A DNA stretch of 32,000 bases, taken from the NCBI GenBank assembly GCA_008080745.1, contig SHMX01000006.1, positions 60,001 to 92,000 on the forward strand, given 5' to 3'. The notes under the pieces are model-generated. The model saw only the letters and a list, made by a program, of their open reading frames with translations, had not been told where the DNA came from and did no database searches. Both the position numbers and the translations under genes were made by a program. This document shows positions 1 through 32,000 of the stretch, in pieces. The stretch's first letter is position 1. Each line of letters begins with the position of its first letter. Origin of the DNA: Candidatus Thorarchaeota archaeon. Lineage in GTDB: Archaea > Asgardarchaeota > Thorarchaeia > Thorarchaeales > Thorarchaeaceae.

Positions 1-2060
1 ATCGTTGCTGGATCATGATTGGCATTATAGACAGTTTGACCTTGTGAATAGATTAGGTAAGAACCCAAAGCATCTATGGATCGTGATGGTAACGTCTGGA
101 GTGGAACTCTTAGCAAAGAACGCATTACCTGAACACACGTTGCATCAGCTGTGGCCGAGGGATAACGACTAGGAGTAGACCATCCTGAGATAGCTCTTTC
201 AAAAGAAACAGGTAATGTTACTCCTGGTCCACGGAAAGGTCCTACAGTCACAACCTCATCAGGATGCTTAACCTGAGCAACATTTTTCATCCAGTCGCGA
301 AACTCCATGGCTAGTTGGAACATAGCTCCAAAGGGAGGATTAATGTCCGTAAGCTCTAGAGATGTCCATACGTGTCGGAATGAAAAGACCGAGGTAAATG
401 GAATCAGGAATTCTCTATGATAACTGATCTGCTCAGGAATTTGAGAGAGAGTCATTAGTTTCGAATTATTATAAGAGAATGGAACTACCGCCGCATGTTT
501 TTGTGCACCAATAAGGGCTGATGGAGCAAAATAATCTCCATGACTATCAAAGAGGACGAAGTTTCCCTGATCAAGTGGATAATCGCGGACATTTGCCATC
601 CATCTGTGCATACTAGGAATGCTATCTATCAGTTCAACTCGATTGGTAAGCATCTGCAATTTTCCAATTATCTGGTTTGGTATTTTCTTCATTGGATCTA
701 CAAGATAGATACGACTAGGTTCTAAATTGGACAAACTCGCCATTGTCGCGGCAGGTAATGATGTACTATCATCAACATAGAGAATCGGTGAACCCGTATG
801 GGAAGCTATCACTGCTGCATTCGAGCACGATAATTCACTTGCTAGCCATTTCTGATTGAGAGTCTGCTTGCTTATACTTAGGTCGTAAGAAACACTGAAT
901 GATTCACCGCTGCCAACATACACCTTGTATGTCCCGGGTTCAGGATGGGCAAGAGAAGCTTGAATCGAATCAACTTCTCCAAATTCCGGATAATCTGTAA
1001 ACATCCAGTAACGATTTGTATCAAGTACTAATTGTCCAGATGGACCCAAGACATTCAAACCTACTAATCTCTCACCACCAGTAACATCAAGCGAGAAATC
1101 AATCCGACAATCTTCACCTGGTTCTACCGTGAATTCATAAAAATTCGCATCAAAGGTTTTGATTGTGAAATCTAAAGCAACATAACGACTATAATCTTCA
1201 AAATCTATGACATGTAAGAACCACGTATCACCATTGAATTCTTCATAGGGATAATAGACGGTATTCTCAACATAAGGATAGTCCATTTCATACCAATCTT
1301 CCCAGATTTCATTGTAACCATAACTGTTAGGAACATCGTATATGCTTTTCACAAGTAAATCAAAATAGAGCATAGGATCATCGTTTTCAAGAGTTACAGC
1401 AATTCCTCCACCCGAGGGTGTGATTGAATATTGATATTCCCAATTCCAGTATGAACTTGATTCACCATCATGGGTAGAGAGCGAATAACCCGATAAAGTA
1501 TCGCTACTAGTGAGAATATTGGTGGTTTCAAACATTTCTAGAGTAGGATTGGCATATGCAATCACAGCAGTATCAGTACCAACAAAGAAAGTATCTGCAA
1601 TCTCTGAAGCTACTGCATAAGGGTCAGTATTTGGAATGTTGTACACTTCGTTAGCGATTGAACCCAAATTCGCATAGACCGGATTAGCTGCTGTGCCGAT
1701 ATAGACGAGTTCACCTAATTGATTATCCAGAAGTTCAGTCCATTCTTCTATCGGCGTCTGAAAATTGGTTGAATGGTCGGGCAATAACATACCACTAGCT
1801 GTAAGATTGTTTCTCGATTGGATATTTAATGGGATAGAACTGATATAATTCAAAGCATCAATGTACTTTGAATTTGACTTACCTACTATGGTTGTGATAT
1901 CCATAGGGATATTTCCATCATAAGCTAACTGAGATTCGCAAAGAACCTCCTGAAAACTTATGTCAGAACTATGACTAGAATTAGGGATTGTAAGAGGAGA
2001 TACACCGGAGAAACAGAGAATAATTGTAATTATTGCTAGAACAAGTGACCTAATCTTCAT
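1..2060 (-). CDS. Partial (runs off left edge, >=686 aa) secreted protein with cell-wall-binding-2 (CWB2)-like repeats and an inserted PPC-like beta-sandwich region
   Basis: Not in ORF track; translated by hand. ATG at 2060 follows GGAGG with a 9-nt spacer and the frame stays open to the edge. Signal peptide MKIRSLVLAIITIISLFLSG; CWB2-like DPYAVASEIADTFF..TAVIAY and NAAVIASHTGSPILYV..LP..L; PPC-like HPEPGTYKVYV. Confidence 0.75.
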   Translation of the reverse strand, partial: MKIRSLVLAIITIILCFSGVSPLTIPNSSHSSDISFQEVLCESQLAYDGNIPMDITTIVGKSNSKYIDALNYISSIPLNIQSRNNLTASGMLLPDHSTNFQTPIEEWTELLDNQLGELVYIGTAANPVYANLGSIANEVYNIPNTDPYAVASEIADTFFVGTDTAVIAYANPTLEMFETTNILTSSDTLSGYSLSTHDGESSSYWNWEYQYSITPSGGGIAVTLENDDPMLYFDLLVKSIYDVPNSYGYNEIWEDWYEMDYPYVENTVYYPYEEFNGDTWFLHVIDFEDYSRYVALDFTIKTFDANFYEFTVEPGEDCRIDFSLDVTGGERLVGLNVLGPSGQLVLDTNRYWMFTDYPEFGEVDSIQASLAHPEPGTYKVYVGSGESFSVSYDLSISKQTLNQKWLASELSCSNAAVIASHTGSPILYVDDSTSLPAATMASLSNLEPSRIYLVDPMKKIPNQIIGKLQMLTNRVELIDSIPSMHRWMANVRDYPLDQGNFVLFDSHGDYFAPSALIGAQKHAAVVPFSYNNSKLMTLSQIPEQISYHREFLIPFTSVFSFRHVWTSLELTDINPPFGAMFQLAMEFRDWMKNVAQVKHPDEVVTVGPFRGPGVTLPVSFERAISGWSTPSRYPSATADATCVQVMRSLLRVPLQTLPSRSIDALGSYLIYSQGQTVYNANHDPAT

Positions 2061-2220
2061 TAAATACAACCTCCAGATCACCACGTTCTATGCTCTTTCG
2101 TAAATCCTCAAGATTTCTTTTCTTCTCAAGGACATGTTTAGTAAAGATAAAGGAAAGCATCCCTAATATTACAAGCACACCAAAGGTGCTTGCAATAAGT
2201 ACAAGTTCCATCATTTGCAT
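2050..2220 (-). CDS. Small single-pass membrane protein, 56 aa (MQMMELVLIASTFGVLVILGMLSFIFTKHVLEKKRNLEDLRKSIERGDLEVVFNED)
   Basis: Below the ORF-track cutoff; translated by hand. One ~22-aa hydrophobic helix followed by a charged tail; G-rich GTGGGG upstream; the stop overlaps the start of the next gene by 11 bp. Confidence 0.6.
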   Translation of the reverse strand: MQMMELVLIASTFGVLVILGMLSFIFTKHVLEKKRNLEDLRKSIERGDLEVVFNED

Positions 2221-2594
2221 TGTTAGATTGCCCCACTAAGAATATGGAATTATGAAAAGGAATCTATTTTCGTTACACATGTTTTCGTTCATTCCCTATC
2301 ATCTCCAGTGATAAACTCCAATCCCAACATATGTTGAAGATATAAATACATTTACTCTGACGGTCAATATATATTTTATTTCTATTTTGTTATTGAATCA
2401 GTAGTTCATTGCTCCACTCTTTACCATTGCAATATGGAGATATCTTGTCACTTCTTATTTTGTAAAAAACAAACCGGTTTCATTCCATTCGTTATACATT
2501 TTCAGCTATGAATTGATGCAAAGAAACTGTAAATATCTCCATCCATCAGAAAATCTTATGCCAAAACATAATTCATTGTTAATTACCAAATAAG

Positions 2595-3260
2595 ATGGAT
2601 GTAGCTGAAATGAGCGATATACCAGAGGTTTCCGCACCTGTACAGTGGATGAGGGGCTGGAATAAACATCTAAATTCGATACTTAAAGCATCTGATGAAG
2701 ACTTACTGTCACAACCTATTGGACATGTAACACAGCAGTTGTCACGAGCTTTATTTGTGGCGGATGTGGAACCTGAAGGAATGGATGTTCTAGAGATTGC
2801 ATGTGGAGATGGTAGAACATCGTGCCACATGGCAAAATTAGGATGTAAAGTACAGGCCTTTGATGCAATCCCAACAGCTCTGGAGGTTTCTAGGAGAAGA
2901 GCTGAACTCATGGAGGTTTCCGAGAATACTATATTTGAATTAAGCACAATGGAAGAGTTCCAATTAGAAAGTTATGATATTGTTATTGCATTACAGTGTA
3001 TTCAATACCTATTTGATGAGGCTATCTCAAAATTGAAAGAGATTAGAGATTCAATAAGACCAGGGGGTTTTGTTGCATATTCAGGAAATATCCCCCCACA
3101 TTTTGAAACTGAACCAAAAATCAGATTCATTAATCCCAATGAATTAAAAGAAATTTTTGATGGATGGACCGTCCATTCTTATGGTACAGAAGAAACTTTA
3201 TTGAAACCTGATGATTTACGAGGCTACGTCTGGCTGGTCGCTCGTAAGTCTACTAATTGA
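2595..3260 (+). CDS. Class I SAM-dependent methyltransferase (TehB/Methyltransf_25-like)
   Basis: Motif I VLEIACGDGR, motif II VQAFDA, YDIVIA, and IRPGGFV. Substrate unknown. Confidence 0.85.
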   Translation: MDVAEMSDIPEVSAPVQWMRGWNKHLNSILKASDEDLLSQPIGHVTQQLSRALFVADVEPEGMDVLEIACGDGRTSCHMAKLGCKVQAFDAIPTALEVSRRRAELMEVSENTIFELSTMEEFQLESYDIVIALQCIQYLFDEAISKLKEIRDSIRPGGFVAYSGNIPPHFETEPKIRFINPNELKEIFDGWTVHSYGTEETLLKPDDLRGYVWLVARKSTN

Positions 3261-3845
3261 GATAGATGGAGTTTCAAGATCGATTTCTCTAAGAAGTTCA
3301 TCAGTCTTAACGACCTCAGAGCCATGTACATCGCGTATTTGTCCCAGAGCAAAATCATGTATTTCATCACTCGTAGTTCCGGTCGCATCTGAAACTACTA
3401 TTACATTATAGTCCTTAGCAGAGGCATCAGCAGAGGTGTACATTACACAGATATTTGTTAGTACTCCCACAAGTATTATGGTTTCAATACCAGCTTCTCT
3501 AAGACTCAAATCTAAATCAGTTCCGAAGAATCCAGAATATCGTCGTTTGGGAATGACGCGTTCATTTGAGGAGGGTTCTAGTTCATCTATTACCTCTGCA
3601 CCCTCTGTCCCAACAACTGCATGCGCACCCCACATATCAAACTCAGGATCATCGGGAAGATGATTATCAGTAAGATAAACAACCATCATTCCGCTCTCAC
3701 GCGCAGCCTCTAGAAGTTTCTTCTGTCGTGGAATAAGATCTATCGCACCAGGTACCACCAGCGCACCATCTTTTCTTACAAAATCATTCAACATATCAAC
3801 TATTACTAATGCTGTCTTATTTGGGTCCATATCCAACATCTTCAC
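3216..3845 (-). CDS. pncA: Isochorismatase-family cysteine hydrolase, likely nicotinamidase
   Basis: ALVIVDMLNDF (catalytic Asp), TDNH..D.EF..W..H metal ligands, IPKRRYSGF (Lys), LTNICV (Cys); directly downstream of pncB on the same strand. Confidence 0.8.
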   Translation of the reverse strand: MKMLDMDPNKTALVIVDMLNDFVRKDGALVVPGAIDLIPRQKKLLEAARESGMMVVYLTDNHLPDDPEFDMWGAHAVVGTEGAEVIDELEPSSNERVIPKRRYSGFFGTDLDLSLREAGIETIILVGVLTNICVMYTSADASAKDYNVIVVSDATGTTSDEIHDFALGQIRDVHGSEVVKTDELLREIDLETPSISISRLTSDQPDVAS

Positions 3846-3888
3846 ATATTAAATATAGTTAATAATAGTTATAAGACTTGGGACATGT

Positions 3889-5103
3889 TCACGAGATTTT
3901 TAGTCTAGATACTTGCTCAAGAACATAGGTACGAATATCAGTCGGAGTGGATTGTGGTTTTAATCTACTACCCTTTTCCAGAAGAAGTTCTGTTGCTTTT
4001 TGCATCTTGCCAGCGCCACAGTAGCATGTGGGAATATCAGCATTCCATTGAGTCACACTCATTTCCAGACATTGAGGACATTGCCATACAATCTTTCTAC
4101 CAGAGAACTTACCTCGTTTAGCAGCAGGTTTCCATTCACCATCGGTATGAATAGCAACAACATCCATAGCGAAATCAATCGCAGGAGAGTTAGATATTGC
4201 TCCACCAACACCAAATCCTGCTATTGGTGTATCTCCTAGCTCCGAAATCTTTTCTGCATCGAGACCTCCGCTAATAAATAGCTTCACATCAGTAAAACCA
4301 CGAATATCCAACTCCCAACGAACTTCTTGGATAATTCGTTTGAAGTCGCCTTTCCTACTACCAGGAGTATCTAATCGAACGCCAGTCAATTTGGAAATGT
4401 TCTCTGCAGCCATAATTGATTCCACCACTTCATCAAGATAAGTGTCAGCCAGAGCGATACGCGGAATATCATCGGGTAAATCCTTGTCAAATGCGGTCCA
4501 TGCTTTTACTTGGTCTTGAAACGCAATTATCAGAGCATGAGGCATTGTTCCTGAGGCATCCATATCCAATAGCTCAGCACCAAGAATACATGAAACACCA
4601 TCACACCCGCCGATGTAAGCTGCATATTCAACTTGAGGAGTAATAGCAGGGTGAGTCCGTCTTGCACCAAAAGAAAGCAATGTTCTATCCCCGCACGCTT
4701 TTCTGATTCTTGCTGTCTTTGAAACCATACCAGAGGTATGGCACATGAATCCTAGGAGAGGGGTCTCAAGTACTGCAAAATCAGCATAATGACCAACAAT
4801 TTGAAGAACTGGAATTTTTACACCGGATTTTGCCCTAGGCGAAAATACTCGGCCTTCACGTAACCCATACAAATCTACATTCTTATCTTGAAACAGAGTA
4901 ATGACATCATCAATACCTGCTGAAACCCCCCAATCCAATCCTTCCGGCATTCCTGATACCGTGATCTCTGCATAAACCAGAGGATTGACTCCTTCCCTTC
5001 TTAGCACCTCCTCGGTTCTCTTAAAATAAACATCAGTAGTCTTCCCATCAAGTATTTCTTCTTCAGTGGCTATTCTCCATTTTCTCCTCATTTGATAAAC
5101 CAT
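3889..5103 (-). CDS. pncB: Nicotinate phosphoribosyltransferase (archaeal type)
   Basis: TTDVYF, FGARRTHP, GTMPHAL (phospho-His), VRLDTP, SGG, FGVG, DF..D and K.GK.SG motifs. Confidence 0.93.
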   Translation of the reverse strand: MVYQMRRKWRIATEEEILDGKTTDVYFKRTEEVLRREGVNPLVYAEITVSGMPEGLDWGVSAGIDDVITLFQDKNVDLYGLREGRVFSPRAKSGVKIPVLQIVGHYADFAVLETPLLGFMCHTSGMVSKTARIRKACGDRTLLSFGARRTHPAITPQVEYAAYIGGCDGVSCILGAELLDMDASGTMPHALIIAFQDQVKAWTAFDKDLPDDIPRIALADTYLDEVVESIMAAENISKLTGVRLDTPGSRKGDFKRIIQEVRWELDIRGFTDVKLFISGGLDAEKISELGDTPIAGFGVGGAISNSPAIDFAMDVVAIHTDGEWKPAAKRGKFSGRKIVWQCPQCLEMSVTQWNADIPTCYCGAGKMQKATELLLEKGSRLKPQSTPTDIRTYVLEQVSRLKIS

Positions 5104-5111
5104 ATTTAAGT

Positions 5112-5126
5112 ATGCAATTATTGCAT
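5112..5126. promoter_or_regulatory. Perfect palindrome ATGCAAT-T-ATTGCAT just upstream of the pncB start; candidate operator
   Basis: 7-bp inverted repeat with a 1-nt centre, 9 nt from the annotated start. Function is inferred from position only. Confidence 0.3.
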
Positions 5127-5192
5127 TTGACTTCTCCGTTATGGTGTAAAGTAGAAAATATATCCCAGAGAGCCGTAAAGAGAAGAAACTCG

Positions 5193-7436
5193 TTACTCGC
5201 TAGGTCCAGAAATGATCTTCTCTCGAAAAACTATCAATAAAATAACAATTGCAGCGCCCGAAACTCCAATCGTGACAATAACAGTGGATAAGTTGTCAGT
5301 AGGTGTTGTTGAGCTTGTTGTACTAGGAGTAACGCTTGTTGTCGTGGATGTGGAGGGTGTAGATACGGGTTCTACTATCAGAAGCAAATCATCTTGAGCA
5401 GAGTTACCACCCTTATCATAAATAATTACCAAAACCGAATATACACCGGGTTCCAGATACTCAAAGGTTATTTCGATTTTTTCCTGCTCTAAATTCCAAG
5501 TCTGCGATGTCACCAGCTCATTATTCAGATAGATTTCATAGGAGGCAGGATTTCGGTCTGAAGAAATCCATTCTAAGGTGATAGACTCATTTTCTTGAAT
5601 GGTAACATTACCAACATCTTCTATTGTAGGAGCGATTGTATCCTGAATAATGACACTAAGGATTTCCTCGCAGTAATTATCATATGGATCATATGCTCGC
5701 ACTGTTAGTCTATACAAACCCAAATCTAAAATTGCCGAGCTCATTATCAATCCGGATTCGGAAATATTGAATCGGCTTGTATCATTAATCCAATAGTAAT
5801 CAATGCCAGAGAGATCAGATGCTTCAACATCCAGAATGAAATAATTTCCCGATTCTACGATATATTCATCATACTCAGAATTCCAATTTGGATTTGTGGT
5901 GTCAACAGTTTCCACAAATACAGTATCGGAGGTTTGTATCTCGCTGGAAGTCGTTACGGTTAGTTTGTATTCATTGATTCCAACCGAATCTGAATATGTT
6001 TCAAAAATAATCTCCGATTCATTGAAGATACCTGAAGAAAGTAAGTTATCGTCACAGTATAACTGATAATTTTTGATTCGGAGACCTGAAACATTCCATT
6101 GTAATAAGGTTGCATCACCTAGTTCGGTTGAGAAATCATCCATACCTTGAATCATACCAATATAATGTGGAGATGAATCGACGCTGAAAGAATTACCAGC
6201 TATTGCATAGTCTTCAGTTCCTGTATAGTCACTGTATGCATTGTCAGCCCAGATATTATTGATAGCAGCTAATGTTGTTGTTCCAATGGAATCTTGAGCG
6301 TTTCTAATAGAGTTCCAACCAATCTCATTTCCAGTCACATTTATTGAAGAGCTGCCCTCAAGGTATACTCCGACTTCCGAGTTCCAGAATACAGTATTAT
6401 TAGCTACTTGGTCATTACTTGAACTACGGAGAAATATACCATCACCACTGCAATCGGTAACTCGATTCATGTATATAGTTCCCATACTAATAGTTCGGAG
6501 ATATATTCCATTAGTACAAGATGAAATATTATTGAAGGAAACATTGAACGTATTCCCAAACGAAAGGTAGAGACCATAATTGGGCCCTGTTATTACGTTA
6601 CTAAAGATATCAGTATAATCTAATTCACTAGTGAAAATACCATAATCTATGATAGAACTTAGGCTATTGTTGTGAAGAATAAGATCTTCTCCATTCTCAA
6701 GAAGAACTCCAGTATCACAGTTCGAAATGATATTATCTGAAATGATAGTATCATCTACATGTGTAGCATGGATTCCTGTAGTACAATCATCAATCGTATT
6801 GAAGTAGATACTTCCAGGTTCTACTTGATCCATCAATATACCAGTATCAAAATCTATAATTGAATTATCGCAAATCGAAAAATCTTCCACCTGACTGAAG
6901 TTCAGACCCAATAATGAATGAGTTAGAACATTTTTGGTCACGTTTAGAGATTCCACGCGAGATGCAATTATGCCTGAGGAGAATCCACTAATGGTGTTGT
7001 TCTTCAGTTCAGAGTTGTTTGATTGGAAAAGGTATATTCCAGTTCCGTAACCATATGAATTGGAATGCACGGTGCAATTCTCTATTCTGAAATATGCTTC
7101 AGTTTGGCGAACTAGAATAGCTATACCATCTGTTTCAATTGTGTAGTTAGCAATCAAATATGGGTTATTGCTAGATCCATTCCCTGGAAAACCCCACATT
7201 TCAAAATCAGCATCACTCTCAATAACAATTGAGGATAGCACGACACTCGGGTGGAAACTAGTTTCAGAGATAGGATTTGAGTGAAGAAGAGGATTACCAA
7301 AATTCTGAATTGAAGGATAGGTAGTAAGAAGTATTCCAACAATAAATCCTGTAAGTACAACTTTTCTAGTTGAAATATTACTCAATAATACTGACACTTC
7401 TCTATTGCACGTTCCTCTCTCTAGCGACGCGACCAT
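5193..7436 (-). CDS. Cell-surface glycoprotein: NosD/CASH-type right-handed beta-helix, Ig-like domains, S/T linker and C-terminal TM anchor
   Basis: N-terminal hydrophobic segment, SDADF..WGFPGNGS..NPY motif, ~22-aa (GIxL..s.n..I.nN.I) repeats, many N-x-S/T sequons, PSTSTTTSVTPSTTSSTTP linker, TM VIVTIGVSGAAIVILLIVF. Confidence 0.88.
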   Translation of the reverse strand: MVASLERGTCNREVSVLLSNISTRKVVLTGFIVGILLTTYPSIQNFGNPLLHSNPISETSFHPSVVLSSIVIESDADFEMWGFPGNGSSNNPYLIANYTIETDGIAILVRQTEAYFRIENCTVHSNSYGYGTGIYLFQSNNSELKNNTISGFSSGIIASRVESLNVTKNVLTHSLLGLNFSQVEDFSICDNSIIDFDTGILMDQVEPGSIYFNTIDDCTTGIHATHVDDTIISDNIISNCDTGVLLENGEDLILHNNSLSSIIDYGIFTSELDYTDIFSNVITGPNYGLYLSFGNTFNVSFNNISSCTNGIYLRTISMGTIYMNRVTDCSGDGIFLRSSSNDQVANNTVFWNSEVGVYLEGSSSINVTGNEIGWNSIRNAQDSIGTTTLAAINNIWADNAYSDYTGTEDYAIAGNSFSVDSSPHYIGMIQGMDDFSTELGDATLLQWNVSGLRIKNYQLYCDDNLLSSGIFNESEIIFETYSDSVGINEYKLTVTTSSEIQTSDTVFVETVDTTNPNWNSEYDEYIVESGNYFILDVEASDLSGIDYYWINDTSRFNISESGLIMSSAILDLGLYRLTVRAYDPYDNYCEEILSVIIQDTIAPTIEDVGNVTIQENESITLEWISSDRNPASYEIYLNNELVTSQTWNLEQEKIEITFEYLEPGVYSVLVIIYDKGGNSAQDDLLLIVEPVSTPSTSTTTSVTPSTTSSTTPTDNLSTVIVTIGVSGAAIVILLIVFREKIISGPSE

Positions 7437-7715
7437 GATAACTTGGTAATGAACAAATTTTACACTTCTAGTAAATTCATCCCCTATAATATTTACATGA
7501 TTATTTATTATTTTAAATAGTTATCAATGAATCTTTGTCAATAATACAGTTTTTTCTAATTTACTATTAAGTTTTCTGAAAAAACCTCACTCATTTTCAA
7601 TATATTATGGATTGGTCAATTCCTATTCTCCAATAGATGATAATCAGCTACTCATAAGAAATGGTATTGCTTTTCTGTGATTCTTATCAATAAAGTCTGC
7701 AAGATGTGAAAAATC

Positions 7716-9425
7716 TCATCTATCGATAAGTGCATATAGATATTTGCGAAGTGCATCTGATTGACCTGAAGGATACACAGCTTCAGAATTCTCAGTAACA
7801 GATACCGACATGTTCAGTCTATTTAGAGCTTTCAGAATTATATCCAACTCTGATTCCTTACAGGAGATTCCTAAACCAAGTGCTGAACATAATTGAAATC
7901 CATATGCAGTGCAAAGGAGGGGTTTCAAATCGACTATTTCATCAGCAATGGGAACGACAATCTTTTCCAATTCGTGTTCTCTTTCCTTGAGAATATCTGG
8001 AACATGAAGCGAAATTTCAGGGGATATACTACTTAGATGTTCAACATCTACTAGTATTGTAGTACCTTGTTTTTTCCGCTGGTCAAGGAATAAATCTACA
8101 AGTCTAGATTTTATGGTATCGATATTATATTCATCTTGAATGAATTGCAATTCATTCTTGGTTATATCAAAGATACCTAAACTTTGGATATTCAATGAAC
8201 ATATAACGTCGCGCATCAAATGAATTAGTTTCCAGTCATCTTCTTCACTTTGTACAATTAGGGAAATGAGTTTCCGAATGTAGTCTAAGTTATTAGAAAA
8301 GACAGGTACATCGAATTGATCTACAGCTCCCGCAAATTCAGGGTTAACCCTACTCAGTGTATCACTACTTAGAATAGTAAGAACAATAGAGTTTCCTAAG
8401 TTCATGTAATCAAATGTGTTGATTTGAGTGAAAACAAGTGGTGTTACATCAACTGAAGGAATTGGAGTTCCTTCTGCTTGGATATTGTAGAATGTTTCAC
8501 AGAAAGAGAGAGGGTATAATCGAATCTCTCTAAGATAAGTGTATGACAAGTCCAAGAAACCAAGTTGGCCTTGAGTACTAAACGGAGTGAGGTCAATGGT
8601 ATCGAAGGGGTTTTCTCGAAGATTCAGCTCTCTAAGCTTTTCACAATTACGAAGAGAATCTAAGTTGATTGATTTGATTCTATTATAGCTTAGGTCAAGA
8701 TCAACGAGATTCTGACAATTGCCCAAGGGTTGAAGATCAATATGTTGGAGACCCATATCGTATAGACTAAGTTCTTTCAATGCATCACAATTAGATAACG
8801 GAACAAGATCAAGATGTGTTATTGGATTTCCAGCTAAACTAAGTACGCTCAGAGATTTACAGGTTCTCAAACCTTCAAGGTCTATTTCGTTGATCCTATT
8901 ATTCTCCAAGATAAGTTCGCTCAATTTTAAACAGTTAGACAGTGAAGAAAGGTCTATAGATTCCAGTTGATTTCTGGAAAGATCGAGTCTTCTCAATTCA
9001 TCACAATATTTCAATGGCCCCAAATCAAGATAGGAGAGGAGATTGGTATTCAAGTAGAGATTAGTCAGATTCGGGATGGTTGACAAAGGAGAGAGGTCTA
9101 AAGATGAGAACTGATTGTTGCTCAAGTGAATTGTTTCTAATGAGTGAATATAAGATAAAGGTTTCAAATCAACACTTGTCAAAGCATTAGAACTAACCGA
9201 GATTGTCTGCAAGGAAGGTAAATCCATAAGAGGGGTGAAATCGATTGTTAATAGTGAATTATTCCATAGACTAAGTGATTTCAAGGCGCGACATTTAGAT
9301 AATTCCGAGAGATCAACAGAAACAAAGTCCACACTATGTATTTCTACTTTCTCACTATCGGTTGTAAATCTATATGATAATGAATCACCACGTCTGTTCA
9401 ACCCAGTAATGGTTAGCTCACTCAT
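7716..9425 (-). CDS. Leucine-rich-repeat protein (~12 regular 24-aa repeats) with an unknown C-terminal domain
   Basis: Repeat consensus L..c..L..L.L..N.l..iDL.p, e.g. LKYCDELRRLDLSRNQLESIDLSS; no signal peptide. Confidence 0.92.
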   Translation of the reverse strand: MSELTITGLNRRGDSLSYRFTTDSEKVEIHSVDFVSVDLSELSKCRALKSLSLWNNSLLTIDFTPLMDLPSLQTISVSSNALTSVDLKPLSYIHSLETIHLSNNQFSSLDLSPLSTIPNLTNLYLNTNLLSYLDLGPLKYCDELRRLDLSRNQLESIDLSSLSNCLKLSELILENNRINEIDLEGLRTCKSLSVLSLAGNPITHLDLVPLSNCDALKELSLYDMGLQHIDLQPLGNCQNLVDLDLSYNRIKSINLDSLRNCEKLRELNLRENPFDTIDLTPFSTQGQLGFLDLSYTYLREIRLYPLSFCETFYNIQAEGTPIPSVDVTPLVFTQINTFDYMNLGNSIVLTILSSDTLSRVNPEFAGAVDQFDVPVFSNNLDYIRKLISLIVQSEEDDWKLIHLMRDVICSLNIQSLGIFDITKNELQFIQDEYNIDTIKSRLVDLFLDQRKKQGTTILVDVEHLSSISPEISLHVPDILKEREHELEKIVVPIADEIVDLKPLLCTAYGFQLCSALGLGISCKESELDIILKALNRLNMSVSVTENSEAVYPSGQSDALRKYLYALIDR

Positions 9426-9473
9426 GATAGTATCAACTGGTTTTTTGTGGGAAATTATTATGATATAGCCAGA

Positions 9474-10109
9474 TTATAGCTTCACTGCAACTGTACACCC
9501 TTCGCCAATGGGAAGGATAGTGCTCTCTAGTTTCCTCTCTAGAACTAATTGGTTGAATCTATGGATTGCCTTATCCGAATCATCCCATTCATCTTCTGGA
9601 GTCATAACTGGGAATAACGTATCATCTATTAGGAAGAGACCTCCCTTCTTTAGTACACGAAGACATTCGTCAAGCATGACTGGATAGAGTCGTTTTGAGG
9701 AATCTTGAAACACCACATCAAATGATTCTGATTCAAATTCTTGGATGGTTTTCTGAGCATCTCCAAATCGCATTTCTACAATATCTCCTACGTTGAAGTT
9801 TTCTAAATTCTTTTTAGCGACTTTAGCAATCTCCTCATCAATCTCCAAAGTAATGAGTTTAGCATCGAATTCCTGAATTGCTTTGGCAATATGAAGCGTT
9901 GAGAAACCAATACTGAGACCTATTTCTAGTACCCGTTTCGGTCTTGCACTCTTTAGTAATACACGAAACAATCTAGCAATTTCATCTTCAATCACAGGGT
10001 CGAAATCTATATTCCCTGATAGTTTAGTAATCTCCTCTACAGTGGGTTTGTCCTTTTTCTTGTAAATTTCAGCAATATACTCAACAGCTTCTTGGTAATC
10101 AAAATACAA
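9474..10109 (-). CDS. O-methyltransferase (Methyltransf_3; CCoAOMT/TrmR-like)
   Basis: KRVLEIGLSIGFSTL, ITLEID, GDA, FDVVFQD, LKKGGLFLIDD, LPIGEG; TTG start after AGGTGA. Confidence 0.9.
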   Translation of the reverse strand: MYFDYQEAVEYIAEIYKKKDKPTVEEITKLSGNIDFDPVIEDEIARLFRVLLKSARPKRVLEIGLSIGFSTLHIAKAIQEFDAKLITLEIDEEIAKVAKKNLENFNVGDIVEMRFGDAQKTIQEFESESFDVVFQDSSKRLYPVMLDECLRVLKKGGLFLIDDTLFPVMTPEDEWDDSDKAIHRFNQLVLERKLESTILPIGEGCTVAVKL

Positions 10110-17876: not shown

Positions 17877-19148
17877 TCAATTCTCTCCACCAATTAACAT
17901 CTCTAACCAATATGAGAACTCTTCCAGCCCTCTGAAGTCAGCGGGTTGAAAATGAACAAGCAATTCATTGTTCCACTTGATGACTAATGCTTTAACGAAA
18001 TCTTTGAGTAGGTCTTTCTCAAGACTCGAGGCAAATCGAGCCATTGTTGAGATCCACTCCGCATAGAGTTCCATAACCCTATTAGGATCTAAGCCTTCGT
18101 AGAGCTCGAATTCGTAATTTATTTGAATAACCCCATCAAAAATTTTAATCTCGCCCGTTACCTCAGGAGCAGATATTCCACTTAGTACTTGTTCGAGATT
18201 TGCTGTTATCGTGCTGGGAGGATAAATTTCCTGAGCAACCTGAAGGGTAAGTCCTAAAGCTCGCTTAGCAACCAGTATTCTTCGTTTTTCTGGTGAAAGC
18301 GTTTCAATAGCACCCACGTCTAAAAGGTAATCCAAGGCTCGATGAATTGTTTGTTTTGTATGATGCTTACCAATTTGACCAATGATATTACCTACAGATG
18401 TTTTTCCATCAATTAGACTTGAAAGGCGAGGAATAATTGAGGCGATTTCTGGGTCTCTTCGCTCTAGCTCGTCTCTCTCTTGGGAAGAATGTTGCAAAAG
18501 TCTCCGCATATTGGAGGTTTCAACAATTATATCACTGGCATCAAGCATATTTCGAAATCTTATGGCCTTCATAGACCATAACCTAGCTACTTCGTCTATC
18601 ACTTCTTCACTGGGAAGACCACTTCTAGCTATAATTTTTTCGATAGGTGTTTCACCGTCAATAAATTCACCAACTGGTCCGAGATCTTGTAATCCTATAC
18701 CAGCTCCTTCCTGAAAGGGAATCCATTTTGCAGATATGTGTTGAAATGCCAGCTTTTGTACAATGCTTTCTCTAAATCCAGGAATTCTACTGACAAGTTG
18801 TTCGCTCTCAGTGCTCTCTTGCTGTATTTCATTTAACCAGCTATGTTCAAACTCGATGATTAGGCTTTTGAGAATTGGTGTGACCTCAGGTTGCCATTCG
18901 TTTATACTTACTGCTATCAGATTCGATTCCTCACTAGGCAGTACTGTGAAAAGTCTAGCTCCGTAATCAATCTGAAAGATTTTGGAGTCCTGTTCGATTA
19001 CCTCATCTGAGAAATCGCTCAATGCAGCGAAAAAACCAGAAACCAAATAGGGATCAATGTCAACTGCTTTTGGGTCCAGTTTCATAAAGAAGAGTGGAAC
19101 CCCGCCTTTGTCAGTGATTAGGATAGCCTGGATATTATGGTCTTTCAA
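17877..19148 (-). CDS. Longin domain, two NPRL2-like winged-helix units and a helical C-terminal domain
   Basis: Longin-type N-terminus (AILITDKGGVPLF..DPYLVSGFFAALSDFSDEV); two IDG.t.i..I repeats (FIDGETPIEKII, LIDGKTSVGNII). Confidence 0.75.
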   Translation of the reverse strand: MKDHNIQAILITDKGGVPLFFMKLDPKAVDIDPYLVSGFFAALSDFSDEVIEQDSKIFQIDYGARLFTVLPSEESNLIAVSINEWQPEVTPILKSLIIEFEHSWLNEIQQESTESEQLVSRIPGFRESIVQKLAFQHISAKWIPFQEGAGIGLQDLGPVGEFIDGETPIEKIIARSGLPSEEVIDEVARLWSMKAIRFRNMLDASDIIVETSNMRRLLQHSSQERDELERRDPEIASIIPRLSSLIDGKTSVGNIIGQIGKHHTKQTIHRALDYLLDVGAIETLSPEKRRILVAKRALGLTLQVAQEIYPPSTITANLEQVLSGISAPEVTGEIKIFDGVIQINYEFELYEGLDPNRVMELYAEWISTMARFASSLEKDLLKDFVKALVIKWNNELLVHFQPADFRGLEEFSYWLEMLIGGEN

Positions 19149-19263
19149 TGAGAACTCTCTCGCTTCTATCTGGTATGAATACCGCTTTAAATTCTTGTCA
19201 GATTAAGTCATGCCATCACTAATGACTTAATATGTAGATTGCTTCTGCTCAACTCGAATCAGA

Positions 19264-20544
19264 ATGGTAGCAGCACAACTATTGGTATTGGCAATTTTCA
19301 TTGGATGCTTAGTGGTGATTATATCTGAGAAGATTAGTGAAACCGCTACAGCATTATTTGCTATGTGTCTAGCCGGGGGCGTATTAGTTGTCTATGAAAT
19401 TTGTTCCTTTAGAGATATGATTATGTTGATTGAATGGGATACAATAATCTTTATTGCTGCTATGCTGATTGTTGTAGCAATATCCGGTTCGAGTGGGATG
19501 TTTCAGTACATATCTCTGATGATAATACGTGGTACTGCAGGAGAACCAAAGCGAACTTACCTTTCTTTTATGATATTCGTCTATATCATGTCTTTATTCT
19601 TCGACCCACTTCCAACCATGCTGATTATGGGTGCATTTACGGTGCAGGTCTGTAGGGCGATGGAGATTGATTTTAGACCATTTCTAATATCAGAGGTCAT
19701 TGTTTCTAACTTTGCTTCTATTCCATCAGTGGTTGGTTCAGTACCAAACCTAGTGATTGTTGTTTGGGCAGGAATAGATGTTGGGCAGATGTTCATCATC
19801 CTTATGCCTTTGTCTATCATCATGCTAGTTGTAACTCTTCCCATTCTACTCTGGTATTATGAGGATACGTTAGTCCCAGAGGAGGAACACGACTCATCCC
19901 TGCTTTTACTCATTCAGCCAGGCATCATGATCAAGTCACGTCATGATTTCTATTTATCTGCAATTGGAATGGCAGCTCTCGTTTTGGGTTTTGTAATAGG
20001 ACCCGCACTCGGAGTTGAAGCTAGCTTTATTGCTATGATTGTAGCTTCAGCTATGCTGGTGTTTTCAAATGAAAGAGCAAAGAGTTTACTTCGGAGGTTG
20101 TCATGGGATACGCTATTTTTCTTAATAGCAATGTTTGGATTAGTAGTTGCCTTGGAGAGAGTTGGCCTTATAGAAGGACTGATTGGTGGAGTGTCATATC
20201 TGACAGGAGGGAATATATTTCTCGCTATGGCATTTTTAATCTGGATCCCCGGCTTAGCATTATCAATCATAGACAATATACCTGTAGCTGCAGTACTAGC
20301 ACCATTGGCTCAGGAATATGGAGCAGTAAATGCAGTAGTGCCTTTATCATTGATAGCAGGTTCGAATATTGGAGGATATATCATACCCTTTGGAGACGCT
20401 CCAAATATGATTGCAGCATCTCTTGCTGCTGACGAGGGAATGCCCATTACTTTTAAGGAATTCACCAAAATCGCGTTTCCACTTGGCCTCTTACATTTGA
20501 TCATGGTTACAATTTACACGTTTATAGTAGCTCTCTTTGTATAG
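19264..20544 (+). CDS. ArsB/NhaD/SLC13 (ion-transporter superfamily) permease
   Basis: ~12 hydrophobic segments, IEWDTIIF, GSVPNL, LSWDTLFF, SIIDNIP, GSNIGG...GDAPN. Confidence 0.88.
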   Translation: MVAAQLLVLAIFIGCLVVIISEKISETATALFAMCLAGGVLVVYEICSFRDMIMLIEWDTIIFIAAMLIVVAISGSSGMFQYISLMIIRGTAGEPKRTYLSFMIFVYIMSLFFDPLPTMLIMGAFTVQVCRAMEIDFRPFLISEVIVSNFASIPSVVGSVPNLVIVVWAGIDVGQMFIILMPLSIIMLVVTLPILLWYYEDTLVPEEEHDSSLLLLIQPGIMIKSRHDFYLSAIGMAALVLGFVIGPALGVEASFIAMIVASAMLVFSNERAKSLLRRLSWDTLFFLIAMFGLVVALERVGLIEGLIGGVSYLTGGNIFLAMAFLIWIPGLALSIIDNIPVAAVLAPLAQEYGAVNAVVPLSLIAGSNIGGYIIPFGDAPNMIAASLAADEGMPITFKEFTKIAFPLGLLHLIMVTIYTFIVALFV

Positions 20545-20653
20545 AAGAAACCACCCAAGAGTTTGGAGACAATTTCTTGCATAAATCTAAAGGTGACGAA
20601 AATACTCTGAAAAACGTTTATGAATTTTGAAATTAAAAAGAAGGTGGCAAAAA

Positions 20654-21472
20654 ATGTACAGAAGAGTCCCAGCATTAATTTCCATAATTATGATAGTGGG
20701 GCTGATACCCTTACATAATTCCTTACTAGTTGGGATGCCATCTAATTATTTTGGTTATGAATACAGGTCGATTAATCTTGGTTGGTTTCTTGAAGGTGAA
20801 GTTCAGGGTCTTGCAACAGATGGTAGATATCTCTACATGACCTCATCAACCACAATACAAGGAACGGGTGAAGCATGTCTCTATAAGATGAATTTTGATG
20901 GTACGCTTATTTCCAGTGTTAGAATAGGACAGGATGCACTTTGTCATGGTGGGGGGATAACCATATATGATAATTTTGTCTGGATTCCACTAGCAGAGTT
21001 TTCATTTACTCCAAGCAATTCCTCTCAAATCATGAGATATTCTCTCGATCTAGATTATGTTGATTCATTCTGTAATAGTACCATAACAGGAATTGACCAC
21101 TGGGGTTCGGTCTTTGTAGATGAGGTTAATCAGAGAGTGTTTGTTTCAAATTGGAATACTCTACAAATACACGAGTTTGATATGGACGGGAATTTGATTC
21201 AGTCTATTATTCCATTGAATCCAGATGCCATTCAGGATTGGGTAGTAATTGATAATCACGCATTTGGTTCATGTTCACGTGAAGGTATTACTGGATTGGT
21301 CATCTTTGATTTAGATGGAAGCTTTTCAGAGATTAGAGTGATAGGTGATTTGAGAGTCCCAAAAACTAGCAGTGGAATTGCATATCATGATGGAGTACTA
21401 TATTCCTGTTCTGGGGTTAACAAAGCTGTATTATCTACTATTGAGATAAATTTACATCAATATCTTCCTTGA
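20654..21472 (+). CDS. Exported beta-propeller-like protein (DUF6454-like)
   Basis: Signal-like MYRRVPALISIIMIVGLIPL; blades VQGLATDG, HGGGITIYDNFVWIPLAE, DHWGSV, IQDW, SSGIAYHDG. Start moved from TTG 20627 to ATG 20654. Confidence 0.6.
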   Translation: MYRRVPALISIIMIVGLIPLHNSLLVGMPSNYFGYEYRSINLGWFLEGEVQGLATDGRYLYMTSSTTIQGTGEACLYKMNFDGTLISSVRIGQDALCHGGGITIYDNFVWIPLAEFSFTPSNSSQIMRYSLDLDYVDSFCNSTITGIDHWGSVFVDEVNQRVFVSNWNTLQIHEFDMDGNLIQSIIPLNPDAIQDWVVIDNHAFGSCSREGITGLVIFDLDGSFSEIRVIGDLRVPKTSSGIAYHDGVLYSCSGVNKAVLSTIEINLHQYLP

Positions 21473-22263
21473 ACAAAATAAAGGGGTTGGATATCGGTAT
21501 ATCTAAAACCCATTTTTTCATACAGTTTTTTGGCGGGTATATTGCTCTCAAAGAAGTGCAATGCTATCACATCAGTAAATTCGATTAATTCTCGTACTAC
21601 AGCTGCAATACAAGCTGAAGCATAACCTTTCCTTTTTCCTTCAGGCCTGGTAGCAATATTTCCTATTTCTGCGACATAGGGGGTCACATAATGTACACCC
21701 GCTACACTTAGGAGTCTACCATTTGAATCAAAGACGCCCCAGAAAGGGCCTAACTTAAGAGAAGTTGGTGTCCAAGCTGCTGTCCCAGAAAGCCGATAGA
21801 TATTTTTCAATTCCGAAATATGTTCATTACCAAGCTTGATTGGTTTGACGGAATCAGAATATTTGAGTTGTGAATAATCTTGTAGAACCATCTGATGTTC
21901 CAGTCTAGTTTGCGTTATAGAACAAATAGATTCCAGAAATTTCAATTGCGTATTTGTACAGATGCATATGAAATCCATACCAGTCAGTTTTTCTTGGTAT
22001 TCCTTACAAAGTATTTCTAGTGTTTCCTCTGTATCGACACAAAAAGCAATTGCTGGAACGGAAAGATCAGTGTATAGAGAGAAGACACCAACAATCTTCT
22101 CGTCCTTACGAAGGGCTGAAATTTCACTCCAGGGTCGAAGCTGTGTACAGTCTGCTATAAGCGTCAGGTTCGATAGTAGATTCGGTAAAAGTAGTTGGAT
22201 AATCTCATCCTCATTCGAAGGTCCTATTTTTTCAACTCTCTCAGATGATTCATTTTTTGTAAT
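21457..22263 (-). CDS. GNAT/FR47-like acetyltransferase (~268 aa if it starts at ATT 22263; first ATG is 21978)
   Basis: IGNIATRPEGKRKGYA, NIPAKKLYEKMGF. The frame is open with protein-like sequence for 95 codons upstream of the first ATG, up to TAA 22284-22282. Confidence 0.75.
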   Translation of the reverse strand: MTKNESSERVEKIGPSNEDEIIQLLLPNLLSNLTLIADCTQLRPWSEISALRKDEKIVGVFSLYTDLSVPAIAFCVDTEETLEILCKEYQEKLTGMDFICICTNTQLKFLESICSITQTRLEHQMVLQDYSQLKYSDSVKPIKLGNEHISELKNIYRLSGTAAWTPTSLKLGPFWGVFDSNGRLLSVAGVHYVTPYVAEIGNIATRPEGKRKGYASACIAAVVRELIEFTDVIALHFFESNIPAKKLYEKMGFRYTDIQPLYFVQGRY

Positions 22264-22419
22264 ATCTTCATTCCTCCATCGTTAGATAGTATGTTTACAA
22301 CTCAGTATAAATGAGTGTTCTTTAATTTCAAAAAATAATATGAATGTTTTATTTGGTCGAGATATTACATTAAAGATTATTAAGGTTAGAGAATGAGTAT
22401 TTATTGGTAAGATATAGCG

Positions 22420-22920
22420 ATGGTGAAAAAAGAATATTATATACCCATAATTGTTATCATGCTTATCCTTCTGACATTGTTAGTTTTTTCATTTTTTAAT
22501 CTGGATATCAGTATCTTGATAACTGCTGTTTTGTTTGTAATTGTAATTGGCATATTTGCCTTTTTAAAAGGCGTAGGTAGTTTTTTCGCTAGTTCTATAG
22601 TAGCAAAACTTCCAAATGTAACGTTATTTCCAGAAACCATTCCAATTAGAGAAAGGAAAAAATATGAAATGCTAAGAGTTGTTAGGAACCCACAAACAGG
22701 AAAGGAAATTGTAATCGGGGGCAACAGGGATACAACATATCGAGCAGCTATGATCAGAAACTGGGATTTTGTAAAAATTGCTAAGGATTCCCCTTGGATA
22801 CTACGAGATGAGATCGGTAACGATATAACTGACTCAAATCTGGAAGATTATGATGGAATAGTGACCATAGAACATCTTGATATACCTCAGCATGGTTACA
22901 GAGATGATTCTACAGATTAA
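22420..22920 (+). CDS. 2-TM membrane protein with a C-terminal ubiquitin-like domain (paralog 1)
   Basis: Two N-terminal hydrophobic helices; domain LRVVRNPQTGKEIVIGG..TTY..A...W.F......W.L.D..GNDIT...LEDYDGIV. CDS is solid; the fold call is inferred. Confidence 0.7.
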   Translation: MVKKEYYIPIIVIMLILLTLLVFSFFNLDISILITAVLFVIVIGIFAFLKGVGSFFASSIVAKLPNVTLFPETIPIRERKKYEMLRVVRNPQTGKEIVIGGNRDTTYRAAMIRNWDFVKIAKDSPWILRDEIGNDITDSNLEDYDGIVTIEHLDIPQHGYRDDSTD

Positions 22921-22989
22921 GGAAAAAGAAAAGAGAATATTCAACTTCTCGTCTTGGTGTGGAGTTCTATAATTAGAAAGAAATAGGGT

Positions 22990-23463
22990 GTGACAGCGAT
23001 GTCTAAGCAAATCCAAGGAAGACGAATTATTCTTGGAATAACCATTTTCTTTGTGATGATTTTCTCATCAGCTATTCTCATCTATTTTGGTCCAGTAATC
23101 TCCTTTCTTTTTGCTTTTTTCTCGATGATTTGTTTTGTCAGAGGGCTTCTTTCCATAGACGTGATGCAAAGAGGATTATCTAGAATGAATATAGAAGGAG
23201 CGTATATCAGCCGAATTGGTATTCTAGGAAGCCCATCTTCTGCTTCAATGATTAATCGTATTATCATTAATCCAATTGACGAAACACAGTATACAATAAC
23301 TGGTCGTTCTGATATGACCTTTCGTGAATCATGTCTTTATGACTGGCCATTTCAAAATATTCGCATCGATTCCAAATGGTATATTTTCAGTGAGAATGAA
23401 ACGGATATCAGCAACCTTCCCTTATCCCGTTATGATGGAATAGCTTGGATAAGAACAGAGTAA
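22990..23463 (+). CDS. 2-TM membrane protein with the same C-terminal domain (paralog 2, most diverged)
   Basis: NP...Y.ITG..DMTF..SC..DWPF..I....W......DIS...LSRYDGIAWI. Confidence 0.7.
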   Translation: MTAMSKQIQGRRIILGITIFFVMIFSSAILIYFGPVISFLFAFFSMICFVRGLLSIDVMQRGLSRMNIEGAYISRIGILGSPSSASMINRIIINPIDETQYTITGRSDMTFRESCLYDWPFQNIRIDSKWYIFSENETDISNLPLSRYDGIAWIRTE

Positions 23464-23510
23464 ATGAAAAACAAAAAGCTGTTAAACAATCACGAGCTTG
23501 TGATACTACC

Positions 23511-23978
23511 ATGACAGATCAATTCATTGAAACACTGGCGAAGGGGCTCAAAGCTAAATATACTCACGTGGATCCTATCCGAGCCCTACAAGCTATCAGT
23601 ATAGATAAGGTCGTGGAAAAACCCAATCCCCAAACACGTTCTATCTTTGAGCTGCTTCACCACGTAGTACTATGGCAAAATCTCACTATTGAGGCTCTAC
23701 AGGGACATGATGTAATTTGGCCGAAAAAAGGAGAAGACTGGCCGAAATCAAACGCGGTCAGCAAAGAGGGATGGAAAGAACTTGTCGAAGAATTCACTCA
23801 GGGCTTGGAACGGGCAGAGATTGTCGCAGAAATGCTAGAGTCTGAAACACCCATTCCTGCATGGGAAAATATGTCAGCGTCAAATGGATTACTTGTATTG
23901 GTGCAACATAACTCATATCATATGGGGCAGATTGTTCTTCTTAGGCAGGTTCTAGGTATCTGGCCTCCAGAAAGTTGA
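23511..23978 (+). CDS. DinB/YfiT-family protein
   Basis: SIFELLHHV..W and HNSYHMGQI. Start trimmed to ATG 23511 to avoid overlap with the upstream gene. Confidence 0.85.
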   Translation: MTDQFIETLAKGLKAKYTHVDPIRALQAISIDKVVEKPNPQTRSIFELLHHVVLWQNLTIEALQGHDVIWPKKGEDWPKSNAVSKEGWKELVEEFTQGLERAEIVAEMLESETPIPAWENMSASNGLLVLVQHNSYHMGQIVLLRQVLGIWPPES

Positions 23979-23979
23979 T

Positions 23980-26346
23980 TCAATCGGCCTTCTCGACACG
24001 AACCAATACCGAATTGAAACCCGGTGTGTGTCCGAATGCGGTGTGTTTATCATCGGTAAGGTAGTTCATGTTGCCGTTTTTGTTCCACCATCCATCAGAG
24101 CTCCAGATGATTCGATGATCTAAATCCTCGTTTAGTCGTAGTTCGATGTTCTCAACTCTTCCACGAGGGGACTCGATATTGACCAAATCACCTTCCTGAA
24201 GTCCATGCAAATTAGCTGTTGAAGGATGCATCCAAATCCAAGCACGTTTCTCCTCCTTGCTTTTAGGCGGCATCCGTATTGGTTTCACAACTACGTCGAA
24301 GGGACAGATATCCAGCTCACATTCTCTACAACCTATGCATTGTTTTGAGTCCCATTTCGGAATAAGAAGCCCGGTAATTTCTTTAGGAATGGAAAGAGGA
24401 CGACTTGATACATCAACAGCAAGCGAACTGACCAACTTTCCCAGATGTTTTCTTATAGGCGCATGTGTATCTTCAATTCCATCTTCTTTCAATTTCTCAG
24501 CAGTGGGACTAATGAGAGATATAGCTTCATCTGGACATTCTTGAACACATTTTTGACACGTCGTACAATTCTGAAAGCTTGTTACATCCCCACCGACTTC
24601 AACAGTGGTATACTGTGAATGGAGGCGTTCTCGCAATCTTCCTGTGATCATGATGAGGGGGAATTTTCGATATAAGAGTGGAGTTGAGATCGGACTTTCT
24701 GCGGGTTCTTCATGAAACGGTAATGGATCAATGCCCATTCTTTTTAGAGCCGGCGAATATAACTCGACCTTTCCAGTTTCGGTTCTAAATTTTTTATCAG
24801 CAAAAGGAATCGCGACTTCATTGGTTCTAACACCTTCAGGATGATCTATCAAATCTTCAAGTGAGATGTTACTACATTGTACGCTACCTAGGGCTAACCT
24901 AATTGTATCGATCTCAGTCAAATCAAAATATTCCCCAAGTTCTAACCGTTCAGCAATACCCCGCCATATAGCTAATTCGTGTCGTGCTTCTCCAATTGGT
25001 TCAATTATTTTAGGTGCATATTGTACAATTCGATGGAGTTCACTATGAACGAGATTATGGTGTTCAAATATTAATGTGGCTGGTAAAACAATATCACATT
25101 CCTTTGCAGTGTCAGTCATTTCCAAATCGATACAGACTTTGAATGGTATCTTTTCGAAGGCGGCTTTAGTCTTGGAAGTATTTGGCCACTGAGTGATAGG
25201 ACTAGCTGCCTGAATAACAAATACCTCAAGTGGGCTTTTCTCGTGACTAAGAATGAATTCTGGAATGTATGTACCGGAAGGAACTATCGGTATAACACTT
25301 TCAGGTAGTATATCTTGAAGTGTGATAGCAGCACTATTGAAAGGGCTAAAATCAGAAGAAAGGTATTGAAATCCTCCACCTGAAACACCGAGATAACCGC
25401 ATATTGCTAGGAGACTATGGACTGCTCTTGCAGTATGACTACCATTTGTATAATGATTCATACCCGCAGGTGCAGTCATAATAAGTGATGGTCCATGAGT
25501 TGCAAATGTAACAGCTAATTGCTCGATGGTATTCGGATCAACCCAAGTAATCTCACTGACTCGTTTTCGGTCATACGTTTTTACTCGCTCACAATACTCC
25601 GTAAAACCATGAACATATTTCTCTACGAATTTTTTGTCATAGAGACCTCGATCAATGATGATATTCGCCATTCCTAGAGCGAGAGCTGCATCAGTCCCAG
25701 GTCTAATCGTGGTATAGATGTCAGCCATGTTTGCATGTGGTGTTTTTCTTGGATCAATGACTATGAGTTTAGCACCATGCTCAATTGCTTCCTGAATTAA
25801 TCTTTTAGAATGAAGACCAGATTCGAACTTGTTTGTGCCCCAGATTACAATACATCGAGAATTTACCAAGTCACTCAGTTCATGAGGGGGAAATGGACCC
25901 ACGCTAAAACGTGCCCCTTCATATGCACCCTCAAAACAAATCTCTACAATCCCAGGAATCATTCTGCATCCAAACACATTACTGAATCGTGATGCGATTC
26001 GCGGAGCCATTCCATCGTTTCCTGACCCTGAATATATACCCACAGCTTGAGGCCCGTATTCCTCTTTTGCCGTTCTCATTCTCTCTGCAATCTCGTCTAA
26101 TGCTTCGTCCCACGATATTCTCTTGAATGAGCCATCATCTTTTTTCTTCATAGGATATCTGAGTCGGTCTTCATAGTATGTACGTAAAACATGTGAATAG
26201 CCTTTGGGACAGGCTCTACCTAATGTATAGGGATGATCAGGATCTCCCTCTAATCGAGTAATTATACCATTTTCGACATGAATAAGAAAGGCACAGATAT
26301 CTGGGCAATTCAATGCACAAGCAGTGGAGAATATTTCTTTGGTCAT
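23980..26346 (-). CDS. Cytoplasmic DMSO-reductase-family molybdopterin oxidoreductase with an N-terminal [4Fe-4S] and an inserted 2x[4Fe-4S] ferredoxin
   Basis: CALNCPDIC..GDPDHP...ACPKG, WDEALD, probable metal-ligand Cys in EICF, IWGTN, VIDPR, IRPGTD, DIVLPA, TGKVEL, LIMITGR..LHSQ; no Tat signal. Start taken as ATG 26346. Confidence 0.93.
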   Translation of the reverse strand: MTKEIFSTACALNCPDICAFLIHVENGIITRLEGDPDHPYTLGRACPKGYSHVLRTYYEDRLRYPMKKKDDGSFKRISWDEALDEIAERMRTAKEEYGPQAVGIYSGSGNDGMAPRIASRFSNVFGCRMIPGIVEICFEGAYEGARFSVGPFPPHELSDLVNSRCIVIWGTNKFESGLHSKRLIQEAIEHGAKLIVIDPRKTPHANMADIYTTIRPGTDAALALGMANIIIDRGLYDKKFVEKYVHGFTEYCERVKTYDRKRVSEITWVDPNTIEQLAVTFATHGPSLIMTAPAGMNHYTNGSHTARAVHSLLAICGYLGVSGGGFQYLSSDFSPFNSAAITLQDILPESVIPIVPSGTYIPEFILSHEKSPLEVFVIQAASPITQWPNTSKTKAAFEKIPFKVCIDLEMTDTAKECDIVLPATLIFEHHNLVHSELHRIVQYAPKIIEPIGEARHELAIWRGIAERLELGEYFDLTEIDTIRLALGSVQCSNISLEDLIDHPEGVRTNEVAIPFADKKFRTETGKVELYSPALKRMGIDPLPFHEEPAESPISTPLLYRKFPLIMITGRLRERLHSQYTTVEVGGDVTSFQNCTTCQKCVQECPDEAISLISPTAEKLKEDGIEDTHAPIRKHLGKLVSSLAVDVSSRPLSIPKEITGLLIPKWDSKQCIGCRECELDICPFDVVVKPIRMPPKSKEEKRAWIWMHPSTANLHGLQEGDLVNIESPRGRVENIELRLNEDLDHRIIWSSDGWWNKNGNMNYLTDDKHTAFGHTPGFNSVLVRVEKAD

Positions 26347-26586
26347 TACCCATTTGTCATATATTACTATCAATAACTCTTACTGTATATTATAATCACA
26401 TCGCAGGAGTCCTAATGAGATTAGAGAAATTAGACGAATGAGTCGATAATCCAATATGGATAAAAATGAAAAAGAAAAAGTATTTTCTTACATTATTTTT
26501 AGTTTCATATCAGGAAGAACCAAGTTCCAAATGACTTTGAGAAGATAAGCTTAATAGATTTCATTTGGATAGATTTATGATTTCAA

Positions 26587-27132
26587 ATGATTGATGTTTC
26601 AAAAAGATTCAAGGGATTTATCCTATTCCTTGTCATTCTTTTTTCCTTGCTCATTATAATGACACTGATAGATCCAACCAGTTATTTTACATCTTTATTT
26701 TCAACAGGAACAATAATTGTAACCATCTTTCTTATTTTTGAATTCATGCTTACGTTAAGTATCGAGGCACAGCCAGAGGGTGCATCCAATGCACATATCT
26801 ATGCAGAACACGAAAAGAAACCGGTAGTCAGGAGGAAGCCAGCCGAAATCCTCAGGGTTGTCAAAGACCCATATAATGGTGAAGAAATACTCATTGGTGG
26901 AAAAAAGACAACCACTTATGGAGAGGCATGCCGCGAAGATTGGGATTTCAAAGGCATCGATAAGAAAGCATCTTGGATTTTGCGTGATGATAAAGGAAAT
27001 GACATAACTAATATGCATCTAGCTGACTATGATGGAATAGTGGTGATTGAACTTCTTGAATTAGAAGGGCACAAGACTTCAGACAGAGAAAAAGAGGATT
27101 CCAAGCATATGGGCGTGGAATATTACGATTAA
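26587..27132 (+). CDS. 2-TM membrane protein with a C-terminal ubiquitin-like domain (paralog 3)
   Basis: ILRVVKDPYNGEEILIGG..TTYGEAC..DWDF......WILRDDKGNDITNMHLADYDGIVVI. Confidence 0.72.
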   Translation: MIDVSKRFKGFILFLVILFSLLIIMTLIDPTSYFTSLFSTGTIIVTIFLIFEFMLTLSIEAQPEGASNAHIYAEHEKKPVVRRKPAEILRVVKDPYNGEEILIGGKKTTTYGEACREDWDFKGIDKKASWILRDDKGNDITNMHLADYDGIVVIELLELEGHKTSDREKEDSKHMGVEYYD

Positions 27133-27308
27133 ACCGATAGCAGCTTTCTTTACAAAAAGATACCAAAGGTTATCATTGTTGATTAAAGAGTGAATAGAAC
27201 TGTTCACAAAACTGGTCACAATTTATCATAAACAGCATATTCAGTGACCAGACAATATTATCGTATGTAATCACTTCTCTAACAAAAAGAAACAAGAGGC
27301 AAAAATGA

Positions 27309-30300
27309 TTGACTGATTTACACCCGATACAAATTGTGGAATATTCTGATGATTTAGCCAAAAAAGTTGCTAATATGTGGAACACCTGGGATGAGCTTTG
27401 GATAGGCGGATTCACTCAGGGAGTACCATACACCGAAGAACGTGTACAGGAACAAATGGCAACAATGCAGAGAATTTCTCAACTCATAGCGATTGATGAT
27501 GAAACAGGAGAAGCTATTGGGTCTTGCTCGGTACTGCAACACTGGCAAGATGACGAAGCTGCATATGTTGGATTGTTAGGAGTGTCACCTTCTGCACTTA
27601 ATAAGAAGGTAGGAAAACGTCTACTTCTTCGTGCTGTACAGATTGCTATTGAGAGAGGTTACACACGAATTGATCTGCATACATGGGCAGGGAACCTCAG
27701 GGCTCTCCCGCTTTACAAGAAAATTGGTCTCATGTGGGATCCAGAAGGTAATGGTGTTTCTATGCAGGACTATATTCCAGGAATTCTAAAGCATCAGCTA
27801 ACAGCTCCGTTTTTCATCGGAAAAGAAGAGTCTGCATGGTATGATCTACAAAAGAGAGAGATTTCTCAAGCTCCCGACGATATGTCTGAGAATAATATGG
27901 CAGTATTCAAATATAGATTTGAAGATGAAGAGAACTTTATTGACGTAATAGTTGATAGAATAGGGAGGGGGATAACTGGTTTATCACGAGAGTTAGATGG
28001 AGAATCTCTTAGTGTTCAGGCATACCCATCCCATCAAGACATCATCTGTGGGATTCCAGCAAAATATACTATTGAGATACAAAATGGTATGAAAATGAAT
28101 CTTGACCTTACAGTCACGCTTGATGCCTTTGAAGGCATTGTATTAGATGACCTGACAACTGAAACTATTATCAAAACAGGTACCACTTTCAAATGGGAAG
28201 TTCCATTCACAGTGGACTCAAGTGCGCCCTTACACAGAATAGACCACAAGAGTCCATCAATAACAGCATCCATTAATTTAGGTGGAGTAAGCTCAAAACT
28301 AGTAACTGGACTAAGGATAAATTCGATTGCGGACATTTCTACAGAATGGGGTGACTGTAAGCTAGCTCCAGGCGGAACAGCTGAATTACCAATTAACATC
28401 AGAAATCAATACAAAGCATTTAGTGGTAAGTTAGTCTTAACTAGCGATACTGAACAGATATCAGTAATTCCCTCGACTAGCGAAATCGAATTAGATTCGA
28501 AATCTTTTGGAGGACTAGTTGCAGAAATCAGTGCGAAACGAGATACTGATACCAAATCGTATAACATTTGGGCATATTTTGATGTTGAAACAGAAAGTTT
28601 CGATGGTGAACCAATCAAACTTCGGACAAGGAAATTCAAAATACCGATTTACTGCATTGGTGATGGGATAGCGAGAGTAGGAGAGATTGAGAAGGAACGG
28701 TTGGTTCGCGTTGTTTCTGAAACATTTCATGCAACTGCAAATCGTGAAGGGGGAAGATGCACCTTTGTAACACCTCAAGGAGCACGTAGGGCAAATCCCT
28801 CAGTTGATTTTCGTGTAGGACCACCATTTGGTATCGATCCATTTAGATTCGCTGAAAGAGAGATTAAAACTACCTACAAGACAGATTCAACTACTCTCTC
28901 AATTAGCGCAAAACATCCAGGGAGACCTCTATTACTTGAAACGGAAATTGTTTTTCCTAAAGGAAATGAAATAATCCGTGCAGATTTTTGGGTCACCAAT
29001 ACAAGTGAAGAACCGCACACATTTCAAGCTCGCATGTATGGACCGGATGGAGGAATCTCACTTGGTTCAATTGGTACGATGTTTATCCCTTTGAAGTCGG
29101 GCCTCATTGAGGGACCAATAACAAGCTCATTCACAACAAATCAAGCGCTTCCCACAAATCCAAATGAGTGGGCGGAAGATTGGGTAGCTCAATATGATGG
29201 AAGAGGAGTTACTGGTCAATTCTGGAGTTCGAAAGGAACAAAAAAGGTTCAGATTGTTTTTGGTCGTATAGGTAAATTGGAGTATGAGGATATTACTCTA
29301 CAACCTAGTGAAAAGCGAAGGATAAGCCAAATCTGGAATGTGCTATCTGCTGAACATTGGACTGATATTCATCAAGCTTGGAAGAGGACAATCAAAGGAC
29401 AATACGAACTCCCATACGAAGTTGAAGACCCCGAAGATTCCAAATATATTCTCGAATTGAAAGCAGAAACCGTAGTAACTCGTCCAAAACAGACAGTCAA
29501 GGTAGATGTAACTTTTTCCAATCATAGCAATGTAGTTATTCCAGGCGATTTAGTGATTTGGGCTCCTGACGGGTATAAAATGACGTCAGTATCAATTGAT
29601 TCTGCTGAGATAACAGATGGCAAATGCACAATACAAGACTTCATTCCAGAAGGAAATCAAGACCTTACCATCATGCTAGAACCAACCAAAGATCTACCAA
29701 ATGGATTCTGCTTGTCAGAAGGTAAGATGTTATACAAATCAGTCAGTGAAACCCACGGAGTATATCAAATCATACAACTCGGTATGAGTAACGCTTCAGT
29801 GGAGATTGCAAAAAGTACAGAGAGTAACAGGGAAGTTTACACAATTGATAATGGTCTTATATCTTTCAAGGTGTCACCTGATTTTGGTGGATGCATGACT
29901 TCTCTGAAAAACAGTAATTCCACCGAACTACTAGTATCAGCATTCCCTGAGGCAAGTCCAAAAATTTTTCTTGAGAATTATTTCGGAGGAGTTCAACCTG
30001 TATTCTGGACAGACCATCCAGATGATGGTCTAGTAAAAGCAAAGACAAATCTAGAGGATATGGAAATTCAAGTCACTGAGATTAGCGATTTATGGAAAGG
30101 AGTAGAACTATCTTGGACTGCAGAAGTTCAGAAATTCCTACGAGGATTAGATTTCAAAATACAATATCTCACTGCTCCCGGATGTCCAATGATTATTATC
30201 TCATCCACAATTAACAATGACACTTCAGCACCCTTCACACTAAGCCCCTCTTTTTTCATTGATAATGCATTCAATGGAGACCTATCCAATATGGTTATTG

Positions 30301-30617
30301 AATCAGTCTTCGGTCATAAGAGAAGTACATCTAGAGTAGGAGATATTCCGATTTCATACATATCTGAAAATAATATCATATGGACCCGAAAGGAAGATTC
30401 TCAAAAGACTCCTGAGGGATTAGGACTGATGATTCCATACGAGCAAAAGAAGGGTCTGTTTATTGGTATTCAAGGATTGGTCCTGACTGGTTTCACTGAA
30501 CGAAAAATATACCTTAAGCCAGGAGAGAAGAAGAATATCATCTTTGCGCTTCTTGTAGATCCGCCTAGTCTAGAGTTAATGGAGAAACTGAGAGGTCTTA
30601 TTTTAGGCCTGCTTTAG
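27309..30617 (+). CDS. Large (1102 aa) protein: N-terminal GNAT followed by ~900 aa of beta-rich domains
   Basis: YVGLLGVSP....KKVGKRLL and LHTWAGNLRALPLYKKIG; C-terminal YTIDNGLISFKVSPDFGG..SL resembles the start of a galactose-mutarotase-like sandwich. Confidence 0.82.
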   Translation: MTDLHPIQIVEYSDDLAKKVANMWNTWDELWIGGFTQGVPYTEERVQEQMATMQRISQLIAIDDETGEAIGSCSVLQHWQDDEAAYVGLLGVSPSALNKKVGKRLLLRAVQIAIERGYTRIDLHTWAGNLRALPLYKKIGLMWDPEGNGVSMQDYIPGILKHQLTAPFFIGKEESAWYDLQKREISQAPDDMSENNMAVFKYRFEDEENFIDVIVDRIGRGITGLSRELDGESLSVQAYPSHQDIICGIPAKYTIEIQNGMKMNLDLTVTLDAFEGIVLDDLTTETIIKTGTTFKWEVPFTVDSSAPLHRIDHKSPSITASINLGGVSSKLVTGLRINSIADISTEWGDCKLAPGGTAELPINIRNQYKAFSGKLVLTSDTEQISVIPSTSEIELDSKSFGGLVAEISAKRDTDTKSYNIWAYFDVETESFDGEPIKLRTRKFKIPIYCIGDGIARVGEIEKERLVRVVSETFHATANREGGRCTFVTPQGARRANPSVDFRVGPPFGIDPFRFAEREIKTTYKTDSTTLSISAKHPGRPLLLETEIVFPKGNEIIRADFWVTNTSEEPHTFQARMYGPDGGISLGSIGTMFIPLKSGLIEGPITSSFTTNQALPTNPNEWAEDWVAQYDGRGVTGQFWSSKGTKKVQIVFGRIGKLEYEDITLQPSEKRRISQIWNVLSAEHWTDIHQAWKRTIKGQYELPYEVEDPEDSKYILELKAETVVTRPKQTVKVDVTFSNHSNVVIPGDLVIWAPDGYKMTSVSIDSAEITDGKCTIQDFIPEGNQDLTIMLEPTKDLPNGFCLSEGKMLYKSVSETHGVYQIIQLGMSNASVEIAKSTESNREVYTIDNGLISFKVSPDFGGCMTSLKNSNSTELLVSAFPEASPKIFLENYFGGVQPVFWTDHPDDGLVKAKTNLEDMEIQVTEISDLWKGVELSWTAEVQKFLRGLDFKIQYLTAPGCPMIIISSTINNDTSAPFTLSPSFFIDNAFNGDLSNMVIESVFGHKRSTSRVGDIPISYISENNIIWTRKEDSQKTPEGLGLMIPYEQKKGLFIGIQGLVLTGFTERKIYLKPGEKKNIIFALLVDPPSLELMEKLRGLILGLL

Positions 30618-30624
30618 ACTATAA

Positions 30625-30649
30625 GGACCGGGCTTGATTCACCCGGTCC
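30625..30649. terminator. GC-rich hairpin between convergent genes; probable bidirectional terminator
   Basis: GGACCGGG-CTTGATTCA-CCCGGTCC, a perfect 8-bp stem in a 39-nt gap, followed by CATTTTT on the + strand. Confidence 0.65.
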
Positions 30650-30656
30650 ACCATTT

Positions 30657-31652
30657 TTATCTCGGTTTTATGTGACCGCCCCATTCAACCATATCTTCTA
30701 TGGTTTCTTTGCGATCCCATTTTGACTCGAATCCAAGTTCTTCTTTGATTTTTGTATCATCGACAATATAATTAGAACCTAACATTTTTACTCGAAATGA
30801 AGTGATTAGTGGTGGTTCTGGTCTGAGAAAGGCTCTGTATAGCCCTCCAACTAATGCGCCTAGTCCTACAGCTACCTTGTACGGAATACTTCGGAAATCC
30901 TTCGCAACCCCCAGCTCATCAGCCACCATTTCAGCAAATTCCCGCATCTCGGTTGTAAATGAAACCACATTGTACGCGTTTCCATTTGCTATATCCATCT
31001 TTTCTGCTGCTAATACTAGCGCTCTGGCAACATCCTCTCCATGTACAATACTTTGTTTATTCTTTCCTCCACTAAATACGGTATAATCTCCGGATTTCAT
31101 TAATTTGAGAATATTAGGACCAGTGTACATATCACCGTAACCAAGTACTATGGGAGGTCTAATTGCTGTAGCATTGAAATTGTGTTCTTCTGAATACTTC
31201 CAGACAATTCTTTCAGCTTCCAATTTCGATTTCTGATAGGCATTAGCAGGTTTGTAAGGAAAATCTTCATGCATTGGTTCTTCTGAATTTGGAAAGCCGT
31301 ATAATGCTGTAGAAGAAGTGTAGATCAGATTGGAGATGCCTTTCTCAACAAGAACATCCAGAACATTTCTTGTACCCTCGACATTTACCGGCCAGAAATG
31401 CTGTTTGCCGCCCCAGTCAGACATAATTGCTGCGTTATGGAAAAACCATTCAATATCATTGGGGATTGCATCACGTAGACTACCAGTATCTGTTATATCA
31501 CCAATAACAGTAGATACCTCAACATCATCCAGTAAAGACATGTTCGAGGTTTTTCTTACAAGAACAATCACATCATGTCCTTTTTGAATCAGAGTTCGAA
31601 CAATGTGGTTACCAATAAAACCCGTTCCACCAGTTACAAAGCATCGAGTCAT
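30657..31652 (-). CDS. Extended SDR, NAD-dependent epimerase/3-beta-HSD-like
   Basis: FVTGGTGFIG, FHNAA, VNVEGT, YTSS, YQKSK, IRPP. Start trimmed to ATG 31652; the longer ORF-track N-terminus is AT-rich spacer. Confidence 0.92.
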   Translation of the reverse strand: MTRCFVTGGTGFIGNHIVRTLIQKGHDVIVLVRKTSNMSLLDDVEVSTVIGDITDTGSLRDAIPNDIEWFFHNAAIMSDWGGKQHFWPVNVEGTRNVLDVLVEKGISNLIYTSSTALYGFPNSEEPMHEDFPYKPANAYQKSKLEAERIVWKYSEEHNFNATAIRPPIVLGYGDMYTGPNILKLMKSGDYTVFSGGKNKQSIVHGEDVARALVLAAEKMDIANGNAYNVVSFTTEMREFAEMVADELGVAKDFRSIPYKVAVGLGALVGGLYRAFLRPEPPLITSFRVKMLGSNYIVDDTKIKEELGFESKWDRKETIEDMVEWGGHIKPR

Positions 31653-31782
31653 CCTTACATCAAATATCTTGATGATATTCTGCTGTTTTAATCTTCCGAA
31701 GAATCTTGATTGTGTGTTTCTATGAACAAAAGATACTATTAAGAAGTGAAAAATTAGTATGTAAGAACTGGAGTTTAGGAGA

Positions 31783-32000
31783 TTGAAGAAAGTAATCTTA
31801 CTCTTCATCTGCATATTGATGATTTCAGATACGACTAACATAGTAGATGTAAAAAAATCAATGCTCACTCCAGAATCAAGCGTGTTACACTCACAAACGG
31901 AAGAAGGGTTTCAACTTCATAATCCAATCAACATTCATTCGGATCAAGAACTAGCAGAGGCCGGATACCCAGGAGAGGGAACTAAAGAATCACCATATAT
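31783..32000 (+). CDS. Partial (runs off right edge) secreted beta-helix (NosD-type) surface protein
   Basis: Not in ORF track. TTG start after GGAG; signal peptide MKKVILLFICILMIS; HNPINIHSDQELAEAGYPGEGTKESPY matches the motif preceding the beta-helix in 5193-7436. Confidence 0.8.
   Translation, partial: MKKVILLFICILMISDTTNIVDVKKSMLTPESSVLHSQTEEGFQLHNPINIHSDQELAEAGYPGEGTKESPY

Follow-up and report, generated by a model that had tools for sequence, protein, structure and literature searches.

Three paralogous genes of a Thorarchaeota genome encode proteins that we read, with a probability of roughly 0.6, as a non-conjugatable, membrane-tethered ubiquitin-like (Ubl) docking module, a docking or adaptor role being what we infer for it. 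The genes lie in a 32,000-nucleotide stretch of DNA, the whole of which was analysed and is called the window here. Judged by their sequences, they belong to an unnamed but real and selected family of small membrane proteins that is specific to one archaeal lineage. Beyond what the first-pass annotation of the window had described, we found a soluble, GG-ended homolog encoded in an E1/E2-like/JAB operon, a restriction of the family to one Thorarchaeota family without canonical ubiquitin, and a conserved, HbYX-like C-terminal tail.

Results

Three paralogous genes

The first-pass annotation had described three paralogous open reading frames, all of which lie on the + strand (Table 1), and BLASTP bore out their paralogy: paralogs 1 and 3 matched with an E-value of 2e-33 (40% identity over 157 aa) and paralogs 2 and 3 with 1e-16, sequence similarities far above chance, and all three could be aligned over their full length. 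The domains of paralogs 1 and 3 are 56% identical in our domain alignment (A3), and paralog 1 was sister to paralog 3 in the tree (support 100/93). The motif previously proposed for the shared domain was right in substance, with R, I.G, T, W.F, I, W, DI, L and YDGI as invariant columns; taken literally, the regular expression matched none of the three proteins, because its spacings were only approximate. In the public gene calls, paralog 3 has 157 aa and paralog 2 has 92 aa; these starts are placed too late, and one or both membrane helices are therefore lost. The upstream starts of both genes are supported by longer N-termini conserved in same-genus orthologs, giving paralog 2 a length of 157 aa from the GTG at 22990 or 154 aa from the ATG at 22999. 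A fourth copy elsewhere in the genome is a stand-alone 76-aa domain (G000:C1:629275-629505).

Table 1. Positions of the three genes, their parts and the adjoining gene in the window.
Feature	Position	Strand	Description and basis
Paralog 1	22420..22920	+	ORF, 166 aa: membrane hairpin, linker, Ubl domain; tail uncoupled by frameshift
Paralog 1 membrane hairpin	22441..22563	+	Residues ~8-26 and 30-48; hydropathy peaks 3.01 and 3.02 over 19 aa
Paralog 1 predicted Ubl beta-grasp domain	22657..22881	+	Row of domain alignment A3
Paralog 1 out-of-frame tail remnant	22935..22976	+	Three-frame translation; -1/+2 frame, 3' of the stop codon of paralog 1
Paralog 2	22990..23463	+	ORF: membrane hairpin, linker, Ubl domain; tail-less
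Paralog 2 membrane hairpin	23026..23151	+	Residues ~13-54, G-P turn mid-way; hydropathy peaks 2.77 and 2.24
Paralog 2 predicted Ubl beta-grasp domain	23239..23460	+	Row of domain alignment A3
DinB_2-family gene	23511..23978	+	Pfam PF12867; directly downstream of paralog 2
Paralog 3	26587..27132	+	ORF, 181 aa: membrane hairpin, linker, Ubl domain, conserved C-terminal tail
Paralog 3 membrane hairpin	26614..26763	+	Residues ~10-28 and 34-59; AlphaFold2 helices and hydropathy peaks
Paralog 3 predicted Ubl beta-grasp domain	26836..27060	+	pLDDT 95-98; fold searches
Paralog 3 acidic tail ending G-V-E-Y-Y-D-COOH	27061..27129 (terminal motif 27109-27129)	+	Family tail consensus

Membrane hairpin and topology

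The two N-terminal transmembrane helices assigned earlier to each protein were recovered as two 19-aa windows per protein with a mean Kyte-Doolittle hydropathy of 2.2-3.05, and the AlphaFold2 model of paralog 3 placed its helices at residues 4-28 and 33-61. Exactly two hydrophobic windows were present in 66 of 82 family members. Across the family, the hairpin sequence is poorly conserved and the Ubl domain well conserved, and a basic linker of ~20 residues joins the two. In family members, K+R averaged 2.9 in the N-terminal segment and 3.3 beyond helix 2, against 0.24 in the loop, a positive-inside pattern that is predicted to put the Ubl domain in the cytoplasm, with both termini inside.

A predicted ubiquitin-like fold

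The C-terminal domain of each paralog (~75 aa) had been suspected of a beta-grasp fold, and structure prediction followed by fold searches supported this with high confidence. The domain was modelled with a pLDDT of 95-98 in two AlphaFold2 models (mean of 82.9 for full-length paralog 3), and in paralog 3 its elements follow the order strand-strand-helix-strand-strand (E88-93, E100-105, H111-117, E130-133 and E152-156). Nearly all of the best 50 Foldseek matches were ubiquitin, NEDD8, SUMO, a bacterial Ubl or a Raf RBD, with a TM by target of 0.6-0.67, an rmsd of 2.7-3.3 Å over ~74 columns and an identity to ubiquitin/NEDD8 of 18-23%. An exhaustive VIA-align search against 48,161 PDB representatives likewise returned almost only ubiquitin-superfold proteins among its best 50 (Z 6.4-7.9). 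Across the structure searches, Z was 6.4-8.1 and the rmsd ~2.5 Å over 70-75 residues; Z values up to 8.1 sit in a range that, as the search tool warns, may reflect a common arrangement. What speaks for the fold is the homogeneity of the matches (nearly all ubiquitin superfold among the best 50 of three fold searches), their coverage of the full domain (67-78 residues) and the homology to a GG-ended Ubl described below. The domain is thus predicted from the models to belong to the ubiquitin-like beta-grasp superfold (SCOP d.15.1 / Pfam clan Ubiquitin).

Sequence relations and the absent di-glycine

The first-pass alignment of paralog 1 to ubiquitin, made by eye, found no statistical backing. 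None of the three proteins matched PF00240 in Pfam at E<=10, and the family scored an hhalign probability of 1.6% against 16 Asgard ubiquitins, ruling out the ubiquitin family proper. The UBX domain (PF00789) was rejected as well: it gave no Pfam match, the strand 3-4 loop reads D-x-x-G-N-D-[IV]-[TS] rather than R...FPR, and the conserved W-P-F sits in the helix-to-strand-3 loop, not in the strand 3-4 loop. So was YukD/EccD (PF08817, PF19053), for which there was no Pfam match, the architecture is reversed and only two helices are present. Pfam, PADLOC and a PDB sequence search all failed to recognize the family, and its homologs are named 'hypothetical protein' in the sources, in agreement with the earlier view that it was undescribed.

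A relative was found in P0126, a soluble 76-aa protein with the C-terminus ...TGG from a Heimdallarchaeota-labelled MAG, which domain alignment A3 matched with an hhalign probability of 98.2% (E 2.7e-14), indicating at the sequence level that the membrane-family domain and this soluble Ubl are homologous. The P0126 gene is part of an operon (locus L036) with the order Ubl, 120-aa E2-like protein, ThiF-type E1 and JAB peptidase. The tree gave no resolved order of origin for the GG-ended and membrane forms. GG occurs in two distant soluble relatives only, at the end of P0126 and one residue before the end of P0118. As noted at first pass, the window proteins have no di-Gly tail; they end ...DDSTD (paralog 1), ...WIRTE (paralog 2) and ...VEYYD (paralog 3). 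No E1, E2 or JAB genes were found among their window neighbours, and the genome holds no close relative of the L036 E1, only a weak 259-aa ThiF match. The membrane forms lack GG and their genome lacks that E1; therefore, with no E1, E2 or peptidase gene adjacent, a conjugatable Ubl modifier was ruled out.

Distribution of the family and of ubiquitin

In a set of 1.84 billion proteins the family has 132 cluster representatives, of which 114 were matched at E<1e-10, and its two subfamilies have ~20 conserved domain positions in common. It is present in 54 of the 76 genomes of one Thorarchaeota family and absent from all 224 genomes examined elsewhere in the phylum; its genes often stand in tandem, as pairs or triplets. 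Twenty-two of the 76 genomes lack it, and as some of these are 92-97% complete, it is dispensable. PF00240 ubiquitin was detected in 0 of 10 genomes of this Thorarchaeota family, whereas 56 of 71 genomes elsewhere in the phylum have it, so that the distributions of the family and of canonical ubiquitin are mutually exclusive. No ubiquitin system was found in this Thorarchaeota lineage.

A conserved C-terminal tail and its loss in paralog 1

About 40% of family members, including paralog 3, end in ...V-E-[F/Y]-Y-D-COOH, a motif not mentioned in the first-pass annotation. The tail of this clade is acidic, with the consensus ...Y-S-x-I-D-x-G-V-E-[F/Y]-Y-D-COOH; the [FY]YD end is found in 41 of 51 long-tailed representatives, and among 43 tails V is kept at -5 in 41, Y at -2 in 42 and D at -1 in 41. 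Paralog 3 is the sole ORF of its own genome that ends in [FY]YD, and no ORF outside the family carries the motif at its end in 81 related genomes. Ending Y-Y-D, paralog 3 has the HbYX form (hydrophobic-Tyr-any at the extreme C-terminus). Downstream of paralog 1, the out-of-frame remnant reads E-Y-S-T-S-R-L-G-V-E-F-Y-N-stop, indicating from the sequence that this paralog lost its tail by a recent one-base frameshift; two run-level assemblies (depth 43 and 112) have identical letters here.

Discussion

We propose that the two-helix hairpin anchors the Ubl domain, via the basic linker, on the inner, cytoplasmic face of the membrane. Most likely, docking would be fixed: the Ubl surface would stay bound to the membrane permanently and bring a cytoplasmic partner there. 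In one clade, the acidic tail with its free [F/Y]-Y-D C-terminus may serve as a second docking element, since its end has the form of HbYX / Y-Phi proteasome-activator docking peptides and of other carboxy-terminal docking peptides. Candidate partners are the proteasome, Cdc48, ESCRT or a small GTPase. It counts against the proposal that the links offered by gene context, such as that to DinB_2, are partial and lineage-bound, that the family is dispensable, and that PAN and the Cdc48 homologs of this genome lack canonical HbYX ends, which casts doubt on any use of HbYX docking by the lineage.

A more specific role as a membrane tether or activator of the 20S proteasome or of a Cdc48/PAN-type ATPase, in which the [F/Y]-Y-D end enters the alpha-ring pockets, the Ubl domain makes a second contact and degradation is localized at the membrane, appears unlikely to us. 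The terminal hydrophobic-Tyr-X is nearly invariant in the 43 tails and private to the family; PAN, two 20S alpha subunits and two Cdc48 homologs are encoded in the genome; PAN and Cdc48 are established to dock to the archaeal 20S through HbYX (PMC3493965); and at P3-P2 the human 20S favours Y-[F/Y] (PMC8907193), which the family tails have as well. However, an HbYX end is carried by ~0.9% of archaeal proteins (PMC11475706), which makes the three-residue match weak alone; the invariant last D and the V at -5 are not required by HbYX and point to a reader of greater specificity; over half of the family members are tail-less; and no canonical HbYX end was found on the genome's own PAN (...MFC) or Cdc48 homologs (...GVI and ...GYV). 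The tail could instead belong to a self-assembling membrane scaffold, where, LIR/SIM-like (Y-S-x-[ILM] ... V-E-F-Y-D), it would bind to the Ubl domain in an adjacent copy or in the tandem paralog to form head-to-tail chains or heterodimers. Peptide-to-Ubl binding is well known for Atg8 and SUMO, tandem genes are frequent here, and the last 10 tail residues reach a pLDDT of 72, against 53 in the linker preceding them, which may mean a predicted domain contact. Nevertheless, the AlphaFold2 model shows no strand or defined contact of the tail, and with tail-less members in the majority, and one entire clade among them, we regard such a scaffold as improbable.

The domain and its neighbourhood raise two further readings. 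A membrane receptor for a Ras/Rab-like GTPase, whose beta-grasp acts like an RBD/RA domain and holds a lipid-free Asgard GTPase at the membrane, would fit two observations: Raf RBD and RA domains score with the top structural matches (Z 7.5-8.1), and a Ras-family GTPase gene lies 5 kb upstream (16995-17501), in a position that is kept in a same-genus genome. Yet these Z values are tied with those of ubiquitin, UFM1 and NEDD8, the domain shares no more than 7-12% identity with RBDs compared with 18-23% with ubiquitin/NEDD8, no Ras-binding or RA profile (PF02196, PF00788) was matched in Pfam, and the sequence homolog is the GG-ended Ubl of an E1/JAB operon; the GTPase gene is not adjacent and its synteny was seen within the genus only, which leaves this reading improbable too. 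The window neighbours include a transporter, GNATs, DinB_2 and a Mo-oxidoreductase, and the family might supply an accessory or anchoring subunit to the DinB_2 protein, to the molybdopterin oxidoreductase with its inserted ferredoxin or to a 1102-aa GNAT-fusion protein. At least 8 genomes from several genera share a block of CitMHS transporter, GNAT, Ubl gene(s), DinB_2, Mo-oxidoreductase and large GNAT, with same-strand gaps of 6-40 nt between Ubl and DinB. But the adjacency to DinB_2, frequent rather than obligate, holds in only ~13 of the ~33 genomes having both genes; each also occurs without the other, and in four genera that have the family this DinB was not found; the tail-less clade is located elsewhere; no cofactor-binding pattern of Cys or His is conserved in the domain; and gene order within one taxonomic family may be plain inheritance. 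We consider such a subunit very unlikely.

Returning to the docking module, a bolder version of it is that Thorarchaeota, having lost free ubiquitin while keeping ESCRT-I/II parts, Cdc48, PAN and the 20S, use the membrane-fused Ubl, which in one clade carries a [F/Y]-Y-D C-terminus of the proteasome-activator type, instead of a ubiquitin tag: the signal would be built into the membrane protein itself and would dock proteasome/Cdc48 or ESCRT at the membrane. We hold this to be a long shot; if true, the adaptors of ERAD and endosomal sorting would have a prokaryotic counterpart or forerunner.

Comparison with known systems

The Ubl of bacterial Bil/Bub-type operons (8tyx/8tyz) has a like fold, 8tyx_A being the best Foldseek match and 8tyz_B reaching Z 7.1. 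Whereas the Bil/Bub-type and P0126/L036 systems comprise E1, E2 and JAB in an operon, the window proteins have neither GG nor such neighbours; they differ further by their membrane hairpin and in that the L036 E1 is missing from their genome. Asgard ubiquitin (PF00240; 77-84 aa, ending R-T-[ET]-G-G), present in most other families of the phylum, shares the fold class but no sequence relation with the window family. With the HbYX / Y-Phi peptides of PAN, Cdc48 and Blm10/PA200 (PMC3493965, PMC8907193), the family tail shares, by sequence, a hydrophobic-Tyr-X end, here [F/Y]-Y-D after an acidic stretch, but its last residue and -5 are also invariant and it sits on a small membrane protein instead of a ring ATPase. 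In type VII secretion, EccD is also a prokaryotic membrane protein with an integral cytoplasmic Ubl, and EccD/YukD clusters were among the ESM Atlas structural neighbours (TM 0.55); it differs in having an N-terminal Ubl (YukD) followed by ~11 helices (PF08817 + PF19053) and in its bacterial, secretion-system context. Known eukaryotic membrane UBL proteins recruit ubiquitin-system or ERAD factors. HERPUD1, TMUB1/2, yeast Usa1/Dsc3 and the lipid-anchored MUB/UBL3 (PMC4996978, PMC9001657) likewise hold a non-conjugated ubiquitin fold at the cytosolic membrane face. They have no detectable sequence relation to the window proteins (they are PF00240-type), and differ from them in domain order and anchor, and no ubiquitin system was found in the lineage of the window proteins; the likeness is one of architecture only.

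A family of membrane-anchored proteins

The proteins encoded by the paralogous genes p1, p2 and p3 (table below) can be aligned end to end (BLASTP, 2e-33 for p1 versus p3 and 1e-16 for p2 versus p3). Each begins with two strongly hydrophobic windows of 19 residues, which bears out the two N-terminal transmembrane helices proposed in the first-pass annotation, and none of the three C-termini carries Gly-Gly, in agreement with its statement that a di-Gly tail is absent; the motif that it described as shared was recovered in substance in the invariant alignment columns. No Pfam match was obtained for p1, p2 or p3, even at E<=10. The public gene calls for p3 (157 aa) and p2 (92 aa) begin at internal Met codons and cut off the membrane helices; the long N-termini of both are kept in same-genus orthologs.

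Features of the membrane Ubl family, its surroundings and the related loci (unprefixed numbers are window positions; G000 is the genome of the window)
Feature	Position	Strand	Remarks
p1 ORF	22420-22920	+	166 aa
p1 tail remnant	22935-22976	+	E-Y-S-T-S-R-L-G-V-E-F-Y-N-stop; -1/+2 frame, one base out, behind TAA of p1
p2 ORF	22990-23463	+	157 aa
p3 ORF	26587-27132	+	181 aa
Ras-family small GTPase	16995-17501	-	168 aa; Pfam Ras, E 9e-42
Molybdopterin oxidoreductase	23980-26373	-	797 aa; highly conserved beside Ubl genes
1102-aa protein	27309-30617		N-terminal GNAT acetyltransferase domain, then ~950 residues without Pfam match
Free-standing Ubl domain	G000:C1:629275-629505 (L004:1477-1707)		76 aa; fourth copy, other contig
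PAN homolog	G000:C2:363329-364531		ends ...D-M-F-C
Cdc48 homolog	G000:C2:157209-159404		ends ...P-G-V-I
Cdc48 homolog	G000:C3:166766-168955		ends ...P-G-Y-V
Ubl operon (L036; GCA_014730365.1, WJIK01000108.1)	2056-8143		gene order: 76-aa GG-ended Ubl, 120-aa E2-like, 619-aa ThiF E1, 544-aa JAB, 263 aa
Split family gene (L055, G008:C110)	6954-7561		two overlapping ORFs, 109 aa and 100 aa
Tail-like frame (L142)	G234:C5:134802-134819		33-codon stop-to-stop frame ending ...E-L-G-V-E-F-Y-D

A word-indexed search for homologous proteins returned the query itself as its sole match, and a related-locus search with single proteins found one 'uncultured archaeon' record. When 1.84 billion representatives were searched exhaustively with HMMER, 132 proteins were recovered, 114 with E values below 1e-10; nearly all are 55-230 aa long and carry the domain C-terminally. 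Family members are named hypothetical in their source records. Exactly two hydrophobic windows were counted in 66 of the 82 representatives that have 45 or more residues ahead of the domain. Lysine plus arginine is frequent on either side of the hairpin (mean 2.9 in the N-terminal stub, 3.3 in the linker that follows) and rare in the loop between the helices (mean 0.24); under the positive-inside rule, this pattern predicts a cytoplasmic location for both ends and for the Ubl domain. The helices themselves are poorly conserved across the family.

The fourth copy in the genome, a free-standing domain without membrane helices, tail or GG, adjoins an MscL-like gene and forms the longest branch in the family tree; a same-genus genome has one too. 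A tail-bearing family gene of one related genome (L055) is broken into two ORFs, the first encoding the hairpin with the beginning of the domain and the second the remaining domain and the tail, and is likely a frameshifted copy.

Predicted fold of the C-terminal domain

An AlphaFold2 model of p3, built from a 28-sequence alignment, contains two long helices (residues 4-28 and 33-61), a low-confidence linker and a compact C-terminal domain (residues 85-158) with the order strand-strand-helix-strand-strand and a pLDDT of 95-98. A second model of domain plus tail, from 104 sequences, agrees with it (overall pLDDT 86.6, pTM 0.70). Foldseek against the PDB retrieved ubiquitin, NEDD8, SUMO, a bacterial operon Ubl (8tyx_A, the best match) and the Raf RBD, with TM scores by target of 0.6-0.67, an rmsd of 2.7-3.3 Å over ~74 columns and 18-23% identity to ubiquitin and NEDD8. 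Rescoring of these chains with VIA-align gave Z scores of 7-8.1, and nearly all of the top 50 matches of an independent search against 48,161 representatives were ubiquitin-superfold domains with Z of 6.4-7.9, values that below 8 can reflect a common arrangement. Because the matches are homogeneous and span the entire domain, and because sequence comparison independently ties the domain to a bona fide Ubl, we accept the predicted fold as ubiquitin-like; the beta-grasp fold anticipated in the first-pass annotation is thereby supported. Its by-eye alignment with ubiquitin proved structurally apt and yet statistically unsupported, since comparison of the domain with an alignment of 16 Asgard ubiquitins showed no significant similarity (hhalign, 1.6%). 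The domain profile against PDB sequences gave chance-level ribosomal L10e matches alone (E 1.4).

About 20 domain positions are kept in all subgroups, among them R in strand 1, E/G in strand 2, T-F-R-x-A at the helix start, W-x-F, W-x-x-x-D, G-N-D-[IV]-[TS], L and G-I. These exceed what the fold needs and suggest a conserved interaction surface.

Kinship with conjugation-type Ubls and the ubiquitin gap

Two soluble proteins of 73-76 aa gave weak but significant HMMER matches: P0126, ending ...TGG, and P0118, ending ...GGK. The family profile matched P0126 over 66 columns (hhalign, 98.2%, E 2.7e-14). P0126 comes from a MAG labelled Candidatus Heimdallarchaeota, the accession of which was not found in any paper by literature search, and its gene lies directly upstream of that for a 120-aa protein with an E2-like predicted fold and features; a further JAB gene is located nearby on the opposite strand. 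Judged by its genes, this locus is a prokaryote-type Ubl conjugation operon with a Ubl homologous to the Thorarchaeota membrane family, and the homology of P0126 together with its operon makes the membrane family, by sequence, kin to conjugation-type Ubls. In an unrooted maximum-likelihood tree (77 columns), a long branch carries the two GG forms and lies next to a single tail-bearing member (support 99/91). The nearest relatives of the family, as judged from these comparisons, are operon-type prokaryotic Ubls; the family itself falls within neither PF00240, the conjugatable Ubls, UBX nor YukD. For the Ras-binding (RBD/RA) domains, Pfam gave no match, and structural Z scores of 7.5-8.1 are level with those of ubiquitin-type matches.

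The domain profile matched 54 of the 76 genomes of the window's taxonomic family, and no match was found in 224 genomes across 29 other families of the phylum; one member, P0017, is labelled Candidatus Thorarchaeota. The membrane Ubl family is not universal in this lineage, as several genomes with 92-97% completeness are without it. The distribution of Pfam ubiquitin is the reverse: PF00240 was not detected in any of 10 genomes from the window's taxonomic family, the genome of the window included, versus detection in 56 of 71 elsewhere in the phylum. Thorarchaeota have been described as 'seemingly lack[ing] true ubiquitin homologues' yet retaining ESCRT components (bioRxiv 10.1101/2021.08.17.456605), and the PF00240 counts confirm, at the level of sequence profiles, the published gap. 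The complementarity of the membrane family to the loss of ubiquitin is notable. A genomic link to ESCRT was rejected, the EAP30/Vps28-like gene being on another contig (C1:436.5 kb) and showing no proximity.

A private C-terminal tail

At least 15 residues follow the domain in 51 of 108 near-complete representatives, and 41 of these 51 end in [F/Y]-Y-D. The consensus of the last 16 residues is [ED]-S-D-E-Y-S-[SD]-[IML]-[DH]-x-[GS]-V-[ET]-[YF]-Y-D-COOH, with V at -5 in 41/43, Y at -2 in 42/43 and D at -1 in 41/43. All tail forms fall within one of two well-separated clades (support 99/96), with repeated tail loss inside it; the window copies all belong to this clade, in which p1 is the sister of p3 (100/93). 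p3 ends ...M-G-V-E-Y-Y-D, and no other ORF of its genome has such an end. When the DNA pattern V-E-[FY]-Y-D-stop was searched in 81 related genomes, full-length ORF-end matches were confined to family genes, and the idea that the motif is a portable signal on other proteins was rejected, all in-frame ORF-end matches belonging to the family. The remaining matches are stop-to-stop frames of 8-33 aa. One additional match, a 37-aa frame interrupted by the end of a contig (L126), resembles a family tail that has been truncated. The 33-codon frame of L142 comes from a genus in which the family was not detected; it may be what is left of a lost family gene, or a chance match.

A remnant of the tail also stands behind p1, out of frame. 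The region reads identically in two run-level assemblies (43x and 112x), and no slippery heptamer is present in 22908-22917, the sole 10-nt stretch in which frames 0 and -1 are both open. On these two grounds, a programmed frameshift was rejected in favour of mutation, and the tail of p1 looks to have been uncoupled by a very recent one-base frameshift.

Gene neighbourhood

The order in the window is CitMHS transporter, DUF6454 protein, GNAT, p1 and p2, DinB_2, Mo-oxidoreductase, p3 and the 1102-aa GNAT fusion, and this run of genes, from CitMHS to the GNAT fusion, is found again in at least eight genomes belonging to several genera. Gaps between Ubl and DinB genes are 6-40 nt; DinB adjoins a Ubl gene in ~13 of the ~33 genomes having both, and each gene is also found without the other. 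Genes of the tail-less clade lie in unrelated places. The molybdopterin oxidoreductase has 4Fe-4S ferredoxin motifs inserted between its Molybdopterin and Molydop_binding domains, and conserved counterparts of the 1102-aa protein, with E values down to 0, adjoin the Ubl/Mo-oxidoreductase block in at least seven genomes. The Ras-family GTPase gene, 5 kb upstream of the Ubl genes, is syntenic in a same-genus genome. A link to the UFL1-like winged-helix tail gene that lies just outside the window was dropped, as no more than 3 of 81 related genomes were found to carry it. The two sequencing runs in which the sequence is listed are of marine-sediment DNA and may be where the MAG came from; no RNA run is among them.

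Possible roles

From predictions and sequences, members of the family have a ubiquitin-fold domain that is non-conjugatable and is held by a membrane hairpin, putatively on the cytoplasmic side; one clade also has, by its sequences, a private and strictly conserved carboxy-terminal peptide. Such a protein would probably serve as a docking module, recruiting a partner from the cytoplasm to the membrane. The partner could be the proteasome, tethered through the membrane Ubl and its tail, as the tail has the form of the HbYX (hydrophobic-Tyr-X) or Y-Phi ends by which proteasome activators dock (PMC3493965, PMC8907193). However, the bare HbYX pattern is common, occurring in ~0.9% of archaeal proteins (PMC11475706), and how unspecific the three-residue pattern is can be seen from glutamate dehydrogenase and a handful of unrelated ORFs, which share it. 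Neither the PAN of this genome nor either Cdc48 homolog has a canonical HbYX end, and the extra invariant positions of the tail suggest a dedicated reader. We consider a proteasome tether unlikely. A complex prediction for three copies of the genome's proteasome alpha subunit (A6) with the Ubl-plus-tail fragment (A5), run without controls, scored 0.00 and carries no weight in either direction.

Service as a small-GTPase receptor and self-assembly through family members are rated slightly lower, and equally so. Lowest is the proposal that the proteins are accessory subunits of the neighbouring enzymes, for which synteny is weak functional evidence. An FFAT-like reading of E-[FY]-Y-D was rejected, no MSP domain (PF00635) having been found in the genome.

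The family offers a concrete handle on ubiquitin-fold recognition in an Asgard lineage without ubiquitylation, with two small, soluble and expressible baits for a partner search, the 75-residue domain and the 16-residue peptide. If the partner were the proteasome, Cdc48 or ESCRT, this would bear on the pre-eukaryotic origin of membrane-linked protein quality control.

Comparison with known systems

In the searchable literature we found no paper combining Thorarchaeota, ubiquitin-like and transmembrane, none on this family and, apart from bacterial EccD, no description of an archaeal counterpart of membrane-bound UBL proteins. In eukaryotes, non-conjugated, membrane-bound UBL domains organise ERAD and membrane ubiquitylation. 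The family is a membrane-integral UBL-domain protein, and what is new is its archaeal occurrence and the tail motif. Its nearest architectural analogues are the eukaryotic HERPUD1, TMUB, Usa1 and MUB/UBL3 (PMC4996978, PMC9001657), together with the bacterial EccD-YukD.

What the first reader, a model, noticed from the sequence alone, without database searches (positions are those of the whole stretch)
24244..24609. 2x[4Fe-4S] ferredoxin inserted inside domain IV of a molybdopterin oxidoreductase
Seen: between RERLHSQY and WIWMHP, normally ~15 aa apart, lie 123 aa containing CTTCQKCVQECP and CIGCRECELDICP, themselves ~64 aa apart. Established: DMSO-reductase-family enzymes usually take extra Fe-S clusters on a beta subunit or a terminal fusion. 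No beta subunit, membrane anchor or Tat signal is nearby. Inference: a one-chain enzyme with a three-cluster wire entering from the cofactor-capping domain; substrate unknown.
Basis: partly seen in the sequence, partly recalled or inferred. Interest (0 to 1): 0.65.

Follow-up and report, generated by a model that had tools for sequence, protein, structure and literature searches.

The report
Molybdoenzyme with a built-in ferredoxin
A Thorarchaeota (Asgard archaeon) molybdenum/tungsten enzyme carries a two-cluster ferredoxin module inserted into a loop of its last domain; only one archaeal family has this layout, and it probably gives a single protein both the catalyst and its electron wire.

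Summary
The gene is window 23980-26346 on the minus strand (788 aa). It encodes a cytoplasmic Mo/W-bisPGD (MopB/DMSO-reductase superfamily) enzyme. A 123-residue stretch (aa 580-702) replaces the 14-residue first loop of domain IV and holds CxxCxxCxxxCP and CxxCxxCxxxxCP, 64 residues apart.

- **Conservation:** all eight cysteines are invariant in about 119 orthologs of 64-81% identity. So are the FS0 cysteines, Lys48, the metal-ligand Cys137 and the dinucleotide-binding motifs.
- **Origin:** the insert-bearing proteins form one clade (support 1.0) nested among insert-less enzymes of 650-720 aa.
- **Distribution:** a HMMER scan of 1.84 billion representatives and a scan of 185,579 species genomes found the insert only in Thorarchaeota-type Asgard MAGs. 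It is in 12 of 16 genera sampled in one family.
- **Relatives:** some carry ferredoxin-type domains as N- or C-terminal fusions, none internally.
- **Closest solved structure:** acetylene hydratase, but its substrate-pocket residues are not kept.
- **Context:** no beta subunit, membrane anchor or Tat signal.

The substrate is unknown.

Side finding: this 98%-complete genome has no detectable MoaA, MoaC, MoaE or MoeA, yet keeps seven pterin-dependent enzymes.

The scan had already flagged orthologs of this gene in other Thorarchaeota genomes. I class it as a new variant of a known kind.

The parts
23980..26346 (-). Whole CDS, 788 aa plus TGA stop: stand-alone cytoplasmic Mo/W-bisPGD (MopB) enzyme with an internal ferredoxin module
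   Evidence: Pfam Molybdop_Fe4S4 7-57, Molybdopterin 61-467 (173.6 bits), Molydop_binding 696-780. AF2 pLDDT 94, pTM 0.91. VIA Z 37-38 to MopB structures.
26209..26319 (-). FS0 [4Fe-4S] motif: C10-x3-C14-x3-C18-x27-C46
   Evidence: the four Cys are invariant in orthologs and at least 90% conserved in distant relatives.
26203..26205 (-). Lys48, aligned with acetylene hydratase Lys48. That this Lys links FS0 to the pterin is from my own knowledge of the family.
   Evidence: Alignment. Invariant in 55/55 insert-bearing sequences and K or R in 86/92 others.
25936..25938 (-). Cys137, predicted Mo/W ligand
   Evidence: Aligned with the tungsten ligand Cys141 of acetylene hydratase. Invariant in all 147 aligned sequences.
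24610..24660 (-). First strand of domain IV (PLIMITGRLRERLHSQY) before the insert, with the conserved HS pair
   Evidence: H576 and S577 invariant in the insert group. This stretch corresponds to the first ~24 positions of the Molydop_binding profile, which Pfam does not match after the insert.
24241..24609 (-). Inserted module, aa 580-702 (123 aa; net about +109 aa over the 14-aa loop of relatives)
   Evidence: pLDDT 78-92 in the full model.
24532..24567 (-). Cluster motif 1, CTTCQKCVQECP (aa 594-605)
   Evidence: four Cys invariant.
24340..24531 (-). 64-aa linker between the motifs, with two predicted helices. It is the most variable part of the protein and varies in length between orthologs.
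   Evidence: conservation 0.43-0.59; helices 616-620, 630-640; 13-aa extra stretch in L010.
24301..24339 (-). Cluster motif 2, CIGCRECELDICP (aa 670-682), with spacing CxxCxxCxxxxCP
   Evidence: four Cys invariant.
23983..24240 (-). Remainder of domain IV (aa 703-788)
   Evidence: Molydop_binding profile 25-109 at aa 696-780, 62.4 bits.
23445..23978 (+). DinB-superfamily protein, convergent and abutting. It is the most conserved immediate neighbour. No functional link is shown.
   Evidence: DinB_2 3.2e-10; adjacent in 10 of 17 orthologous loci.

Best explanation
The gene encodes a soluble, cytoplasmic, single-subunit Mo- or W-bisPGD oxidoreductase with a Cys metal ligand. It belongs to a large uncharacterised clade whose nearest solved member is acetylene hydratase. 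At the base of one Thorarchaeota family lineage, a module of about 109 aa binding two [4Fe-4S] clusters was inserted into the first surface loop of the cofactor-capping domain IV. I propose that the module works as a tethered ferredoxin, replacing the separate or terminally fused Fe-S subunit of related enzymes. In this reading, electrons from a low-potential cytoplasmic donor (soluble ferredoxin or a ferredoxin-linked complex) pass through the two inserted clusters to FS0, then through Lys48 and the proximal pterin to the metal held by Cys137, or in the reverse direction.

Shown here: the architecture, its conservation, its single origin, its restricted distribution, the intact cofactor-binding residues, and the lack of partner genes.

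Inferred: that both motifs bind clusters, that the clusters lie within electron-transfer distance of FS0, and that the enzyme is redox-active.

The substrate is not identified. My guess is that it is an electron-sink reductase for a small oxyanion, S/N-oxide or sulfur compound. It is not a formate dehydrogenase and not an acetylene hydratase.
For: - Domain map and insert position.
- Eight invariant Cys in about 119 orthologs; invariant FS0 Cys, K48, C137, DPR198-200, PGTD216-219 and HS576-577.
- High-confidence full-length model (pLDDT 94, pTM 0.91). The insert scores 78-92 in context but only 57 when folded alone, which suggests it packs on the enzyme body.
- The in-context secondary structure around each motif is strand, Cys motif with helix, strand, as in dicluster ferredoxins.
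- MopB fold: Z 37-38 with about 650 of 788 residues aligned, leaving the insert as extra.
- Monophyly (support 1.0, stem 0.74), nested in insert-less enzymes.
- Only one full-length 50%-identity cluster with the insert among 1.84 billion representatives. All next hits are at most 38% identical, 640-730 aa long, and their matches stop at about residue 580.
- Full matches to the insert only in Thorarchaeota-type MAGs among 185,579 species genomes.
- Full-length orthologs only in the window's own family among 301 Asgard genomes.
- Relatives meet the same need with terminal Fer4_11 fusions.
- No beta subunit or anchor nearby and no Tat signal.
- Conserved synteny brings no electron-transfer partner.
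Against: - No cluster-to-cluster distance could be measured, so the insert might sit away from FS0.
- Motif 2 has a non-canonical x4 spacing, and the 64-residue linker is far longer than in classical dicluster ferredoxins.
- Pfam Fer4 scores are marginal (best 27.9 against a cut-off of 27).
- The insert folded alone gives a poor model, so its ferredoxin fold was not confirmed by a structure search.
- The closest solved relative, acetylene hydratase, is a non-redox enzyme.
- The genome shows no MoaA, MoaC, MoaE or MoeA, so how or whether the pterin cofactor is supplied is unexplained. The same puzzle applies to its five AORs and its Fwd enzyme.
Confidence: 0.6

Rival explanations
1. The enzyme is a non-redox hydratase-type catalyst like acetylene hydratase. 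The inserted clusters would serve only to keep the metal and FS0 reduced (reductive activation or redox poising), not to carry turnover electrons.
For: Acetylene hydratase is the best solved match by sequence (E 4.3e-64) and among the best by fold (Z 37.1, 28% identity). It shares the Cys ligand and Lys48. From my own knowledge, it needs a strong reductant to be active although its reaction is not redox.
Against: By the alignment, acetylene hydratase pocket residues are not kept: I113 aligns with G109, I142 with F138, W179 with L178. The Asp that follows its second FS0 Cys is Pro15 here, with Asp16 one position later. Acetylene hydratase manages with FS0 alone. Identity is only 24-28%.
Confidence: 0.15
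2. The insert is a docking or electron-entry module that plugs the enzyme into a larger complex such as an Hdr/MvhD-type electron-bifurcating complex, rather than a receiver for free ferredoxin.
For: The surface-exposed variable linker could be an interaction surface.
Against: Not reproduced here. Single-sequence and profile searches of 5.8 billion proteins in the 70-254 aa range returned only fragments of this same enzyme. The window's own genome has no paralog of the insert better than E 0.008. No Hdr or Mvh gene appears in the window or in 17 orthologous loci. The only cross-motif similarity found was a weak one to PsrB-type beta subunits (27% identity).
Confidence: 0.1
3. The inserted clusters are structural or sensory, for example an oxygen or redox sensor or a lid stabiliser, and are not part of the electron path.
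For: Domain IV is the lid that closes over the cofactor last during maturation (PMC4159696). A cluster-bearing lid could couple Fe-S status to cofactor loading.
Against: Two complete ferredoxin-type motifs with all eight Cys invariant are typical of electron relays. Relatives add relay-type Fer4_11 domains at their termini.
Confidence: 0.05
4. The insertion is an assembly or annotation artefact (a chimera, or two genes read as one).
For: None found.
Against: It is one open frame with domain IV sequence on both sides of the insert. The same architecture occurs in at least 37 species-level MAG records and more than 100 protein clusters from NCBI, JGI, ENA and Logan.
Confidence: 0.01

Closest known systems
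Acetylene hydratase of Pelobacter acetylenicus (PDB 2e7z)
   Same: Cytoplasmic, monomeric MopB enzyme without a Tat signal. It has an N-terminal FS0 cluster, a Cys metal ligand (Cys141 aligned with Cys137) and Lys48. It is the best PDB sequence match (E 4.3e-64); fold Z 37.1, rmsd 2.8, 651 residues aligned.
   Different: Acetylene hydratase has no insert in domain IV and no clusters beyond FS0. Identity is only 24-28%. Its FS0 motif is Cx2Cx3C with Asp13 after the second Cys; here it is Cx3Cx3C followed by Pro15-Asp16. Pocket residues I113, I142 and W179 correspond to G109, F138 and L178.
Uncharacterised 650-720-aa cytoplasmic 'molybdopterin-containing oxidoreductase family proteins' (for example P0123, the Bathyarchaeota cluster of P0134, Thermosediminibacter oceani WP_013276933)
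   Same: They are the phylogenetic neighbourhood of this protein: 30-38% identity, the same Cx3Cx3C FS0 motif, Cys ligand and domain order.
   Different: All have the short 14-residue loop where this protein has the 123-residue module. None has been characterised.
MopB enzymes with terminally fused or separate Fe-S subunits (P0139 with C-terminal Fer4_11, P0225 with N-terminal Fer4_11; FdnGH, PsrAB, ArrAB and DmsAB-type alpha-beta pairs)
   Same: The same apparent need is met: extra [4Fe-4S] clusters added to a MopB catalytic subunit (PDB entries).
   Different: In those enzymes the clusters sit on a separate chain or a terminal domain of the four-cluster Fer4_11 type. Here a two-motif module is spliced inside domain IV. 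It matches no Fer4_11 profile and resembles PsrB-type proteins only weakly (27% identity).
FwdB/FwdD of formylmethanofuran dehydrogenase (also present in this genome)
   Same: It shows that domain IV of MopB enzymes is a separable module: FwdD is domain IV as its own chain. It needs the same cofactor type.
   Different: In Fwd the domain is split off rather than carrying an insert. From my own knowledge, its electron wire is on separate polyferredoxin subunits.

Membership tests
Mo/W-bisPGD enzymes (MopB / DMSO reductase superfamily) | Four-domain fold with Molybdopterin (PF00384) and Molydop_binding (PF01568) domains | tested here: met
   PF00384 scores 173.6 bits and PF01568 62.4 bits, both over their cut-offs. 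Foldseek probability is 1.00 and TM about 0.8 on the target. VIA Z 37-38.
Mo/W-bisPGD enzymes (MopB / DMSO reductase superfamily) | N-terminal FS0 cysteine motif (PF04879) | tested here: met
   PF04879 scores 45 bits. C10, C14, C18 and C46 are invariant.
Mo/W-bisPGD enzymes (MopB / DMSO reductase superfamily) | Metal-ligand residue (Cys/Sec/Ser/Asp) at the conserved position, and dinucleotide-binding motifs | tested here: met
   C137 aligns with acetylene hydratase Cys141 and is invariant in 147 sequences. DPR198-200, PGTD216-219 and HS576-577 are invariant in the insert group.
Mo/W-bisPGD enzymes (MopB / DMSO reductase superfamily) | Actually binds Mo or W bis-pyranopterin guanine dinucleotide | not testable with these tools
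   This needs metal and cofactor analysis. Caveat: no MoaA, MoaC, MoaE or MoeA was found in this genome.
Acetylene hydratase | Asp directly after the second FS0 cysteine (Asp13) | tested here: inconclusive
   HMMER aligns Asp13 with Ala11. By motif register, the residue after the second Cys is Pro15 and an invariant Asp16 follows. The 3D position could not be checked.
Acetylene hydratase | Hydrophobic substrate ring (Ile113, Ile142, Trp179 and others; residue list from my own knowledge) | tested here: not met
   In the alignment these positions are G109, F138 and L178 (coordinates checked).
Formate dehydrogenase alpha (FdhF/FdhA) | Curated NCBIfam equivalog score, and His directly after the Sec/Cys ligand | tested here: not met
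   TIGR01591 scores 286.9 bits against a cut-off of 666. Cys137 is followed by an invariant Phe138.
Other named MopB enzymes (NasC, PhsA, DmsA/YnfE, NapA, ArrA, TorA, NarG) | Curated NCBIfam cut-off | tested here: not met
   All scores are far below the cut-offs, for example NasC 233 of 1100, PhsA 217 of 694, DmsA 215 of 778.
Bacterial-type 2x[4Fe-4S] ferredoxin domain (Pfam Fer4 clan) | Two CxxCxxCxxxCP motifs and a profile match | tested here: met
   Motif 1 is canonical. Motif 2 is CxxCxxCxxxxCP. Fer4_9 scores 27.9 bits (cut-off 27) and Fer4_7 covers profile 1-52 over aa 593-685. All eight Cys are invariant. The match is marginal and the spacing atypical.
Bacterial-type 2x[4Fe-4S] ferredoxin domain (Pfam Fer4 clan) | (beta-alpha-beta)2 ferredoxin fold with two cubane sites | tested here: inconclusive
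   The in-context secondary structure fits. The insert folded alone gave pLDDT 57, so no meaningful fold search was possible, and coordinates are not exposed.
Four-cluster beta subunits of complex iron-sulfur molybdoenzymes (Fer4_11; PsrB/DmsB/FdnH type) | Four cysteine groups and a PF13247 match | tested here: not met
   Only two groups are present and there is no PF13247 hit. There is weak BLASTP similarity to a PsrB-like protein (27% identity, E 3e-8 pairwise), with the linker lying opposite its second Cys group.

The most novel reading that the evidence does not exclude
The inserted clusters do not simply extend FS0. Because domain IV caps both pterins, the module might sit on the distal-pterin side and give the metal centre a second, independent electron path. 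That would be a two-wire Mo/W enzyme able to split or merge electron pairs. A second unexcluded novelty is that the enzyme works in genera with no pterin-synthesis genes, which would imply cofactor or precursor salvage in archaea.
Probability: 0.08. Interest if true: 0.85.

Novelty: new variant of a known kind. Interest (0 to 1): 0.52.

Why it matters
Every Mo/W-bisPGD enzyme I found in the structure and sequence searches here receives extra iron-sulfur clusters on a separate subunit or a terminal fusion. This is a third solution: a cluster-bearing module spliced into the lid domain that closes over the cofactor.

If the three-cluster wire holds, this would be a minimal one-chain catalyst-plus-wire. 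That makes it an attractive subject for structural and electrochemical study.

It is the only full-length MopB enzyme in this genome; the one other MopB-family gene is the shorter FwdB subunit. It is a lineage marker of Thorarchaeota, so it bears on what electron sinks or sources these relatives of eukaryotes use.

Published surveys counted a few acetylene-hydratase-like homologs in Asgard MAGs (PMC10100899), but the passages I read do not mention this architecture.

The side finding points to possible cofactor auxotrophy or salvage in uncultured archaea: seven pterin-dependent enzymes with no detectable MoaA, MoaC, MoaE or MoeA, a pattern shared by whole genera.

Tried and rejected
- **Cluster distances:** the AF2 model is returned without coordinates (one search shows only FASTA files in /data), so the decisive distance test could not be run.
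- **Insert folded alone:** with a 15-sequence alignment the model was poor (pLDDT 57), so I did not use it for a fold search.
- **VIA wide search with the full model:** it listed only MopB-type and generic Rossmann-like or barrel matches. No ferredoxin row appeared for the insert, which is expected for a 788-residue query and is not evidence against a ferredoxin fold.
- **Origin of the insert:** single-sequence and profile searches for free-standing relatives (70-254 aa) returned only fragments of this same enzyme. The window's own genome has no paralog.
I could not reproduce it.
- **ESM Atlas leads:** two bacterial clusters of 788-805 aa carry MopB plus Fer4 domains (Thermodesulfobacteriota). 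The tool gives no sequences, so I could not tell whether their Fer4 is terminal or internal. An analogous insertion in a distant MopB subfamily is therefore not excluded.
- **The look-up of encoding contigs:** I took gene context from the genome search and the fetch from genomes instead.
- **Literature:** searches for an internal ferredoxin insertion in bisPGD enzymes found nothing. One query was rejected for syntax.
- **Neighbours as functional clues:** the DinB-like protein, the 1102-aa GNAT protein and an IT-superfamily permease with weak ArsB/MamN/DASS matches are syntenic within the family, but none could be tied to the enzyme.
- **Cofactor-less MopB (like NuoG):** considered because Moco synthesis genes are missing. 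Rejected as the leading view because every cofactor-contacting motif is invariant, and because the same genome keeps five AORs and FwdABD, which also need pterin.
Full report
**1. What is in the sequence**

The flagged interval lies on the minus strand, inside one long open frame, window 23980-26373. The likely start is the ATG at 26346, giving 788 aa. Residues 580-702 (window 24241-24609) lie between RERLHSQY and WIWMHP. They contain CTTCQKCVQECP (aa 594-605) and CIGCRECELDICP (aa 670-682), 64 residues apart.

Pfam gives this domain map:
- Molybdop_Fe4S4 at 7-57.
- Molybdopterin at 61-467 (173.6 bits).
- Molydop_binding at 696-780, but only from profile position 25 onward.
- Several Fer4-clan hits at 588-609 and 662-685. 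Fer4_7 spans 593-685 as one dicluster domain.

The missing first part of the domain IV profile is the strand PLIMITGRLRERLHSQY, just before the insert. One detail differs: the second motif has four residues, not three, before its last Cys.

**2. It is an insertion, and it is conserved**

I aligned 55 orthologs with 92 distant relatives (A1). Every relative without the module has a 14-residue loop between the HS pair and the (I/V)HP strand, where this protein has 123 residues. The net gain is about 109 aa.

In 120 homologs of 64-81% identity, the eight insert cysteines are present in 118-119 sequences, which is every sequence that covers them. In the insert-bearing group these residues are also invariant:
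- FS0 cysteines C10, C14, C18 and C46.
- Lys48.
- Cys137 and Phe138.
- DPR198-200 and PGTD216-219.
- HS576-577.

The 64-residue linker is the least conserved part of the protein (0.43-0.59 per-column identity). It varies in length; L010 has 13 extra residues. This pattern fits a surface module whose cluster sites are under strict selection.

**3. Fold**

AlphaFold2 with A1 gave pLDDT 94 and pTM 0.91, with 78-92 across the insert.
- Foldseek and VIA-align place the protein firmly in the MopB fold. The best hits are FdhH, acetylene hydratase, Nap, ForC and Fdh-N, at Z 37-38 and rmsd about 2.5 Å. About 635-657 of 788 residues align, which leaves roughly the size of the insert unmatched.
- No solved MopB chain found has a counterpart of the insert.
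- Around each motif the model shows strand, Cys motif with a short helix, then strand. Two helices lie in the linker. This is what a dicluster ferredoxin with a long inter-motif excursion would look like.
- Folded alone, the insert gave only pLDDT 57. I read this as dependence on packing against the enzyme body. It also means the ferredoxin fold was not independently confirmed.

**4. Distribution and origin**

- *Representative library.* A full HMMER scan of 1.84 billion 50%-identity representatives found one full-length cluster with the insert (P0108) and two fragments. The next hits are at most 38% identical and 640-730 aa long, and their matches end at about query residue 580.
- *Asgard genomes.* Among 301 genomes, full-length orthologs (64-81% identity) occur only in the window's own family. 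They are in 12 of its 16 sampled genera. Other families have only insert-less relatives of about 35% identity.
- *Species genomes.* A scan of 185,579 genomes with the insert alignment returned 37 full matches. All are in MAGs labelled Thorarchaeota or Promethearchaeota, or in unnamed archaeal MAGs. Bacterial hits were single-motif matches.
- *Two longer weak hits.* L080 and L083 are PsrB-like four-cluster subunits next to NrfD anchors. Pairwise BLASTP puts insert motif 1 on the first Cys group of the L080 protein, the linker opposite its second group, and motif 2 on its third group (27% identity). That is a hint of a beta-subunit origin and no more.
- *Free-standing relatives.* None of 70-254 aa was found by sequence or by profile. 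The window's own genome has no paralog.
- *Tree.* A FastTree phylogeny on 664 shared columns, with insert columns removed by gap trimming, recovers the 55 insert-bearing sequences as one clade. Support is 1.0 and the stem is long (0.74). The clade is nested in insert-less enzymes (support 0.997), and the insert-less P0123 is its weakly supported sister. The tree was rooted at midpoint, and all 165 sequences were kept.
- *Conclusion.* One insertion event at the base of this lineage is the simplest reading.

**5. Context**

- The protein starts MTKEIFSTAC, so the FS0 motif begins at residue 10. There is no room for a Tat signal.
- The flanking genes carry no Fer4_11, NrfD, cytochrome or flavoprotein domain.
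- In 17 orthologous loci, the recurring neighbours are a convergent DinB-superfamily gene (10 of 17), a divergent 1102-aa protein with an N-terminal GNAT domain (10 of 17), and an IT-superfamily permease a few kb away (9 of 17). None is an electron-transfer protein.
- The genome has only one other MopB-family gene, FwdB in a FwdA-B-D cluster.
- Its Fer4_11 genes lie elsewhere, three of them beside AOR genes.
- Close and distant relatives show the alternative solution of terminal Fe-S fusions: P0139 at the C-terminus, P0225 at the N-terminus, and a paralog in the same archaeal family (L100) with a C-terminal partial Fer4_11.

**6. What it is not**

- All named NCBIfam equivalogs score far below their cut-offs.
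- The Cys ligand is followed by Phe, not His, so this is not a formate dehydrogenase.
- Acetylene hydratase is the best solved match (E 4.3e-64). In that alignment its pocket residues I113, I142 and W179 correspond to G109, F138 and L178.
- Acetylene hydratase Asp13 has no equivalent at the same register. Pro15 follows the second Cys, and an invariant Asp16 comes one position later.
- I therefore do not file it under acetylene hydratase. It belongs to a large uncharacterised Cys-ligand clade with a Cx3Cx3C FS0 motif.

**7. Mechanism proposed**

*Shown.* This is a one-chain MopB enzyme with intact cofactor-contact residues, plus a conserved two-motif Fe-S module in the lid domain.

*Inferred.* The module binds two [4Fe-4S] clusters and acts as a tethered ferredoxin. 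It would relay electrons between a cytoplasmic low-potential partner and FS0, then through Lys48 and the proximal pterin to the metal.

*Rivals.*
- Reductive activation of a non-redox catalyst.
- Docking into a larger complex.
- A sensory or lid-stabilising role.
- Less likely but most interesting: a second electron path on the distal-pterin side.

Domain IV is the only contiguous domain of these enzymes. It is thought to close over the cofactor as the last maturation step (PMC4159696). A cluster-bearing lid may therefore also matter for assembly order.

**8. Side finding: missing cofactor-synthesis genes**

In this genome (98% complete, 19 contigs), Pfam searches found no MoaA C-terminal domain, no MoaC, no MoaE and no MoeA N-domain. 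The same searches ring in 11 of 14 control genomes. No WtpA was found either.

Across the family, MoaC and MoeA occur together in about a third of the genomes:
- MoaC in 24 of 76.
- MoeA in 31 of 81.

Both are missing from whole genera, including several that keep this enzyme; genomes G299, G069, G197, G128, G257 and G179 are 95-99% complete.

Yet the window's genome encodes five AOR-family enzymes, FwdABD and this protein. Two explanations remain open: the pterin cofactor or a precursor is obtained from outside, or it is made by an unrecognised route. This does not single out the present gene, but it limits how firmly one can say the enzyme is cofactor-loaded.

**9. Prior knowledge**

- Database records call these proteins only 'molybdopterin-dependent oxidoreductase' or 'anaerobic selenocysteine-containing dehydrogenase'.
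- A superfamily survey reports seven acetylene-hydratase-family homologs in Asgard MAGs. The passages I read do not mention an insert (PMC10100899).
- My text searches found no description of an internal ferredoxin insertion in a bisPGD enzyme. The library is incomplete, so this is absence of evidence only.
- The scan itself has already flagged orthologs of this gene in other Thorarchaeota genomes. One earlier claim, an Hdr/MvhD-type origin of the insert, was not reproduced here.

**10. Verdict**

- I class it as a new variant of a known kind, confined to one Asgard family.
- Interest is moderate: it is a new way of wiring a well-known enzyme family and readily testable, but it has no known substrate and no measured geometry.

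Noticed in passing
whole genome G000 (window = C6:60001-92000) and its family: No MoaA C-domain, MoaC, MoaE, MoeA_N or WtpA was detectable in this 98%-complete genome. Yet it has five AOR-family genes, FwdABD and the MopB-ferredoxin enzyme. In the family, MoaC and MoeA co-occur in only about a third of genomes and are missing from whole genera. This suggests pterin-cofactor auxotrophy or salvage, or an unknown synthesis route.
   Followed up: partly
window 22420-22920, 22990-23463 and 26587-27132 (+): Three paralogous small proteins flank the enzyme gene. Each has N-terminal transmembrane helices and a shared C-terminal domain with no Pfam match. Relatives recur near the ortholog in 5-6 of 17 related loci.
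   Followed up: no
window 27309-30617 (+): A 1102-aa protein whose only recognisable part is an N-terminal GNAT acetyltransferase domain (aa 29-140). It is divergently placed and conserved next to the enzyme gene in 10 of 17 loci, at only 35-37% identity outside the genus.
   Followed up: no
window 23445-23978 (+): A DinB-superfamily protein with a weak hit to mycothiol S-transferase. It abuts the 3' end of the enzyme gene, is convergent, and is adjacent in 10 of 17 orthologous loci. No functional link is shown.
   Followed up: partly
G152:C3:430949-431428 (not fetched as its own locus; lies within L035): A second, partial copy of the enzyme gene lies about 1.5 kb from the intact ortholog. It is 66% identical to aa 103-262 and has two in-frame TGA codons. 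It is probably a decaying duplicate.
   Followed up: no
L100:876-3323 (G281, same archaeal family): An insert-less paralog of 815 aa (31% identity) with an intact domain IV followed by a C-terminal extension that partly matches Fer4_11. The same family therefore also uses the terminal-fusion solution.
   Followed up: partly
G000:C5:63696-64654, C5:74539-75512 and C1:92677-93655: Three of the genome's five AOR genes have a small (162-179 aa) Fer4_11 protein gene directly beside them. In this organism, dedicated Fe-S partners seem usual for tungsten-type enzymes.
   Followed up: no
window 19264-20544 (+): An IT-superfamily anion permease (CitMHS 2e-52, with weak ArsB, MamN and DASS matches below their cut-offs). 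It lies within 8 kb of the ortholog in 9 of 17 loci.
   Followed up: no
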